Below, piece after piece: positions 1 to 64,000 of a stretch of DNA of 64,000 nt. This DNA is from Promethearchaeota archaeon. Lineage in GTDB: Archaea > Asgardarchaeota > Lokiarchaeia > Sigyniarchaeales > SOKP01. The stretch is from contig JAEOTZ010000042.1 of assembly GCA_016839585.1 (NCBI GenBank), positions 1-64,000 on the forward strand, read 5' to 3'. Both the position numbers and the translations under genes were made by a program. The notes beneath the pieces are model-generated. The model had not been told where the DNA came from, searched no databases, and saw only the letters and a list, made by a program, of their open reading frames with translations. Positions within the stretch are counted from its first letter, which is position 1. Each line of letters begins with the position of its first letter.

Positions 1-1091
1 AAAAATAAAAGCATTAAATATAAGTTTGTAACAAAATAAGTGTACATATAGAAAAGCATAGAAACTAAAAATCCACTGAACCAGAATATTGGGATATATA
101 CTGCTAAAAATTTTATATTAACTCTACTGATCGCACTACTCGTTGTGAAATTAAGCGATAAATCTTTATCATCTTCATTATAATTTTGCGACTCTAACAT
201 TGGGGCATCAATTGAATCATCAAATTCCTCTAATTGTTCTAGAGTTTCAGGATCTATTTTTAAATAATTCTTGATTCTTCTTTTAAATATTTTCCTGAGA
301 GGTACTGCTCCTTGTGAAAAATAATAACCATTTCCTTTTATCACACTATGTTTTGCGGCTGAAGCTAAAGGAAGTAAATAAGAATTATCATATATTTCTG
401 TCCCTGAAGAAATTAGGTTCATTGCTGCGGCTGTGACATTATCTCCTACTTTTACTTTAAAATAAGAAATATTACCGAAGATTCCATCAACCATATGGGT
501 CGCTAAAGCTGAATTTACTCCAATATAGCAATTTTTGCCAATCTCGAGAAACCTATCATTAACTATAGATTCTTCTAATGTTGTACCTTTCCCAATTTGG
601 CTTGATTTTATGAAATTATAAAGCCAAGGCAGCAACCATGGAAAAAGACCTTTAGTGAAAGTATTTTTAGGGTATTTCATCAGAAAAGATTTTATATGAT
701 AATAATTTAATGTTTTACTCGGGAAATTTCTAGGTATTATCCCTGATTTCGAAGGAGATCTTTTTTCTGTTAGACCCCAAAACCATCGAGCAATTAGAGC
801 AATGAAAAATAAGCGAATTAAGTAGCATCCGATTATGACCAATGGCATAGATATTAATGCCAAAAGAGGTTTTAAATTGATAAAAAGTGAAAGAAAATTT
901 GTTGTTTCTAAAAAGTAAGGTAAAAAATAAAACAATACGTATGTCATGAAGATTATTACTGGAACCAAATAAGATATTAAATAAATAGTAAAAAAAATAA
1001 TTAAATACCAGAAATATTGAAACTGGACATCTTCTTTTATTATATTCTTGATCGAAAGACTTGAACTTACTTTTTCTTTTACTTTAGGCAT
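1..1091 (-). CDS. Membrane LbH (hexapeptide-repeat) acyltransferase-like protein, multi-unit fusion; 3' end runs off the window (not in ORF track)
   Basis: Manual translation from ATG at 1091: MPKVKEKVSSSLSIKNIIKEDVQFQYFWYL...SPSKSGIIPRNFPSKTL...GKGTTLEE...ALATHMVDGIFGNIS...PLRKIFKRR, then NFTTSSAISRVNIKFLAVYIPIFWFSG, open to base 1. The first ~290 aa parallel 12528..13421 and the remainder parallels the start of 11601..12503. Confidence 0.85.
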   Translation of the reverse strand, partial: MPKVKEKVSSSLSIKNIIKEDVQFQYFWYLIIFFTIYLISYLVPVIIFMTYVLFYFLPYFLETTNFLSLFINLKPLLALISMPLVIIGCYLIRLFFIALIARWFWGLTEKRSPSKSGIIPRNFPSKTLNYYHIKSFLMKYPKNTFTKGLFPWLLPWLYNFIKSSQIGKGTTLEESIVNDRFLEIGKNCYIGVNSALATHMVDGIFGNISYFKVKVGDNVTAAAMNLISSGTEIYDNSYLLPLASAAKHSVIKGNGYYFSQGAVPLRKIFKRRIKNYLKIDPETLEQLEEFDDSIDAPMLESQNYNEDDKDLSLNFTTSSAISRVNIKFLAVYIPIFWFSGFLVSMLFYMYTYFVTNLYLMLLF

Positions 1092-1317
1092 ATAATACGT
1101 TTTTTATATTAACAATTTTCAGATATATTTACTAATTAAGTATTTGTTTCTAAAAAACTCTGATAGTAATTAATGATATTTGCTATAATAAGTTGAATCT
1201 TTAGAATTTTTAAATAAAAATGGACTCCAATACCCTTTGGATCCAGATACATTAGATAGATATTATTGATTACTTTCAGAAATAAAAAAAAATTAAAAAA
1301 TAAAGAAAAAAATAAAA

Positions 1318-1572
1318 TTAAGATTTATTTCTCTTTCTTATTAAGATGAAAGCTATGACACCCACCACCTCTAAAAGTATGTACACATCATAACCAAGAA
1401 TTTCAGGTGATGGTTGCTTAACCACATCCTTTATCACGATATTTTCCGCAGAAGTCTCAAACCCTAATGAATTGTTCACATAAAATTTGAGAGTAACAGC
1501 TCCATTTTCTCGCTTATTCCATCCCGTCTGGCTAATTTGTCCTGTGGGTCCGGTAAAAGTAATATTTATCAA
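1318..1572 (-). pseudogene. C-terminal fragment of a surface protein with a sorting signal
   Basis: TTG-started 84-aa ORF, NITFTGPTGQISQTGW..G.VTLKFYVNNSLG, followed by ILGY + TM + basic tail. No signal peptide; looks like the tail of a larger gene. Confidence 0.5.
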
Positions 1573-1657
1573 TATCTTTATAAAAAAAGCTATCCTATAT
1601 AGTTTGAAATCTACAATTTAGTAATATTTCAATATTCATTGTAGAGGATGAGAAATC

Positions 1658-3226
1658 TTGAAGAAAAAAAATTTTAAAATCTTAATATTAATAATAGTTG
1701 TAATTTCAACAGTATTTTTTATAAATAGATCTTTTGCAACTAAAAATCAAACTATTGGAGAATCAAGTGTAACTAACATTGAGATACCTCAATTATCATT
1801 TGAGACTTTATGGACACCTAATGGTATGGCCATATGTACAGCGGAAGATAACCAAAATTTCCCTCAAATATGTAGTGATGGGGCAGGGGGAGCAATCATT
1901 ACTTGGGTAGATGATAGAAGCTCGGAATTAGATATTTACGCTCAGAGGGTTGATTCAGATGGAAATATTCAATGGACACCTAACGGAACAGCCATCTGTA
2001 CCGCAGACAATGACCAAGAGGATCCTCAAATATGTAGTGATGGGGCAGGGGGAGCAATCATTACTTGGGTAGATGATAGAAGCTCGGAATTAGATATTTA
2101 CGCTCAGAGGGTTGATTCAGATGGAAATATTCAATGGACGCTTAACGGAACAGCAATTTGTACAGCACCTGAGTTCCAATCTGGACCTCAGATATGCAGT
2201 GATGGGGCAGGGGGAGCAATTATAACATGGTTGGATACTAGAGGAGGTAGTGATAATATCTACACACAAAAAGTTAATGCAACTGGAGATGTGCAATGGG
2301 TCATCAATGGTATAGCTATACATATAGCAGATTTTATCCAATTAGCCCCTCAAATATGCAGTGACGGAGCAGGAGGGGCGATTATTGCATGGGATGATTT
2401 TAGAAGCGAATTAGATGAAGATATTTACGCCCAAAGGGTTGATTCAGATGGAGTTGTGCAATGGGCAAGTAATGGTACAGCTATATGTACGGCAAATAAT
2501 GAACAATTGTATTATCAAATATCTGCTGATGGAGCAGGGGGGGCAATCATAACATGGTCAGATTATAGAATTAATCCGTCAGGTGATATTTACGCCCAGA
2601 AAGTAGACTCATCCGGGAATGTACAATGGACTACCGATGGAATAGCTATATGCACGAATATTGACGGATTCCCCCGAATATTTGTCCCCCAAATCTGTAG
2701 TGATGGAGGAGGAGGAGCGATTATCTCATGGAACGGTTATGGCATGGATATGGATATCTATGCTCAGAGAGTTGATTCAACTGGAAATGTACAATGGACT
2801 GTCAATGGCATAGCTATATGTACAGCAGATGGAAGGCAAGTTGATCATCAAATTTGTAGTGACGAAAATGGGGGTGCAATCATTACTTGGACAGATGGTA
2901 GATACTCAATTAGGGATATTTACGCTCAGAAAGTTAGTGCTAATGGAAATACACAATGGACGTCTAATGGGAAACCCATATGCACGGAAAGCAATACCCA
3001 AGCATACCCGCAAATTTGCAGCGACGGAACAGGTGACGCAATCATCATCTGGGAAGATCTTAGAAGTGGTGCAGACTACGACATTTACGCTCAGCGGATA
3101 AAAGATGTTACATCGAAAGGAGGAGCAATTCCATTTGGAAATTACTACCTCCTTTTTACTTTGATTAGTATACTTTCTCTAATAATTCTTGAAAAATGCC
3201 GAAATATCCATAAATTCAAATTGTAA
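1658..3226 (+). CDS. Secreted/surface beta-propeller repeat protein with C-terminal TM anchor
   Basis: N-terminal signal; 8 repeats of ~54 aa (W..NG.AICT....Q..PQICSDGAGGAIITW.D.R....DIYAQRVD..G); C-terminal IPFGN + TM + basic tail. Confidence 0.85.
   Translation: MKKKNFKILILIIVVISTVFFINRSFATKNQTIGESSVTNIEIPQLSFETLWTPNGMAICTAEDNQNFPQICSDGAGGAIITWVDDRSSELDIYAQRVDSDGNIQWTPNGTAICTADNDQEDPQICSDGAGGAIITWVDDRSSELDIYAQRVDSDGNIQWTLNGTAICTAPEFQSGPQICSDGAGGAIITWLDTRGGSDNIYTQKVNATGDVQWVINGIAIHIADFIQLAPQICSDGAGGAIIAWDDFRSELDEDIYAQRVDSDGVVQWASNGTAICTANNEQLYYQISADGAGGAIITWSDYRINPSGDIYAQKVDSSGNVQWTTDGIAICTNIDGFPRIFVPQICSDGGGGAIISWNGYGMDMDIYAQRVDSTGNVQWTVNGIAICTADGRQVDHQICSDENGGAIITWTDGRYSIRDIYAQKVSANGNTQWTSNGKPICTESNTQAYPQICSDGTGDAIIIWEDLRSGADYDIYAQRIKDVTSKGGAIPFGNYYLLFTLISILSLIILEKCRNIHKFKL
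1862..2139 (+). repeat. Exact intragenic direct repeat, 116 bp x2 (1862-1977 and 2024-2139, period 162 bp)
   Basis: Both copies read cctcaaatatgtagtgatggggcaggg...gaaatattcaatggac identically. Confidence 0.85.
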
Positions 3227-3410
3227 TTCATCATTATTTTTTTTTTATCCTAAATTAAACCAATAATTAGCTTAAATTTTTTTTTTTTTCTATCGCTTTA
3301 CTTTCAATATATTTTTACATTAAAATACAGAGATTTAGTGTTTAATTATAAGAAAGGTTAATATTAAGGACATCCACCTTTAATATTGGAAGTAGTATAG
3401 TAAGAATAAA

Positions 3411-3530
3411 CTTCTGATAAGTATCTTACAAGGAAAAGAAGAACCGACAATTCATGGTTTTTCCATATTGTTCTTTATTAGTGCCATCGGTGTATTAACA
3501 GCTTTAACTATAAAGAAAAAATTAAAATAA
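3411..3530 (+). pseudogene. Orphan C-terminal sorting-signal remnant
   Basis: Frame reads LLISILQGKEEPTIHGFSILFFISAIGVLTALTIKKKLK* with no ATG after an upstream TAG at 3393-3395. Confidence 0.45.
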
Positions 3531-3650
3531 TTTTTTTTAGCTAATTATACCATTTCTAAGACAAAAGTGGAAATGAATTGCAATAAAGAGTTTTTGTTAA
3601 GTTGAATCATTAGTTTAATTATTATAAAAATGATCATTTAGGAGATTATC

Positions 3651-5324
3651 TTGAAATCTTTTGATTTTGATTTTGAAGTTCAAGAGATCTTTACTAAAAA
3701 ATTCTCTAATATCAAATCTCTTAACTGGAAAAGTTGGCTTGAAATAGGTTCTAAGGAAGAATATGAAGAGCTTGCACTGAAACTTTCTGGATTATTTTCG
3801 ATTGAAAATGTTTTAGAAAGAATTAAAGAGGAAAAAACGGATTCCAGAAGTTTTTCAATCGATCTAAATTCTTTTTTAGTTACATGGCAGGATAAAGATC
3901 CTCCAATTTTTTGCCATACTTCTGGAACAACAGATAATAAATTATCCAATTTAAAATGGTTTCATATGTCTAGAGATATTATTGAAAGGCAATGGGCTCC
4001 AGGAATGCAAGCTATTTTTGAATCAAGTGGTTTGGATACTAAGTCATCAGCAATTATTTTTATACCATCTAGATTGGAATTTGATGGAATTAGGAGAAGT
4101 GAAGATACTACCCATATTTCATTATATTCTTCAGAATTTTCTCAGAGAATTATGCTTTCTGTTGTTAAACCTTATTCATATACATTCTATGAATATAGAA
4201 ATTCAAAGAATTTAGAAATTATATCTAAGATTTTACTTATGGAAAATATTGCAGTTATTTCTGCTCCTGCTATAACAATTCTGGGTTGGGCTGATATAAA
4301 TAGATTACAAACTGGCTTAAAGAAATCTCTCAATTCAATAGATTCGGTTAATAATTCAATCTTAGAGAGTTTTTTAAATAAAATTAAAAAAAAAGGCTTG
4401 AGTTCTGTAGCAAGAGAAATTCAAGAAAAATTGTCAGAAAAATTATCTAAGGCTACATTGATTTTTAGTATTAGTTCTCTTTCTAAATCAGACTGGGAAT
4501 TAATTCGTACATTGATGAAATGGGAGACAGGTAAAGAAAAATTCACAAATCTCTATGTATCCTCTGAGATCGGACCTTTTGCGGCAAGTATCAATAAAGG
4601 AAATTTTGAAATTTCACGTTTAAATAGAATGTATGTTTTTCCTTTAACATTGCCTGTTATTGAGAGTAAAGGTAAGAAGGAATTAATATCTAGAAGTAAA
4701 AATAAACTTGGTAAGCTTCTTGTATCTAGATTGAATAATTCAAGAGTTCTAATCAATATTGATACAGGAGATATTATCTCTGTTAAGAACAAAGAAGCAA
4801 TTCCTCAAATTGATGGGAAAATTTTAAGATCACAATTCCAATTAAAATATCCTATTAAGATATCAAATCAAATTAAAATTAACTCAAACTATACTATCTA
4901 CGCCGGAGATTACTTTTCGTTAACTGATTTTGAAATAGTTGAACCGCGTGTTCTATTAAATCGTTTGAAAGAACAATGTAATTTTACAAGTGATTCCTTA
5001 ATATTAATTAAATTTATTGAAAAAGAGAAAATTAAGTGGAAACTAATCATACCTTCAAGTAAAAATACAATTTGCTCAGATGAACGCAGTGTGAGAAAAT
5101 TTATCTTAAAATATCCAGAATTTGATGAAATACATCAAGCAATTAAAGACCAAATTATCCATTTTCAGTTAATCAATGGTAATCCCGTAGATTTTCTAGC
5201 CCACCGCGATGAGATGTTAATGAGAGTTAGAAATGGCAAAATTCCAAAGGGAATTCTTAAAAAATGGTCTTTATATGTTATTAAACCTGAACAACCCCAA
5301 TTAATTAAAAAAGAAAAAATTTGA
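3651..5324 (+). CDS. GH3/LuxE/PaaK-like acyl-adenylate-forming (ANL superfamily) enzyme
   Basis: ANL motifs HTSGTT (P-loop), LYVSSEIG and DTGD. Confidence 0.65.
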   Translation: MKSFDFDFEVQEIFTKKFSNIKSLNWKSWLEIGSKEEYEELALKLSGLFSIENVLERIKEEKTDSRSFSIDLNSFLVTWQDKDPPIFCHTSGTTDNKLSNLKWFHMSRDIIERQWAPGMQAIFESSGLDTKSSAIIFIPSRLEFDGIRRSEDTTHISLYSSEFSQRIMLSVVKPYSYTFYEYRNSKNLEIISKILLMENIAVISAPAITILGWADINRLQTGLKKSLNSIDSVNNSILESFLNKIKKKGLSSVAREIQEKLSEKLSKATLIFSISSLSKSDWELIRTLMKWETGKEKFTNLYVSSEIGPFAASINKGNFEISRLNRMYVFPLTLPVIESKGKKELISRSKNKLGKLLVSRLNNSRVLINIDTGDIISVKNKEAIPQIDGKILRSQFQLKYPIKISNQIKINSNYTIYAGDYFSLTDFEIVEPRVLLNRLKEQCNFTSDSLILIKFIEKEKIKWKLIIPSSKNTICSDERSVRKFILKYPEFDEIHQAIKDQIIHFQLINGNPVDFLAHRDEMLMRVRNGKIPKGILKKWSLYVIKPEQPQLIKKEKI

Positions 5325-5334
5325 TATTTTAAAT

Positions 5335-5736
5335 TTATTTCCAAATTACTAAAATACTTCCCGCAATTAAAAATGCAATAAGATAAACGATATATTCTAA
5401 AAGAAATAGTTTCATACCTCTATCGTTAAAATTCGACTGATTTATACCTATAGTTGCGACAAATCCAATCCAAAGCAATAAACTGAGTAATAAAGCGGGA
5501 CCAATCTCTGATAATCCTATTAAGATCATAACAACATCAATTACAAGTACTGTAATAAAACTTAATGGAATCATAATTATTGTTTCTTTTATAATTTTAG
5601 ATTTGGGCTCACCTTCTTTACCAACTAATTTAAGCCAGAGATTTCCGAATGCAGAAGGAAAATACCAAAAAAAATGTATGGCAAAATAAATCAGAGCGAC
5701 AATAGTAACTGCTAACCAATTAATTTCAATAGCCAT
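5335..5736 (-). CDS. DUF1761-like 4-TM membrane protein, copy 1
   Basis: INWLAV...WYFPSAFGNLWLKL...LLWIGFVAT pattern; ATG at 5736. Confidence 0.75.
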   Translation of the reverse strand: MAIEINWLAVTIVALIYFAIHFFWYFPSAFGNLWLKLVGKEGEPKSKIIKETIIMIPLSFITVLVIDVVMILIGLSEIGPALLLSLLLWIGFVATIGINQSNFNDRGMKLFLLEYIVYLIAFLIAGSILVIWK

Positions 5737-5776
5737 TTTAAACCACAATTTATCATTTTAATATATTTTAATAGGA

Positions 5777-5813
5777 ATATAATTAAGCAATATTTATTTC
5801 TTATTTATTTAAA
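5777..5813. promoter_or_regulatory. Conserved divergent promoter region, copy 1
   Basis: ATATAATTAAGC-N2-TATTTATTTCTT-N-TTTATTTAAA is repeated at 6984-7020 (offset 1207). Confidence 0.55.
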
Positions 5814-5843
5814 TTATAACTAAAATACCTAAGTGAACTCTAA

Positions 5844-6317
5844 GTGAAAGATAAATTTAATTTAGTAGAAAAAAAAATCAAGGAATTTTCCCTGTCAAAT
5901 TCTAGAGGCGAAACTAGAAATATCCGTGAATTTGAGGGTGAAAAAAATGTAGTGATTGTGCTATTCAGGAGTAAAAGTTGACCCTATGCTAAGGCTCATT
6001 CAGAAAAATTAGGAAATGATTATGAAAAATTTAGAGAACTTAATGCTGAACTATATGCAATCTTACCAGATGACCTTGAAAATGCGAAAATTTTTGAATC
6101 GAATTTTGCAAAAGAGTATGCTATATTTTATGATGATAAAAAAAAGGTAAATAAAATGTTAAAGCAAGAAGTAAAGCCTTTAAAATTGGGGAGAATGCCA
6201 GCGCTCCTTATTATAGATAAACAAGGGATTATAAGATATGCATATTATAGTGATTCTATGGCTGATATCCCGGAGAATGAAGATTTATTTGAAGTGCTTG
6301 AGAGCTTGAATAATTAA
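5844..6317 (+). CDS. Peroxiredoxin-like (AhpC/TSA/redoxin) putative selenoprotein, copy 1 (157 aa, in-frame TGA 5979-5981, motif UPYA); absent from ORF track
   Basis: GTG start; MKDKFNLVEKKIKEFSLSNSRGETRNIREFEGEKNVVIVLFRSKS-TGA-PYAKAHSEKL...GRMPALLIIDKQGIIRYAYYSDSMADIPENEDLFEVLESLNN*. Thioredoxin-fold homology on both sides of the TGA. Confidence 0.85.
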
Positions 6318-6320
6318 AAC

Positions 6321-6391
6321 GATTTGGTATGAATAAAATAGAATAAATTTTTGAATTTTATTCATAAAAGTTAGCCACACTTGACCAAATC
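6321..6391 (+). ncRNA. Conserved 3' UTR three-way-junction RNA (candidate UGA-recoding element), copy 1
   Basis: P1 GATTTGGT/ACCAAATC; P2 ATGAATAAAAT/ATTTTATTCAT; P3 AAGT/ACTT with loop TAGCCAC. Confidence 0.6.
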
Positions 6392-6530
6392 ATATTTATA
6401 ATTTCATGAAAAGATTTGTCCACATCTTATAAGAGTATTATAAAATAACTAGAGTTCAATTAAGAAAATCTTATATGTTTTCGAACCTTAACACTTAAAA
6501 TTAATTAAAAAAAAAATTGAAATTTTTAAT

Positions 6531-6932
6531 TTATTTCCAGACTACCAAAATACTTCCAGCAACCAAAAATCCAATAAGATAAAAGATATATTCCAATAGA
6601 AACAGTTTTAAACCTCTATCATTAAAATTAGTTTGATTTAGTCCTATCGTGGCTACAAAACCTATCCAAAGTAATAAATTTAGCAACAGTGCAGGACCAA
6701 TCTCGGTTATACCTGCTAAAATCATCACTACATCTATAATTAATACGGTAATGAAACTTGTTGGAATCATTATAATTGTATCTCTTATAATCTTTGATTT
6801 AGGTTCGCTTTCTTTTCCTACTAATTTTAACCATAAATTACCGAATGCGAATGGAAAATACCAAAAAAAATGTATTGCAAAATATATTAATGCGACTACA
6901 ATAACTGCTATCCAATTAATTTCAAAAGCCAT
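6531..6932 (-). CDS. DUF1761-like 4-TM membrane protein, copy 2
   Basis: Close paralog of 5335..5736; ATG at 6932 (GTG at 6938 also possible). Confidence 0.75.
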   Translation of the reverse strand: MAFEINWIAVIVVALIYFAIHFFWYFPFAFGNLWLKLVGKESEPKSKIIRDTIIMIPTSFITVLIIDVVMILAGITEIGPALLLNLLLWIGFVATIGLNQTNFNDRGLKLFLLEYIFYLIGFLVAGSILVVWK

Positions 6933-6983
6933 TTCCACACCAAAAAATAAATTTTTATTTTAAATTTATAATTTTTAAGGATT

Positions 6984-7020
6984 ATATAATTAAGCTGTAT
7001 TTATTTCTTCTTTATTTAAA
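6984..7020. promoter_or_regulatory. Conserved divergent promoter region, copy 2
   Basis: Matches 5777-5813. Confidence 0.55.
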
Positions 7021-7049
7021 ATATAAATAAAAATTAAAATGAAGTCAAA

Positions 7050-7526
7050 ATGAAAGATAAATTTAATTTAGTAGGCACTAAAATCTATGAGTTTAGTTTA
7101 CCAAATTCTAGAGGTGAAACGATCAACATTAGAGATTTCGAAAACAAAAAAAATGTAATAATTGTATTATTTAGAGATATCAATTGACCTTTTTGTCGAT
7201 GGCATGCTGCTAGATTAAGAAGAGACCTTGAAAAATTTGAAAAATTGGATGGATTTTTGTATCCAATTTTAGTTGATAATGAAAAAAATGCTAAAAAAAT
7301 GGAACAGAAATATGCAAAAAAGTACGCTGTCTTTTATGATGAATCAAAAAAAGTTGCTACGCTGTTAAAACAAGAAAAAAGGTGGATTAAACTTGGTCGT
7401 ATGCCGGGATTATTAGTAATTGACAAGAAAGGGATCATTCAATACGCCTATTATGGGAAAAGTATGCATGATATCCCAGAAAACAATGAAATATTGCAAG
7501 TTCTTGAAAAAATAAATAAAAAATAA
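7050..7526 (+). CDS. Peroxiredoxin-like putative selenoprotein, copy 2 (158 aa, in-frame TGA 7185-7187, motif UPFC)
   Basis: ATG 7050; MKDKFNLVGTKIYEFSLPNSRGETINIRDFENKKNVIIVLFRDIN-TGA-PFCRWHAARL... continues in frame into track ORF 7245..7526. Confidence 0.87.
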
Positions 7527-7597
7527 TGATTTGGTAAGAATAAAATAAAAAAAAATGAGATTTTATTCTTTAAAGTTAGCCACACTTTACCAAATCA
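7527..7597 (+). ncRNA. Conserved 3' UTR three-way-junction RNA (candidate UGA-recoding element), copy 2
   Basis: P1 TGATTTGGT/ACCAAATCA; P2 AAGAATAAAAT/ATTTTATTCTT; P3 AAAGT/ACTTT with loop TAGCCAC. Confidence 0.6.
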
Positions 7598-7660
7598 AAT
7601 TACAATTTATAAATATATCAAAAAGAGATATTCTCATAGGAGCATTATAAAATTAAATCC

Positions 7661-8140
7661 TTATCTTTCTTCAAAGGATTTGAGTCCAACTAATTTTCCG
7701 ACTACTTCAAATTTATAGATAATTTGATCTTCAGTTTTGAAATTATCCCATCCTCCTTTTTTTTTGAATCCATGAGCCGAAAGAAAATTGGTAGAAAAAT
7801 TCTCTCTAGCAATTTGTACCATCTTATTCATAACTTTGTGTTTTAACGCTTTATCTTTGATAATCTTTAAAACCCCTTGCATCGAAACAAAATAATAACT
7901 GCTTAAATCAGGTTCAAAATTTTCGATTGAAACACATACATTGGGATTTTTTGAGAGTAGCTCTTTCTTTTTGCCATAATCGGTAAAATGAAAGTATAAA
8001 GTGTTATCAATGCAAACATATTGGAAAGGAGAGATATAAGGAAAATCATCATCAATGAATGCAATTCTACATAAATTATGAGAATAAATTGCTTCTCTTA
8101 TTTCCTTTTCACTCATTTTTGGTAGTTTAATTGTTTTCAT
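7661..8140 (-). CDS. Pyridoxamine 5'-phosphate oxidase-like (NimA-type) FMN-binding protein
   Basis: CRIAF..PYISP..LYFH...GKK..L..NPNVCVSI. Confidence 0.8.
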   Translation of the reverse strand: MKTIKLPKMSEKEIREAIYSHNLCRIAFIDDDFPYISPFQYVCIDNTLYFHFTDYGKKKELLSKNPNVCVSIENFEPDLSSYYFVSMQGVLKIIKDKALKHKVMNKMVQIARENFSTNFLSAHGFKKKGGWDNFKTEDQIIYKFEVVGKLVGLKSFEER

Positions 8141-8247
8141 TTATCTAACCAACATTTCTAATCTTTTGAGATTTTGCTGTAACTAAAAAAAAATTTCCTC
8201 AAATTTATATTTGTTTACAAATATTTCTTAATTTTAATGAGATCTAA

Positions 8248-9144
8248 TTAATTTTGAAGAAATCTAGCGTCATTAGAAATTATTTCTAATGCTTTCAATG
8301 CACTAATTTCTTTATCTTTTATTTCCAGCATAAGGTCAAAGTCAAAATCTCTTGTGAGGTAAATAAAATTTTTAAAATGAATTAGATCTATGGTATCAGC
8401 ATGACTAGGTCTTTTTTTAATAGGATGTTCAGAACTATAATGAATGATTGGGATTCCATCTTTTTCTTTCCATGTATCTGAAACTCTTTTAAAAGCTTCC
8501 TTGATCTGCTCTCCTAAATTATTACATTGATGGTGATAGACATCGAAGATAATTGGTATGCTTGCTTTTTCGTTTATTTTTAAGCAATCGCTAAGGGTAT
8601 AATTCTTATCATCATTTTCAATAACTAAACGATTTTTTATCTTATTATCAAGTCTAAAATATCTATTGATAAAACGCTCCATGCTCGCTTTTTTATCTCC
8701 ATAAACTCCTCCTACATGGATTTGAATTTTAGCAGAATAATCGAGATTAATTAAGTCTAATACGTCCACGTGATAAAATAATTCTTTTAGACTACTTTCA
8801 TAAACTTTTTCATTGATTGAATTTAAGACCGTATATTGACCTGGATGCATAGTAATTCTCATTTTATTTTTTCTTATAAAAGCGCCTAAATCTTCAAAAG
8901 CAGTTTTAAAATGCTTTTTCCATTCAAAATCTAAAATAGGATGAGAAGCAAACGGAATTAAATCAGAAGTAATTCGAAAGAATAAAATTTTGTTATCTTT
9001 ATTAAATTCTAAAATCTTTTGTAGGCAATTTAAATTTGCTTCTATTGTGCTTTCAAGTCTTTCTTTTGAGTAATTTTTTAATCTGAACGTATGGTTACTC
9101 CGACAATCTAAAGTTAGATTAATGCAAGGATACCCTATTTTCAT
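8248..9144 (-). CDS. uvsE: UV DNA damage repair endonuclease
   Basis: KIGYPCIN, FFRITSDLIPFASHP, MHPGQY, IHVGG, LVIENDD, FDVYHH, MLEIKDKE. Confidence 0.93.
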   Translation of the reverse strand: MKIGYPCINLTLDCRSNHTFRLKNYSKERLESTIEANLNCLQKILEFNKDNKILFFRITSDLIPFASHPILDFEWKKHFKTAFEDLGAFIRKNKMRITMHPGQYTVLNSINEKVYESSLKELFYHVDVLDLINLDYSAKIQIHVGGVYGDKKASMERFINRYFRLDNKIKNRLVIENDDKNYTLSDCLKINEKASIPIIFDVYHHQCNNLGEQIKEAFKRVSDTWKEKDGIPIIHYSSEHPIKKRPSHADTIDLIHFKNFIYLTRDFDFDLMLEIKDKEISALKALEIISNDARFLQN

Positions 9145-9361
9145 TTTTTAATGCTAAAAGATTCATTTTTTCCTAATTCTTATTAAATTTCTAAATTGTA
9201 AATTAAAAAACTTAGTTTTAATAAATTATAACTAGAGTTTAACAATAAAATACAGAATTCAATTAAAAAAATATTATAAACGATAAGCAAAATCATTTTA
9301 AAGATTTCTTTATTTATCGAGGTTAAGTTTGAATCATAATTATTGATTAAGATGAGAAATT

Positions 9362-9892
9362 TTGAGTAAAGAAATTTATAAGTGGGAAATAATCGGAATG
9401 GTTTTTATTATTCTAGTCGGTTCATTTTTTCATTTTATTTTTGAATTATCTGGTGAAAATTTAATTATCGCTGGAATCGCACCTGTAAATGAAAGTGTTT
9501 GGGAGCATTTAAAGTTAGGTTATTGGCCTTTAGTATTTTTTTCTCTAATTGAATATCGATTTATAAAAGATGAGGCTAAAAATTTAGGAATAGCTAAATT
9601 ATTGGCAGCTCTAACTATTATAGCGACAATTATCGTAATATTTTATTCCTATACTGCTATTATTGGGGAAGAAATTTTATTTATTGATATTCTAAGTTTT
9701 ATCTTAGGAGTTATTTTTGGACAAATTGTAAGCTATAAATTAATGAGTAGCTCAAAATTACCACAATGGACTAATATGCTTTCTTGGATACTTTTTGTAG
9801 GGTTAGGATTTCTTTTTATATTATTCACGTTTTACCCACCAAAATTACCAATTTTCAAAGATGGTGTTACTGGTGGATATGGAATAGTATAA
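9362..9892 (+). CDS. Conserved membrane protein (PVNESVWEHLKL family)
   Basis: About 5 TM segments; HFIFELSG and PVNESVWEHLKL motifs. Confidence 0.7.
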   Translation: MSKEIYKWEIIGMVFIILVGSFFHFIFELSGENLIIAGIAPVNESVWEHLKLGYWPLVFFSLIEYRFIKDEAKNLGIAKLLAALTIIATIIVIFYSYTAIIGEEILFIDILSFILGVIFGQIVSYKLMSSSKLPQWTNMLSWILFVGLGFLFILFTFYPPKLPIFKDGVTGGYGIV

Positions 9893-9909
9893 ATTAAGAG
9901 TAATTCCAT

Positions 9910-10695
9910 TTACCTTAAGTAAAATTCCTTTCTTCTATCATTAATAATATCATTGAATTTATTCAGTTTCTTATCTCTAGCTTTTTCTATATCAATTTCT
10001 ACAAGATCCACAGATACTTTATCTAAGGGGGCTGATGATAAGACCTTTCCGTCATATGAAGTAATTTGACTCTCCCCTGTGAAATTAAAATTATCCTCGC
10101 CCCTTATCTCTCGTCCAATTCGGTTAGCTGTTAAACCATAAACTCTATTTTCCAAACATCGTGTAGTCATTGCTTTTTGGCAATATGGAAGTACTAAATT
10201 TGCTGGATGAGCAATGATATCGGTCCCAAGAAGAGTTAGAGATCGAGCAGTTTCAGGAAAGAACCAATCAAAGCATATCATTATGCCTATGTTGACTCCA
10301 TTAATTTCATATACTTTTAATGGTCTGTTACCGGGAGCAAACCATAATTTTTCTTTATAATATAAGTGAAGTTTTCGATACACTCCCAACAACTCTGAAT
10401 CAGATATTATCATAGCAGAATTATATAAATCCTCTTTTTCTTTTTCTATAAACCCTCCAACTATAGTAGCCGATGTTTTTTTAGATAGACTCTTTAAAAA
10501 TTCAGCAGTCTGTCCGTCTAATCCTTCCGATAATGATTCCGCTTCCTTTTTAGAAATAAATGTATAACCTGTAGCAAACAATTCAGGTAAAACTAGTAAA
10601 TCTGCTTTTACTTTGAAAGTGAGTTCTGTAACTTGATCAAAATTTATTTCTTTTTCACCAAAAATGGGAGATGTTTGAATATATCCAACTTTCAT
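9910..10695 (-). CDS. Carbon-nitrogen hydrolase (nitrilase family)
   Basis: E-K-C triad: LPELF, YRKLHL, ICFDWFFPE. Confidence 0.9.
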   Translation of the reverse strand: MKVGYIQTSPIFGEKEINFDQVTELTFKVKADLLVLPELFATGYTFISKKEAESLSEGLDGQTAEFLKSLSKKTSATIVGGFIEKEKEDLYNSAMIISDSELLGVYRKLHLYYKEKLWFAPGNRPLKVYEINGVNIGIMICFDWFFPETARSLTLLGTDIIAHPANLVLPYCQKAMTTRCLENRVYGLTANRIGREIRGEDNFNFTGESQITSYDGKVLSSAPLDKVSVDLVEIDIEKARDKKLNKFNDIINDRRKEFYLR

Positions 10696-10745
10696 TTAAA
10701 TCACAATTATTTGTAATTAGTGAAAAATTAGAAGATATGGTTATA

Positions 10746-11594
10746 TCATTTGATTTTTGTGTCTTTGTCTTTTCTTACAGTATATAAATCTTCATACTGG
10801 GCAGTTGAGATTGCTCGTTCTTTAAACTGCCTTTCAATTATATCTTCTAAACCATCTTCAAAGAATACATTCTTTTTGAATTTCTTTGCGGGGGCTCCTA
10901 CATAAATAAAGTTCTCATCTAATACTTGACCTACAGTAGTCATCGAACTCCCTGCTAGAATAGAATTCTTTTTGATATGGGTTCCTGGCATTACTACACT
11001 ATGAGCACCGACCATTACATTATCCTCTAAAACGGTTTTTCTTAATATAAATAAATTTCCGATTATAATTGCTGATTGGATAAGAGCCGATTGGCCAATT
11101 GTCACGCTTTTACCAAAATCTATGAATTCTGTATCAATAAAACCCTCAAAGAGAGAATTTGAATATTTTGTTTTAATCCCAAATAATTTTAAACATATAT
11201 TATCCATAAATGGGAAGGGAAATTTGTGAGATAACCATAATGGCCATTTTTTTATAACACTTCTTAAGCACCAATATCGATAATCCTTATCAGAAGGATC
11301 TCTAAGAAACACGCCTTCTCGAGGTTTATGAATTACATTAATAATAACCAGAAAGATTTTAGCAAATATTAATGAGACCGCGATGGATGTTATATACATT
11401 ACAAAAATCAAAAGTGGTAAAAGAACTAAAAAATGTATAAACCTAGGCTCATAGAGTTTCCATAGCAACCAAAATTCAAATTGAATTGAAAATATACTAA
11501 TCCAAATAAGAAATATATAAAAAATTAAGTATCTCTTTTTAACTAAAAGTAATGTTGTATGTGGTCCACATTTTAAACTTGCAGGTACTGACAT
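10746..11594 (-). CDS. 2TM + LbH acyltransferase-like unit 3
   Basis: TM pair, KPREGVF..DYRYW, hexapeptide repeats (VMVGAHSVVMPG), YVGAPAK. Confidence 0.75.
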   Translation of the reverse strand: MSVPASLKCGPHTTLLLVKKRYLIFYIFLIWISIFSIQFEFWLLWKLYEPRFIHFLVLLPLLIFVMYITSIAVSLIFAKIFLVIINVIHKPREGVFLRDPSDKDYRYWCLRSVIKKWPLWLSHKFPFPFMDNICLKLFGIKTKYSNSLFEGFIDTEFIDFGKSVTIGQSALIQSAIIIGNLFILRKTVLEDNVMVGAHSVVMPGTHIKKNSILAGSSMTTVGQVLDENFIYVGAPAKKFKKNVFFEDGLEDIIERQFKERAISTAQYEDLYTVRKDKDTKIK

Positions 11595-11600
11595 GATATC

Positions 11601-12503
11601 TTATTTCTCCTTATTATTATTATTTAGAAGTTCTTTTTTATCTTCATCAATATTTACTTCTTGTTTAATTTGATACTTAATTTCTTCATCTACATGCTTT
11701 TCATAAATTACTTCACGATTTTGTTCAGCATACTTGTTTGGTTTTAATTTCTTGGCAAATTGACCTAAATAAATCCAACCTGCTTCTATCAATTGATTAG
11801 GAATAGTCGTGCTGAATGTGCCAATTACAGATTCTTTACCCATTTTCGTACCTGGCGCTATATTTGAAACACCTCCAACAACTGTATAATCACCAAGGAT
11901 TACAGTTTTAATTATTAGATACTTTCCAACAACCATTGACCCCATCACAACAGCACCTTGCCCTACAGTTACATTTCGACCAAATTTAATGAATCCCCCA
12001 CTCGCCCAGGCATCTTGCATATGACTAGAAAAATCAACATGGATACCCATCCATCTAAAACCCCACATTACAATCCAGGGTAAAGGTCCATTACTCATAA
12101 ACCAAAGGGCTAGCTTTTTTAGTTCTACACGTACTCTCCAAAATTCATAATCTAGATCGCCCTCTTCAGCCCTGAAAACACCTTCTTTAGGTTTATGAAC
12201 CATATTTATTATTAGAAGGAATGCTTTTGTGAAGATGGCAATACCAAATACAAAAATAAAATATAATACAAACAACCATACAGGTATAAGAAACATAGTA
12301 ATTATCCAATTATTAATTAATCTCGAGACATCAAAGAAAACAGTTAATGCCATATATCCGGAAACCCACATAATAGGGATATATAAAGCAAGGAATTTAT
12401 AACCCATTTTACTTATAGCACTAGTAGTTACAAAATCAATAATATAATCTGGTTTTTCATTATTTTTCTTATTCGAGTCAAATTTTGCTAGTGGGTCATT
12501 CAT
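11601..12503 (-). CDS. 2TM + LbH acyltransferase-like unit 2
   Basis: TM pair, KPKEGVF..DYEFW, VTVGQGAVV, VVGGVSNIAPG. Confidence 0.75.
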   Translation of the reverse strand: MNDPLAKFDSNKKNNEKPDYIIDFVTTSAISKMGYKFLALYIPIMWVSGYMALTVFFDVSRLINNWIITMFLIPVWLFVLYFIFVFGIAIFTKAFLLIINMVHKPKEGVFRAEEGDLDYEFWRVRVELKKLALWFMSNGPLPWIVMWGFRWMGIHVDFSSHMQDAWASGGFIKFGRNVTVGQGAVVMGSMVVGKYLIIKTVILGDYTVVGGVSNIAPGTKMGKESVIGTFSTTIPNQLIEAGWIYLGQFAKKLKPNKYAEQNREVIYEKHVDEEIKYQIKQEVNIDEDKKELLNNNNKEK

Positions 12504-12527
12504 TTTTACTTTCCTTGAAATTTTTTT

Positions 12528-13421
12528 TTATTTTAGCTTCAAATTTTGTTTTAATTCTTCTGCTCTTTTCAGATCGTTCTCTGTAATTTGTAAATATTCC
12601 ATAAGCCTTTTCTTAAAGATTTTCCTGAGGGGAGCTCCAAAATAATACGAGTTCCCTTTTAAGATATTATATTTTGTTGCTCCTGTCATTGGTAACAACC
12701 AAGAATTATTTCCGGTGTCCACACCAGGAGCAAAACAATTAAATCCTGCGGCAGTTACGTTATTTCCTATTTTCACTTTTGCGAAAGAAATATTTCCAAA
12801 AATTCCCTCAACTGCATGTGAACTGATACCTGGATTTGTCCCAATATAGCTATTTTCTCCAACTTCTACAAATCTATCCCCTGCAAGTTGTTCCTCAATG
12901 ACAGATCCTTTCCCTATTTTATTAGTCCCTACAAAGTTATACATCCATTTTAACAACCAGGGAAATGGACCTCGAGAAAAAGCATTTTTGGGATATTTAA
13001 TAATAAAACTTTTGAAATGGTACAAATCTAAAGTCTTACTAGGTATATTTCGAGGGATAATGCCTGATTTGGAAGGAGATTTTTTTTCCGAGTAGTTCCA
13101 AAACCAGCGAGTTACTAGAGCTACAATAAACAAATGTATTAAATAGCATATTATAATAACAAATGGTATAGTTATGGAGGCAATGAGAGAAGGTAAATTA
13201 GTAAAAATAAACATAAAATTTTTTATTTCCAAAAAATAAGGTAAATAAAAAAGCATCATGTACGTCATAAAAATTATACTTGGGATTAAAAAAGAGCAAA
13301 AATAGATGACATAGAACAGTGGTAACCATAAACGTAAATTTAAACTAATTTCTTCTTTAATAATCGTATTTCCTGAATTTTCTTTCTGATCTGAACTTTT
13401 TGACTCCAACTTTTTTCCCAA
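12528..13421 (-). CDS. 2TM + LbH acyltransferase-like unit 1
   Basis: TM pair, KIGKGSVI, SSHAVEG, KIGNNV, YFGAP. Confidence 0.75.
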   Translation of the reverse strand: MGKKLESKSSDQKENSGNTIIKEEISLNLRLWLPLFYVIYFCSFLIPSIIFMTYMMLFYLPYFLEIKNFMFIFTNLPSLIASITIPFVIIICYLIHLFIVALVTRWFWNYSEKKSPSKSGIIPRNIPSKTLDLYHFKSFIIKYPKNAFSRGPFPWLLKWMYNFVGTNKIGKGSVIEEQLAGDRFVEVGENSYIGTNPGISSHAVEGIFGNISFAKVKIGNNVTAAGFNCFAPGVDTGNNSWLLPMTGATKYNILKGNSYYFGAPLRKIFKKRLMEYLQITENDLKRAEELKQNLKLK

Positions 13422-13542
13422 ATAAGTTATATATTTCCTTTTTTAACGCTTTTTTTGTATATTTCTTGATTATATACTTTTGAACATTTAAAAATTTTCA
13501 GATTCAAAATCATAGGATAAGTGGAAAAAAATATAAAGAAAA

Positions 13543-14379
13543 TTATTTTTTCTTTTTAGGGAACCAAGGAATAAAAGTGCTGGTTCTTCTTTTATATTCT
13601 GCGAATTCATCGTCTCCTTCATGGATTTTGTTTAATAGTCGCACTCCTGATACATTTATTATTTGGAACGTGATATAGGCAGGAGCAAAAAAAGTAATAA
13701 AGCCCCAGGGTACTCCTAGAGCAATGATAAAAATTCCCCACCACATTGTTGTTTCCCCGAAGTAATTAGGATGTTGTGTATATTTCCATAAACCTTCATC
13801 CATTACTTTTTTCGTTCTGTTAGGATTATTTAAGAATTTATAGAGTTGGTAATCTCCAATCGTTTCAAAGTAAAAACCAATAATCCATATTAAAGTACCA
13901 ATCCATAGTGTTAATCCTGTGAAATCTAATAAATTTTCAACTTGAGGACTTTCAATGATATTAATCCATAATACTGAAAAAACAACAATGAAAACGACTA
14001 ATCCCTGGAATAAATATATCTTAGTTAAACTCTTTAGAGCTACATTTTTACCACTTTCTTTCCATCGTTTTCTCATTGCGGCATAACGGCGATCTTCTGG
14101 TTTTCCTCGATTTCTAATATATACATAAGTACTTAGCCTTATCGCCCATAATAAAACTAATATTGTTACAATTAACTGGCGAATTAAAAAAGTCTCATTT
14201 AATACAAAATAGAAGTACAAGCTTGTAAAGGCAACCACAAAATACGCAGGTCCATAAAAAATGTCCATTATTGCGTTATTTTTTTTTATTGTACCAACAA
14301 GAAAAGCTATTAGAATGTAAATAAAAAGCGCTAACGCCGCATAGCCAACTATTAACAACGAATTATTAATAAAAATCAT
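13543..14379 (-). CDS. DUF1295 family (steroid 5-alpha-reductase/ICMT-like) membrane protein
   Basis: EDRRY, GDYQL, GLWKYTQHPNYFGE, Y..RTS.FIPW. Confidence 0.85.
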   Translation of the reverse strand: MIFINNSLLIVGYAALALFIYILIAFLVGTIKKNNAIMDIFYGPAYFVVAFTSLYFYFVLNETFLIRQLIVTILVLLWAIRLSTYVYIRNRGKPEDRRYAAMRKRWKESGKNVALKSLTKIYLFQGLVVFIVVFSVLWINIIESPQVENLLDFTGLTLWIGTLIWIIGFYFETIGDYQLYKFLNNPNRTKKVMDEGLWKYTQHPNYFGETTMWWGIFIIALGVPWGFITFFAPAYITFQIINVSGVRLLNKIHEGDDEFAEYKRRTSTFIPWFPKKKK

Positions 14380-14846
14380 ATTTATTTCTCTCTAAACTAA
14401 AATTTATGTTTTAATTTTATTATAATAATTGATAAACGATTTTCCTCCATTTAAATTTTTTATTTATTTTTTATTAATTGCATTTGCCACTAATTCCAGC
14501 ATTTAAAAATTAGTAAACATCTAATCAGTTTTTTCTTTAAATGTATTGAAAATATGTATAAAATGTGTCTTAACGACAATATTTCGACAAAAAATAAAGA
14601 AACACTTATTCCAAATAAACGTTAAAAATTTATTTTAAAATTAACGTTAATATCATAGATTCTAAAAAACATTTAATTAAAGAATTAAAAGAGGTTAATC
14701 AATCGATTAATAAAATTCAAACATTAATTTTATATTGTATAATATCATTAAGTAATAGGTAGGTTAAGGCAATTTAAATTATATTTTAATATATTAAGCC
14801 GACAAAATCTAAATTATAAATATTCTCATAATAAAGGAGGAAAATA

Positions 14847-17081
14847 ATGACCAATAACTCATTCTCGTTAACAGATCTGTACCCAAAATATGTAATCAAT
14901 TCAAAAGGCGAAAAGAAAAAATTCGATGAGAACAATATTGCTAAAGTGCTAAACAAAGAGACAGGCTTGGATATGCACATTGCTGAAAAAGTTGCTGAAG
15001 ATGTAATAAGAAAAATAATAGGTCTTGGAATAGAGGAGATTACGACTAATTATATTAGAGAACTAGTTTGTGTGGAATTAACTCAACGCGGCTTGAATAA
15101 ATATAGAAATCTGTTCGCTCGAGCTATAAATTTGGAGAATATCAGCTTTAAATTAGATGAGACTTTTATTGAAAATTATATAGGAAAGCAGCCATCTTTC
15201 GGTCCATTAGGTTATATTACATATAAAAGAACATATGCCAGAATAATTGAAAGTGAAAACAGAAAAGAAGAATTCTGGGAAACCATTAGAAGAGTGGTTG
15301 AGGGTTGTTATTCAATCCAAAAAGAACATTGTATTAAACTTAGTTTACCATGGAGCGATGCAAAAGCTCAAAAATCTGCTCAAACCATGTTTAAAAAGAT
15401 ATGGGATTTCAAATTTTTGCCTCCTGGAAGAGGTTTATGGATGATGGGGACAGAATTTATAGCACGCCATGGTTCTATGTCTTTAAATAACTGTGGATTC
15501 GCCTCTACAGAAGATATTGATCTAAAATATTCAAAAGCCTTTGAATTTGTAATGGATGCTTTAATGTTGGGGGTTGGAGTAGGTTTTGATACAAAAGGAG
15601 CAGGAAAATTTAAAATCAATAAGCCACAAGAAGGTAATTTTGACTATCAAATTCCTGATAGTAGAGAGGGTTGGGTTGAGGCTTTAAAATTAATACTTGA
15701 AGCTTATTTCTTAGGGAAGCAAGTTCCAACTTATAATTTTAGCCTCATTAGACCGGCAGGAGAACCAATAAGAGGCTTTGGAGGGATCGCCTCCGGACCA
15801 GGTCCTTTAAAAGAAATGCTCGAAGATATTCAAAACATATTGGAAGCCCGAGTTGGGCAACCGATTACCTCTGTTGATATTGTTGATATAATGAATTACA
15901 TTGGTAAATGTGTGGTAGCTGGTAACGTTAGAAGGAGCGCAGAAATTGCTTTAGGAGATCCAGCTGATTTAAGTTTTGTGACATGTAAACAAGATCAAGA
16001 AAAATTATATTCTCATAGATGGGCTAGTAACAATAGTGTTTTTGCTGTAAAGGGCTTGGATTATTCTTTTATCGCAAATCAAATAGCAGTTAATGGAGAG
16101 CCTGGAATTTTTTGGCTAGAAAATGCTAAGACTTATTCAAGAATGGGAGATAAACCAGATTTTAAAGATAAGAAAGCTGCAGGAGTAAATCCATGTGGAG
16201 AGCAAACTTTAGAATCATTTGAGCTCTGCTGTCTTGTAGAAACTTTTCCATCTAGACATGAATCTTATAAGGAATTTCAAGAGACTTTGAAATATGCTTA
16301 TCTCTATGCCAAATCTGTTACGCTTGTAAATACGCATTGGCAAGAAACTAATGCTGTTATGCTTAAAAATCGGAGGATGGGAATTTCCCAAACAGGGATA
16401 ATAGAAGCTTTTGTGAAATATGGGAGAAGATCTATATTAGAATGGTGTGATAAAGGATATAAATATTTACAGGAACTAGACGAACAATACTCTGGTTGGC
16501 TTTGTATACCGAAAAGTATAAAACTCACAACTGTAAAGCCAAGTGGGACCGTAAGTTTGCTCCCAGGAGTACCACCTGGTATTCATTATCCTCATTCTGA
16601 ATATTATATTAGAAGGATACGCATTTCAAAGAATTCTGACTTAATTAAACCACTTAAGAATGCGGGTTATTATATTGAAGAAGATTCATATTCACCAAAT
16701 ACAGTTGTTGTTGAATTCCCTGTCCATGAGAAATACTTCGATCGTTCAAAAAACGATGTATCTATCTGGGAACAAGCAGAGAATGCTGCTGCATATCAAA
16801 AGTATTGGTCTGATAATCAAGTATCAATAACAATTACATTTAAAGAAGAAGAGGCAGATCAAATTAAATATGTTCTTGAATGTTACGAAGATAAATTAAA
16901 AAGTGCTAGTTTTTTACCAATCAAGGAACATGGGTATAAGCAAGCTCCATATGAAGAAATAACAAAAGAAAAATATGAGGATATAATATCAAAAATAAAA
17001 CCTTTAGATTTAGATACTACTAAAGATCGAGCAATTGGAGAACGGTTTTGTGATACTGAAGCTTGTGAAGTTCGATTCTAG
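14847..17081 (+). CDS. nrdJ: Adenosylcobalamin-dependent class II ribonucleotide reductase (monomeric/RTPR type) with N-terminal ATP cone
   Basis: YKRTYAR, PPGRGLW, LNNC, NVRRSAEI, NPCGEQ, TTVKPSGTVS and C-terminal CxxxxC; N-terminal VINSKGEKKKFDENNI...IRELV..EL resembles an ATP cone. Confidence 0.9.
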   Translation: MTNNSFSLTDLYPKYVINSKGEKKKFDENNIAKVLNKETGLDMHIAEKVAEDVIRKIIGLGIEEITTNYIRELVCVELTQRGLNKYRNLFARAINLENISFKLDETFIENYIGKQPSFGPLGYITYKRTYARIIESENRKEEFWETIRRVVEGCYSIQKEHCIKLSLPWSDAKAQKSAQTMFKKIWDFKFLPPGRGLWMMGTEFIARHGSMSLNNCGFASTEDIDLKYSKAFEFVMDALMLGVGVGFDTKGAGKFKINKPQEGNFDYQIPDSREGWVEALKLILEAYFLGKQVPTYNFSLIRPAGEPIRGFGGIASGPGPLKEMLEDIQNILEARVGQPITSVDIVDIMNYIGKCVVAGNVRRSAEIALGDPADLSFVTCKQDQEKLYSHRWASNNSVFAVKGLDYSFIANQIAVNGEPGIFWLENAKTYSRMGDKPDFKDKKAAGVNPCGEQTLESFELCCLVETFPSRHESYKEFQETLKYAYLYAKSVTLVNTHWQETNAVMLKNRRMGISQTGIIEAFVKYGRRSILEWCDKGYKYLQELDEQYSGWLCIPKSIKLTTVKPSGTVSLLPGVPPGIHYPHSEYYIRRIRISKNSDLIKPLKNAGYYIEEDSYSPNTVVVEFPVHEKYFDRSKNDVSIWEQAENAAAYQKYWSDNQVSITITFKEEEADQIKYVLECYEDKLKSASFLPIKEHGYKQAPYEEITKEKYEDIISKIKPLDLDTTKDRAIGERFCDTEACEVRF

Positions 17082-17082
17082 C

Positions 17083-18201
17083 TTAACTTTTCTCAGCTCG
17101 AGCTAATTCCGCTTTTTTATCCATTATGGCTACATAGGTATTATATGAATTTTTTGGTGGAATAGTTTCTTTCTCCTTTTTATGAAGAGATATTGCTTCC
17201 GAGGTACAAGTTGGTACACAAACGCCGCAGCCTATACACCTTGCCTTATTTATATGTGATATATTATCTTCTAGCGTTACAGCATCCATATTGCAGCGCT
17301 CTTCACAGATGCCACAACCTGTACATAAATCTTCGTCCACTTCAGCATAATAATTAGATGCAAATAATTGAGCAGGCTCTGACACTCTTTTTTGATTTAC
17401 AAGGACTTCACAACAACAACCGCAACATGTACAAATGCTTCGCGGTCTTTGAGAGTTTGCTGGTTGAATTACTAAGCCATCTTCTTCAGCTTTTTCTAAA
17501 ATCCTTAGCGCTTCTTCTTTTGAAATTTCTCTACCTAGCCCTCTTTCTATATACATCTCTGCAGCTGTCCTAAACGAAAAACACGATTCCCGAAGATTTG
17601 TTTTCTTACAAGGCTCTCCAATAAGGTCTTTACTCTTTCTACAGACACATTCAGCCAAGGATATTGGACCACCAATATTCTCAAGTATCACTCTCAAATC
17701 ATCATAAGTAGAAATAGATTGCTCATATTCAATGCTTTGTTCTATTGGTATGGAACGTATTTGTGGAATCCCTGTTTTATTAAATTCTTTATCCCAAAAT
17801 GCTTCTTCGAAATATTGATATATATCTTTAACAAAATCTTCTGTCAATCGATTTAACTGATATTCAAACATACCCACTACAATTGGTGCAGAAGCATAAT
17901 ATTTTACTTCTACGTCACCCTCTTTTCTTTTTCCCACATTAATTGCACCTTTTTTATACATCACATCTAATTTCTGTTCAAGTTTTTCCATTGAAATACC
18001 GCTTTTTTTCATTCTTCTATAAATTGTCTTTAGTGGTTCAGGTTGAAAATTTAAATTTATAGCTATTCTTGCCTCTTCTGGAGTAAAAAGATGAGATAAA
18101 ATTCGTAGTTCTACTCCAGATTCCGTGGCAGGATATCCAACCGGCATCTTATCGAGATGTAGTTGCAATTCTCTATATACATCTAAACTTACTTCATTCA
18201 T
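17083..18201 (-). CDS. 4Fe-4S-binding protein with N-terminal winged-helix-like region
   Basis: CVCR, ICTCCGCCC and two CxxCxxCxxxC motifs. Confidence 0.8.
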   Translation of the reverse strand: MNEVSLDVYRELQLHLDKMPVGYPATESGVELRILSHLFTPEEARIAINLNFQPEPLKTIYRRMKKSGISMEKLEQKLDVMYKKGAINVGKRKEGDVEVKYYASAPIVVGMFEYQLNRLTEDFVKDIYQYFEEAFWDKEFNKTGIPQIRSIPIEQSIEYEQSISTYDDLRVILENIGGPISLAECVCRKSKDLIGEPCKKTNLRESCFSFRTAAEMYIERGLGREISKEEALRILEKAEEDGLVIQPANSQRPRSICTCCGCCCEVLVNQKRVSEPAQLFASNYYAEVDEDLCTGCGICEERCNMDAVTLEDNISHINKARCIGCGVCVPTCTSEAISLHKKEKETIPPKNSYNTYVAIMDKKAELARAEKS

Positions 18202-18454
18202 AATAAATACCTATATTTATTCCTAAAAAAAATTAATCGAAATGAATCAAAATTAGTAGGATAATATTTTATAACTAAAATCCTTATATTTTAGACGAGA
18301 TAAGAAATTTATAAAATACTACTAATTTTCTTTCCTTTGGAAAGAAAGGGTTAATCAATAAAAGATTAAAGTAAAAATTATATAGTATCCAAAAGAAAAT
18401 TACATTAACAATATAATATTTTAATAATCAAAAAATTGAAAAATGTGATAATTC

Positions 18455-19339
18455 ATGGCAAAAAAAAAAGAAGAGCCTAAAGCAAAAGAAGAACCTAAAC
18501 CTAAAAAAGCAAAAGAAGCCAAAGCTAAACCAGCAGAACCACCAAAACCAAAAAAAATCGTATATAAAAAAATTAAAGTTAATTTTTGGAGGACACGCTT
18601 ACATGATGAAGAATTAGGAATTCATCAACAACTTAAATATCAAGCAAAAACGCGCTATTTCTCAAAAAATTTTGATATTGAAGGTATTATCGAATATGAT
18701 AATAAGAAAAAATACATTATTGGCTTTAGCAAGGATTCTTGGGAAGAAAATCCAACTCTCGAGAAAAGACTTGTTTGCCGTCTCTTTACTATTATGGAAG
18801 AATCGATAGATGCTACACCAAAAGGAGGAAACTTTAAAGGAGGTTTAGAGCTAAGTGTTACCCACTCTTTAATACAAAGTTATGAAATTAAACACCCAGC
18901 TCCTGTCTTTTTCATGCAATTACCAGGCACTCTTACATTAGTTCGAGTAGTTAGGGGTTGGAGACTTGTTGGAACAAGATGGACCTTCCCATTAATTCCA
19001 GAAGAAGCAGGGGATAAATTACAAGTGGTAATGGCTAAGGGAATTGTAGGACCTGGGAGAAATTATTGGATATATCTAGGGGACAAAAAGATCGCAAGGA
19101 TTGATGGACAAGTTGTGCAAAAGAATTTTGAAATTGAAATTTATGATGAAAAATACGCAAAAGATAAGTCATTTATAATGTATCTTACATTATTTGGCGC
19201 TATTTGCAATTTTATGAAAGGTGCTGAAAAAATGATTAAAGAATTATATAAAAAGATGAAGAAGACAGCAACTACAAATTTTAAACCACCAAAACAAGAA
19301 ATAGATCTGTTCAGGAACCCAAGAATGATGAGACGCTAG
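18455..19339 (+). CDS. Hypothetical protein, possible Tubby-C/LURP-one (scramblase-like) fold
   Basis: K/P/E-rich N-terminus; C-terminal strands plus hydrophobic helix (YWIYLGDKKIARIDG...FEIEI...FIMYLTLFGAIC). Confidence 0.55.
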   Translation: MAKKKEEPKAKEEPKPKKAKEAKAKPAEPPKPKKIVYKKIKVNFWRTRLHDEELGIHQQLKYQAKTRYFSKNFDIEGIIEYDNKKKYIIGFSKDSWEENPTLEKRLVCRLFTIMEESIDATPKGGNFKGGLELSVTHSLIQSYEIKHPAPVFFMQLPGTLTLVRVVRGWRLVGTRWTFPLIPEEAGDKLQVVMAKGIVGPGRNYWIYLGDKKIARIDGQVVQKNFEIEIYDEKYAKDKSFIMYLTLFGAICNFMKGAEKMIKELYKKMKKTATTNFKPPKQEIDLFRNPRMMRR

Positions 19340-19419
19340 TTTAAAAATCTTTTAAAGCTACAATTTTAAGAAAAATAACGTAAAAAAAATGTAAAAATTA
19401 ATTTTTATTTATAATTTTT

Positions 19420-20190
19420 TTATTTAAGTTTTGCTTTCCATTCTTTATATCCACGTGTTTCCTTACCCCGATAAACTGGTTTTTGTCCAATTTCTTTCTT
19501 ATAAATGTCTCTTAGAGTTCTTTCATCGGCATTCTTTATAGCATCCTTTTTAATCTGGTCTTCTATTTCTATTTCTTCTTCAATTTCTTTCACATGTCTA
19601 AGAACCCAAAATACTCCATGATTCCAAATCATTAATGCAAGAAAAATAAAAAGGACTGCTAGTAAAACCATTCCTCCAAACCATAAAATCCACAGTGCCG
19701 GATAATCTTTAAAATAATCAACCATTTTTAACCACAGATCTCCTATTGAATTAAAAAATACAGTAGGAAGGAGTCCAACGGCAAGTGAAACAAGGGTAAT
19801 GTATAGACCTAATAAAGCAACACCGACAAGCATTCTAAGTCCATAATAGTCTTCCCATTTTTTCGCTAAAAGGCGATCTTTAAACAATATTCTGCAAAAT
19901 TTCACCATACCTCCACGAAATAGAATATAAAATAGAACTAGTAGAAATAAATGACCTGTAACTGCCCCTCCAATAATGGCAATTTGATATCCTAAATCAA
20001 GGTCTACGAAGAAATCCCATTTACCAGTTTTAATAACCCAATTAAGGATGAGGGCCCAAACTCCCAACACAAATATAACAGTAGCTAAAATAAATCCATA
20101 ATAGATAACTTTAGCAATCCTAATATCCCATGTACTATATGCTGCGAGAGCATCTTCTATTTCAGGAGCTGATCGTGCTTTTCTTGGCAT
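19420..20190 (-). CDS. Hypothetical 4-TM membrane protein
   Basis: Four hydrophobic segments and a charged C-terminal tail. Confidence 0.7.
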   Translation of the reverse strand: MPRKARSAPEIEDALAAYSTWDIRIAKVIYYGFILATVIFVLGVWALILNWVIKTGKWDFFVDLDLGYQIAIIGGAVTGHLFLLVLFYILFRGGMVKFCRILFKDRLLAKKWEDYYGLRMLVGVALLGLYITLVSLAVGLLPTVFFNSIGDLWLKMVDYFKDYPALWILWFGGMVLLAVLFIFLALMIWNHGVFWVLRHVKEIEEEIEIEDQIKKDAIKNADERTLRDIYKKEIGQKPVYRGKETRGYKEWKAKLK

Positions 20191-20327
20191 AATTTTCTCA
20201 TCTTTTAATATTATTTTTTTTTAGGTTTTCAAAATTCTATAATTTAATATTTAGTTATACTATTATTTATTTTTATTAGTTTATTGATATTTAGAAAAAA
20301 TTTTACATTTAATACACTTTTAAAAAG

Positions 20328-20819
20328 TTAAAATTTTAATGCTGCTTGACAAAATGGGCAAGTTGGATAATCCTCATCTAATTCTTCTCCACAGAAGGAA
20401 CAATAATTTTTTTCTTTCTCCTCCTCTTCCTCTTCTTTTTTCTTTTTGGGTTTCTTTTCAGCAGGTTTCTTTTTTGCCGGTTTTTTCTCAACAGGTTCAA
20501 TTTTAACGACTTCTTCTTCTGGACCTTTCTCTTCCTCTACTTTTTCAAGTACTCTCTCTTTTGGGGTCATGGCTTCACGCTTCTTTTTTGGCTTTTCAAA
20601 GGGTTTATCAGAATATGTTAATTTAGAAAAGCAATCTGAGCAGAAAATTTTAGGCCTATAAGCAAGATAAATTAGATATGCAATTCCTACAATACCAAGT
20701 GTAGCAACGGTACATATTATCCATACAGTTTTTGCCATTCTACTCAATGGTTTTCTACTTGATTGTTCAACTTCTTTCTTACATACCTCACAATATGCAT
20801 ATTTAACTTTTTTTGGCAT
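20328..20819 (-). CDS. LITAF-like zinc protein with C-terminal zinc ribbon
   Basis: CEVC-x-hydrophobic helix-CSDC, charged linker, CSFC..CPFC. Confidence 0.65.
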   Translation of the reverse strand: MPKKVKYAYCEVCKKEVEQSSRKPLSRMAKTVWIICTVATLGIVGIAYLIYLAYRPKIFCSDCFSKLTYSDKPFEKPKKKREAMTPKERVLEKVEEEKGPEEEVVKIEPVEKKPAKKKPAEKKPKKKKEEEEEEKEKNYCSFCGEELDEDYPTCPFCQAALKF

Positions 20820-20945
20820 TTTTCACCATCATTTAACATTTAAAATGTGCTTTTTTAAGATAGATTATATTAATTAAAAAAAGTTTTTAATACCTAATAA
20901 TCAAGTTCTTTTAATAAATGTTATATAATTTTATATGAATTAATC

Positions 20946-22259
20946 TTGCAAGAAAACTCATTTTATATTGAAACGTATGGATGCACATCTAATAAAGCAG
21001 ACTCTTATATAATTTCTAATGATCTAAAAAAATCAAATTATACACAAAAAAGCTTAGAAGATGCCCAATTTGTAATAATAAATACATGTGCCGTTAAGGA
21101 GCAGACTGAGAATAAAATTAAAGCACGTTTGAAAAATTTATATGAATTATTTTATAAGAATCCTAATAAACATATTATAATTGCTGGATGTTTACCACAT
21201 ATAGCCCCTCATTATATCGAAGTTATTAAGGACATAATTCCTGCTTTTTCTGCAATTATAGATTTAGATAATATCCACGAAATTCCAAGAATATTTCAAG
21301 AAATTAAGAAAGGGAAGAAAAATTTAGTTTTTAAATCGGAACATCCAATAGATAAAGCAGAGTTTTATATTGATCATGAGCCAGGAAAAATTACAGGAAT
21401 TATTCCAATTTCAGAGGGATGTTTAGGTTCATGTACTTATTGTTGTGTAAAAAATGCTAGAGGGAAGTTGAATTGCTATAACTCGAAAAAAATAGTTGAA
21501 AATATCGAGTATCAATTAAATCAGGGAATTAAACAAATATATTTGACTTCCCAAGATTGCAGTACATATAGATATAATGGCACTAATTTGTTTGAATTAG
21601 TTAGACAAATTGTTGATTTAAACTTTAAGTTTTTTCTGAGAATTGGAATGATAAATCCAAGCTTTTTAATTGATAATCTTGATCAGTTATTTTCAATTTT
21701 TAAATTAAATAAAGTATATCAATTCCTACACATTCCAATTCAATCTGGTAGTAATAAAATTCTAAAAATGATGCAAAGAAAATATCTCATCTCTGATATT
21801 TTCGATAAAATTGGAATTTTAAGAGACACTTTTCCTAATTTAACTATATCAACTGATATTATCTGTGGGTTTCCAGGTGAAACTGAAGATGATTTCGATA
21901 GAACGATTGATTTTATAAAATGGTTAAAACCAGAAATTTTGAATATCTCAAAATTTACTCCTCGTCCTGGAACAAAAGCGAAAGATATGAAGCAATTAAA
22001 GAGTAAAATTATAAAAGAAAGATCTATGAGATTGACAAGAGTCTTCCGTAATAGCTTGGTTGATATGAATAAAAAATGGAAAGATTGGAAGGGAGAGGTT
22101 TTAGTTTTACATGAGGGTACAGAACGAAATCAAGCTTTTGGAAGAAATCTCGCTTACAAAAATATATTTATAAATAATTATAATAGCGATTTTGGCACAT
22201 TTGCTAAAGTTAAAATAGAAAAAGTTGATGGGTTTAATCTATTTGGAAAAGTTATTTAA
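20946..22259 (+). CDS. mtaB: tRNA t6A37 methylthiotransferase (archaeal/eukaryotic MtaB, CDKAL1 type)
   Basis: ETYGCTSN, INTCAVK, AGCL, radical SAM CLGSCTYC, C-terminal TRAM. Confidence 0.85.
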   Translation: MQENSFYIETYGCTSNKADSYIISNDLKKSNYTQKSLEDAQFVIINTCAVKEQTENKIKARLKNLYELFYKNPNKHIIIAGCLPHIAPHYIEVIKDIIPAFSAIIDLDNIHEIPRIFQEIKKGKKNLVFKSEHPIDKAEFYIDHEPGKITGIIPISEGCLGSCTYCCVKNARGKLNCYNSKKIVENIEYQLNQGIKQIYLTSQDCSTYRYNGTNLFELVRQIVDLNFKFFLRIGMINPSFLIDNLDQLFSIFKLNKVYQFLHIPIQSGSNKILKMMQRKYLISDIFDKIGILRDTFPNLTISTDIICGFPGETEDDFDRTIDFIKWLKPEILNISKFTPRPGTKAKDMKQLKSKIIKERSMRLTRVFRNSLVDMNKKWKDWKGEVLVLHEGTERNQAFGRNLAYKNIFINNYNSDFGTFAKVKIEKVDGFNLFGKVI

Positions 22260-22321
22260 TAAAAAAATATGGTGTTATAAGTAGATAATTATTCCTTATC
22301 ACCAGTAAATATAGAATCTAT

Positions 22322-23506
22322 TTGATAAATCTTATGTCTAAAAAATTATTTTGGGAGAATGCATACGACACTAAATTTAGCTCTAAGGTAGTATCAATCA
22401 AAGAAAAGGGTATTACACTCGACAAAACTTTGTTTTATCCTGAAAGTGGAAATCAGTTATGCGACCATGGGTATTTGGAAATTAATGATCATAGATTTAA
22501 AGTTGAAAAAGTGACTAAGGAGGGAGATGATATATTACATCATATTTCTTCTGATTTTAAAAAGAAAATTAATATTGGAGATAAAGTTGATGGAGAAATT
22601 GATTGGAAATTTCGATATGGTTTAATGAAAGCCCATTCTTCTCAACACATTTTATCTGCAATAATTAAGAATAAATACGATATTGATACTATCCGTGCTA
22701 ATCTTAATTTTGAAGATGTTAATCTACAATTATCTCAAGAGCTAAGTTATGACCAATTAAAAGAAGTATTACTGGATGTAAATACAATTTGTACTTCAAT
22801 TAACCTTAAAATCAATTCGAAAATCGTTTCACGTGAAGACGCTCAAAAATTATCTGAAAAAATTAGAAGTATAATTCCAAATGAATCTCAGGTACGATTG
22901 ATGGAAATTGAAGGTTTAGATTTGGTTTGTTGTGGAGGAACTCATGTTAGGAATACTTCAGAAATTGGAGAAATTTTTATTTATGATTTTAAAAAAGGAA
23001 GCGAGATAAAATACTATGTGGGAAATAAAGCTTTATTAGCGAGTTCAATTAATAACATTGATATGATAACTCTAGTTAATAATTTAAACACTCCCATTGG
23101 AAATATCAAAGGAATCATTGAAAAACGTTTAAAATATATCGAAAATGTTCAAGACCAACAAAAATATTTATCAATCAAATTACTAGAGTTGATTTCAAAA
23201 ACACCTTTAAAAATTATTAACAATATCTCCCTTTTTTATATTGATTTTGATATTGACATAAAGCTCCTAAGTAGTATGTTAAATCTTTTTCCACTAGATT
23301 CACTCATTATTGTAAGGATAGAATCCAATAAATTAAGAATACTTTCTACAAGTGAGAAAATAGATGCGAATGAAATCTTAAAAAAGTTGATCATTGAGTA
23401 CGGCGGAAAAGGAGGAGGTAATCCTAAATCGGCTCAAGCATTTTTAGAAAAAGTTCCGAAAGATCTCTTATCTAAGATAGAAATAATTATTTCAAACTCT
23501 ATTTAA
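22322..23506 (+). CDS. alaX: AlaX-type alanyl-tRNA editing protein with DHHA1 domain
   Basis: TLFYPESG, HSSQH, CCGGTHV, GGKGGG. Confidence 0.85.
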   Translation: MINLMSKKLFWENAYDTKFSSKVVSIKEKGITLDKTLFYPESGNQLCDHGYLEINDHRFKVEKVTKEGDDILHHISSDFKKKINIGDKVDGEIDWKFRYGLMKAHSSQHILSAIIKNKYDIDTIRANLNFEDVNLQLSQELSYDQLKEVLLDVNTICTSINLKINSKIVSREDAQKLSEKIRSIIPNESQVRLMEIEGLDLVCCGGTHVRNTSEIGEIFIYDFKKGSEIKYYVGNKALLASSINNIDMITLVNNLNTPIGNIKGIIEKRLKYIENVQDQQKYLSIKLLELISKTPLKIINNISLFYIDFDIDIKLLSSMLNLFPLDSLIIVRIESNKLRILSTSEKIDANEILKKLIIEYGGKGGGNPKSAQAFLEKVPKDLLSKIEIIISNSI

Positions 23507-23561
23507 AGAAGTAGATTTATTTTATTTGTTAAAAAAATTGAATATTATATTTTAACCGTTC

Positions 23562-24449
23562 CTACTTTATATTATATTTTTCTAGCAATGCTGTTAATCT
23601 AGATCTATGGAACTTTAATCCTAGATCATCTGGATTCTCTCCAAACGCTAAAGCCATTAGTTCAGTTAGATACAGTATTGGAATATTAAAACTTTTGTTC
23701 GACTGAGTCGCTGCTTTCTTTTGATTTGAATCCATTTGTTGAAAGCAAGCTGGACAAATAACGACAAATGCTTCAGCCCCAGCTTCTAGAGCACTAGTGA
23801 ATTTATTGGCTAAGACCTGCATCGATGGTTCTTCTTCTGTGTTTCCTACTCCCGCTCCACAACAAAGCATTTCCTCTGCATATTCTATTGGGGTTGCGCC
23901 CGTGGCAGCGACTAGCTCTCTTAATTTTACTGGTTCCATTGGATCATCAGTTTGCATAATTTCAGAGGGTCTATTATAGTGACAGCCTGTATGGCATGCT
24001 ATTTTTAATCCTGATAAATCACGAACGATATTTTCCTTGATTTTTTCATCTCCTAACTCGTGTAAAACTTCGACAAAATGTTTAACATGGATAGTTCCTT
24101 TAAATTCTCGACCAACCGTTTTTAAAATTTTATTTATCTTTTCTTTTTCATGATCATTATGAGATAATTCATGGTTTACCGCTTTTAGTGTTTGAAAGCA
24201 ACCATTGCATAAGGATACTATATTTTTTCCTTCTTTTTCGGCAATAGTAAGATTACGTGCACCCATTGCTAACCAACTAGTATGATCTACAGCATTAAAC
24301 CCAACTGGGTCTGGACAACAAGCAAACGGAGCATCAGATGTTTTTATTCCTAATTTATCAAATACTTTTCTTGCTGAAGCTTCAATAAACGGAATTCTAT
24401 TTCCAATTGTACACCCTTGGAACATTTTATATTCTTCTGCTTTTGCCAT
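23562..24449 (-). CDS. hdrB: Heterodisulfide reductase subunit B
   Basis: Two CCG domains: FQGC, CCP, CNGC, HTGCH, CCG, CPAC. Confidence 0.88.
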   Translation of the reverse strand: MAKAEEYKMFQGCTIGNRIPFIEASARKVFDKLGIKTSDAPFACCPDPVGFNAVDHTSWLAMGARNLTIAEKEGKNIVSLCNGCFQTLKAVNHELSHNDHEKEKINKILKTVGREFKGTIHVKHFVEVLHELGDEKIKENIVRDLSGLKIACHTGCHYNRPSEIMQTDDPMEPVKLRELVAATGATPIEYAEEMLCCGAGVGNTEEEPSMQVLANKFTSALEAGAEAFVVICPACFQQMDSNQKKAATQSNKSFNIPILYLTELMALAFGENPDDLGLKFHRSRLTALLEKYNIK

Positions 24450-24592
24450 AATTACTCTCTTCTTTTCTTCTATATTAATTATTTTATTTAATATAGAGTA
24501 AATTAAAAAATTTGTTAATTCATATTTGTTTAAGCCTATTTATAAAATAAAAAAAAAAAGAAAAAGAAAATATTTTTACTCTGATTTTGTTA

Positions 24593-25024
24593 TTAATCTT
24601 TCTTTAATTTCATTCGTCCAATAATAGTTAATATAACACCTAAGAAACCATAACTACCATGGATAGTTTCAGTAACAATTTGGTCCAGTTCCTCGAGAAT
24701 TGAGCCTTCAACTATACCTGTGATTAGAAATATTAATAAACTAATCAATCCCATACCAGCCCCAATTCCAATAATAAATTTACCTAATCTATAATGGTCC
24801 ATCGCTACGATTATAGATCCTATAATAACAGAAATTCCTCCTCCTATAGCAATGTATGCTAGAATTTGAATAACAAGGGATACAATCTTAGCAACATCTT
24901 CTCCAACGTCAGCCTCTATATAACTAAAAAGCGTTTCAAAAAATGCAACGCTCCCTATAACAGAACTGATAATCATTAAAATTCCGCCAATTATACAAAG
25001 CAAAATCCATCCAAAATTTTTCAT
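24593..25024 (-). CDS. 4-TM membrane protein (paralog of 26045..26602)
   Basis: GGILMIISS.IGS and YRLGKF shared with the paralog. Confidence 0.75.
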   Translation of the reverse strand: MKNFGWILLCIIGGILMIISSVIGSVAFFETLFSYIEADVGEDVAKIVSLVIQILAYIAIGGGISVIIGSIIVAMDHYRLGKFIIGIGAGMGLISLLIFLITGIVEGSILEELDQIVTETIHGSYGFLGVILTIIGRMKLKKD

Positions 25025-25110
25025 AATATTTTAGACCTTTTTTCAAATTTTTAAATTGATTATAGATTAATATTTATATTTCTAATATTTATAAGTTCTA
25101 AGTATTTAAT

Positions 25111-25926
25111 TTAGATAATAATTCTAGAAGGGTGAGTATAAATATTCATTCTTGCTCCCCTTACAAATCCTATCAATGTAATTCCGTAAGCAAAAGCTAA
25201 CCTAATACCAGATTCTATGGCAGCAGATAGGGATGCCACAATCGGAATCTTTGCCCGTATTGCTTTCAATACCGAATCTCCTGTTAATCTGCCTGTTGAT
25301 ACTAATATTAGGTTTTGAAAATTATGCTCTTTTAACAATAAATCCCCTATGACTTTATCAATTGCGTTGTGTCTACCAATATCTTCTTTAACACTTATTA
25401 AATTGCCTTCCAAATCAAATATAGCTGCACCATGACATCCTCCAGTTTCTCGATATAATTTTGTTTTTGTATGCATTTCTTTAATAGCAGAATAGATTAT
25501 ATCTGATTTAATTTTAAGAGTTGATTTTCCCTTAAGAGATTCTTTTACTTTATACTTTTCTAGACTGTTCTTTATAACATTTCTCCATGGAGATGAAATT
25601 CCACAGGTTGTATCAACAACTCTACTAACAGGGTTTATCTCAAGATTTTTTACTCTGAAGTCTATGGAATCATCTAATTCAATAAACACTTTCTTTTCTA
25701 ACTCTTTTACATTAACAGATTTTACATCTTTAATTGAGTTGATAATTCCAATAGAGAATAAAAATCCAATACTCAATTCTTTAAGATCTTTTGGCAAACA
25801 AATAATATTAACTAACGCTTCGGAGTTTACAATTATATCTATAGGACTCTCAATAAGAATTAAATCATCTTCCTTGCTTCTTTGATTTTTCTTTATCCGA
25901 GTAATATTTACCTTTCGCTGAAACAA
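25111..25926 (-). CDS. fdhD: Formate dehydrogenase accessory sulfurtransferase
   Basis: TTCG, TGGCHGAA, EDIGRHNAIDK, TGR, LIGFVRG. Confidence 0.92.
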   Translation of the reverse strand: MFQRKVNITRIKKNQRSKEDDLILIESPIDIIVNSEALVNIICLPKDLKELSIGFLFSIGIINSIKDVKSVNVKELEKKVFIELDDSIDFRVKNLEINPVSRVVDTTCGISSPWRNVIKNSLEKYKVKESLKGKSTLKIKSDIIYSAIKEMHTKTKLYRETGGCHGAAIFDLEGNLISVKEDIGRHNAIDKVIGDLLLKEHNFQNLILVSTGRLTGDSVLKAIRAKIPIVASLSAAIESGIRLAFAYGITLIGFVRGARMNIYTHPSRIII

Positions 25927-26044
25927 AATTCTTACCTTGGGATGAATTAAATTCCTTTTTTTAGGATTTCAATATCATTTTTTGTATCAATAATATTTTA
26001 TTAAAATAATAAGTGAAAAAATAAATTCTAAAATTAAATTTCAA

Positions 26045-26602
26045 CTAAGTTTCTTCGCTTTCTTCAAAAATTTCTTCTTTTTCTTCCAGCTTTACTTCTT
26101 GTTTTACTTTTTTAGGTTTTTTAGGTTCCTTTGGTTCTTTAGGTACCTTAGGCTTTTTAATAAACGCTCTTCCAATTATTGCAACTATTACTCCTGTAAA
26201 TGCTAACCCCGTATTATAAGAAAAAAAATCTTCTAGTCTATCTAGATAAGCTACAATTTCTGGATCAGTAACTATTTCAAATTCATGTACAACTTCAGAA
26301 GTAATCCAAATAATAAGAGCTAGCGACCCAAATGTTAATCCAACACCTATTAAGAATTTTCCTAATCTATATTGATTTACCAAAAAAAGGAGTGTTCCAA
26401 CAATGACTGCAATACCACCAGTATCTGCTATAATTCTTAAAACTATTATAGCAATTTTCCCTAATGGTACAAAGTCTGGAGGAATTTCTTCAGATACATA
26501 TCCCCAAAGAAATTCATAAATACCTATCGACCCGATTGCGGAACTAATAATCATACATATTCCGCCAATAAACAACAAAATTATTCCTGTCTTATGTTTC
26601 AT
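26045..26602 (-). CDS. 4-TM membrane protein with charged tail
   Basis: Paralog of 24593..25024. Confidence 0.75.
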   Translation of the reverse strand: MKHKTGIILLFIGGICMIISSAIGSIGIYEFLWGYVSEEIPPDFVPLGKIAIIVLRIIADTGGIAVIVGTLLFLVNQYRLGKFLIGVGLTFGSLALIIWITSEVVHEFEIVTDPEIVAYLDRLEDFFSYNTGLAFTGVIVAIIGRAFIKKPKVPKEPKEPKKPKKVKQEVKLEEKEEIFEESEET

Positions 26603-26657
26603 TTAAACACCATTATAAATTTGAAATTTTTAAATAATACTATAAAAAATTATAATT

Positions 26658-27467
26658 TTATGCGGCAATATATAGTTTACCAGTTGATTCTTTACTTACA
26701 GAATGATCTCCACTATACTCAATAAACTTGCCTGTGATTTTTTCTCCATTCGGTAAATCAATTTCTTTAACTTCACCTATTCTTTTAAAAGAAGGGAGTT
26801 TTCTTGAAACTTTACCCTTAATAACAATGATGCCTCGTGCTTGATCAGCGCCTGCACACCTATCGCAATCTCCTTCTACAACAATAGTACCACCATGATT
26901 ATGAGTCCCAAGAAATGGTCCTGCACTTCCACAATACAACATTGGCCATCTATTAGCTGGTTTTGAACTTCTTGCCCAAAGCATGGATTCATTACCGACT
27001 TTACCTTTTACCTTTATTACTCCATTTTTCATACCCTGCCAGTTACCTCTATACGCTGCCCCGACATAATGACCAGCATCTCCAATTATCTCTAATTCAC
27101 CCCCTTGCAGCATGGCTCCTGCCCAATCATCAGCATTTCCATTCACTAAAATTTTTCCGCCTGACATATTATTACCCACATGCATTCCAACATTACCATT
27201 TATAATTATTTCACCACCACTCATTTGCTCTCCAATTCTTTTCACGTTTGATAGATCTCCATCAATAACTATTTTAGTATTATTCACATTACCAGATTTT
27301 CCAGAAACACTAAAATAATCTCCTATTACAGTATTTTCGTTTCCATGGTACAAAGGTAACTTTTTAATTGCATCAAGAGTTTTTCCAGCAAAATTATCTG
27401 GAGTTATACTTTCGGCTTCTAAAGGGAATTTTGGTAGTTTTTTTAATTTCAACTTTATCTCAGTCAT
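26658..27467 (-). CDS. fwdC: Formylmethanofuran dehydrogenase subunit C
   Basis: PLEAESITPD and GXGXG repeats (IGEQMSGGEIIINGNVG). Confidence 0.92.
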   Translation of the reverse strand: MTEIKLKLKKLPKFPLEAESITPDNFAGKTLDAIKKLPLYHGNENTVIGDYFSVSGKSGNVNNTKIVIDGDLSNVKRIGEQMSGGEIIINGNVGMHVGNNMSGGKILVNGNADDWAGAMLQGGELEIIGDAGHYVGAAYRGNWQGMKNGVIKVKGKVGNESMLWARSSKPANRWPMLYCGSAGPFLGTHNHGGTIVVEGDCDRCAGADQARGIIVIKGKVSRKLPSFKRIGEVKEIDLPNGEKITGKFIEYSGDHSVSKESTGKLYIAA

Positions 27468-27470
27468 TAC

Positions 27471-28799
27471 TTACTCTCCTTTTTTTTCCTTTATTTTCTC
27501 AATTAATTTTTCTAATATTTCTTTATCAGATAAACACTTACCAGGAGCATCTTTCACTTTTCTTAATCTTATAGGAACACTATCCATGCGGTAAGCTGTT
27601 CCTTCACATTCAATCCCTGCAATTGCTGCTGGGAAATTAATATCAGCATTCGCAGAAGTTGGTGTTTCATGCGGTTCAATAGAAATTAAAGGATGCTTAA
27701 ATAAATTTTTCACGGAAGCTGCTGGAAAATTACTGGCAGGATCAGATGCAACTATCAAGGAGGCATCAATTTCATCTCTCATTAAAAGATCTACTGATGA
27801 AAATTCTCCCGGATTATATCGGGGATATCCTTTTGAGAAATCAATTGAATAAGCATAACCCGTATTCCAAGCAAAAACAATATTAGCTCCTGTTACGTTA
27901 TAATGACCCCGCATAGGCATTAGTAGAAATTTAGTATGATCATTTAATTCTCTAACTAAGGAAATGGCCGCATCAATGTTCCTATGGTGAGCTAAAGATT
28001 GAGTTAACCCCATACCAAAAAATATAACTCCAAAGTTACAAGTTTTCAAAATATTGACTAATTCTTTGATCTTTTCCATTGGAACGCCTGAGATTTCCTT
28101 TTCATCTAATTCTACTCCTCTTACCATTGCTCTAATAGCATTTAATAATTCATAATCTTCGCTAGGTTTTATTTGAATAAATAGATCTGCTATTTGGGCA
28201 GTATGAGTATTCCTTGGATCAACAACAACAATAAATCTGTCATTTCTACCATCTTTTCTAAAATACCCCCTTACAAACTCGCTATATCTCCCAAGATGCC
28301 TTGGATGAGCATGGACGGGATTGGATCCCCAAAATATAACAAGATCTGCCCTATTTTTAAAATCTCCTAATGTTGCCATAGGTGCTCCCACATCTTGGAT
28401 AGCCAATAAACTAGGACCATGACAGACTGAAGCGGTGTTATCTAAAATTCCACCTAACAACTCTGCTAACTCAACACCTTTACTTTGAGCTTCACATTCT
28501 GTGCTAGAAAAACCATAAAGTAAAGGTCTTTTAGCACTAATTAATATTTCTGCGGCTTTATCAAAAGCTTCATCCCAAGATACTTCTTTAAATGAATCAT
28601 TTTCTTTGATCCGAGGTTTGGTATATCTATGTCCACTTGGATTTGATGAAAAGAATTTTTTTGTGCCAATTTGACAACCATTCCTTATTTCTACAATCGT
28701 TTCTTCTTTAATATCTACATCAACTTCAAGATCATCACAAAGTGTGCCACAAAAAGGGCAAATAACATCAGAGATTGTTCTTAATTTCCTTTCCACCAT
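27471..28799 (-). CDS. fwdB: Formylmethanofuran dehydrogenase subunit B (Cys form)
   Basis: CPFCGTLCDD, DNTASVCHGP, WGSNPVHAHPRH, MRGHYNV, GTAYRMD. Confidence 0.95.
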   Translation of the reverse strand: MVERKLRTISDVICPFCGTLCDDLEVDVDIKEETIVEIRNGCQIGTKKFFSSNPSGHRYTKPRIKENDSFKEVSWDEAFDKAAEILISAKRPLLYGFSSTECEAQSKGVELAELLGGILDNTASVCHGPSLLAIQDVGAPMATLGDFKNRADLVIFWGSNPVHAHPRHLGRYSEFVRGYFRKDGRNDRFIVVVDPRNTHTAQIADLFIQIKPSEDYELLNAIRAMVRGVELDEKEISGVPMEKIKELVNILKTCNFGVIFFGMGLTQSLAHHRNIDAAISLVRELNDHTKFLLMPMRGHYNVTGANIVFAWNTGYAYSIDFSKGYPRYNPGEFSSVDLLMRDEIDASLIVASDPASNFPAASVKNLFKHPLISIEPHETPTSANADINFPAAIAGIECEGTAYRMDSVPIRLRKVKDAPGKCLSDKEILEKLIEKIKEKKGE

Positions 28800-28801
28800 T
28801 A

Positions 28802-29197
28802 TTATGCCACCTTTAACGTTTTTATTAAATCAAGAGCATCTAAAACATTACCATTTTTAACTACTTCTACTTTTGCTTTCATCCCTTTATAAGTCGGTGT
28901 ACCACAGGATTGAGTATCGGGATTTACAACTTGGTTAGCCCAAGGTCCCAGAGGTATAAATATTATACCCTTATGGGGACCTTCTTCAGAAATAGTAGAG
29001 TAAACCATTACTTCTCCATAATCAGTAATAACTTTAACAGGAGTTCCTACAAGGCAGTCTAACTTCTTGAAATCTTCTTTATCAAATGTACATATGGCAG
29101 CAGCTCTCACATTTTCTTTTGTTGTTTTACCACCTTCGAGTGCAACTCCCTGATTAATTGTTCTTCCAGTCAGTAAAATCAAGTTGTTTAAACTCAT
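28802..29197 (-). CDS. fwdD: Formylmethanofuran dehydrogenase subunit D
   Basis: LLTGRTINQG, FIPLGPWAN, GTPTYKG; likely ATG at 29197 overlapping the upstream TGA. Confidence 0.9.
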   Translation of the reverse strand: MSLNNLILLTGRTINQGVALEGGKTTKENVRAAAICTFDKEDFKKLDCLVGTPVKVITDYGEVMVYSTISEEGPHKGIIFIPLGPWANQVVNPDTQSCGTPTYKGMKAKVEVVKNGNVLDALDLIKTLKVA

Positions 29198-29919
29198 TCT
29201 TCTTTCTCCTCTTTTTCTCTCTCTCTTAAAGTCTTTAATCTTTCTAATAAAGGTTCCCAAAACATTTCACTAAATTTTCCAGATGTTTTAACATCTGTAA
29301 TTTCTAACTTGACTGCACCTGTTGGACATCCATTATCACAAGCTCCACAAAATACGCATTTTTCCTCATCCACAACTACATTTGGGACTGTTTCCCAGCC
29401 TTTATCAGACTTTTTTGGGACTGTAATTGCACCAGATGGACATACTTCGTAGCATGTTTGACATCCACCAGGGCACTCCTCATCAACAATACTTATTTTG
29501 CCGTCGGTATATTGTTTAACAACCCTCTTAATCGCGTTATAGTTCTCAATCTTTTTAGCTTCAAATTCCAGTCTGGGTACTACTTTTTCTTTTACAATTT
29601 GGATGTCTTCTAACTCAATTACTTCACCATCTTTTTTTAAAGTTAGAGCACTAAAAGGGCACATGTACACACAAGTTCCACAAAAAACACATTTTTTTGG
29701 GTCATATACCTCTGGTATAATATCTTCTAAAGTTGGGAATCGTCGGGAAGTTCCTACAGGTCCTCTTGAAATTGCCTCTTTAGGACAAACACGAGCACAA
29801 GTTCCGCAACCAACACATTTAGTTCTATCTAAAATTAATTCTAAACTTTCAGTTAAAAATTGAACTTTTACATGTTCTATTTCTTTACTAATTGTTCTTG
29901 ATATTTTTGGAAATGACAT
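29194..29919 (-). CDS. Polyferredoxin, FwdF-like (4 clusters)
   Basis: Four CxxCxxCxxxCP-type motifs; likely ATG at 29919. Confidence 0.8.
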   Translation of the reverse strand: MSFPKISRTISKEIEHVKVQFLTESLELILDRTKCVGCGTCARVCPKEAISRGPVGTSRRFPTLEDIIPEVYDPKKCVFCGTCVYMCPFSALTLKKDGEVIELEDIQIVKEKVVPRLEFEAKKIENYNAIKRVVKQYTDGKISIVDEECPGGCQTCYEVCPSGAITVPKKSDKGWETVPNVVVDEEKCVFCGACDNGCPTGAVKLEITDVKTSGKFSEMFWEPLLERLKTLREREKEEKEE

Positions 29920-29929
29920 ATTTTTTACC

Positions 29930-30187
29930 TCATTTACTTTCAACTAAATGTAATTCAATAGCAGAGACTGGGCAAAATTTAATACAAACACCACATCCAT
30001 CACAGTTCACATCTCTACCCTCAACATATATATCATAAGCCATTCCATTTTTGACTAAGACTACTGCATTTTCTTTAGTTAAATAACCCTTTTGTTTTAA
30101 TTGTTGAAAATTCAAGGGGCAACTTACAACGCAGTCATTACAGCCAATACATGTATTTTTATTAATTTTCAGTCTGTAAATTTGCAT
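29930..30187 (-). CDS. 2x[4Fe-4S] ferredoxin (FwdG/H-like)
   Basis: CIGCNDCVVSCP and CDGCGVCIKFCP. Confidence 0.8.
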   Translation of the reverse strand: MQIYRLKINKNTCIGCNDCVVSCPLNFQQLKQKGYLTKENAVVLVKNGMAYDIYVEGRDVNCDGCGVCIKFCPVSAIELHLVESK

Positions 30188-30470
30188 ATTTTTCCCTCAT
30201 TGTTAAATGAAACGGTGAAAGGCATTCAAAATAGCGTAGAACATTTATAGATATATAGACGTTTTATAATATCCGTCAATATATTAAATTTTATATTTAA
30301 CTTAAATTGTAGAAAGTATATTTTTTTAAAAAATTTGTTATAGGAATTAGTAAGTCATAAATTAATATAAAATTCTAAACTTTTTTGTTAATTTAAATTT
30401 ATCATATTATTTTATAATATAAATTATCCTTAGTTTAAAAGAAAAAAAGAAATAACCATCTTTTAAAAGT

Positions 30471-30986
30471 TCATTCATTATTAGGACGAATTGACTCCAA
30501 ATATGGAAAATTTTTTATTTCCATCGAAGTACCGGTAGCCTTGATTAATTTTCGGAAATCGGGTTCGGGGATTTGTAAAGTTTCGGTATTAACATTTGGA
30601 TGACAACAAATTTCTTCCGCATTCCATATATTTTCATCTACCATGAAAATCACCTTGTTATTGGTATCATTAACTAATGAAAGCGGAGATACAGCACCAG
30701 CGGTAATACCTAATATCTCAGAAAGATCTTCAGGTTCGGCAAAACGAACTTTTGGAGCACCTATCAATTTACGGAATTGGTTTAAGTCCAGACGCTTTTC
30801 ATGAGGTATGGTAACTAAATAGAATTGCCCGGATTTTTTATTCTTAAGAAACAAATTTTTGCAATGAGTTCCTGGGATGTGTCCACAATGCACTCTTGCT
30901 TCTGGTACAGTGAACACTGCCGAGTGAGTGTGTAAGACATATCGAATATTATGATCAGCTAACCATCGCTTTAATGAATCTTCCAT
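30471..30986 (-). CDS. YbaK/ProX prolyl-tRNA editing protein
   Basis: HSAVFTV, CKNLFLK, GAVSP, HPNVN; likely start MEDSL at 30986. Confidence 0.88.
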   Translation of the reverse strand: MEDSLKRWLADHNIRYVLHTHSAVFTVPEARVHCGHIPGTHCKNLFLKNKKSGQFYLVTIPHEKRLDLNQFRKLIGAPKVRFAEPEDLSEILGITAGAVSPLSLVNDTNNKVIFMVDENIWNAEEICCHPNVNTETLQIPEPDFRKLIKATGTSMEIKNFPYLESIRPNNE

Positions 30987-31157
30987 TTTCCTTACATTTA
31001 AATAAAAACCTATCTGCGTTATAAGGTTTAAGAATAAAATCAAAAAAAGAACCTTAAAATTATAAAACATATGTTTATAAATTCTTTAAAATCATTTCAT
31101 AATATTAAAAATTAAGATATTTCAAATAAAGAAATCTGAAAAATAGGGATTTATGTT

Positions 31158-32816
31158 ATGAAAAATGATATATTTACTTTTCTTGTTGGCGGAAAAGCAG
31201 GAGAAGGCGTAAAGAAAGCTGGTTCAGTAGCGGCACATATTTTTTCAAGTATGGGACGTCATCTTTTTCAAATGGATGACTATATGAGCTTAATTAGAGG
31301 AGGTCATAATTTCTCAGTTGTTAGTACTTCCCGAAGATGGATCAGTAGTCATTATATGAAGGCAGATTTAATTGTAAATTTTGATAAAAGAAGCTGCGAA
31401 ACTCATATTAACGAAGTTGCTGAGGGAGGGATTGTTATTTTTAATTCAGATGAGCAAGAGGATGTAGAAGGGATTGGAGTACCATTAAGCTCGATAGCTA
31501 AAAAATATCCACTTAAAAGCTTAATGTATGGAGTGGGTGCTGTCGCAGTCTTATCTTCTTTTATAGGTTTCAAGAAAGAAGAAATGAATCACATCATAAA
31601 ATCTGAGTATCCAAGAGGTATTAAAGATAATATCTCTTTTGCTAGTGAGATATATGATATTGTAAATCCTGAATGTGGAAGTAAGTTTCCTTTAGAAAGA
31701 GGTGACTATAAGAGACCAATCATAACAGGCAACGAAGCAATAAGTTTGGGTGCGATTGCAGGTGGATTAGACACTTATTATGGATATCCAATGACTCCAG
31801 CCTCATCAATTTTGCATTTTTTAGCTGAACAAGCAGAAAATTTTGGTTTAGCAGTTGTTCATGCTGAAAGTGAAATTGCTGTAATAAATATGGCTATTGG
31901 TTCTGCATTTACAGGTGCAAGATCTATGGTTGGAACAAGTGGAGGGGGCTTTTCTCTTATGACAGAAGGTTTTTCTTTGGCAGGTATGACAGAAACTCCC
32001 ATATTAGTGATATTTTCTCAAAGACCTGGACCTGCCACTGGTGTGCCTACTTATACAGAGCAGGCAGATTTAAATTTTGCTTTATCAGCTAGTCATGGAG
32101 ATTTCCTGCGAATTGTGGCATCTCCCGGGACCATAGAAGAAGCATATTACTTAACAGCAGAGATGCTGGACATTGTATGGAAATTTCAAACACCAGGAAT
32201 TTTACTTACTGAAAAACATTTATCAGAATGTAGTATAACTGTGGATCTTGAGATTAATAATGTTAAATGGGCTGAACCTAAGATGCATAAAGGTGGAGAA
32301 TATAAGAGATATCTTGATACTGAGGATGGAGTCTCTCCCATGTTATTCCCTCCATCTAAAGAAGTTATAAAGTGGAATAGTTATGAACACGATGAATTTG
32401 GAATCACAACTGAAAAAGCTAATCTGATTGAAAAAATGCATGATAAAAGAAAGAAAAAAATTAAAGTAATTCAAGATTATTTGAAAAACTTAAATACTGT
32501 TAATATTTTTGGAAATGGAGAACCAATAATATTCACTTATGGATCTACTACGATGAGTGTATTAGAAGCACTTAAATGCAGGAATATTGAAGCAACTGTA
32601 GTTCAACCAATATTTTTAAAACCCCTTCCTCTTTGGAATCTTAAAAATTATGTGGATAAAGAAAATATAGTTGTAGAAATGAGTTCAACGGGTCAATTTG
32701 CGACTTTACTTAAAGAAAAAGTGGGCATCTCTCCTAAAGCAGAGTTAAGACAATATAATGGAAGACCTTTTGATCCTATTGACCTATCAAATAAAATAAT
32801 GGAGGTGTTAAAATAA
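31158..32816 (+). CDS. korA: 2-oxoacid:ferredoxin oxidoreductase alpha (gamma-alpha fusion)
   Basis: GGKAGEG, IRGGHN, YPMTP, ESEIA, TSGGGF, QRPGPATG. Confidence 0.9.
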   Translation: MKNDIFTFLVGGKAGEGVKKAGSVAAHIFSSMGRHLFQMDDYMSLIRGGHNFSVVSTSRRWISSHYMKADLIVNFDKRSCETHINEVAEGGIVIFNSDEQEDVEGIGVPLSSIAKKYPLKSLMYGVGAVAVLSSFIGFKKEEMNHIIKSEYPRGIKDNISFASEIYDIVNPECGSKFPLERGDYKRPIITGNEAISLGAIAGGLDTYYGYPMTPASSILHFLAEQAENFGLAVVHAESEIAVINMAIGSAFTGARSMVGTSGGGFSLMTEGFSLAGMTETPILVIFSQRPGPATGVPTYTEQADLNFALSASHGDFLRIVASPGTIEEAYYLTAEMLDIVWKFQTPGILLTEKHLSECSITVDLEINNVKWAEPKMHKGGEYKRYLDTEDGVSPMLFPPSKEVIKWNSYEHDEFGITTEKANLIEKMHDKRKKKIKVIQDYLKNLNTVNIFGNGEPIIFTYGSTTMSVLEALKCRNIEATVVQPIFLKPLPLWNLKNYVDKENIVVEMSSTGQFATLLKEKVGISPKAELRQYNGRPFDPIDLSNKIMEVLK

Positions 32817-32817
32817 A

Positions 32818-33657
32818 GTGGAAAATTTAAAAAGTAATGCTGAAATTACTTGGTGTCCAGGATGTGGTAATTTTGGGATCTTTACTGCCATTCGGAATGC
32901 AGTTCCAATATTAGAAGAGAAAGGAATTTCAAGAGAAAGAATTATAATGACTGCTGGGATTGGATGTCATGCCAAGATATTTGATTATTTAAACTTAAGT
33001 GGTTTTTATGGTTTACATGGAAGGAATACCTCAAATTCTGAAGGAATTAAAATTGCAAATCCAGATCTAAAAATAATTAATTTTTCTGGAGATGCTAATG
33101 GATTAGCAGAAGGATTGGCACATACCATGTTCGCAGCAAAAAGAAATCAAGATATAACATTTATTTTACATAATAATAGCGTGTATGCTCTTACTACAGG
33201 CCAATTCTCTCCATTAGCAGAAAAGGGATGGAAGGGACCTTCTACACCCAGAGGTAGCTACGAGGAACCGTTTAATCCGATGTCGTTGATGATCGAGGCT
33301 GGTGCTACTTTTGTTGCTAGAGGTTTTGCAGGAGATACAAAGCATCTCACCGATCTCATAGTACAAGGAGTAGAACACGAAGGCTTTGCTTTCATTGAAA
33401 TCTTACAACCTGCCGTTCCGTACCATAAGTGGGAAGAATATAGAGATCGTGTTCAATATCTTGAAAAAGAACCAGAAACATATTGTGAAAGTATTAAGGC
33501 TGCCAAGGAAAAACATAAGTTTACAATTGGAGTATTCTATAGAACTACAAGACCAGTTTATTGTAAAGAGTTATATGGAGATTATAACCCAATTACAAAA
33601 AGCTTATCAAAAGAAGTAAGAATGGAAAGAATAAGAAAAATTCTTGAATCCAAATAA
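32818..33657 (+). CDS. korB: 2-oxoacid:ferredoxin oxidoreductase beta
   Basis: WCPGCG, GIGC, LHGR, SGD, NNSVYALTTGQ. Confidence 0.9.
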   Translation: MENLKSNAEITWCPGCGNFGIFTAIRNAVPILEEKGISRERIIMTAGIGCHAKIFDYLNLSGFYGLHGRNTSNSEGIKIANPDLKIINFSGDANGLAEGLAHTMFAAKRNQDITFILHNNSVYALTTGQFSPLAEKGWKGPSTPRGSYEEPFNPMSLMIEAGATFVARGFAGDTKHLTDLIVQGVEHEGFAFIEILQPAVPYHKWEEYRDRVQYLEKEPETYCESIKAAKEKHKFTIGVFYRTTRPVYCKELYGDYNPITKSLSKEVRMERIRKILESK

Positions 33658-33891
33658 CATTACAATCTTAGATGTAAACCAACAAGGAGATACTAAAAAT
33701 TTATAACTTTTCCAACAATTAGTTTATTTTACTTTCCCAATTTCATACTATCTCTAAACCTATTTAATTATTTTTGAAAAAGACTGTATATATATGAAAA
33801 TTTAATTAAAAAAAAAGAAAGATTTTTTGTTTTTAATTTCTATTAAATTGAATCTTTTATTTTTTAGCTATTAATACTCCGTTACTGATAT

Positions 33892-35094
33892 TCATAAAAC
33901 GGCATCTAAAATGAAACCTACTAGGGTACCAGACCTATCATCATCAGAAGTAAAGACCACAACTATGTTGTCTTCTGGAATAACAATTATCCGTTGACCA
34001 TAAAGACCAGAAGCTGAATAATAATTAACAGAGGGCCACCATAAATATCCATAATCAAACCAACCACCAAAATAGGGATTATAGCGAGTTATTTGAACAC
34101 TCGTCGATTCTTCTATCCATTCTTTCGAAACAACTTGTCTCCACCACCACCAACTCCGCCACTTCCCGTCATTTAAGCACATCAATCCAATACGAGCCAT
34201 TGCTCTATGTGTCATGAAAAGTCCGAAACCTCCATGATTTTTAATTGCAAGATCTCCAGTTCCCCATGTTGAAGCTCCTTCCCACCAATCCCATTCGCTA
34301 TCTAGGATTTTAAGTGGTCTAAATAGATATTTTCGAGCAAAATCAGCCATTGTCATCCCACTCTTATTGGCGATCATCACTGATAACATTTCTGCATTTC
34401 CACTTGAATATGTAAATGCATAAGAATGCTCGAATCCAGGTTCGTAAGACATATTCCTGGTAAGATAATCATCGAGTCTAAAATCATTAAAATACCAAGG
34501 CCACCAGTCGCCCAGCTCATTCCATTCAATACCAGCATTTTGTAAGAGCAAATTTTCTACAGTTATATCTAATTTTGCATCACCAAAAACGGGATCACCA
34601 TATATTGTAGGATTCCATCTATCTGGGAAAACTTCGAAGAATGTAGTGTCTAAATCGAAAAGTCCCTGTTCAATAGCTATTCCAGTAAGCAGAGATACGA
34701 TGGATTTAGTAACACTCCATAGACAATGCAAATTACCGTTTCGAAGCTGTATAAATGGATCGGCTTCAGGCCATTCATAACTCTTTTGCTCCATGCGTTT
34801 AGAATCATTAAGGTATTCTTCATTAACTATGTATCCATTGCGAATAATTAAAGCACTATGAAGATCAATTTCGTTTGCTTCGACAAAATCATACATTTCC
34901 TCTATCTTGCTTGAATTCATGCCTTGTCTTTCGGGACTTGTTTGACTCCACCAAAACCAACCAGGGAAATAATCTCGCCTTCTAAATCCACCACATGCAA
35001 CTGTCTGATATGGGAAAAGTCCAAGAAAGATGATGACGGCAAAAGAAATTCCAATAATAGTTAATTTTGAACTACGTTTCATAATCATTTTCAC
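33892..35094 (-). CDS. Secreted serine hydrolase, beta-lactamase/NylB-like family
   Basis: SxxK (SVTK), FTYSS, YGYLWW, ASGLYGQ; N-terminal hydrophobic signal. Confidence 0.85.
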   Translation of the reverse strand: MKMIMKRSSKLTIIGISFAVIIFLGLFPYQTVACGGFRRRDYFPGWFWWSQTSPERQGMNSSKIEEMYDFVEANEIDLHSALIIRNGYIVNEEYLNDSKRMEQKSYEWPEADPFIQLRNGNLHCLWSVTKSIVSLLTGIAIEQGLFDLDTTFFEVFPDRWNPTIYGDPVFGDAKLDITVENLLLQNAGIEWNELGDWWPWYFNDFRLDDYLTRNMSYEPGFEHSYAFTYSSGNAEMLSVMIANKSGMTMADFARKYLFRPLKILDSEWDWWEGASTWGTGDLAIKNHGGFGLFMTHRAMARIGLMCLNDGKWRSWWWWRQVVSKEWIEESTSVQITRYNPYFGGWFDYGYLWWPSVNYYSASGLYGQRIIVIPEDNIVVVFTSDDDRSGTLVGFILDAVL

Positions 35095-35111
35095 TTATTT
35101 CTTTGAATTTT

Positions 35112-35129
35112 TGCGACAAAATTGTCGCA
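35112..35129. promoter_or_regulatory. Palindromic operator-like site
   Basis: TGCGACAA-AA-TTGTCGCA, 17 bp upstream of the hydrolase ORF. Confidence 0.5.
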
Positions 35130-35431
35130 TAACATATATTATATTATTGTATTTAAAACTACTCATTTACATTTTTGTAAATTAAATCTATCGACAAATA
35201 GAGAAAAGAGAAAAGAAAAGTTTGGTAAGATTAAGAAGTATCAATAGAGTAATGATATGAAAGAAATGATAAAAAGTAATGCGCAAAATACTTGGATCTA
35301 AATGAAGAAATAGTCCTATTTTTAATAATTTTCTGTTTTTATTTTGTTTTTAACAGTACACTTATTAATTCTTGCACGAATTTTTAATTAAGTATATATA
35401 TTGTTATGAAATTTTTAGTTAGAAGATAAGC

Positions 35432-36586
35432 ATGGAAATAACAAGAAGTGAAGATTGTCTAATATTTAATGGTCTTACACCTGAAATTACTAAGATGGAT
35501 AGCGTCTATAATGCCCTCGCAGAATTCATGAAAAAAAAACAAGCGAATGATCCATCCGATAGATTTAATTTTATAGTGTTTCAAGAAGATGGTCCAAATT
35601 ATTTAAATAATTTTACTTTATACCCTGAATATATTATAGATACTTTAAAATCGTTAAATGCTACAATAACTAGGGCTAATGTAGCGGGAGGAATCTTTGT
35701 GGCTGTAACATTCATAATTGATGTATTTAAAAAAATTTCTGATAAATTTTTTCGTTTAATTATTCTTGTGGATGAAGGTTCTCGAAAAATTCCGCCTCAA
35801 TTTATTCCTGTTTTGGAAGACCTAATTGGTAAAGTTAAAGATATGCCTTTTTTCATAGATGTTATACGTATTAATGACTATAATTTTCAAGAAGGAGAAA
35901 AACTGAATAAATTGGCTAAAACATGTAATGGTAAATTATATCAAATTGATAGAATTCGAGATCTTTTTCCGTTATTAGACGAACTTTCAGAAAAAAAATA
36001 TGTAAAAATACCTGAGTTTTATTTTAAACCAAGTGCTCCCTATATTCCAAACGAAAATCAGCCATTTTATATTAATCTGGCTGATGCCCCAATAGAAGTA
36101 GAGAAAACGTCAACATGTGCTATTTGCTTTCAAAAAGATAATTATAATATTGTACAATGCCCATCATGTGAAATTTTAGCTCATAAGACATGTTGGGCTC
36201 AATGGGCTAAAACTACTAATATTGGAATTCCACATGTCTTTAGGTGTCATAATTGTTTTAATATTTTAAAACTTGATAGTGATTTTGTTCATGATGTTCA
36301 CGCAGGGAAAATACCTACAGCAGAACAATTAAGAGAAATAAAAGTACGGAATATTGTTGAATATTTACAGGATTTAGAGGCGGAGAAAAAACCAGAAATC
36401 ATTCATGTTCCAGACCCAATGGCCCTGGAAGGTGTAGCTAACGAATATATTGAAGACGTTCCTCTAGAGAATAATATAAATGCGAGAAAAAAATCTGATA
36501 TTAACGTAATAATTTGCCCTAATTGTAGTAAAATTGCTACAAGTATGAAAAAAAAATGTCCCTATTGTGGATTTCAATTATTTTAA
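35432..36586 (+). CDS. vWA-like domain + C4HC3 (RING/PHD-type) finger + zinc ribbon protein
   Basis: DRFNFIVF, RLIILVD, FFIDVIRI (vWA-like strands); CAIC..CPSC..HKTCWAQW..CHNC; CPNC..CPYC. Confidence 0.7.
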   Translation: MEITRSEDCLIFNGLTPEITKMDSVYNALAEFMKKKQANDPSDRFNFIVFQEDGPNYLNNFTLYPEYIIDTLKSLNATITRANVAGGIFVAVTFIIDVFKKISDKFFRLIILVDEGSRKIPPQFIPVLEDLIGKVKDMPFFIDVIRINDYNFQEGEKLNKLAKTCNGKLYQIDRIRDLFPLLDELSEKKYVKIPEFYFKPSAPYIPNENQPFYINLADAPIEVEKTSTCAICFQKDNYNIVQCPSCEILAHKTCWAQWAKTTNIGIPHVFRCHNCFNILKLDSDFVHDVHAGKIPTAEQLREIKVRNIVEYLQDLEAEKKPEIIHVPDPMALEGVANEYIEDVPLENNINARKKSDINVIICPNCSKIATSMKKKCPYCGFQLF

Positions 36587-36817
36587 ATTATTATCTCAAA
36601 TATTCTAAATTTAATCTATAATTGGTTTATTTCTGAGAGTTATCTCTCTTTTAATTTAACAGGGGAGAAATTCCAAATTGTTATATCATGATAGTCATGA
36701 AATAAAGAAAAAGTGTGAATATATTTAGCAAGTCTATTTATACTGTGATTGTTTATCTCTCTATTAATATTTTCAAATTGAATTACAAATAGATAAAAAA
36801 TTTTATAAATTTGTAAA

Positions 36818-38014
36818 ATGTATTTGTATATCATGAGATGTTTTTTCACCAAAAAAAGGGCAATATTTTTAATTTGGATGTTTATAATCATATTAATTAC
36901 AGGATGTTTGGAACTAACTAAGGATAAATCTAAAGCTTCGATAGAATTTAGCACTAACATAGAAAAAAACCTAAAACTACCCTCTTTCTGGAATTTAACG
37001 GGAACTTTTATGGAGACATATGTATACCATAATGGAGATATAGTAACTGAAGAACAGTACAAAACAGTTGCTGGAATATTAATTGATGAAACATTAGAAA
37101 ATTTCACTTGGAGTAAAACAGTCGCAACTTATCCTTGGTGCAATGGTTCTGGGACTAAAGAGGACCCCTATATAATTGAAAAAGTATATATAGATGGGCA
37201 ATTTGCAGGAACCACATATTTGATCTACTCAAATATTTTAATTAGACATTCTAGAGCATATTTCACTATCAGAGACAGTAGTTTACATAAAGCGGGACCA
37301 AATGATAATGCTGGGATTTACTTGTATAATACTACAAATGGAGTACTAACAAGAAATAATTGTACTTACAATCGCAATGGAATATATCTATTTGAGAGTC
37401 ATAATAATTCAATTACATATAATAGAATGCTAAGTAATCACAGTCTTATTGTGGGTACAGGTAAAGCAATTTTTTTAGATGGATATGGAAATGGAAATGG
37501 GAGTTGTAATAACACTGTAGAAGATAATATTATAATAAATCACTACGATGGAATTGGTGTATGGTTTAGTTTAAATAATAAGATTAATAGGAATTTCTTA
37601 AATAATACTTTATTTGGACACTTCCCTGACACAGGACTATATCTTTGCGACTCTAATTATAGCTATATAACTTTTAACACATTTGCAGGAGATTACGCTG
37701 ATTATTCAAATCCCTACGGGGATTCTATAATTAACGAACAAAATTGTGTAGGAAATACAATAGAAAATAATTTTGGAGGAAGCGGTACGAGTATTAGTTC
37801 TAGTTTGAAAATCCAAAACTCTGAATCTTGGTTTTATTTAGAAAATAGCAATTATAATTATATTTATGGAAATAAATTAATAAGAACTCATCCAATCACA
37901 AAATCAGTAATCCCTGGGTACATTATCTACATTATAATTATCATTGAAGTAATGAGTGTAATCGCTATCTCCATACTTTTCAAGAAAAAGTTAACTAATG
38001 TAATAGAAAAATAA
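36818..38014 (+). CDS. Surface right-handed beta-helix (NosD-like) protein with IPGY sorting signal
   Basis: GSGTKEDPYIIE, GIYL..S.NN repeats, IPGY + TM + KKK. Confidence 0.8.
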   Translation: MYLYIMRCFFTKKRAIFLIWMFIIILITGCLELTKDKSKASIEFSTNIEKNLKLPSFWNLTGTFMETYVYHNGDIVTEEQYKTVAGILIDETLENFTWSKTVATYPWCNGSGTKEDPYIIEKVYIDGQFAGTTYLIYSNILIRHSRAYFTIRDSSLHKAGPNDNAGIYLYNTTNGVLTRNNCTYNRNGIYLFESHNNSITYNRMLSNHSLIVGTGKAIFLDGYGNGNGSCNNTVEDNIIINHYDGIGVWFSLNNKINRNFLNNTLFGHFPDTGLYLCDSNYSYITFNTFAGDYADYSNPYGDSIINEQNCVGNTIENNFGGSGTSISSSLKIQNSESWFYLENSNYNYIYGNKLIRTHPITKSVIPGYIIYIIIIIEVMSVIAISILFKKKLTNVIEK

Positions 38015-38078
38015 CTTTTTTCTTTTTTAATTAGTTGTTAAGTTAATAATTAGGAGAATAAAATTAATTTCCAATCTG

Positions 38079-39437
38079 TTAAATTAAGTCTATTCGACCT
38101 ATAGCTCTAAAAGGTAGTTCTATATTGAATTCATCATAGTTATATATTCGTCTACCATCTACAAGATTTGGGTTTTTCATCAATTTCTTAAAATCAATGG
38201 GATTTAATGTTTTAAACTCTTCCCACTCAGTAATTAGGAAAGCACATTCAGAATCTTTTAATGCATCTTCTACGGTTCCAGCATATTGAATTTTATCTCC
38301 AAATACTTCTCTAGCTGTTTGATTCGCTTTAGGGTCATAACCTATAATATCAGTAACATTTCGTTTTAATAATTCATTAACAATCCTAATACTTGCTGCT
38401 TCTCTCATATCATCTGTGCCTGGTTTAAATGAAAGACCTAAAAGTGTTACTCTTCTCCCTGCTAATTTACCAGCTAATTCTTCACCAATATTAACAATTT
38501 TAACAGCCTGATCATCATTTATACCCAGAACTGCTTCTAATAATCTAGAATGATATCCCTTAGCTTTTGCCCAAGCTTTAATAGCATTAACATCTTTATG
38601 AAAGCAAGAACCACCAAAACCTACTCCGGCACCCAAGAATCTTGGATTAAGTCTGTAATCTAACCCTACACCCTTCATAACTTGGACGACGTCAACATTG
38701 GGTACTAGTTGAGCAAAATTAGCAAATTCATTGGCATAACTAATTTTTGTAGAGAGCAAGCAATTATTTCCATATTTTACTAATTCCGCACTTTCAAGAT
38801 TCATTCGTAAAATAGGGCAGTTTTGAAGGTGTTCTCCATAGAAATATTCATAAAATTCTTGAAGCATTGCCCCACTCCTTTCATCAAATTCTCCAATAAC
38901 GATTCTATCAGGATGTAAAGTATCTTCAATTGACCGACCTTCAGCTAAAAATTCTGGTTGCATACATAATCCAAAATCTTTCCCTGGTTCTTTTCCTGAT
39001 ATTTCTCTAATTATTTTGCCTACTAAATTTCTCGTCGTTCCGGGAACAACTGTAGATCTGACAACAACCAAATGATATTTATCTTTTTTCTTTAAGCTTT
39101 CACCTATTTCTCTTGCTGTACTCTCAATGAAACTTAGATCAATACTTTTATCTTCTCTCATTGGAGTTCCTTGAGTAATCATTGAAATGTCTGTTTCCAT
39201 TACTGCTCTTATAGGATCTGTAAGGCATTGTAAAAGGTGGGGCATTTTTCTCTTAATTTCATCCATTATTTCTTGTAGGCCTGCTTCAAAAAAAGGAGCT
39301 TTACCTTCATTAATCTTCGCTGCCTTTTTTTCATTATGAGTAGAAGCTAATACTTTGATATCTTTGTTAGCAAAGCAAGCCGCTGAGCAAAGTCCAATAA
39401 ATCCAGTCCCTAGGATTGAAACACTATATTTATACAT
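38079..39437 (-). CDS. ugd: UDP-glucose/GDP-mannose dehydrogenase
   Basis: GTGFIG, RSTVVPGT, PEFLAEG, GFGGSCF, LSFKPGTDD. Confidence 0.9.
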   Translation of the reverse strand: MYKYSVSILGTGFIGLCSAACFANKDIKVLASTHNEKKAAKINEGKAPFFEAGLQEIMDEIKRKMPHLLQCLTDPIRAVMETDISMITQGTPMREDKSIDLSFIESTAREIGESLKKKDKYHLVVVRSTVVPGTTRNLVGKIIREISGKEPGKDFGLCMQPEFLAEGRSIEDTLHPDRIVIGEFDERSGAMLQEFYEYFYGEHLQNCPILRMNLESAELVKYGNNCLLSTKISYANEFANFAQLVPNVDVVQVMKGVGLDYRLNPRFLGAGVGFGGSCFHKDVNAIKAWAKAKGYHSRLLEAVLGINDDQAVKIVNIGEELAGKLAGRRVTLLGLSFKPGTDDMREAASIRIVNELLKRNVTDIIGYDPKANQTAREVFGDKIQYAGTVEDALKDSECAFLITEWEEFKTLNPIDFKKLMKNPNLVDGRRIYNYDEFNIELPFRAIGRIDLI

Positions 39438-39598
39438 AATAATTAGTTTTTTTTTTTAATTATATTAGTTTATAATATTAAAGTTTTAATATTGTTTTCC
39501 GCATTAAATTAAATTATTCTGAAAAAGAAATTTCAAAAATCTTAAAATAATAAGAAAATAGTATTACATTTATGAAATTTCAAAGGAGATTTTAGAAA

Positions 39599-40885
39599 AT
39601 GAAAGAATTAAGAAAAAAACTAAAAATCACAAGTAAAGCGTTAGATACAGTAAATAAATTTCTTGTTGATGAAAATAATATTCTAATCAATAATTTATTT
39701 GAAATAATCGAAAAATATGGTGGCGTTGATGAAATCAATAAGAAAGCTAAAGAAGCAAGTGAATTAGATAATCTACTAAGTAAACTAAAAAATAAGAAGC
39801 CTGATTATGCGCAGGATATAGAATGGTTAATTGAACAAAGAGATAATAACGCTTTTATTAGCATACCTGAATATAGAAAGAAAATCCTGGGAGAAAAATT
39901 TTCAGAAATGAGCTTTAATAAGGATTATGCTGTTACTTTAGAGCTTTCAGCTTGCCAGTACTTTCCATTTTTTATGGATATAGCAAGAGCCGCTATTGAA
40001 GATCAGAATTTAATGCCAGGTAGAATAATTCGTGTAAGAAAAATGAAGGAACAAGAAGTAGATGGGGATCTATTAGCAATGGCGACTGCTATGCAAATTA
40101 TAGGGGCAACCTATGTCGAAACACTTGATACCAAGGGAACTGCTCCTGGTCCTGATGGATTTCCTGTAAATGTCCATTTAGGAGGACCAGAAACTATAAC
40201 GGGTTATTTTGGTGGAGTGGGGCAACCTAATGATTTTGCTTTAAAGTGGGTTGATGAATATCTTTATTATTATACTAATTATGGTATCAAGCAAGTTCTA
40301 AATGTTAATCCAGGAACGGTTTTACTAGGATATTTTATTCATAAATTAGGGATTAATAACGAATTTAAAATATCAGTATATATGGGAAATGATAATCCAT
40401 ATTCTTGCCTGTGGACTCTTTTAACAGCTAAACTATTCGCCAGAGAAGACGGAACAAGTCCGTTGATTGGTTTTAATCTTGCTAACTCAGTAAATAATGA
40501 AACAATTGAACTCACTGCTCATATTAGAAAAGCATTTGATTTTGAAGATGTTGTCAGATTTGAACATCATGTGATTGAAACACAGAAAAGTATTGTACGC
40601 CAACCATATGATCGAAGAGAAGATTTATTGGAAGTTGCTATGAAAGTGAAAAATGTCAGTGCTAAACATGAAGGCGGTGATGTAGAAATAGATAAGAATA
40701 GAGAACATCCTTCAGATATTTTAGATTATTTTAGGGATAAGCAAGAGATTATTGATTCAGGTCATTGGGAATTTATGCGTAGAAATCACCTTGATAGATA
40801 TATTGCTATTAATACTACGGCTAAAGTATTAACTGAAAACGGTATTGATATTATTGCTGCCCAAAATCTTCATCAAGTTGATTAA
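39599..40885 (+). CDS. Hypothetical protein, probably co-transcribed with the aldolase-Fae fusion
   Basis: 428-aa ORF with enzyme-like segments (ETLDTKG, NVHLGGPETITGYFGG, EHH, KHEG); 22-bp gap to the next gene. Confidence 0.75.
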   Translation: MKELRKKLKITSKALDTVNKFLVDENNILINNLFEIIEKYGGVDEINKKAKEASELDNLLSKLKNKKPDYAQDIEWLIEQRDNNAFISIPEYRKKILGEKFSEMSFNKDYAVTLELSACQYFPFFMDIARAAIEDQNLMPGRIIRVRKMKEQEVDGDLLAMATAMQIIGATYVETLDTKGTAPGPDGFPVNVHLGGPETITGYFGGVGQPNDFALKWVDEYLYYYTNYGIKQVLNVNPGTVLLGYFIHKLGINNEFKISVYMGNDNPYSCLWTLLTAKLFAREDGTSPLIGFNLANSVNNETIELTAHIRKAFDFEDVVRFEHHVIETQKSIVRQPYDRREDLLEVAMKVKNVSAKHEGGDVEIDKNREHPSDILDYFRDKQEIIDSGHWEFMRRNHLDRYIAINTTAKVLTENGIDIIAAQNLHQVD

Positions 40886-40907
40886 ATAATAGAGGTTCGA
40901 AGAAAAG

Positions 40908-42395
40908 ATGAGTAAGTTTGACTTTAGACCCTCGGGAGTCATGCCAGCAATGGTAACACCATTTAATAAAGATGAATCGATAAACGAAGACCAATTAAGA
41001 AATTTAGTTAATCATCTTATTGAACAAGGGGTTACAGGATTAGTCCCTGTCGGTACTACCGGAGAATTTGTAAATATGACTTTTGAGGAACGTATAAAAG
41101 TAATTGAAATTGTAGTGGATGAAACAAATGGTAGAGTTCCGGTTATAGCAGGAACAGGAGAGACAGGAACTAAGTTAGTAATTGATGCTACTAAGGCCGC
41201 AACTGATATTGGTGCTGATGCAGTTTTAATAGTTACACCGTATTATTTAAAGCCAAAGGCAAAAGGGTTATATGATCATTACTTTACAATTACTGAAAAA
41301 ACAGACATCCCTATAGTACTATATAATATCCCTGCTTGTACGGGCGTAGAATTGCCTTGGACTGTTGTGGAAGATCTCGTAGATATCGAAAATATTGTTG
41401 CTATTAAAGATTCTAGTGGTGATTATAAATACTTTTCAGCATTATTGGAAAAAGTAAGTGATAAGATTTCAGTCCTTATTGGATGGGATGAAAATGTTCT
41501 AGGAGCTTTAGCTGGAGGTGCTGCTGGCTGTATCTTAGGTTCTGCAAATGTGTTCCCTAAAATTTGGCTCGAAATTTATAATCATGTAAAAAATAATCGT
41601 CTAGAAGAAGCTCAAGTACTTCAAAAGAAGGTCCAAAAAATAGCAAGACTTTTAATAAACTCAGGAGCATTAGGAGTTAAATCTTGTTTAAATATAATGA
41701 AAGTACCGGTTGGAAAAACTAGACAGCCCATTGTTATAGGAGACGCTCTTTCTTATGAAATAAAAGATGAATTAAGAGTTGAGCTTGAGAAATTAGGATT
41801 GATAGAAAAAATAGAAATCCAATTTGAATTAGGAGAAAAAACACTAACAAGTCGTTTTTATGCTGTTGGAATTACACCGAGGAAAATCATAAATTTCAAG
41901 TTAAAAGTCGGGGAATCTTTAGTAGGAAATCGCGTTGAACTTGCACATATTGATCTTTTAATTGGTGAAAAAGATGGACCTGTTGGACAAGCTTACGCTC
42001 AAGCTTTAACTAGTCCTGAAGAAGGACGTGAAGGACTTCAGGTCATACTTGAGCCTAATATGCAAGTAAAACCACCCACAATCATGATTCCTACAGTTCG
42101 TCCGGTCTCTCTACGTCACGCAAGTTTAACTTATGGGCCTGCTCAAGCAGCAATAGCTAAAGCAGTGATGCAATGTGTAGAAGATGGAATTCTTCCAAAA
42201 GAATTAGCTGATGACATTGTTTTAATTGTAAATGTTTTTGTTCATCCAAGTGCGAGTGCAAGAAAAAGAATCTTCATTAACAATTATAAGGCAACTCGTA
42301 ATGCGATTCGAAAAGCAATGGAAGGCTTACCAACTGTAGAAGATGGTATTGAAAATGCTGAAAGTGCCAGACATCCATTTAGAAACGATCCTTAA
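40908..42395 (+). CDS. DapA-family class I aldolase fused to formaldehyde-activating enzyme (Fae)
   Basis: N-terminal GTTGE, LYNIP, IKDS; C-terminal VGESLVG..AHIDLLIG.KDGPVG..KPPT..GPAQAAIAKAV..NVFVHP..NYKAT..HPF. Confidence 0.88.
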   Translation: MSKFDFRPSGVMPAMVTPFNKDESINEDQLRNLVNHLIEQGVTGLVPVGTTGEFVNMTFEERIKVIEIVVDETNGRVPVIAGTGETGTKLVIDATKAATDIGADAVLIVTPYYLKPKAKGLYDHYFTITEKTDIPIVLYNIPACTGVELPWTVVEDLVDIENIVAIKDSSGDYKYFSALLEKVSDKISVLIGWDENVLGALAGGAAGCILGSANVFPKIWLEIYNHVKNNRLEEAQVLQKKVQKIARLLINSGALGVKSCLNIMKVPVGKTRQPIVIGDALSYEIKDELRVELEKLGLIEKIEIQFELGEKTLTSRFYAVGITPRKIINFKLKVGESLVGNRVELAHIDLLIGEKDGPVGQAYAQALTSPEEGREGLQVILEPNMQVKPPTIMIPTVRPVSLRHASLTYGPAQAAIAKAVMQCVEDGILPKELADDIVLIVNVFVHPSASARKRIFINNYKATRNAIRKAMEGLPTVEDGIENAESARHPFRNDP

Positions 42396-42584
42396 AAAGT
42401 GAGTACCTTTTTTTCATCTTTTTATATTTTATTAATTTAAATCTTTTAAAATATTAAATTAGTAAACTCTTTTTATAGAAATCTAATACATTATAAAGCG
42501 TATATTGATAATTTCAAGAATTTATTTATAATTAATATTAATAGTAAATTTAAAAATAATTGAATAATAGAGCTGAACTATAAA

Positions 42585-43067
42585 ATGACACAGGTAATCG
42601 ATTTGGAAGTAGGAAATAAAGCACCTGAATTTACACTCCCAGATAAAGATAATAAAGAAGTATCTTTAAGAGACTTTAAAGGAAAATATGTTATACTTTA
42701 TTTTTACCCGAAAGATAATACGCCAGCATGCACAACTGAGGCTATTGGTTTTACAGGAATTTTACCAGCATTACAAAAATTAGATGCTGTTGTTATTGGA
42801 ATTAGTCCTGATACACCTGAATCTCATGCGAAATTCATTGAAAAGAAAAATTTGAATGTAATTCTCTTAAGTGATGTGGATAAAAAAGTAATTAAAAAAT
42901 ATGGTAAATGGGGAAAGAAAAAATTTAGGGGGAAAGAGTATATAGGGGTTATTCGAAGTACTTTTTTAATAGATCCAGATGGAAAGATTGCACACATTTG
43001 GCCTAAGGTTTCTGTAAAAGGGCATCCAGAAGATGTTGAAAGAGTATTAAAAGAATTAATAAAATAA
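42585..43067 (+). CDS. bcp: Thioredoxin-dependent thiol peroxidase (BCP/PrxQ)
   Basis: YFYPKDNTPACTTEA, RSTFLID. Confidence 0.92.
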   Translation: MTQVIDLEVGNKAPEFTLPDKDNKEVSLRDFKGKYVILYFYPKDNTPACTTEAIGFTGILPALQKLDAVVIGISPDTPESHAKFIEKKNLNVILLSDVDKKVIKKYGKWGKKKFRGKEYIGVIRSTFLIDPDGKIAHIWPKVSVKGHPEDVERVLKELIK

Positions 43068-43134
43068 GTTTCTTTTTTATCTTATATATTCTATGAAATC
43101 TATTTAATTAGAAAAATCAAATTAATTTTATATT

Positions 43135-43701
43135 ATGAATGTTATAGATGCTATAAAAGAAAGGAGAGCCTTCCGGTCTCTTGAATTTGTTGACATCTCA
43201 GATGAATTAATTAATGACTTGGCTAGTAAAGCACAAATTGCTCCTTCATGTATGAACAAGCAACCTTGGAATTTTATTTTTATAAGAGAAAAAGAACAAC
43301 TAGAAAGATTATTTACAACTCTCTCGACTGGAAATAAATGGGTTGAAAAAGCTTCCATGATAATTGCTGTATTAAGTAAACCTGATAATGATTGTATAAT
43401 TGGAGAACGCCTTTATTACTTATTTGATACAGGATTAGCAACTGCATTTATAATTCTACGTGCTACAGAATTGGGTCTAGTTGCGCATCCTATTGCTGGC
43501 TTTAAAGAAGAAGAAGCAAAGAAGATTCTGAATATCCCTGAAGACTTTAGGCTTATTACCCTAGTCAATATTGGAAAACATTCTGAAACCATTAATCCAG
43601 TTCTTTCTGAAGCAATGAAATTAGGAGAGAAACAAAGACCTCCAAGAAAAGATTTAGAGGAGTTTGTTTTTATAAACAGTTATAAAAGTAACTCTAAATA
43701 A
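43135..43701 (+). CDS. Nitroreductase family protein
   Basis: IKERRAFR, APSCMNKQPW, ATELGL. Confidence 0.88.
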   Translation: MNVIDAIKERRAFRSLEFVDISDELINDLASKAQIAPSCMNKQPWNFIFIREKEQLERLFTTLSTGNKWVEKASMIIAVLSKPDNDCIIGERLYYLFDTGLATAFIILRATELGLVAHPIAGFKEEEAKKILNIPEDFRLITLVNIGKHSETINPVLSEAMKLGEKQRPPRKDLEEFVFINSYKSNSK

Positions 43702-43722
43702 ATATGATACAGATAAGAGTCT

Positions 43723-44325
43723 TTAATTAAATAAGCCTGAAATCCCTTTAATATGATATTTTATTAAGAAATCTATATTGGAATCGACCCACTCATCATT
43801 TTTATAATGTTTTGCTAATTCAAGTAAGCCCTCTAATAAATTAGTGGCAATGATATGCATACCAAATGAATGGTTTAAATTATTATCTTTTGTTTCCTTC
43901 TGGTGAACAGTACTCTCTGTAAAATGCGATTCGATTTGCTTAATTAAATTTTCTTTAAAATTTTCATATTTCGTTCCTTCACTTCTATCCATAAGAATTA
44001 TTAGTTCTTTTGGGTTCTCTTTAATTATTTCACCGACTGGATGAGCAAGAAGATCTGAAAACTGTTTGAAAAATTCATCCTCACCTAGATTTCTCTCTGT
44101 CTCAAATAATTTAAATAGTAATTTTTTAGTTCTATTATATACAGGATCAATTAGAGAAGAAAACAAATAATCTTTACTTTTAAAGTAATTGTATATATTG
44201 CTAGTACTTACTCGTGCTTTTTTTGCAATATTTCGCATTGAAGTCTTGGTAAAACCATATTCTAGGAAGTCTTCACGAGCTGCATTTTCTATTCTTTTTT
44301 TTATCTTTTCTTTTTTTATTTGCAT
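43723..44325 (-). CDS. TetR/AcrR family regulator
   Basis: GFTKTSMRNIAKKARVSTSNIYNYFKSK. Confidence 0.9.
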   Translation of the reverse strand: MQIKKEKIKKRIENAAREDFLEYGFTKTSMRNIAKKARVSTSNIYNYFKSKDYLFSSLIDPVYNRTKKLLFKLFETERNLGEDEFFKQFSDLLAHPVGEIIKENPKELIILMDRSEGTKYENFKENLIKQIESHFTESTVHQKETKDNNLNHSFGMHIIATNLLEGLLELAKHYKNDEWVDSNIDFLIKYHIKGISGLFN

Positions 44326-44400
44326 GAAAATTTCCTTTTAATGTTTAAAAAAAAATAGATTTAGATATTTTTTATTTTTTAACTTTGTTTTTTAATTTAT

Positions 44401-45312
44401 TTATGAATAAACATATGATTTGGGATTTTCATTACTGACTAATGGACCTCGCCCATTCATTGCATTTTCAAGCATATTATTCAATCTTGTCCAATTTGTA
44501 TTAACATTTATTGCATTAAATTGACATTCAAGAATACATGCTACACAATGGATGCAAAAAGGCTTATCCAAGAGTATAGGCCCGTCATCTGTCATTTCAA
44601 TACAATTTACTGGACAAATATCTATACACCGTTCACATTTTTGACATAGATCATGGTTAAAAATAAGTTTTGGGTACAAATAATTATGCCAGAACTTTTC
44701 TCTGAAAATAATCTTTGCTTTCATTCTATTCTTTAATTTCTGATAATTTAATTTCTTTGTAATATCCTTCGACTTATTAATAACTCCATAATTGAACTGG
44801 ACTATCTTATCTGCTAATTCCTCTATAGTTGGTAGAGCTTCTTCTCCGGGCATTCCTTCATTTATTTTAATATTGATCTGTGGTAAAGCAGTCATACAAT
44901 GGAATGCATTTATCTTCATACTCAAGATTGTGATTCGCCCTGACTTTTTCAAAAGGTTTGCCGCTTCGTGAAGAGCCACCCCAGAATTTATTGCTCCATA
45001 AGTTACAAATGGAACTGCTAACCGTGCCCATCCATTTTCTGGTTTAGGTAAAGCTTTTATGATGTTTTTTACATTATAATGTAAATGATGGGCATAAACA
45101 GGAGATCCAATACATAAAAGATCGTGTTCCTTAATATTTTCTCTTAAAAAAGATTTCATATTGTCATTTCGAAAAATCATATCATTTCCAGTAAAATTAT
45201 ATAATTGAACATCGAAATTTCTGGATATTAATTGTTTTTCTAGCATTTGCCCAACTTTTAATGTATTTCCAGTTGGGCTAAAAACTATAATTGCTGCTTT
45301 CAAGAGTCTCAC
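44401..45312 (-). CDS. Flavodoxin-ferredoxin fusion (EFR1-like)
   Basis: FSPTGNT, GSPVY, two 4Fe-4S motifs. Confidence 0.82.
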   Translation of the reverse strand: MRLLKAAIIVFSPTGNTLKVGQMLEKQLISRNFDVQLYNFTGNDMIFRNDNMKSFLRENIKEHDLLCIGSPVYAHHLHYNVKNIIKALPKPENGWARLAVPFVTYGAINSGVALHEAANLLKKSGRITILSMKINAFHCMTALPQINIKINEGMPGEEALPTIEELADKIVQFNYGVINKSKDITKKLNYQKLKNRMKAKIIFREKFWHNYLYPKLIFNHDLCQKCERCIDICPVNCIEMTDDGPILLDKPFCIHCVACILECQFNAINVNTNWTRLNNMLENAMNGRGPLVSNENPKSYVYS

Positions 45313-45341
45313 CTCTAAAGATGTTATTTATTATTTAATAA

Positions 45342-45386
45342 CGAACAATCGTTCGCTATTTATTAATAAAAAAGAACAAATGTTCT
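45342..45386. promoter_or_regulatory. Two GAAC-N4-GTTC operators, 31 bp apart
   Basis: CGAACAATCGTTCG (45342-45355) and AGAACAAATGTTCT (45373-45386), upstream of the EFR1-like/TetR pair. Confidence 0.65.
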
Positions 45387-45610
45387 CTTTTAAACTTTAT
45401 GGTTTAAAAATGCAGAAATCTAAATATTGTCTAAAAAACGTGATAAGTCCTTTATCTTTACTTTTGGATTAAAATACAAATAATGTACTTCAGAGGTTTC
45501 TAATTTATAATTAAGTGAATATCTAAAGTTTATAGATTTAAGACAATTTTAACAAAAATTAATAGACTATAACCGAGATTTTGATATTTGAGTTAAGTAT
45601 TAATAACCAT

Positions 45611-47719
45611 ATGATTACAAAAGAAACAAAAAAAAATCATCTATTCAATGAAAAAAGCCCTTATTTACTTCAACATGTTGAAAATCCTGTTGATTGGTAC
45701 CCATGGGGAGAGGAAGCCTTTAAAAAAGCTAAAGAGGAGAATAAGACTATCTTCTTGTCAATAGGATATTCTACTTGCCACTGGTGCCATGTTATGGCCC
45801 ATGAATCTTTTGAGGACGACGAAGTAGCAGAATTAATGAATGAAGTATTTGTATCAATAAAAGTAGATAGAGAAGAACGTCCAGATATTGATAAGATTTA
45901 TATGACAGTCTGTCAAATGATGACAGGAAGTGGAGGATGGCCATTAACCATAATGATAACACCTGACAAGAAGCCTTTCTTTGCAGGTACCTACTTTCCG
46001 AAAGAAAGTCGCTTTGGGCGTATAGGACTTATTGATTTAATTAAAAGAGTAAAAAATCTCTGGAATAATAATAAAAATGAAATATTAAATTCCGCTGATC
46101 AGATTACAATGACTCTACAGAATATTGATCAAGAAGCTCCAGGAGATAATTTCAGTAAAACAATATTAAATAAAGCTTATAAGCAGCTAAAAAACAATTT
46201 TGATGAAAAAAATGGTGGATTTAGCGAACGTCCAAAATTTCCGACACCTCATAATCTTTTATTCTTACTTCGATACTGGAAGCGAACAGGAGAGAAGGAA
46301 GTTTTAGAAATGGTAGAAAAGACACTTCAAGCAATGAGAAGAGGTGGAATTTATGATCATATTGGTTTTGGAATCCATCGATATTCAACAGATTCAACTT
46401 GGCTTGTTCCTCATTTTGAAAAAATGCTTTATGATCAAGCATTAGTTGCCATGGCATATATAGAGGCATATCAAGCTACAAAAAATCCGGAATACAGAAA
46501 AACTACTCAAGAAATATTTGAATATGTTTTACGTGATATGACTTCTCCTGAAGGAGGATTCTATTCGGCAGAAGATGCTGATAGCGAGGGAGAAGAAGGA
46601 AAGTTTTATGTATGGTCAAAAAATGATGTTGATAAGATTCTTGATAAGAATGAATTTGATTTAGTTATGAAAGTTTTTAATATTAAAAAATCTGGTAATT
46701 ATTTAGAAGAATCAATAGGAAGAAAAACTGGGCAAAATATATTACATTTGACTGCTCCTTTAACAAAAATTTCAAGCGATCTTAGCATTTCGGAAAAAGA
46801 ATTAGTATCAAAAATTGAAAATATACGTAGAAAGCTGTTTGAAGTACGTGAGAAGAGAGTTCATCCTCATAAAGATGATAAAATCTTAGTAGATTGGAAT
46901 GGATTAATGATCGCAGCATTAGCTAAAGGAGCACAAATCTTTAATGAAAGAAAATATCTGAAAATGGCTATAAAAGCTTCTGAATTTATATTATCATCAT
47001 TACGTTTACCTAATGGTAGATTACTGCATCGATATAGGGAAGGAGTAGGTGAAATCAATGGATACTTATCGGATTACGCTTTCTTAATTTCGGGATTAAT
47101 TGAATTGTACGAAGCTACTTTTGATATTTATTTTCTTAAAACTGCGCTGGAACTCCATGAAATTCAATTAAAACATTTTTGGGACAATAATATTGGTGGT
47201 TTTTTTCTCACGGCGGACGATAGTGAAAAGTTATTAACGAGACAAAAAGAAATCTATGATGGTGCAATACCATCTGGAAATTCTGTAGCAATGTTAAATT
47301 TATTACGTTTAAGTTATCTCACAGGTGATCACAAATTAGAAGAAAAGGCAGATATAATAGGTAGAGTATTTACGGAAAAATTAAGTAATACACCTATAGC
47401 TTATACACATTTCATGATAGCAGCAGATTTTGCAATAGGACCAACATATTCTTTGGTAATTGCTGGAAATACAAATAGTAAAGATACTAATGAGATGATA
47501 ACAACAATACGAAATGAGTATATTCCTAATAAAGTCCTAATGCAAAGAAAAACAGAACAAAATCCACCAGATATAGACGAATTCTCAAACTTTGTTGAAT
47601 ACTTTGATAATCTTGAGGGGAAAGCTACGGCATATGTCTGTGTTAATAAAACATGTAAACCTCCAACCCATAATCTGGATCAAATGATTGAATTTCTTAA
47701 ATCAGATTGGAGCAATTAG
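45611..47719 (+). CDS. YyaL/SPATA20-like thioredoxin + alpha/alpha-barrel protein
   Basis: [32 protein letters not shown]; ATG at 45611. Confidence 0.92.
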
Positions 47720-47962
47720 TTTGTATGAGCATGACAATGTAATTTATCATTAATAGAACAATTTGAACACTCTGAGATATTTTTCCAAATACAAATTCCA
47801 CGAGTATTGGTGTTTATTTCTTCATCTTCTATATTAGATTTAAAATTATTATTATTTTTCATCAAATTAACAAATATATTAGTTGAATAATGTAAAATTC
47901 ATGCTTGCATTAAATTATAGAAATAAAAAAAAATAAATTTTTATAGTTTTTAAAAGTAGTAT

Positions 47963-48253
47963 TTATTTTTCTCTAAAATCTTCGCCCTCGACAATTTGCA
48001 TTTCTGCGATGGAATCTATTCCAATCCCCTTCATATTTTCATCCCATACTTTTCGGATTGATTCTGCATCTTTCGCATTCCATTCACAATATAACTTTTC
48101 ATGATCTAGTACTGCCCAAGTTCTTATCCAATAGGCATCAAAATTACAAGCTTTTCTCACATTAATAATCATTTTATTTTGTTCTGGGGGAATTTCTGCC
48201 ATTTGTTCCAACTGTTTTCTTGGTACAGAATGAACTACAATAAATTTTGGCAT
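47963..48253 (-). CDS. DUF4242-like small protein
   Basis: MPKFIVVH..WIRTW..KLYCEWNAKDAESIR. Confidence 0.6.
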   Translation of the reverse strand: MPKFIVVHSVPRKQLEQMAEIPPEQNKMIINVRKACNFDAYWIRTWAVLDHEKLYCEWNAKDAESIRKVWDENMKGIGIDSIAEMQIVEGEDFREK

Positions 48254-48585
48254 TTTTAAACCTCTCTTTAAATTTTTTTAATATTTAAAATATATTTTTG
48301 AATTTCTATAGAAAATTGGTTCTATTATATATTTATGTACAAATATAATATATATTTTTTTAAAAAATTAAATTAGTAGACTTATTTAAACCTATTTAGA
48401 ATATCCTTCTTAGAATTTTAATTTTATACTATTAATTTGATTAAAATTGTTATGTTTTTTATATAAATTAAAAGATTTTTGACAACTAATTATCTTAAAT
48501 AAATCTAAATTTCTTATTTGAGAAGTGAATTTAAAAAGAAGAATTAACTCTAGATCATCGAATAAAATTTAAAAAATGTAAATCA

Positions 48586-49830
48586 ATGCCGAAAGGACAA
48601 ATTGAAAAAATTGAATTAATAAGTAAGTTCTTAGATAAAGCCAAAGTGATAAACTTTGATAAATTAAATACAGTTGATGATATAATCAAATTACCAATTT
48701 CAACTTTTAATTTCTTGAGTGATGCTGATGTAGAATTAATTTATGATTTATTCGAAATTAGTAGTATAGGACAATTTTCATCTTTGGATTATTTACAACC
48801 ATTCAAAATTTTATATAAAGACAAAAAAACTAAAAGAAAAATTGAGCATATATTACAAACAGATTTAGAAATCGAAGATAAGGTAAAAAAAGCAGTTGCT
48901 ATAAGCAAAATTATATACCAAATAAAAGAAGAATCAATCTCCTTTTTAACAAAAGAGCAAAAAGTTATTGTTGTTGGTTTAAGTAATGCGGGAAAAACAA
49001 CAATATTGAAAAAATTTGGTGGACAAATTGGTATAAAAGATCTAGCTAAATTAAGTCCAACAAAAGGAGTGGAACGTCATGAAATAATAACTTCAGATTT
49101 AGTTTTAATAGTTTGGGATTTTGGTGGTCAGCAAGAATACAGAAAAATGTATCTTCATGAACCTGATAAATATTTTTTAAAAGTTGATTTAATAATGTAT
49201 GTCATAGACCTTCAAGATCCAGAAAAATATGAAGAAAGTATAAAATATTTTAAAGAATTAATTGATATTATCGAAAAACTTGAAGAAAATCCTTACATCT
49301 TAATTTTTATACATAAATTTGATCCCGATATAAAAGATAATCCGGAAATATTGCTTAATATTGAAGTTGTAAAGGATTTAATTAAAAATGTTTTCAGGGA
49401 TAAAAAGAAATATGATTATGACATATATTTAAGTTCTATATATTCAATATTAGCAAAAGAACCAAAATTTTCAAGATATCTTAAAGATACTATGGTAAAA
49501 ACTGCAACATTAACAGATCATAAATTAGAAGGAATGGCATCAATTTTAGAGTCATCCTTAAATGGAATTATTAGATTATCAGAAACAGTAATGACACAAT
49601 TTAATGAAATTGATAATCGAATAAGAATACTAGAAGGTGAAGAGCCAATCTCAAATAGGGCACCTTCTTCAATACCCTCTCCAGAATATTCTTCCATACC
49701 TCCATTTGCTTCACATTCAAGTACCAATATTGGAAAAAAAGTCATACCTAATAGAATTAAAAATGTAAGAGTTGCTGTTCTTGATGAACTAAAAGAATTA
49801 CTTGAAAAAAGAAATAAAAAATTACTATAA
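48586..49830 (+). CDS. Small GTPase (Rag/Arf-like) with N- and C-terminal extensions
   Basis: G1 GLSNAGKT, G2 PTKG, G3 WDFGGQ, G4 HKFD, G5 SSI. Confidence 0.88.
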   Translation: MPKGQIEKIELISKFLDKAKVINFDKLNTVDDIIKLPISTFNFLSDADVELIYDLFEISSIGQFSSLDYLQPFKILYKDKKTKRKIEHILQTDLEIEDKVKKAVAISKIIYQIKEESISFLTKEQKVIVVGLSNAGKTTILKKFGGQIGIKDLAKLSPTKGVERHEIITSDLVLIVWDFGGQQEYRKMYLHEPDKYFLKVDLIMYVIDLQDPEKYEESIKYFKELIDIIEKLEENPYILIFIHKFDPDIKDNPEILLNIEVVKDLIKNVFRDKKKYDYDIYLSSIYSILAKEPKFSRYLKDTMVKTATLTDHKLEGMASILESSLNGIIRLSETVMTQFNEIDNRIRILEGEEPISNRAPSSIPSPEYSSIPPFASHSSTNIGKKVIPNRIKNVRVAVLDELKELLEKRNKKLL

Positions 49831-49848
49831 TATAAATTATTATTCAAT

Positions 49849-50001
49849 ATGGCAAAAAAAAAAGAGAATCTCTCTGAAGATGAATTGGATGATTTACTCG
49901 ATCAAACATTTAAAAGACAGGATATAATCCATCATAAATGCCAAATCAGAGACGATCCGGCAAAAAAGCAAGCAGAATGGAAAAAAAAGTATGAAAAATA
50001 A
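49849..50001 (+). CDS. Small 50-aa hypothetical protein (not in ORF track)
   Basis: MAKKKENLSEDELDDLLDQTFKRQDIIHHKCQIRDDPAKKQAEWKKKYEK*, 18 bp after the GTPase stop. Confidence 0.5.
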   Translation: MAKKKENLSEDELDDLLDQTFKRQDIIHHKCQIRDDPAKKQAEWKKKYEK

Positions 50002-50081
50002 TTAATTCTTTGCTAATAATTAATCAAGAAAGCCAAATTTTTTTGATCTATCAATATTTCTCATAATATTGATAATTTTTA

Positions 50082-50573
50082 TTACCATCTGGATTTTTCT
50101 CCTAATTTAATATCTAAAACGGGTGTTCCATCTATAGCATCCAAATTTTTAACAAACAGGGTTGTATTTTCAATCTTAATAAGTTTTACATTTGTAATGC
50201 CAATTCGAGATAAACGTATTGGTGTTCTAGAGGCGAATATACCCACACTTTTTCCATCAAGCCCTCGAGGAAAAACAGAACGAATTTGCCGCTGTTTATG
50301 AAAATAATATACAATCGTAATCCATTTTTCATCCTCTAATCTGTAAAGAAAGGATTCTTGGGATTTAAATAGGTGAATCTTAGAAATATTATCCCGACTT
50401 CCTCTAAGCCCAAATTTATGCCCTCGTGTTAGTTGGTTCTCAACAAATCCAATTGGATAAATTTTGAATGGTTTATGATTATTATATAAACACGAATGGC
50501 AAATGAATTTACCATCAATTTTTTCCATATGAGGTAAATCTTTTTCTTTTTTACATATATTACAAATTGGCAT
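50082..50573 (-). CDS. TrmO/TsaA-like protein with N-terminal zinc ribbon
   Basis: IYPIGFV, GIFASRTP, LDAIDGTPVLDIK; CNIC..CHSC. Confidence 0.8.
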   Translation of the reverse strand: MPICNICKKEKDLPHMEKIDGKFICHSCLYNNHKPFKIYPIGFVENQLTRGHKFGLRGSRDNISKIHLFKSQESFLYRLEDEKWITIVYYFHKQRQIRSVFPRGLDGKSVGIFASRTPIRLSRIGITNVKLIKIENTTLFVKNLDAIDGTPVLDIKLGEKSRW

Positions 50574-50731
50574 ATAAACTTCAATTATGTTAATATGAAA
50601 ACATTTTTAGTATTTATTCCAAAAAATCTTTAATTTCACTAGTAATATCAAAATAATAATTATATAAAATCTGAAAAATAAACAAATTAAACAATATGTT
50701 AAAGAAATTCTTCCACATGGAACATAAAGAT

Positions 50732-51496
50732 TCAATTATTTTGAGTATTAGTAGAATTCAAATATTTTTTTAATTTCATAAATACTTCTGTTGCTTTTCC
50801 TTTTAAAAGAATATCGACAATTGTCTGAGTATATTTGGTTGGTTCAATATTGACTTCAATAATTCGTGCACCTTTTTCTCTTGCAACATACGGAATTAAA
50901 GAAGCAGGAAATATTTCTCCAGTCGTCCCGACTAATATAAATAGTTCTGCCATTGATGTATACTTATTAGAAAGAATCTGAGTTTCAGGTGGAATTGGTT
51001 CATTAAAAAATACAAAATTAGGTTTTAGCAAACCATCACAATGGGGGCAATGAGGAGGTAATTTTTCTTTATTTATAAGTTTATTACTATTAACTTTTTG
51101 AGCACAATTTAAACAAGTTAAGGTTCTTGATGTTCCATGATATTCAACAATATTTTTACTTCCAGCATTTTGATGTAGATTATCTATATTTTGGGTAATT
51201 ATTGCATTAATTAACCCTTTTTTTTCTAATTCTGCAATTATATAATGAGCGTCATTTGGATTTGCTTTATTGAAAAAATCATAAAAAATCTTATATATTA
51301 ATTCCCAGGATTCTTTTGGATGTTCCTTAAAATAGCTCATTAATAAAAAAGATGGATTATATTTGCTCCATAGCCCATTTTCACCGCGAAAGGGTGGGAT
51401 CCCGCTTTCGACGGAAATTCCTGCCCCTGTAAAAAGTACAGTATATTTGGATTCTAAAATCCATTCTGCAGCTAATTGATAGTCATCAATTTTCAA
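50732..51496 (-). CDS. cobB: NAD-dependent deacylase (sirtuin)
   Basis: TGAGISVESGIPPFRG, TQNIDNLH, YHG, two CxxC. Confidence 0.92.
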   Translation of the reverse strand: MKIDDYQLAAEWILESKYTVLFTGAGISVESGIPPFRGENGLWSKYNPSFLLMSYFKEHPKESWELIYKIFYDFFNKANPNDAHYIIAELEKKGLINAIITQNIDNLHQNAGSKNIVEYHGTSRTLTCLNCAQKVNSNKLINKEKLPPHCPHCDGLLKPNFVFFNEPIPPETQILSNKYTSMAELFILVGTTGEIFPASLIPYVAREKGARIIEVNIEPTKYTQTIVDILLKGKATEVFMKLKKYLNSTNTQNN

Positions 51497-51534
51497 GCTA
51501 AATTCACTTTTTAGACAAAATTAATAGTAATATA

Positions 51535-51777
51535 ATGTATATAAATGATATGGAGAAAAATTTTTGTCGCTGGTATGATAAAACCTCAGCAATAAAACGA
51601 GCTTATGATAAAGGATTAATCAATAAGAAATGGGTTGAAAATTATTGTTGGACTGGTGGAAAAAATTGTGTTAGAAAAAGAAGATTTGAAAGGGAAGGAT
51701 ATGTATCTCCTAATTATGTTCTTCCAGATGGAACTGAAGATTCTAAGTTAAAAGAATATTATTCTAATATTCATTAA
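51535..51777 (+). CDS. Small hypothetical protein
   Basis: C.WY...KWVENYC...CVR...LPDG. Confidence 0.6.
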   Translation: MYINDMEKNFCRWYDKTSAIKRAYDKGLINKKWVENYCWTGGKNCVRKRRFEREGYVSPNYVLPDGTEDSKLKEYYSNIH

Positions 51778-51860
51778 ACCTGTTAAAATTAACCCTATTA
51801 ATTAAAAAATCATAAGAACTTTTAAAAAAGCTTAAATTTCTCCTTATTTATTTTCGAATT

Positions 51861-52436
51861 ATGGCAAAGAAAAAAGAGATTGATCCTAAAAATTATGCAC
51901 TATGTTTCATTCCCGTACCTGTTTACCTTATTTCTACAATAAGTGAAGATAATATCTTTAACATTGCTCCTTATGGAATGGTAATGCCTGTTTCTTATAA
52001 CCCATTAATTATTAGTGTCGGATCTGCGAGAAATAGAGATACTTATAAAAATATTGTGGATACTCATGAATTTGTATTAAATGTTCCAAGTACTGAACTT
52101 TTGAGGAAAGTAAATAGAACTGCCGATCCCATTCCATCGGAGGATGACGAATTTATTCATGCCGGACTAACCCCTATCGATTCAAAAACTGTTAAAGCTC
52201 CAAGGATTAAAGAATGTAGCGCTCATTTTGAATGTAAAACGATTTGGATAAGGGAAATATCAAAAGAAGCTAAAAATAGGGATATAATAATAGCAAAAGT
52301 AGTTGCTTTATCTCTTGACAAAAATCTTTTTTTAAAAAACATATGTAAACAAAAAGGACTTATGAGTCCCATATATTATGAGAGAGATTCATATTTTACT
52401 CTTGGATCTTATATAGGAAATCGAAGAATGAGATGA
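51861..52436 (+). CDS. Flavin reductase family protein
   Basis: PVYLIST, NIAPY, DTYKNI..EFVLN, APRIKEC..FEC. Confidence 0.87.
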   Translation: MAKKKEIDPKNYALCFIPVPVYLISTISEDNIFNIAPYGMVMPVSYNPLIISVGSARNRDTYKNIVDTHEFVLNVPSTELLRKVNRTADPIPSEDDEFIHAGLTPIDSKTVKAPRIKECSAHFECKTIWIREISKEAKNRDIIIAKVVALSLDKNLFLKNICKQKGLMSPIYYERDSYFTLGSYIGNRRMR

Positions 52437-52543
52437 ATAAAATAATATTATGTTAATCTGTTCCATGAATATTCTTAAACAGGAAGTTATATCATCCATA
52501 TGAACCGGAATTGATAATATCATAACCTTTGTTTTCTTTAATT

Positions 52544-53185
52544 TTAAATCTCTCCATTTTCCCTTAAAGTATCGATCCATTTCGTCATTAATTGAAGAAA
52601 TTGGTGCCTTGCGGTTCTGATATGTTCAGGAAGTTGGCTAACTAGTTTTCTCTTTTCTTCCATACCGTTGTCTTTGCAGTCCCATATTTTATTAGTCCCA
52701 CAAAAACAGAGAGGCATATCTGATTTTCCATCCCAGTTCTCTGTAGTGAAAAATCCAAGTTTTTTAAGTGGTTTATCAATTGTTACATCTATCTGTATCC
52801 ATTTCCCATTTACTAGAATTTTAATATAGTTATGAAAGTCTATAATTTCATTCTGTTTTAGCATATATTTTAAATCTTCAGAAAAGTTTACTATTTCATA
52901 TCTCCCTGTAGGAAACCATATCAAATCCTTCCAACGTTGCATACAGATCATATCTTTTGTTTTTAATTCGATACCTTTATATAACTCTCTTAATAGGAAA
53001 TGTTTTCCTGAACATGTACCTTTATTTGATTTATAAATATCCATAGGATTTCTAGAACCGATGCTACCAAAGCGAATATCCCTTACTTTTTCAAAAACTT
53101 TTACTATTTGATCATCTATGGATAATTCGTAAATATCCCATGTTTTTAGAATTTTAATTCTTTCTTTTTGACTTAAAAACTCCAT
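52544..53185 (-). CDS. Transglutaminase-like protein
   Basis: C-H-D triad: GTCSGKH, FHNY, WIQIDVT. Confidence 0.7.
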   Translation of the reverse strand: MEFLSQKERIKILKTWDIYELSIDDQIVKVFEKVRDIRFGSIGSRNPMDIYKSNKGTCSGKHFLLRELYKGIELKTKDMICMQRWKDLIWFPTGRYEIVNFSEDLKYMLKQNEIIDFHNYIKILVNGKWIQIDVTIDKPLKKLGFFTTENWDGKSDMPLCFCGTNKIWDCKDNGMEEKRKLVSQLPEHIRTARHQFLQLMTKWIDTLRENGEI

Positions 53186-53235
53186 TTTAAAGAAACCTCC
53201 AATTTTTTCTAAACTTAATATAAAAGAAAAAAAAT

Positions 53236-53973
53236 TTAATACAATCTAAGAATCTGACCACATGAATATTCCCCTAACCCCGAGAGCCAAAGATTTACTG
53301 TCCAAATGATTCTTTTAGGATCATTTTTATAATTAGGTCCAAGAGCTATTCCATTTACAGAAACTCCTTGAGGGATAATATCTGCTGCTATTGAAGTCAT
53401 CATTCCTGTAATTCCACTTGAGCAAGCACTTTCATGGATAGATCCGTTAAGTGTTATGTCTCCTTCTCCTTCTCCTTCTCCAGTATATCCATTGGTTGTA
53501 TTAAAAAAAACTACTCTCCCACTTTCTGCTTGGATCATTAAGGGAACAACGGCTTTCAGCACTAAAAAGTAATTAACTATCCAATCTTGAAATAAGTAAT
53601 CCCATGTTTCTAAAGATAGATCCTCTGGTTTTATATTACGTTTTACATCATCGATATAGTAAGAACAAATCAAATAGTTAATATCACCAAAATAGCTATA
53701 TATTCCTTCAACAGCATCAATTATATTATCTTTATTACCAGATTTTACTATCTTATAAATGACTTCATTGTATTTTTTTAAATTATCCACGTCTCCACTG
53801 TTTTTATGAGAATCAAGATCAATCAAACCTAGATTAACATTTTTTTGAGCAAGAAACTTACTGATCGTTTTTCCAACAAAACTATTTGCTCCAAATATAA
53901 TACAATTCTGTCCTTTATAGAATTGATCCTTGATAATCTTCCACCTCTTTTTAAAGATATGTGATTCCTCCAT
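53236..53973 (-). CDS. Atypical SDR-fold protein
   Basis: IFGANSFVG, GVSVNGIALG; no YxxxK. Confidence 0.7.
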   Translation of the reverse strand: MEESHIFKKRWKIIKDQFYKGQNCIIFGANSFVGKTISKFLAQKNVNLGLIDLDSHKNSGDVDNLKKYNEVIYKIVKSGNKDNIIDAVEGIYSYFGDINYLICSYYIDDVKRNIKPEDLSLETWDYLFQDWIVNYFLVLKAVVPLMIQAESGRVVFFNTTNGYTGEGEGEGDITLNGSIHESACSSGITGMMTSIAADIIPQGVSVNGIALGPNYKNDPKRIIWTVNLWLSGLGEYSCGQILRLY

Positions 53974-54742
53974 CCGAAAGGAGTGTCAAACCGTTAATTT
54001 TCGGTGATTTAGCTAAAGAAAAGTATACATATATCTCTGCCACCTCTTTTGGAGTTATCATTTTACCGGTTCTGGATTTTTTGTTTAATTCTTCGATACC
54101 CTTTTCAACATCCACTCCTCTTGCTTTCATAACTCTCCTTATCATTGGAGTATCACAATGCCTTAAGACTAAAGTAAACGTTCTAATATCATATTCTTTG
54201 TATTTTTTAGAGATGTACTTTGCTAAACCGATAAAACCAGATTTACCAGCAAGATATGGACAAGGAATTCCAGAAGAAGATAAAGGTGCCCCAGTAAAAA
54301 GTATCCTCCCCCATCTATTTTTCTTCATATAGGGAATTGCCATGAGAGTACAATACATTGCACCAGAAAGATCAATCTTAATTGTTTTTAGAAACTCATC
54401 ATAAGAAATTTCAGGAAAATCACCTTTACCGTGAACGGCAGCATTATTGATGAGAATATCTACTCCCTCTTTTTCTTTTGATATCTTCTGGTACATATCT
54501 TTTACTTTTACTTTGCTTGAAATATCACATGGGACTGACATTGATCTTGGTTCTTCATATTGCTCATTTATATAATTAGCTAGTTCTACAGTACTTTTAA
54601 TATCACAAATATAAACAAAAGATCCTAATTCTGCAAATCTTTTACAAATTGCTGAACCGATGCCGCCAGTTGCTCCTGTGACAAGAGTCACTTTCCCTTT
54701 TAAAGACTCTTTCTCTTCGTATGATACATTCTTCTTCTTCAT
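53951..54742 (-). CDS. SDR family oxidoreductase
   Basis: TGATGGIG, LINNA, YLAGK. Confidence 0.87.
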   Translation of the reverse strand: MKKKNVSYEEKESLKGKVTLVTGATGGIGSAICKRFAELGSFVYICDIKSTVELANYINEQYEEPRSMSVPCDISSKVKVKDMYQKISKEKEGVDILINNAAVHGKGDFPEISYDEFLKTIKIDLSGAMYCTLMAIPYMKKNRWGRILFTGAPLSSSGIPCPYLAGKSGFIGLAKYISKKYKEYDIRTFTLVLRHCDTPMIRRVMKARGVDVEKGIEELNKKSRTGKMITPKEVAEIYVYFSLAKSPKINGLTLLSDGGITYL

Positions 54743-55068
54743 TTTAGTAAGTAGTAAAAAACTTGTTCATTTTTGATTTTTATGATCAGCATCTTTTTAT
54801 TCCTTTCATTTTTTAATTCTGGTGGAGGTGATTAAAGAAAATGTGAAAGAAAGTAGAACTTTTGTAGCTCTTATATTATAAGAAATATTCTTATCTTATA
54901 GTTGGAGGGTATATCTATTATCATAAGATTATTTTATCTGATTTTTTATTAGAATTTTTAGAAGCAAATACTTTATTCATGCTTTTATCAAGTTTTCAGT
55001 TAGAATTTTCAATATTTATGTATTTACAAATAAATCTTTAGATATTTATATATACACTTGGAATGTTA

Positions 55069-55509
55069 TCAATCACTTTTCTTTTTGAACTTCTTAATTG
55101 CTCTTCTTAAAGTTCTTACTGCTAATGTTGCACAATGCTTATGATCTTCTGGTAAGCCACCCAAAGAAACATCGATATCTTCAGCTGTTAATTTTTCTGT
55201 AAATTCTAATGATTTTCCTTCAACAAGTATCGTAGTATGGCTAGCGGTTGCTACAGAAGCGCCACAGCCGTCTGTGATAAACCAAGCATTCTTTATAGTT
55301 TTATCTTTAATATTTAAAAAGAATGTCATTGTATCTCCACAAGGACCAGTATATGATTCTGTAATAGATACTTTATTATCAGGGGGTTTTCCCCAATTTT
55401 TGGGTTTATGAAATAAATCAACGATATATTCGTTATATTCTTCTATTTCCTTTTGTTTGATTTCTTCTTGAAGCTTTTTTACGAACTTCTCAAAATTGTC
55501 ATCAACCAT
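55069..55509 (-). CDS. iscU: Fe-S cluster scaffold, IscU/NifU family
   Basis: GPCGD, GCGAS, HKHCA. Confidence 0.88.
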   Translation of the reverse strand: MVDDNFEKFVKKLQEEIKQKEIEEYNEYIVDLFHKPKNWGKPPDNKVSITESYTGPCGDTMTFFLNIKDKTIKNAWFITDGCGASVATASHTTILVEGKSLEFTEKLTAEDIDVSLGGLPEDHKHCATLAVRTLRRAIKKFKKKSD

Positions 55510-55686
55510 TTTTTTACCATTCGTATTCTAATATTCTTATTAAAAATATCATTTATAATAATCACTCTTTTTAAAACAAAACATAAATTAGAAAAATATA
55601 GTAAATTTATCTTATACAGATAAATTAATGAATTTTATTTTAGAAAAATAATAACATCTAAGGATAGGATTACTAATAATTAGTAG

Positions 55687-56892
55687 GTGAATAACATTTC
55701 AGGGGATAAAATAAAAAATATAATTGCTATGGCAAATTATTGTTATAGTTGTAATCGATGTGTTAATGTATGTCCACTTTCCCACATAGATGTTTTCTAT
55801 CCCCAAAAATTGGTAGTAGATTTACTTTTTTCACCATTAAAAGAGGTTTTAGAAAATCATAATATATGGGATTGTCTTACGTGTGGTCAATGCACCAATT
55901 ACTGTCCAATGACTCAAGAAAGAGTTGGTGTGAGATTCCCAGAATTAATATTAGAATTGAGAAAACTAGCTTTTAATGACATAACTCAATTAGATAAAAT
56001 CATTCAGTGTGAAACACATGATGAAATATTTCCACTCATTTCAAAAATTATGTCGGATGATAACTTACATCCCAATAAATTGGAATTTTTGGAAAAGACC
56101 TCTTTAAAGACGATAAATTCAGGTGAAATTGCATATTTTGTTGGATGTTTACCTCTTATGGAAACTATTTTTTATAAATCAGATATCAAATATATAAATA
56201 CACCAAAGACTATAATAGGTCTACTTAATGAAGCAAATATCGTGCCGGTTGTATTGAATGAAAAATGCTGTGGACATGATACTTTATGGAGAGGGGATAT
56301 TAATACCTTTAAAAAGCTCGCCGAATATAATGTTAAACTTTATAGAGATGCTGGGGTTAAAACAATTATCTTAGGATGTGCTGAAGGATATAGGACTTGG
56401 AAGTTTGATTATCCAAAGATTATAAAAGATTATGACTTTAAGATTATACATTTCTCTGAGTTTTTTCTCAAAGAAAAAATCCTTGATAATGTTAGATTTC
56501 CACAAGAAACAAAGATAAAAGTTACATATCACGATGCATGCCGATTAGGACGCTTAGGAGGAAAATTATATGATGCTCCACGGGAATTACTTAAACAAAT
56601 TCCTGGAGTTGAACTAATTGAAATGGAAAATATTAGAGATGATGCAAATTGCTGTGGGGTCTCAGCTTTTATGGGATGTAATGAATCAACTCGTATTTTT
56701 AGACAGAACCGCATTAATGAAGCATTGGAAACAGGGGCTGAATATTTACTTGTGCCTTGTCCAAAGTGTTTAACACATTTCGATTGTTATCTTAATGAAC
56801 CATCCTTAGAAGATGATAATAAAAATTTAATAAATAAAATTAAAGTTGTAGATTTAGCAAGCTTTATTGGAGAATTACTTTTCCTTGTTTAG
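55687..56892 (+). CDS. HdrD-like (HdrC + 2 CCG) Fe-S protein
   Basis: CYSCNRC, CLTCGQC, FVGC, CCG, YHDAC, CCG, CPKC. Confidence 0.85.
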   Translation: MNNISGDKIKNIIAMANYCYSCNRCVNVCPLSHIDVFYPQKLVVDLLFSPLKEVLENHNIWDCLTCGQCTNYCPMTQERVGVRFPELILELRKLAFNDITQLDKIIQCETHDEIFPLISKIMSDDNLHPNKLEFLEKTSLKTINSGEIAYFVGCLPLMETIFYKSDIKYINTPKTIIGLLNEANIVPVVLNEKCCGHDTLWRGDINTFKKLAEYNVKLYRDAGVKTIILGCAEGYRTWKFDYPKIIKDYDFKIIHFSEFFLKEKILDNVRFPQETKIKVTYHDACRLGRLGGKLYDAPRELLKQIPGVELIEMENIRDDANCCGVSAFMGCNESTRIFRQNRINEALETGAEYLLVPCPKCLTHFDCYLNEPSLEDDNKNLINKIKVVDLASFIGELLFLV

Positions 56893-56980
56893 AAACGACA
56901 AAGTGTATAAAAAATGATATATAACTTTTTTTTAAAAAACCGTATGAACTTAAGGAATTTTCAATAATAGAGGGATATAA

Positions 56981-59900
56981 TTGAGCGAAAAAAATAAAGT
57001 GGGGTCTGTAATGATTGTTGGAGCAGGGATAGGGGGATGCCAAGCGGCATTAGACTTAGCAGATTCTGGTATCAAGGTCTATCTTGTTGACAAGGAACCT
57101 TCCATCGGAGGAGTTATGGCCCAATTAGATAAAACATTCCCAACAAATGACTGTTCGATGTGCATTTTAGCTCCAAAACTCGTAGCTGTAGATAGACATC
57201 CTAATATTGAATTGATTACCTATGCAGATGTCCTAAATCTGGAGGGTGAAGCGGGTAATTTTAATGCAACGATTAATAAAAAAACAAGATATATTCATGA
57301 AGATAAATGTACGGGTTGTGGGGATTGCGTTCAGGAATGCCCTGTTCAAGTTCCTGATGAATTCAATCAGAAATTGAATAATAGAAAGGCAATATATCTT
57401 CAATTTCCCCAAGCTGTTCCTTTTAAAGTATTAATTGATAAGCAAGGGATTCCTCCTTGTAAGGATGCGTGTCCTGCTCACGTAAATGCCCAAGGATATA
57501 TTGCTTTAATTTCTAAAAAAAGTTATCAAGAAGCCTTGAATCTAATTAGAGAAAGATGTCCCCTACCCTCTGTTATAGGTCGCATTTGTCCTCGATTCTG
57601 TGAAATGGTGTGTAATAGAGCTGAATTAGATACTCCTATTAATATCTGCGGTTTAAAAAGATTTGTAGCTGATTATGTAAGGGATAATCTTGAGGAAGAG
57701 ATCATATTCTTAGAAGATCAAAAGGAAGAAAAGGTTGCCATTGTTGGCTCAGGTCCAGCTGGACTTACTGTTGCATATCATCTTGCAAGACGTGGATATT
57801 CCGTAACTATTTTTGAAAAAGAAGCTTTTGCTGGTGGAATGCTAAGACTAGGGATTCCAGATTACAGGTTACCCCCAGATATTTTAGAAAGTGATATTGA
57901 ACATATTAAGAAATTTGGGGTTGAGATAAAAACTAATACACCAATAGGTTCTGATTTAACTTTTGAAGATTTGAAAAAACAGGGTTTTAAAGCTATATTT
58001 ATAGCTATAGGTCTTCATAATAGTCGTAAAATGGATTTTGAATGTAAAGATATTGAAGATGTAATATATGGTGTTGAGTTTCTAAAAGAATTAAATTTAT
58101 CCAGAAATGTACCTAATCTTAAAGATAAAATTGTAGGAGTAGTGGGCGGAGGAGATGTTGCAATGGATGCAGCACGATCATCAATAAGATTAGGCGCTAA
58201 AAAAGTCATAATTATCTATAGACGATCTGAACAAGAAATGCCCGCTTCAAGGGAAGAAATAGAAAGAGCAAGAGAAGAGGGTATTGAATTCAAATTTTTA
58301 ACAGTTCCTACCAGAGATGCCAGTGGTAAGGGGGGTAAACTTTCTGAAATTGAATGTGTTGAAATGAAACTTGGTGAACCGGATGAATCTGGAAGGCGAA
58401 GACCTATTTCAATTGAAGGTTCTGAATTCAAAATGAAGATAGATACTTTAATCCTTTCTATAGGACAAGAACCAGATTGCTCTCTAATAGAATCTGCTTC
58501 TAAAAAGAAATTAAATATTAATAAATGGGGTTACATTGAATCAGATAAAATATCTTTTGAAACTAATATCCCTGGCGTGTTTGCTGGTGGAGAGATCGTT
58601 GAGGGCGCTGGTTCTGCTATAGAAGCGATAGCAACAGGAAATAAAGCTGCTATAGTGATAGAGAAATATCTAAAAGGAGAAGATATTTCCGAATTAAAAG
58701 AAACCATTCCAGATTATAAAGTAACGGATATAATTACTAGTGCTGGTATTCAAGATATTGAGAGTTTTTCATGTCAAGATAGGAATGAGTTCACAATATG
58801 TCTACCAGAGGAACGTATATACAATTTTAATGAAGTCGCTAATGGTATGGATGAAGAATCTTCTATTGAAGAAGCATTACGTTGTCTCAATTGCGGATCT
58901 TGCTGTGAGTGCTTTGAATGCGTGAGAGCATGTCAAGCTGACGCTGTTGATCATAGCTTAACTGATGAGACTATTTCTATCAATATTGGGGCTGTGATAT
59001 TAGCTCTTGGCTCTGATGAATATAGACCAAAAATAGGGAATGTTTATGGATATGGTGAATATCCAAATGTTATAACAAGTATAGAATTAGAACGTATACT
59101 CAATGCATCTGGTCCATTTAATGGAGAAGTCATTCGTCTTTCAGATAACACACATCCTAAAAAAATAGCATTTCTGCAATGTATTGGTTCTCGAGATAAA
59201 AAAATAGGTCATGAATATTGTTCTTCAATGTGTTGTATGTATACTACAAAAGAGGCTGTTATAGCTAAAGAGCATTTGAGTACTCTTGAACCCACTATTT
59301 TTAGCATGGATATAAGAGCATACGGAAAAGATTTTGACAAATATATTGAACGAGCTAAAGAAGATTATGGTGTAAGATATATTAGAAGTAGAATAGCTGC
59401 TATTAAAGAAATACCGGAATCTAATGATTTAAAAATTAGGTATGAGACTGAAGAAGGAAAAATTATCGAAGAAATTTTTAACATGGTTGTTCTGTCCGTA
59501 GGATTACAACCTAATCCAAATACTGCAGCATTTGCAAAAAAATTAAATATTGAATTAAATGAATATGGTTTTTGTAAGACTACCAATTTTAATCCAATTG
59601 AGACTTCGCGACCAGGAATATATGTATGCGGAACATTTAAAGAGCCTAAGGATATTCCAGAAACCGTTATTGAAGCTAGTGCGGCTGCTGGAGCTGTTAA
59701 TGTTCTATTATCTGATGTTAGAAATACATTAATTGCTGAAAAGAAAGATTATGAAGAAATTGACATCAGTGGAGAGCCACCTCGAATTGGAGTCTTTATT
59801 TGCCATTGTGGAATTAATATTGGAGGTGTTGTTGATGTTCCTGAAGTAGTTGAATACGCAAGCAAATTACCAGATGTAGTTTATTCTGAAAGAAATTTAT

Positions 59901-61927
59901 ATACTTGCTCAGCTGATACACAAACGATTATTAAAGAAAAAATAAAAGAAAATCATTTAAATAGAGTAATCGTTGCTTCTTGTACGCCTAGAACACATGA
60001 ACCATTATTCCAAGCAACTATTAGAGAAGCAGGTTTAAACAAATATCTTTTTGATTTAGCAAATATTAGGGATCAATGCTCCTGGGTACATAAGCATGAA
60101 CCAGAGGAAGCTACAATGAAAGCTAAAGATTTAGTTAGAATGTCTGTTGCTAAAGCTAGAAATTTAGTTCCTTTAAAAGAACAAAAAGTAGAAGTAATTC
60201 ATAAAGGAATAGTTATTGGAGGTGGCGTAGCAGGAATGACTGCTGCTTTAAATTTAGCAGATCAAGGGTATGATATATATCTAATAGAAAAAAATGATAA
60301 ATTGGGGGGTATCGCAAATTCTATTTATCAAACTTTGGAAAACAATGATGTTCAAAAATTAATTGGAAATTTAATAGAAAAAGTAAACAATCATAAATTA
60401 ATTACCGTTTTTCTCGAAGCTAATATTAATTCTGTAAGTGGATATATAGGAAATTTTACCACAGATATAACCTATGGTAAAAAAAAAGAAGAGAAGAAAT
60501 TTGATCATGGGATTATTATTGTAGCTACAGGAGCAAAAGAATATATACCTAAGGATGATGAATTTCTATTTAATCAAGATAAAAGAATTACAACCCAGTC
60601 AAACCTAGAAGAAATTCTTTTTACAAACGAAAAAAAGATAAGAGAATTGAAATCAATTGTAATGATCCAATGTATTGGATCTAGAAACGAAGAACATCCT
60701 TATTGCAGCAGGATGTGCTGCGCAGAAGCTATAAAAAATGCGTTAAAAGCAAAAGAGATTAACCCAGATATCAATATTATAATTTTATTTCGTGATATTA
60801 GGACTTATGGCTTTAAGGAAAAATACTATAATTTAGCCAGAGAAAAAGGAATAATTTTCATCAGGTTTGATGAAAAAAAGCCACCCGAAGTTGTTAAAGA
60901 GGATAATCAATTACAAGTCTTACTAAATAAGCCAGATGTAGGAGAACTTAAAATTAATTCTGATTTAATAGTATTAAGTGCAGGAATTGTACCTCCTGAA
61001 GGAAATTCAGAGTTAGCTAAAATACTAAAAGTCCCTCTTAATGAGGACAATTTCTTTTTAGAAGCTCATGTTAAATTGAGACCATCTGATTTTGCAACAG
61101 ATGGAATCTTTTTATGTGGAACTGCACGAGGAGCGGCCAATATAAGCGAAAGTATAGCTCAAGCGAATTCTGCCGCTGCTAGAGCAATGACAATATTATC
61201 AAAAGAGATTTTGGAAACAGAAGGCATAACTTCCTATGTTAATGAAGATAAATGCATAGGTTGTGGTCGATGTGCTGAAGTTTGTCCTTATAATGCTATT
61301 GAATTGGTTGAGACTACAAAACAAATGGGTTTATATAGTAATGACATAAAAAAAGCTCAAGTAATTAAAGCTGTTTGTAAAGGCTGTGGAACATGCTTCG
61401 CAGAATGTCCTACCTCTGCAATTTCGATGAGTCATTTTGGAAATGCGCAGATTAAGCCAATGATTGAGGAAGCTGTGAAATCTGATGAGATCGGTTGGGA
61501 ACCACGAATAATTGCGTTTCTCTGTAATTGGTGTTCTTATGCTGGCGCTGATTTAGCTGGTGTAAGTCGATATCAGTATCCTCCAAATGTAAGGGTTATA
61601 AGAGTAATGTGCTCGGGAGGTATGTCTAAAAGTTTCATTTTACAAGCATTTTTAGAGGGTGCAGACGGAATATTTATAGCAGGGTGTCATCTAGGGGATT
61701 GCCATTACATTAGTGGAAATGAAAATGCCTATCTCCGCTTGGAAAATCTTAAAGAATTATTAAAAATGATTGGAATTGAAGAAGAAAGAATTCAAATTAA
61801 TCAGATTTCCGCGAGTGAGGGAAAACAATTCTCAGAACTTATAACTGAATTTACAGATAAGATCAAAGCATTAGGAGAATCGAAGATGCCTAAGAAAATA
61901 AGTAAAGCGAAAATTGAATCTAGCTAG
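56981..61927 (+). CDS. hdrA: Large HdrA-like (HdrL-type) flavoprotein: HdrA with GltD-like NAD(P)H module, second HdrA module and fused MvhD
   Basis: LDKTFPTNDCSMC; GRICPRFCE/GSGPAG/GGGDVAMD; QCIGSR twice; GVFICHCG; C-terminal FLCNWCSYAGAD..GCHLGDCHY. Confidence 0.88.
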   Translation: MSEKNKVGSVMIVGAGIGGCQAALDLADSGIKVYLVDKEPSIGGVMAQLDKTFPTNDCSMCILAPKLVAVDRHPNIELITYADVLNLEGEAGNFNATINKKTRYIHEDKCTGCGDCVQECPVQVPDEFNQKLNNRKAIYLQFPQAVPFKVLIDKQGIPPCKDACPAHVNAQGYIALISKKSYQEALNLIRERCPLPSVIGRICPRFCEMVCNRAELDTPINICGLKRFVADYVRDNLEEEIIFLEDQKEEKVAIVGSGPAGLTVAYHLARRGYSVTIFEKEAFAGGMLRLGIPDYRLPPDILESDIEHIKKFGVEIKTNTPIGSDLTFEDLKKQGFKAIFIAIGLHNSRKMDFECKDIEDVIYGVEFLKELNLSRNVPNLKDKIVGVVGGGDVAMDAARSSIRLGAKKVIIIYRRSEQEMPASREEIERAREEGIEFKFLTVPTRDASGKGGKLSEIECVEMKLGEPDESGRRRPISIEGSEFKMKIDTLILSIGQEPDCSLIESASKKKLNINKWGYIESDKISFETNIPGVFAGGEIVEGAGSAIEAIATGNKAAIVIEKYLKGEDISELKETIPDYKVTDIITSAGIQDIESFSCQDRNEFTICLPEERIYNFNEVANGMDEESSIEEALRCLNCGSCCECFECVRACQADAVDHSLTDETISINIGAVILALGSDEYRPKIGNVYGYGEYPNVITSIELERILNASGPFNGEVIRLSDNTHPKKIAFLQCIGSRDKKIGHEYCSSMCCMYTTKEAVIAKEHLSTLEPTIFSMDIRAYGKDFDKYIERAKEDYGVRYIRSRIAAIKEIPESNDLKIRYETEEGKIIEEIFNMVVLSVGLQPNPNTAAFAKKLNIELNEYGFCKTTNFNPIETSRPGIYVCGTFKEPKDIPETVIEASAAAGAVNVLLSDVRNTLIAEKKDYEEIDISGEPPRIGVFICHCGINIGGVVDVPEVVEYASKLPDVVYSERNLYTCSADTQTIIKEKIKENHLNRVIVASCTPRTHEPLFQATIREAGLNKYLFDLANIRDQCSWVHKHEPEEATMKAKDLVRMSVAKARNLVPLKEQKVEVIHKGIVIGGGVAGMTAALNLADQGYDIYLIEKNDKLGGIANSIYQTLENNDVQKLIGNLIEKVNNHKLITVFLEANINSVSGYIGNFTTDITYGKKKEEKKFDHGIIIVATGAKEYIPKDDEFLFNQDKRITTQSNLEEILFTNEKKIRELKSIVMIQCIGSRNEEHPYCSRMCCAEAIKNALKAKEINPDINIIILFRDIRTYGFKEKYYNLAREKGIIFIRFDEKKPPEVVKEDNQLQVLLNKPDVGELKINSDLIVLSAGIVPPEGNSELAKILKVPLNEDNFFLEAHVKLRPSDFATDGIFLCGTARGAANISESIAQANSAAARAMTILSKEILETEGITSYVNEDKCIGCGRCAEVCPYNAIELVETTKQMGLYSNDIKKAQVIKAVCKGCGTCFAECPTSAISMSHFGNAQIKPMIEEAVKSDEIGWEPRIIAFLCNWCSYAGADLAGVSRYQYPPNVRVIRVMCSGGMSKSFILQAFLEGADGIFIAGCHLGDCHYISGNENAYLRLENLKELLKMIGIEEERIQINQISASEGKQFSELITEFTDKIKALGESKMPKKISKAKIESS

Positions 61928-61949
61928 TTAAATAATAAAAAAATTTTAT

Positions 61950-62789
61950 TTAATATTCATTAGGTATTTTTTTAAGCTCTGCCAGAGAGAACACTGGGCC
62001 ATCAATACAGACGAATTTATTACCGATATTACATCTTCCACATTTACCAACCCCGCACTTCATTCTCATCTCTAATGAATTTAAAATTTGCTCATCCTTC
62101 CAACCTAGATTTACCAATTCAGCCACGGCAGTTCTAATCATTATGGGCGGCCCACAGACTACTGCTATAGCGTTATCAGGAGATGGAGCAACCTTCTTAA
62201 CTACTGCTGCAACAAACCCTACTTCGCGAGTCCATCCTTCCTCTTCGCGATCAATCGTTAGGACTACGTTAATATCATCTCTTTTTTCCCATTCTTCAAG
62301 GATATCTCGATATAATACTTCACCAGAATCACGGTTACCATAAATCACAGTAATATCTTTATAATTGTTTCTATATCTTTCATCTAAAAAGTATACGACT
62401 AGAGATCTTAAGGTTGAAAATGCAAATCCGCCCCCGATGATCACGATATTCTTGCCTTTCATTTCTTCAATTGGCCAGCCATTACCTAAAGGACCTCTTA
62501 CCCCTACAGTATCTCCAATTTCAACATTGTGAAATCCTGTAGTTACTGTTCCCATCTTCTTGATCGTAAATTTAATAGACCCTTCTTCAGTTGGAGATGA
62601 GGCAATACCTATTGGGCATTCTCCTTTTCCAATTAGACTAATTTCTGCAAATTGTCCTGGATTGTAATCAAAACTTTTCAAATCTTCTTCTTTCTTAAAT
62701 ACTAATTCGAGAGTTTTTATATCGTTTACTTTATTTTCTGAAACAACAGTTTTAATTTTCGTAAGCATGGGAATATACGGATTAGGCAC
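61950..62789 (-). CDS. FAD/NAD(P)-binding 2Fe-2S subunit (FlxA/AsrB/HydG-like)
   Basis: PGQF, RGPLGNG, GGG, CGPPIM, MKCGVGKCGRC. Confidence 0.88.
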   Translation of the reverse strand: MPNPYIPMLTKIKTVVSENKVNDIKTLELVFKKEEDLKSFDYNPGQFAEISLIGKGECPIGIASSPTEEGSIKFTIKKMGTVTTGFHNVEIGDTVGVRGPLGNGWPIEEMKGKNIVIIGGGFAFSTLRSLVVYFLDERYRNNYKDITVIYGNRDSGEVLYRDILEEWEKRDDINVVLTIDREEEGWTREVGFVAAVVKKVAPSPDNAIAVVCGPPIMIRTAVAELVNLGWKDEQILNSLEMRMKCGVGKCGRCNIGNKFVCIDGPVFSLAELKKIPNEY

Positions 62790-63840
62790 TTACTTTCTCC
62801 TCCCTTTTTGGTTCAATTTTCTTAATTTTTTCAATTATTGTTCTAAGGTCATTATTAACGGGACATAATTGAACACATCGTCCACATCCAACACACCCTA
62901 ACATGCCGTAATTCTCAGGATAATAACAAAATTTATGTAAAATTCTATTTCTAACCCTTTGTATACAACTATTACGTGGATTATGACCACTTGTATGTAA
63001 CGTATAAAGGCAAGATTGGCACGTATCCCATATTCTAATTCTTCTTCCACGATTCTTGTTTGGAACATTTTCATCAATTACATCAAAACAGGTACATGTT
63101 GGACATAGGAATGAACATGTTCCACATCCTATACAAGTTTCACTTACTTCTTTCCATATTGGATGATCAAAATTTGGATCTAAAATTTTGTCGATATCCT
63201 TTAAATCTAATTTTGTTGTAATTGATTCTTCTGCCTGTTTTTTTAATTCTTGAGCCTTTTCTATATCCATCTCTTTAGCATCAGCAAGCCACGAAAGCTT
63301 TTTAATTAAATCTTTACCTTTATCACTAATTCCCTCAACAAGATATTCATTTTGTAAGTCAACTAAAAATACATCCATATAATCCTTTTGAAATGGATTT
63401 CCTTCTACTGATGTACAGAAACAAGTACTTTTAGGAGTATTGCAACCAATTCCTATTAAAATTGTATTTTTCCTTCTATTTATAATAATTTCGTCTTTGA
63501 AATCTCCTTGAGAGAAAAAGTTTACTAACAAGACAAAACTATGAGCGTCACAGGGTCTTATCCCAAAAATTATATTTTGTTCATTTAAATTTTTAGGTTC
63601 TTCAAGCTCTATCTCATTATCATTAATTTTATATTCAAAAAGAATATCTTTCTCCGGAAATAGTATTTCTTTCGGTGGAACTTTAGAATTTAGATAGTCC
63701 AGCACTATTTCTTCGGGATTTGTTATTTTTCTAAAAACTATATTTCTCTTTTCTTTAATTGGAGCAAAAAAATTATAATCTTTTGTTAAATCATTATATA
63801 ACTTTATGATTTGATCTTTTTTTAGAATTTTGTATTCCAT
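62782..63840 (-). CDS. 4Fe-4S subunit (FlxB/AsrA/HydB-like)
   Basis: GIRPCD, CFC, CIGCGTC..CPTCTCF, WDTC, CVGCGRC..CP. Confidence 0.88.
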   Translation of the reverse strand: MEYKILKKDQIIKLYNDLTKDYNFFAPIKEKRNIVFRKITNPEEIVLDYLNSKVPPKEILFPEKDILFEYKINDNEIELEEPKNLNEQNIIFGIRPCDAHSFVLLVNFFSQGDFKDEIIINRRKNTILIGIGCNTPKSTCFCTSVEGNPFQKDYMDVFLVDLQNEYLVEGISDKGKDLIKKLSWLADAKEMDIEKAQELKKQAEESITTKLDLKDIDKILDPNFDHPIWKEVSETCIGCGTCSFLCPTCTCFDVIDENVPNKNRGRRIRIWDTCQSCLYTLHTSGHNPRNSCIQRVRNRILHKFCYYPENYGMLGCVGCGRCVQLCPVNNDLRTIIEKIKKIEPKREEKVSA

Positions 63841-63856
63841 TTTTCAAGTCCCCTTT

Positions 63857-64000
63857 TTAATCTTCCTCCATCATAAATTCTTCTTTATCCTCTATATCAT
63901 AAGCCATCATAGGAGGCAAGCTTCTTGGATCAATACCGGTTGTAAAATTAAACCTTTCTTTTGCGATTTTTTCTAAAGATCTGTTTATTAAATTCAAATC
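63857..64000 (-). CDS. C-terminus of an upstream Flx-like Fe-S subunit (partial)
   Basis: DLNLINRSLEKIAKERFNFTTGIDPRSLPPMMAYDIEDKEEFMMEED*; same strand and context as the next two genes. Confidence 0.6.
   Translation of the reverse strand, partial: DLNLINRSLEKIAKERFNFTTGIDPRSLPPMMAYDIEDKEEFMMEED

Follow-up and report, generated by a model that had tools for sequence, protein, structure and literature searches.

Two UGA-containing peroxiredoxin-like genes of a Lokiarchaeal genome and the conserved three-way-junction RNA that follows each of them

Two peroxiredoxin-like genes with an in-frame UGA

The window (the whole stretch of 64,000 nt of contig JAEOTZ010000042.1, assembly GCA_016839585.1, that was analyzed) carries two paralogous peroxiredoxin-like (PrxL) genes, each with an in-frame TGA codon and each followed by a structured RNA. 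The features discussed in this work are as follows (R1 is a covariance model described below).

5335–5748, minus strand: membrane gene of the DUF1761 family, adjacent to copy A and divergent from it, included in the duplicated module (listed for context)
5844–6317, plus strand: PrxL copy A (A-type), GTG start, 157 aa, predicted Sec46 in U-P-Y-A, cysteine-free, TAA stop
5979–5981, plus strand: in-frame UGA of copy A (predicted Sec codon), codon 46
6319–6393, plus strand: three-way-junction RNA of copy A, starting 2 nt after the stop codon; R1 score 76.4 bits, fold z-score −3.65
6531–6938, minus strand: membrane gene of the DUF1761 family, adjacent to copy B and divergent from it (listed for context)
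7050–7526, plus strand: PrxL copy B (B-type), ATG start, 158 aa, predicted Sec46 and Cys49 in U-P-F-C, TAA stop
7185–7187, plus strand: in-frame UGA of copy B (predicted Sec codon), codon 46
7526–7598, plus strand: three-way-junction RNA of copy B, its first base being the last base of TAA; R1 score 86.6 bits, fold z-score −4.08

An earlier note, made from the letters of this DNA, had placed a TGA at codon 46 of both genes. This was confirmed in both frames: each contains a single TGA, within the motif S-K-S-U-P-Y-A in copy A and D-I-N-U-P-F-C in copy B, and is otherwise open from the start codon to TAA. Both read-through proteins match the Pfam family AhpC-TSA (PF00578) with 72 bits over residues 8–132; the domain therefore spans the TGA in both copies, in agreement with the thioredoxin-fold similarity that the note had seen on either side of the codon. 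The family Redoxin (PF08534) is matched with 50–52 bits. Copies A and B align over 156 aa without a gap, at 60% identity. By standard ORF calling each gene falls into a 45-aa N-terminal piece and a C-terminal piece of 53 or 93 aa; the note had seen that the ORF list misses one gene and truncates the other. Public protein sets have such genes as fragments of the C-terminal part or, where genetic code 4 was used for calling, with W in place of Sec; routine annotation still breaks them.

The locus is a tandemly duplicated module of ∼1.2 kb, each unit pairing a minus-strand DUF1761 gene with a plus-strand redoxin gene. When the DNA of the two modules was aligned, ∼75 nt at and directly after each stop codon turned out to be conserved more strongly than the coding sequence; the sequence further 3′ shows no conservation between the copies. 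The DUF1761 gene was considered as a functional partner and rejected: of 53 related loci only 11 have it next to the redoxin gene, all from one genus, and it does not occur there throughout that genus. Both loci are covered, with zero differences, by contigs from another run of the same study. These identical contigs, together with the presence of TGA at the same column in dozens of genomes, indicate that the TGAs are not assembly errors. A search for RNA runs containing the stretch returned none.

Conservation of the UGA codon and the selenocysteine machinery

With copy B as query, orthologues with exactly one TGA were detected in 25 of 41 related genomes. When the search was widened to the class, 91 of 161 Lokiarchaeia genomes proved to have the gene, nearly always with a single TGA. 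We aligned 21 orthologues by codon, and every one of them has TGA at the same column (21/21). Pairwise Nei–Gojobori dN/dS values from this alignment have the same median, 0.11, on the two sides of the TGA; the highest downstream value is 0.39. Such a value downstream of an invariant TGA excludes decay. The note had called decay unlikely because the same codon is kept in two diverged copies, and had proposed the column comparison and the dN/dS estimate as checks; both bear it out.

Care is needed with database relatives. Among 72 full-length ones, 67 have W at the Sec column. They were rejected as homologues with a sense (Trp) codon, since they come from short AT-rich metagenome contigs called with TGA read as W; accordingly, these 67 were counted as TGA forms. 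True Cys forms are rare (P0067 and P0076, with C-P-F-C). The only two full-length orthologues that lack TGA have Asp at this column, not Cys. In the thioredoxin-like structure PDB 3hdc, the first Cys of W-C-P-Y-C aligns with residue 46. The aligned Cys of 3hdc and the two Cys forms agree with the position assigned to the TGA in the note, the first of a CxxC motif. The UGA is always followed by CC, which is the beginning of a conserved Pro codon.

Genome-wide reassignment of the codon can be excluded. TGA terminates 208 of 1592 long ORFs in the genome, about as often as TAG, and it is thus an ordinary stop codon; in a whole-genome ARAGORN run no tRNA with a UCA anticodon was found besides the tRNA-Sec candidate described next.

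The genome (GCA_016839585; 3.45 Mb in 91 contigs, 29% G+C, 99% complete) encodes all the Sec trait genes: a tRNA-Sec candidate, SelD, a PSTK-like kinase, SepSecS and EFSec, with the tRNA and the kinase scoring under curated cut-offs. SelD is represented by two tandem genes (198 and 170 bits), each of them with an in-frame TGA. SepSecS scores 388 bits, EFSec/SelB 242 bits and the PSTK-like kinase 146 bits, the last being under the NCBIfam curated cut-off. Contig C86 has the genes for SepSecS and EFSec and the UCA tRNA inside a span of 6 kb. The tRNA candidate has anticodon UCA in the anticodon loop CUUCAAA and scores 34.6 bits against Rfam tRNA-Sec (cut-off 47), a shortfall due mainly to a 31-nt insert in the T-loop. 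ARAGORN, run on the whole genome with introns allowed, reported 30 tRNAs and did not call tRNA-Sec, either in the original sequence or after trial removal of the insert. Four things identify the candidate: its UCA anticodon, the alignment to the Rfam model, synteny, and agreement with the tRNA-Sec of Lokiarchaeota, for which Mariotti et al. (2016, PMC4989117) reported a 31-nt intron in the T arm and linkage to EFSec. Other known selenoprotein genes of this genome, three HdrA+VhuD pairs and VhuU, have canonical SECIS elements of the Lokiarchaeal kind (lokiSECIS). A third PrxL gene of the same assembly, on contig C24, has the motif W-U-S-H-C and a near-canonical lokiSECIS.

The note had supposed a Lokiarchaeal host able to encode selenocysteine and had suggested a search for the Sec machinery; it was right on the host, and the machinery is there. 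Its reading of the UGA as a recoded codon, most likely for Sec, is supported by the conserved TGA, the low dN/dS (0.11), the ordinary use of TGA as a stop codon and the Sec machinery.

This much is not new. PrxL is one of five selenoprotein families of Lokiarchaeota reported in 2016 (PMC4989117), and Huang et al. (2024, PMC11227280) detected it in 43% of Sec-using Asgard genomes. In supplementary files 51, 79 and 86 of that paper, the entries Lokiarchaeia_GCA_016839585_U_2 and _U_3 are letter-for-letter identical to copies A and B, respectively, with X at residue 46; both are catalogued there as Sec-containing Prx-like proteins. The claim of hidden selenoproteins is already in print for these two genes and contributes nothing further. 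The unusual RNA structure located just 3′ of each gene, on the other hand, may be new.

The orthologues fall into two protein types. B-type proteins have the motif U-P-F/Y-C-R, and for 50 of the 53 representatives the partner residue of the redox box is the sole cysteine. In the A-type, which comprises copy A (S-K-S-U-P-Y-A-K-A) and its relatives, the partner position is Ala or Ser, and all 17 cluster representatives are free of cysteine. The second position of the redox box is Cys in copy B (U-P-F-C); it is neither Cys nor Sec in copy A and in the 16 further A-type representatives. An A-type gene with no B-type neighbour was also found in another genome (L037). A-type sequences are present in the 2024 files, and the part of the text of PMC11227280 examined here does not discuss them; a review of 2026 gives only UxxC and UxxU as Prx-like motifs. 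The cysteine-free U-x-x-A/S subfamily, which includes copy A, goes beyond the literature examined.

A conserved three-way-junction RNA 3′ of the UGA-containing genes

The element of copy A consists of an outer helix, hairpin 1, whose 9-bp core extends to 11 Watson–Crick pairs, and hairpin 2 with the loop UAGCCAC; the element of copy B has the same architecture. We compared the 3′UTRs of 23 orthologues with G+C content ranging from 22 to 76%. Nearly all of them, each folded singly, gave the same Y shape: an outer helix of ∼8 bp; hairpin 1, whose 9-bp stem is capped by an A-rich loop 12–13 nt long that ends in UGAG; and hairpin 2 with a stem of 4–5 bp and the 7-nt loop UAGCCAN. RNAalifold applied to the raw MAFFT alignment recovered hairpin 1 only; the full structure was obtained with a stated structure and model-based realignment. 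In the first alignment, which was not fitted to a model, 90.7% of cells are paired and compensatory changes occur at 18 of 22 pairs. In the alignment of 46 elements, whose fitting to the model somewhat favours the structure, the respective values are 92.9% and 20 of 22. None of 500 shuffles matched the observed pairing and covariation, and slid registers also stayed far below them.

The covariance model R1 was built from the first alignment. In the genome it matches at the two window elements only. In related genomes an R1 element was found directly 3′ of every TGA-type gene tested (46 elements at 45 loci). At both Asp-type orthologues the element is absent and the 3′UTR is unstructured; one of these genes stands in tandem with a TGA-type copy, and only the TGA-type copy has the element. 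That the element tracks the TGA-type genes and is absent with Asp is the main argument that this RNA serves UGA recoding. A scan of positions 5300–8200 against Rfam gave chance-level matches only, with no SECIS or other credible family. No consistent complement of the UAGCCA loop was found in the coding region near the UGA, and two relatives with a UGCCC loop have no compensatory change in this region.

Owing to their AUGA..GA core, Asgard SECIS elements have been discussed as linking the Sec system of archaea to that of eukaryotes. To our knowledge, this core is present in every lokiSECIS and eukaryotic SECIS described. The lokiSECIS consists of AUGA, a 9-bp stem, an 11-nt loop (adenines first, AG last) and then GA or AA (PMC4989117); the search model of 2024 takes GA_[G/A]A around a stem of 7–15 bp with a loop of 8–20 nt (PMC11227280). 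The window elements do not fit the latter model. A scan with a strict canonical lokiSECIS pattern found six instances in the genome and zero after copies A and B. Stem and loop of hairpin 1 do have the canonical form (a 9-bp stem and a 12–13-nt loop, AAUAAAAAUGAG-like). The core positions differ: in elements of the window type the 5′ flank is NNGA instead of AUGA, and the 3′ flank is UC instead of GA. Columns 15–61 (GC 39, AU 4) and 16–60 (AU 40, CG 2, GC 2) covary as Watson–Crick pairs, and neither a sheared G.A tandem nor a kink-turn can therefore form there. Alternative kink-turn registers, with AUGA overlapping the stop codon, with AUGA in the apical loop or, in copy A, with GA preceding the outer helix on its 3′ strand, were rejected, as none is conserved across the 46 sequences.

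Lacking the core, the element might have another function in true selenoprotein genes, as a terminator or in stability or regulation, with Sec insertion depending on something else; the absence of AUGA..GA and the Watson–Crick covariation at the equivalent positions fit such a role, and T-rich tracts lie 3′ of the element in some relatives. We regard this as unlikely: no other conserved structure is seen nearby, the canonical scan is empty in both 3′UTRs, and the two copies have no conserved sequence further 3′. The lack of the element, and of 3′UTR structure in general, at both Asp-type orthologues also speaks against it, as does the resemblance of the A-rich hairpin 1 loop ending in UGAG and of the second hairpin to the canonical lokiSECIS of this genome.

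The same lack of a kink-turn core, combined with the fixed UGA-CC context, might be taken to mean that selenium is not involved and that a near-cognate tRNA (Trp, Cys or Arg) or another context mechanism reads the UGA, promoted by the 3′ RNA. The fixed context, however, is explained by the conserved Pro codon, and a complete Sec pathway is present, with UGA in the SelD genes themselves. The UGA, moreover, falls exactly on the redox nucleophile, where the rare homologues have Cys. A-type proteins have no other redox residue, and insertion of Trp or Arg would make them inert, yet selection on these genes is strong. Readthrough without selenium is thus very improbable. Pseudogene decay or sequencing errors at the TGAs, a suspicion that splitting by standard gene callers would raise, have a negligible probability given the retention of TGA in ∼90 genomes, the dN/dS of 0.11 downstream of it and the identical bases in independent contigs.

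Proposed mechanism and comparison with known systems

The genes, the conserved UGA, the purifying selection on both sides of it, the Sec machinery and the RNA structure associated with UGA are matters of observation; that the UGA at codon 46 of both genes is translated as selenocysteine we infer with high confidence. Copies A and B would be cytoplasmic PrxL oxidoreductases of the thioredoxin fold, related to SelL/PRXL2. Decoding of the UGA would use the archaeal/eukaryotic-type pathway, all components of which are encoded here: tRNA-Sec would be charged with Ser, which PSTK and then SepSecS, with selenophosphate supplied by SelD, would convert for delivery by EFSec. Sec would take the first, nucleophilic position of a CxxC-type redox box. 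Copy B would cycle through a Sec46–Cys49 selenenylsulfide. As copy A is free of cysteine, its selenenic or selenenylsulfide intermediate would need an outside thiol for resolution, in the manner of a 1-Cys peroxiredoxin or GPx.

Recoding is most likely directed by the three-way-junction RNA. This RNA may be a derivative of lokiSECIS that has kept the stem, the A-rich apical loop and the second hairpin and has lost the AUGA..GA kink-turn core. It is about as likely as not that the entire PrxL clade beginning with MKDKF... (∼90 genomes) is recoded by such a kink-turn-less SECIS variant, with the near-invariant UAGCCA loop retained. If it is, the kink-turn would be dispensable for Sec insertion in these SBP2-less archaea, and the apical loop and the second hairpin would be the real determinants of an Asgard SECIS. 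There would then exist a form of SECIS invisible to the published GA_[G/A]A search models, and A-type proteins, with U-x-x-A/S, would be cysteine-free enzymes with a single selenol. A core-less element present on a large and conserved group of UGA-containing genes would show which parts of the Asgard SECIS are required.

With respect to the proteins, copies A and B share with the known Asgard PrxL selenoproteins the AhpC/TSA fold, the replacement of Thr of TxxC by Sec, the absence of cysteine outside the redox box and a Lokiarchaeal host with full Sec machinery. The placement of residue 46 (Thr of T-x-x-C changed to Sec) is the published definition of the Prx-like family (PMC4989117). Copy A departs from the published motif lists (UxxC and UxxU) in being U-x-x-A. 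The best NCBIfam match is NF040769, a SelL-related redox protein, with 47–52 bits, below the cut-off of 120. Eukaryotic SelL/PRXL2 is likewise a Prx-like protein of the thioredoxin fold with the redox box at the equivalent place, but SelL has UxxU. The closest solved structures by sequence belong to BCP/PrxQ (PDB 3drn and 2cx3; E = 7e-9), whose overall fold is the same. The T/S-x-x-C peroxidatic motif of typical peroxiredoxins (AhpC/BCP/PrxQ) is absent, with Thr changed to Sec: in comparison with BCP 3drn, Sec46 falls on Thr of T-x-x-Cp and Cys49 of copy B on the peroxidatic Cys, while copy A has Ala at the latter position. This placement of Sec46 and Cys49 suggests that the logic of the active site is thioredoxin-like rather than that of a typical peroxiredoxin.

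With respect to the RNA, an AUGA..GA core follows every one of the PrxL genes studied in PMC4989117, whereas both RNAs described here are core-less. In the literature covered, which includes PMC11227280 apart from its per-gene SECIS table, we found no three-way-junction or core-less SECIS of Asgard archaea. The loop of hairpin 2, UAGCCAN, differs from the GNRA-like loops of canonical lokiSECIS (AUAGCAA, ACGCAA, GCAA, GCGA). Other properties are shared. As in lokiSECIS, the element is positioned at or just after the stop codon, and its hairpin 1 has a 9-bp stem and an A-rich loop ending in GAG. Most of the canonical and SelD elements of this genome are also three-way junctions in single-sequence predictions, and the loop AAAAAAAUGAG of the near-canonical element of the third PrxL gene (contig C24) is almost equal to the hairpin 1 loop of the elements that follow copies A and B.

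Duplicated module and PrxL relatives

The two peroxiredoxin-like (PrxL) genes with an in-frame UGA belong to a tandem duplication of a whole module, window positions 5330-6480 versus 6526-7690. Each module copy contains a DUF1761 gene, a shared divergent promoter region, a PrxL gene and the 3′ RNA, the three-way-junction element that follows the PrxL stop codon. The two copies resemble each other more in the promoter-proximal region and in the 3′ RNA than in their coding parts.

Public protein collections (matches P0003-P0073) hold dozens of metagenome-derived PrxL-family entries called with TGA=W, and other entries that are C-terminal fragments of 89-106 aa; both kinds are annotation artefacts caused by the Sec codon. 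Among the 161 genomes searched, only two genes, both from other Lokiarchaeia genomes, were full-length PrxL orthologues without TGA:

L060:885-1355, full-length non-TGA PrxL orthologue
L061:1501-1971, full-length non-TGA PrxL orthologue

In both of them the Sec position is occupied by Asp, not Cys (G-L-M-D-L-F-C), and one of the two genes has a TGA-type copy as its tandem neighbour. The Asp-type proteins seem to have abandoned the redox nucleophile with no Cys substitute.

Two small candidate selenoproteins

Two short ORFs with TGA, each followed by a canonical lokiSECIS, were identified on other contigs (C60 and C31) of the same genome:

C60:21746-22024 (locus L058:3747-4028), + strand, 93-aa ORF with in-frame TGA; lokiSECIS at C60:22053
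C31:25708-25926 (locus L053:3709-3930), + strand, 73-aa ORF with TGA; lokiSECIS at C31:25965

The TGA of the 93-aa ORF lies in the motif S-S-T-U-T-L-A-F-C, and the lokiSECIS, a perfect one, is located 25 nt 3′ of the ORF. TGA-bearing orthologues exist in three further genomes of the genus (76-90% identity). Comparison with Pfam and NCBIfam gave no match in either, and no such family was seen in the set of seven reported for Asgard archaea by the 2024 catalogue (PMC11227280). This ORF is a candidate new small selenoprotein.

The 73-aa ORF, for which a search produced no family match, has one predicted membrane helix and carries its TGA close to the C-terminus (G-G-P-S-U-L-C). Two more genomes of the genus keep it, TGA included (82% and 54% identity); it may encode a small membrane selenoprotein.

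Predicted fold of lokiSECIS elements

Single-sequence folding predicts that the following canonical elements of this genome lie within three-way junctions:

C45:36480, C47:151046, C49:18945, C59:33919, C31:25965 and C24:1731, lokiSECIS
C5, two SelD 3′UTRs, lokiSECIS

In the predicted structures, an outer helix encloses the AUGA..GA hairpin and a small second hairpin with a GNRA-like loop (GCAA, GCGA, AUAGCAA). The descriptions of lokiSECIS that we found in the literature comprise the core, stem and apical loop only.

Follow-up and report, generated by a model that had tools for sequence, protein, structure and literature searches.

An aldolase fused to a formaldehyde-activating enzyme domain in Asgard archaea and Bathyarchaeia: a candidate link between H4MPT-bound one-carbon units and the homoserine node

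The window, a stretch of 64,000 nucleotides of Promethearchaeota DNA that was analysed as a whole, carries a gene in which a class I pyruvate aldolase of the DHDPS/NAL family is joined to a formaldehyde-activating enzyme (Fae) domain (Table 1). The product is probably a bifunctional enzyme that would shuttle a formaldehyde-level C1 unit between H4MPT and pyruvate. For its reaction we propose the interconversion of pyruvate and methylene-H4MPT with 4-hydroxy-2-oxobutanoate (HOB) and H4MPT, an alternative to homoserine dehydrogenase (Hom) plus a transaminase, and we consider the chances of this assignment being right to be about even. The proposal draws on the architecture of the protein, on its co-occurrence with the H4MPT pathway, on its distribution relative to Hom, and on the company kept by a second gene that lies immediately upstream.

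Table 1. Positions in the window of the fusion gene, its predicted domains and motifs, and the upstream partner gene (residue numbers are those of the fusion protein)
Feature	Position	Strand	Details and basis
Partner gene	39599..40885	+	428-aa predicted TIM barrel with N-terminal helical domain; AF2 model
Spacer between partner and fusion	40886..40907	+	22 nt, contains GAGG; read from sequence
Aldolase-Fae fusion gene	40908..42395	+	495 aa, single unbroken ORF
DHDPS/NAL-family class I (Schiff-base) pyruvate-aldolase barrel	40929..41786	+	residues 8-293; PF00701, 264 bits
GTTGE motif	41052..41066	+	residues 49-53, predicted pyruvate carboxylate binding; alignment
YNIPACTG motif	41322..41345	+	residues 139-146; aligned with E. 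coli DapA and the genome's own DapA
Cys144	41337-41339	+	at the position of DapA Arg138; alignment
IKDSSG motif	41403..41420	+	residues 166-171; alignment
Lys167, Schiff-base lysine	41406-41408	+	invariant in 26 aligned fused sequences
Linker	41787..41906	+	residues 294-333; AF2 pLDDT and alignment
Complete Fae domain	41907..42380	+	residues 334-491; PF08714, TIGR03126, 1Y5Y alignment
AHIDL motif	41943..41957	+	residues 346-350; motif location and 1Y5Y alignment
His347	41946-41948	+	counterpart of His22 in M. extorquens Fae; alignment to 1Y5Y

Both halves of the protein are complete by profile comparison, as the earlier note had stated in describing an aldolase joined to a full Fae domain. The barrel spans profile positions 2-286 of 289 in PF00701 (DHDPS), the Fae part spans positions 1-158 of 159 in PF08714 (187 bits), and the NCBIfam model of the Fae domain, TIGR03126, scores 186.6 (cut-off 118); the motifs could be located in each half. 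Lys167, the GTTGE motif and Tyr139 of the YNIPACTG motif, which corresponds to the catalytic tyrosine, align with their counterparts in E. coli DapA, NanA and YagE and are invariant in the 26 fused sequences aligned. The Fae domain is collinear, without gaps, with residues 5-166 of the solved M. extorquens Fae (1Y5Y, 169 residues), and with all of the Fae hallmark motifs present it looks functional. Between the two domains, the linker starts at the end of a conserved helix, ELEKLG (residues 292-297), beyond which it is flexible, with residues 304-328 falling below a pLDDT of 50 in an AF2 monomer model that places the barrel mostly above 90 and the Fae part at 70-90.

The same architecture recurs in many species genomes and is thus not a product of chance. 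Over 75 species genomes of Promethearchaeota have it at 72-95% identity, Bathyarchaeota have it at about 56%, and the distribution search that the earlier note had suggested traced it through the Asgards (Lokiarchaeia and Thor-like lineages), Bathyarchaeia and Thermoplasmatota, where it is widespread. Among the closest relatives of the aldolase domain (to about 45% identity), almost all are Fae fusions. The genes beside the fusion in Thor-like, Baldr-type and 'Chloroflexi'-labelled loci encode an M20 peptidase, CutA, TAL/FSA, TIM, AOR and an FGGY kinase, and no further consistent component was evident among the neighbours in these loci.

The distribution supports the view that the fusion tracks the H4MPT pathway. 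Mch, an H4MPT enzyme, is present in the genome under study and in 98 of the 101 fusion-bearing genomes within a sample of 201 Asgard genomes, the three carriers that gave no Mch match being 81-90% complete, and the Asgard families of that sample that are devoid of Mch (f5, f21 and f14) have no fusion. The earlier note had also pointed to fwd genes nearby, and genes for FwdC-, FwdB- and FwdD-like proteins, a polyferredoxin and FdhD do lie at about 25.1-29.9 kb of the window, on the minus strand. A separate Fae-Hps gene (431 aa, contig C55) is found elsewhere in the genome, with a Fae domain that shares 41% identity with that of the fusion.

In two phyla, genomes with the fusion tend strongly to be without Hom, and vice versa. 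Among the 201 Asgard genomes, 85 have only the fusion, 65 only Hom, 16 both and 35 neither (odds ratio 0.10), and the corresponding counts for the Bathyarchaeia sample are 31, 69, 7 and 14 (odds ratio 0.05); the exclusion is not strict, given the 16 and 7 genomes that hold both, and the genomes within each sample are related, so that Fisher p-values overstate the association. The genome under study, which is 99.2% complete, has aspartokinase and Asd, and a search of it for Hom gave no match even at E <= 1. Canonical ThrB is likewise absent from it, an absence that says nothing specific because this enzyme is rare across the sampled Asgards (15 of 201 genomes). The ThrC-like protein of the genome is divergent (472 aa, contig C60; 145 bits, below the cut-off of 167), and five fusion-bearing relatives without Hom, one of them 100% complete, gave no ThrC-family match at E <= 1e-30, findings that weigh against the proposal where threonine is to be the end product. 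A co-distribution of the divergent ThrC-like protein with the fusion was considered and rejected, as this protein is carried by fusion-less genomes too. Contig C62 encodes a 692-aa protein in which a DapA-like part is fused to APH; as a candidate for an alternative homoserine kinase it was set aside, no homoserine-kinase family being matched.

From its spacing, the gene that precedes the fusion is predicted to form a two-gene operon with it, and among 80 related loci about 70 have a partner gene 16-43 bp upstream of the fusion. Sequence searches with the partner protein matched no family in Pfam or NCBIfam and no entry in the PDB. The AF2 model (pLDDT 88.8, pTM 0.88) is a (beta/alpha)8 barrel for which fold matches are only generic: Foldseek against the PDB returned barrels of class II aldolases and sugar epimerases as weak matches (TM 0.3-0.46), a wide VIA-align search returned unrelated TIM barrels with much the same score (Z 10-12), and an ESM Atlas feature search returned weak, unrelated rows only. 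The Atlas shape search placed a 'peptidase U32' barrel on top (TM 0.55/0.74), from which, as the partner is without a conserved Cys set, no function was deduced.

The genomic associations of the partner are more specific, in that its gene accompanies the fusion or else Hom and an aminotransferase. All fusion-bearing Asgard families sampled have either the 428-aa barrel or a 312-aa form, the two forms being related by hhalign with 77% probability (E 2e-5), and in the Bathyarchaeia sample the fusion is present in 19 of 19 carriers of the 428-aa barrel. Conversely, partner and Hom are encoded on one contig, no more than 9 kb apart, in 22 genomes, and the Mch-less Asgard families have an operon of partner, class I aminotransferase, Hom and AOR (aldehyde:ferredoxin oxidoreductase). 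The AOR of this alternative operon would also suit a catabolic, aldehyde-oxidising pathway. In Thor-like genomes, the partner gene adjoins, in divergent orientation, a gene for a threonine synthase that passes its cut-offs. A protein that matches no known family, yet whose genomic context links it, depending on the lineage, to Hom, ThrC or the fusion, would represent a new enzyme family.

In the proposed mechanism, the Fae domain would interconvert methylene-H4MPT with H4MPT and formaldehyde, whereas the aldolase domain would hold pyruvate as a Schiff base or enamine on Lys167 and add it to the formaldehyde supplied by Fae. The product would be HOB, and the net reaction, pyruvate + methylene-H4MPT + H2O <-> HOB + H4MPT, would be reversible. 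The acceptor aldehyde and the donor oxo acid are deduced from domain logic, and we infer the substrates and the direction, a channelling from one domain to the other, and the reaction of the partner. The fusion and the upstream TIM-barrel protein probably work together, as a module of two genes. The operon set of the H4MPT-less Asgards would allow a path from aspartate semialdehyde through homoserine to HOB, and because the partner barrel is encoded there with an aminotransferase, Hom and AOR, the fusion is most likely another way into the HOB/homoserine node. Context and distributions fit either direction, and favour the fusion as a substitute for Hom. Since the genome has aspartokinase and Asd and is without Hom, the synthetic direction is favoured, whereby a C1 unit and pyruvate would give HOB for use by the partner enzyme and, possibly, for homoserine and threonine.

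The chemistry of HOB, pyruvate and formaldehyde had been suggested in the earlier note and is still the most economical reading; the retro-aldol, catabolic direction that the note assigned to it has no specific support, and neither has the suggested link to sugar-acid catabolism. Comparative genomics points elsewhere, to the homoserine node. More tentatively, it is possible that Lokiarchaeia, Thor-like Asgards and many Bathyarchaeia have a natural C1-assimilating route that replaces Hom, in which methylene-H4MPT of the Wood-Ljungdahl pathway and pyruvate are converted to HOB and on to homoserine and threonine or another essential product, with the TIM-barrel partner as a new enzyme of the next step, for instance a missing homoserine- or HOB-activating step. 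If so, the fusion would be the first natural enzyme to condense a cofactor-bound formaldehyde unit with pyruvate, and metabolic reconstructions would change for Bathyarchaeia and for the Asgard relatives of eukaryotes; the fusion-bearing genomes of both mostly appear to be without Hom, and in them the fusion gene is annotated as a second DapA. Literature searches on the fusion, on HOB in connection with H4MPT, and on Hom in Asgards found nothing relevant.

The alternative that survives best is the same chemistry in reverse, whereby HOB, derived from homoserine or another C4 source, would be cleaved to pyruvate and formaldehyde, and the Fae domain would capture the released aldehyde as methylene-H4MPT, to be oxidised or used in acetyl-CoA synthesis. 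Reactions of class I aldolases are in general expected to be reversible, as is this one, and in the known Fae-Hps enzymes, of which the genome has an example, Fae traps formaldehyde that is freed by aldolase-type cleavage. The AOR encoded in the operon of the H4MPT-less lineages could, in addition, oxidise a freed aldehyde. We nevertheless regard cleavage as rather unlikely to be the physiological role: the genome has no Hom to supply homoserine or HOB from aspartate semialdehyde, the anticorrelation with Hom is more easily explained by a fusion that replaces Hom as the supplier, and the 85-95% identity of the fusion protein between genera suggests, albeit as a weak argument, a core rather than a peripheral catabolic function.

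It is improbable, although the specificity pocket is unlike those of DapA, NanA and YagE (GWDE/GHDE and YNIPxC motifs), that the aldolase domain takes some other oxo-acid donor or aldehyde, such as 2-oxobutanoate, hydroxypyruvate or 2-oxoisovalerate. The last of these would make the fusion a PanB-like, H4MPT-dependent ketopantoate synthase, and hydroxymethylation of a 2-oxo acid by a methylene-pterin is indeed what PanB carries out. This candidate was set aside, however, as the genome has a normal PanB of its own (371 bits) and an analogue would be unneeded. The gene context points towards homoserine and threonine genes rather than genes for pantoate or branched-chain compounds, and members of the DHDPS/NAL family normally use pyruvate.

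There is very little likelihood that the Fae domain is a mere structural scaffold for oligomerisation, with no one-carbon role. Fae, which is a homopentamer (PDB 1Y5Y) with its active sites where subunits meet, might serve in this way, and in tandem paralogues of the fusion individual Fae domains have lost motifs. In the tandem pairs, however, the losses in the A and B copies are complementary, as would be expected if a composite site were kept, and the fusion considered here retains every hallmark motif in a gap-free alignment with the solved Fae and is confined to Mch-positive genomes.

The weakest alternative, that the fusion is a genuine DapA (4-hydroxy-tetrahydrodipicolinate synthase) simply carrying a Fae domain, is scarcely credible, even though public records label it DapA and it scores 251 bits with TIGR00674 (dapA), above the cut-off of 206. 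A canonical dapA (YNVPSRTG) adjoins dapB and lysA on another contig of the genome, its product scores 342 bits with the same model, and no dap genes lie beside the fusion in the loci examined. The arginine that binds the carboxylate of aspartate semialdehyde in E. coli DapA, Arg138, aligns with Cys144 and is replaced in every fused sequence aligned, which extends to the whole fused family what the earlier note had observed in this one protein. The phylogeny proposed in that note separates the DapAs from all 27 fused aldolases with support of 99/97. With a canonical dapA-dapB-lysA cluster elsewhere, the loss of Arg138 and a clade of its own, the fusion aldolase is, on sequence criteria, not the lysine enzyme DapA, and the DapA label on the fusion gene in more than 100 species genomes would be an annotation error.

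DapA is nonetheless the characterised subfamily that scores best for the fusion, and the top PDB match by sequence is a DHDPS too, that of M. jannaschii (2YXG). DapA and the fusion share the barrel and the catalytic apparatus (GTTGE, the tyrosine of YNxP and the Schiff-base lysine), whereas the GDD motif of DapA is GWDE or GHDE in the fused family, akin to the GYDE of NanA, and the fusion differs further in its added Fae domain, its missing Arg138 and its separate clade. With NanA, YagE/YjhH and the KDG aldolases the fusion would have in common the aldol/retro-aldol chemistry of pyruvate and an aldehyde, and with NanA it also shares the YNIPA-type and GxDE motifs. It scores far under the cut-offs for these enzymes, however (190 against 281 for NAL, and 113 against 390 for archaeal KDG aldolase), and its predicted aldehyde is formaldehyde, delivered by the fused domain.

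The archaeal Fae-Hps proteins (NF009833) offer the closest parallel in design, as there too the protein unites Fae with an enzyme that forms or cleaves a C-C bond to formaldehyde, and free formaldehyde is coupled to H4MPT. The enzyme in question is an Hps of the OMP-decarboxylase fold, in contrast to the Schiff-base aldolase of the fusion, and the NF009833 profile stays below its cut-off of 274 (149.8 bits), matching only the Fae part of the fusion with its positions 2-161 of 392, and with no Hps domain found. The order of the domains is reversed, Fae being C-terminal in the fusion; the substrate of Fae-Hps is ribulose 5-phosphate rather than the C3 oxo acid predicted for the fusion; and Fae-Hps serves pentose synthesis, whereas the gene context of the fusion is one of homoserine and threonine genes. 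PanB, or ketopantoate hydroxymethyltransferase, is a functional analogue only, in that it moves a hydroxymethyl unit onto a 2-oxo acid, with a methylene-pterin cofactor as the donor. It has an unrelated fold and mechanism (metal-dependent, of the ICL/PEP-mutase superfamily), uses the methylene cofactor directly, and acts on 2-oxoisovalerate.

Finally, the proposed reaction resembles engineered routes from formaldehyde and pyruvate, namely HOB aldolase, the synthetic homoserine cycle of He et al. and the 2-keto-4-hydroxybutyrate route of Wang et al. 2019 (both cited in PMC10293595), in which pyruvate and formaldehyde are condensed to 4-hydroxy-2-oxobutanoate that can be transaminated to homoserine. 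Those routes were designed in the laboratory around promiscuous aldolases and free formaldehyde, whereas the fusion would be a natural and dedicated enzyme that draws its C1 unit from methylene-H4MPT and, if the proposal is right, nature's equivalent of the synthetic 'homoserine cycle' chemistry.

The fusion of a DapA-family aldolase to a complete formaldehyde-activating enzyme (Fae), claimed in an earlier note, is encoded by a single unbroken ORF of 495 codons whose product matches PF00701, PF08714 and TIGR03126 and carries each of the motifs recorded there (GTTGE, YNIP, IKDS and AHIDL). Alignment with E. coli DapA, NanA and YagE likewise bears out the loss of the DapA arginine, with Cys144 at the Arg138 position. 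Across residues 5-166 of 1Y5Y, the M. extorquens Fae structure, the Fae domain aligns gap-free, and an AF2 model of the protein (pLDDT 82, pTM 0.71) consists of a confident barrel, a flexible linker (pLDDT <50 for residues 304-328) and a Fae fold.

Judged by its sequence, the fusion is not the lysine enzyme DapA. The genome (3.45 Mb, 99.2% complete) contains three PF00701 genes, one of which is a canonical DapA on contig C88 (304 aa, YNVPSRTG) that adjoins dapB and the end of lysA. This DapA scores 342 bits against TIGR00674, versus 230-254 bits for the fusion and its relatives, values nonetheless above the cut-off (206), which is why public records name the fusion genes DapA. None of the fused sequences has an arginine at the Arg138 position (family consensus YNIPQCTG), and in the alignment GHDE or GWDE stands in place of the DapA GDD. 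In a maximum-likelihood tree, a comparison that the earlier note had proposed, the DapAs of E. coli and of this genome form one group (support 99/97), which a long branch separates from 27/27 fused aldolase domains. When the aldolase region alone was the query, with lengths limited to exclude full-size fusions, the closest relatives down to ~45% identity were nearly all Fae fusions or fusion fragments. An ordinary Fae-Hps (431 aa, contig C55) is also encoded, and the fused Fae is thus an additional copy. A PanB-like role was set aside, as the genome already has PanB. The third PF00701 gene encodes a 692-aa fusion. Its N-terminal region matches the DapA barrel weakly (80 bits), with LNDS apparently replacing the Schiff-base motif IKDS, and its C-terminal region is an APH-type phosphotransferase domain (PF01636); it matched no homoserine-kinase family.

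The architecture, whose distribution the earlier note had asked about, is widespread: species genomes of Promethearchaeota carry it at 72-95% identity in over 75 cases, those of Bathyarchaeota at ~56%, and remoter members occur in bins labelled Baldr, Thor, Thermoplasmatota, Hadarchaeum (one bin) and 'Chloroflexi' (one bin). The names given to near-identical proteins and contigs place the host itself among the Asgard archaea, in the Lokiarchaeia of the Promethearchaeota. Many lineages carry two tandem paralogues. In alignment their motif losses are complementary, the A copy having lost the AHIDL histidine and the C-terminal ARHPF segment and the B copy having a degraded EPNxxVKP/YGPxQ region, which points to a hetero-oligomer whose Fae site is composite. 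The window's fusion, unlike these, is single-copy and keeps all Fae motifs. In one Bathyarchaeia genome (G312, contig C8), a homoserine dehydrogenase (Hom) gene is directly followed by an aldolase-Fae gene with three stops (two TGA, one TAA), which may be a decaying gene or else a sequencing error.

The gene preceding the fusion encodes a 428-aa partner with no match in Pfam, NCBIfam or PDB sequences. It is 68-97% identical among Loki genomes, and in ~70/80 loci a gap of 16-43 bp separates its gene from the fusion downstream; an exhaustive profile search turned up just a few full-length clusters at 50% identity. AF2 models it with confidence (pLDDT 88.8) as a (beta/alpha)8 barrel preceded by a helical domain at the N-terminus, and fold searches returned generic TIM barrels only. 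Fusion lineages without this protein have a 312-aa protein, lacking a Pfam match, directly beside the fusion; hhalign relates the two forms (77% probability, E 2e-5, 229 columns), and one or the other is present in every sampled fusion-bearing Asgard family. In Bathyarchaeia (sample of 121), 19/19 carriers of the 428-aa form also have the fusion. In a few Loki genomes, two additional genes separate partner from fusion, one for a 269-aa polysaccharide-deacetylase-like protein and one for a 183-aa hexapeptide-repeat acyltransferase. Some partner-family representatives (P0253, P0254, P0258 and P0295) derive from high-GC contigs and are apparently frameshifted (Arg/Ala-rich stretches), a hint that the barrel family also occurs in high-GC bacteria; P0253 continues into sequence that may resemble beta-keto-acid cleavage enzymes.

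Coordinates of features in the window, in the fusion protein (residues) and in fetched loci (L-numbers, own coordinates)
Feature	Position	Remarks
Fusion gene	40908-42395	+
Aldolase domain, DHDPS/NAL class I family	residues 8-293	PF00701, 264 bits
Fae domain	residues 334-491	PF08714, 187 bits; TIGR03126, 186.6 (cut-off 118)
GTTGE	residues 49-53	located in protein sequence
YNIPACTG	residues 139-146	located in protein sequence
IKDSSG	residues 166-171	includes Lys167; located in protein sequence
AHIDL	residues 346-350	includes His347; located in protein sequence
Partner gene, 428 aa	39599-40885	+; 22 nt upstream of fusion
HdrB-like CCG-domain gene	23562-24449
FwdB-, FwdC-, FwdD-like genes, polyferredoxin and FdhD	~25.1-29.9 kb	minus strand
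FdhD	25111-25926
FwdC/B/D-like cluster and polyferredoxin	26658-29943
2-oxoacid:ferredoxin oxidoreductase gene	31158-32816	ORF 32818-33657 adjoins
Tandem aldolase-Fae paralogues	L091:6001-8938, L088:6582-9470, L086:6056-9470, L093:1692-5438, L106:6750-9638
Partner-fusion insertions, Loki	L033:4550-5983; L027:337-888
Partner (427 aa) - class I aminotransferase - Hom - AOR operon	L120:970-6340, L121:2304-7759	Asgard families without Mch
Thor-like divergent pair of threonine synthase and partner genes	L123:1918-3411 (-) and L123:4205-5485 (+)
Hom and stop-bearing fusion, G312	L129:3560-6196
692-aa fusion gene, genome under study, contig C62	L003:193-2271	-

The fusion is tied to the H4MPT pathway, for which Mch served as marker (348 bits in this genome). 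Among 201 Asgard genomes, each at least 80% complete, with the fusion counted at a best E-value <=1e-80, it is restricted to Mch-positive genomes: 98 of the 101 carriers have Mch, and the three without a match are 81-90% complete. Families without Mch do not have it (0/24, 0/12 and 0/7 genomes for f5, f21 and f14). The fwd genes that the earlier note had placed nearby were recovered as FwdB-, FwdC- and FwdD-like genes.

A second link is to homoserine, with the fusion as a possible substitute for Hom. Hom (PF00742) has no match in this genome even at E <=1, with matches in 14/14 control genomes; aspartokinase and Asd are both present. In the Asgard sample, 16 genomes have both fusion and Hom, 85 the fusion only, 65 Hom only and 35 neither (odds ratio 0.10); the corresponding counts are 9, 23, 11 and 3 for 46 genomes of the window's own family (0.11) and 7, 31, 69 and 14 for 121 Bathyarchaeia (0.05), samples that contain related genomes, such that p-values overstate the association. 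The anticorrelation holds in two phyla and is seen again among genera.

The gene context of the partner is stronger evidence for this link than these counts. Across lineages, this conserved protein is variously paired with the fusion, with Hom plus an aminotransferase, and with ThrC. The partner is also present in Asgard families lacking both Mch and the fusion (f5 19/24, f21 12/12), where it lies <=9 kb from Hom on the same contig in 22 genomes, and in two fetched loci it heads an operon with a class I aminotransferase, Hom and an aldehyde:ferredoxin oxidoreductase (AOR). Hom and an aminotransferase convert aspartate semialdehyde via homoserine to 4-hydroxy-2-oxobutanoate (HOB), the same compound expected from a pyruvate plus formaldehyde aldolase. 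In ~20 Thor-like genomes, the partner is divergent to an adjoining threonine synthase that passes curated cut-offs; in the single fetched locus, this enzyme carries a C-terminal PadR-type winged-helix domain, an enzyme-regulator fusion.

Canonical ThrB has no match in the genome under study and is rare in Asgards overall (TIGR00191, 15/201 genomes), while ThrC-family genes are found in 183/201; thus, there must be an unrecognised homoserine-activating step in most Asgards. The only ThrC candidate here is a ThrC-like protein so divergent that it falls below the cut-offs (145 versus 167 bits; 322 versus 421 for NF004170), and its distribution does not follow that of the fusion. In the window's family, canonical ThrC and Hom travel together as a cluster. 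At E <=1e-30, no ThrC-family match was obtained in five relatives that have the fusion but not Hom, among them a genome of 100% completeness. The route may therefore lead to something other than threonine, or to further products besides it.

In the proposed mechanism, the Fae domain would release formaldehyde from methylene-H4MPT in a reversible reaction, and a pyruvate enamine bound to Lys167 would condense with this formaldehyde, probably channelled between the domains, to form HOB, which would pass to the partner enzyme for further conversion. The HOB-forming reaction is expected to be reversible, and the AOR encoded with Hom in the fusion-less families would fit catabolism as well. The synthetic direction is favoured, because the genome under study is without Hom. 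Full-text literature searches found no paper on an aldolase-Fae fusion or on HOB chemistry tied to H4MPT. The proposed carbon chemistry is known from engineered pathways only, namely the homoserine cycle (He et al.) and a route through 2-keto-4-hydroxybutyrate (Wang et al.), to both of which PMC10293595 refers.
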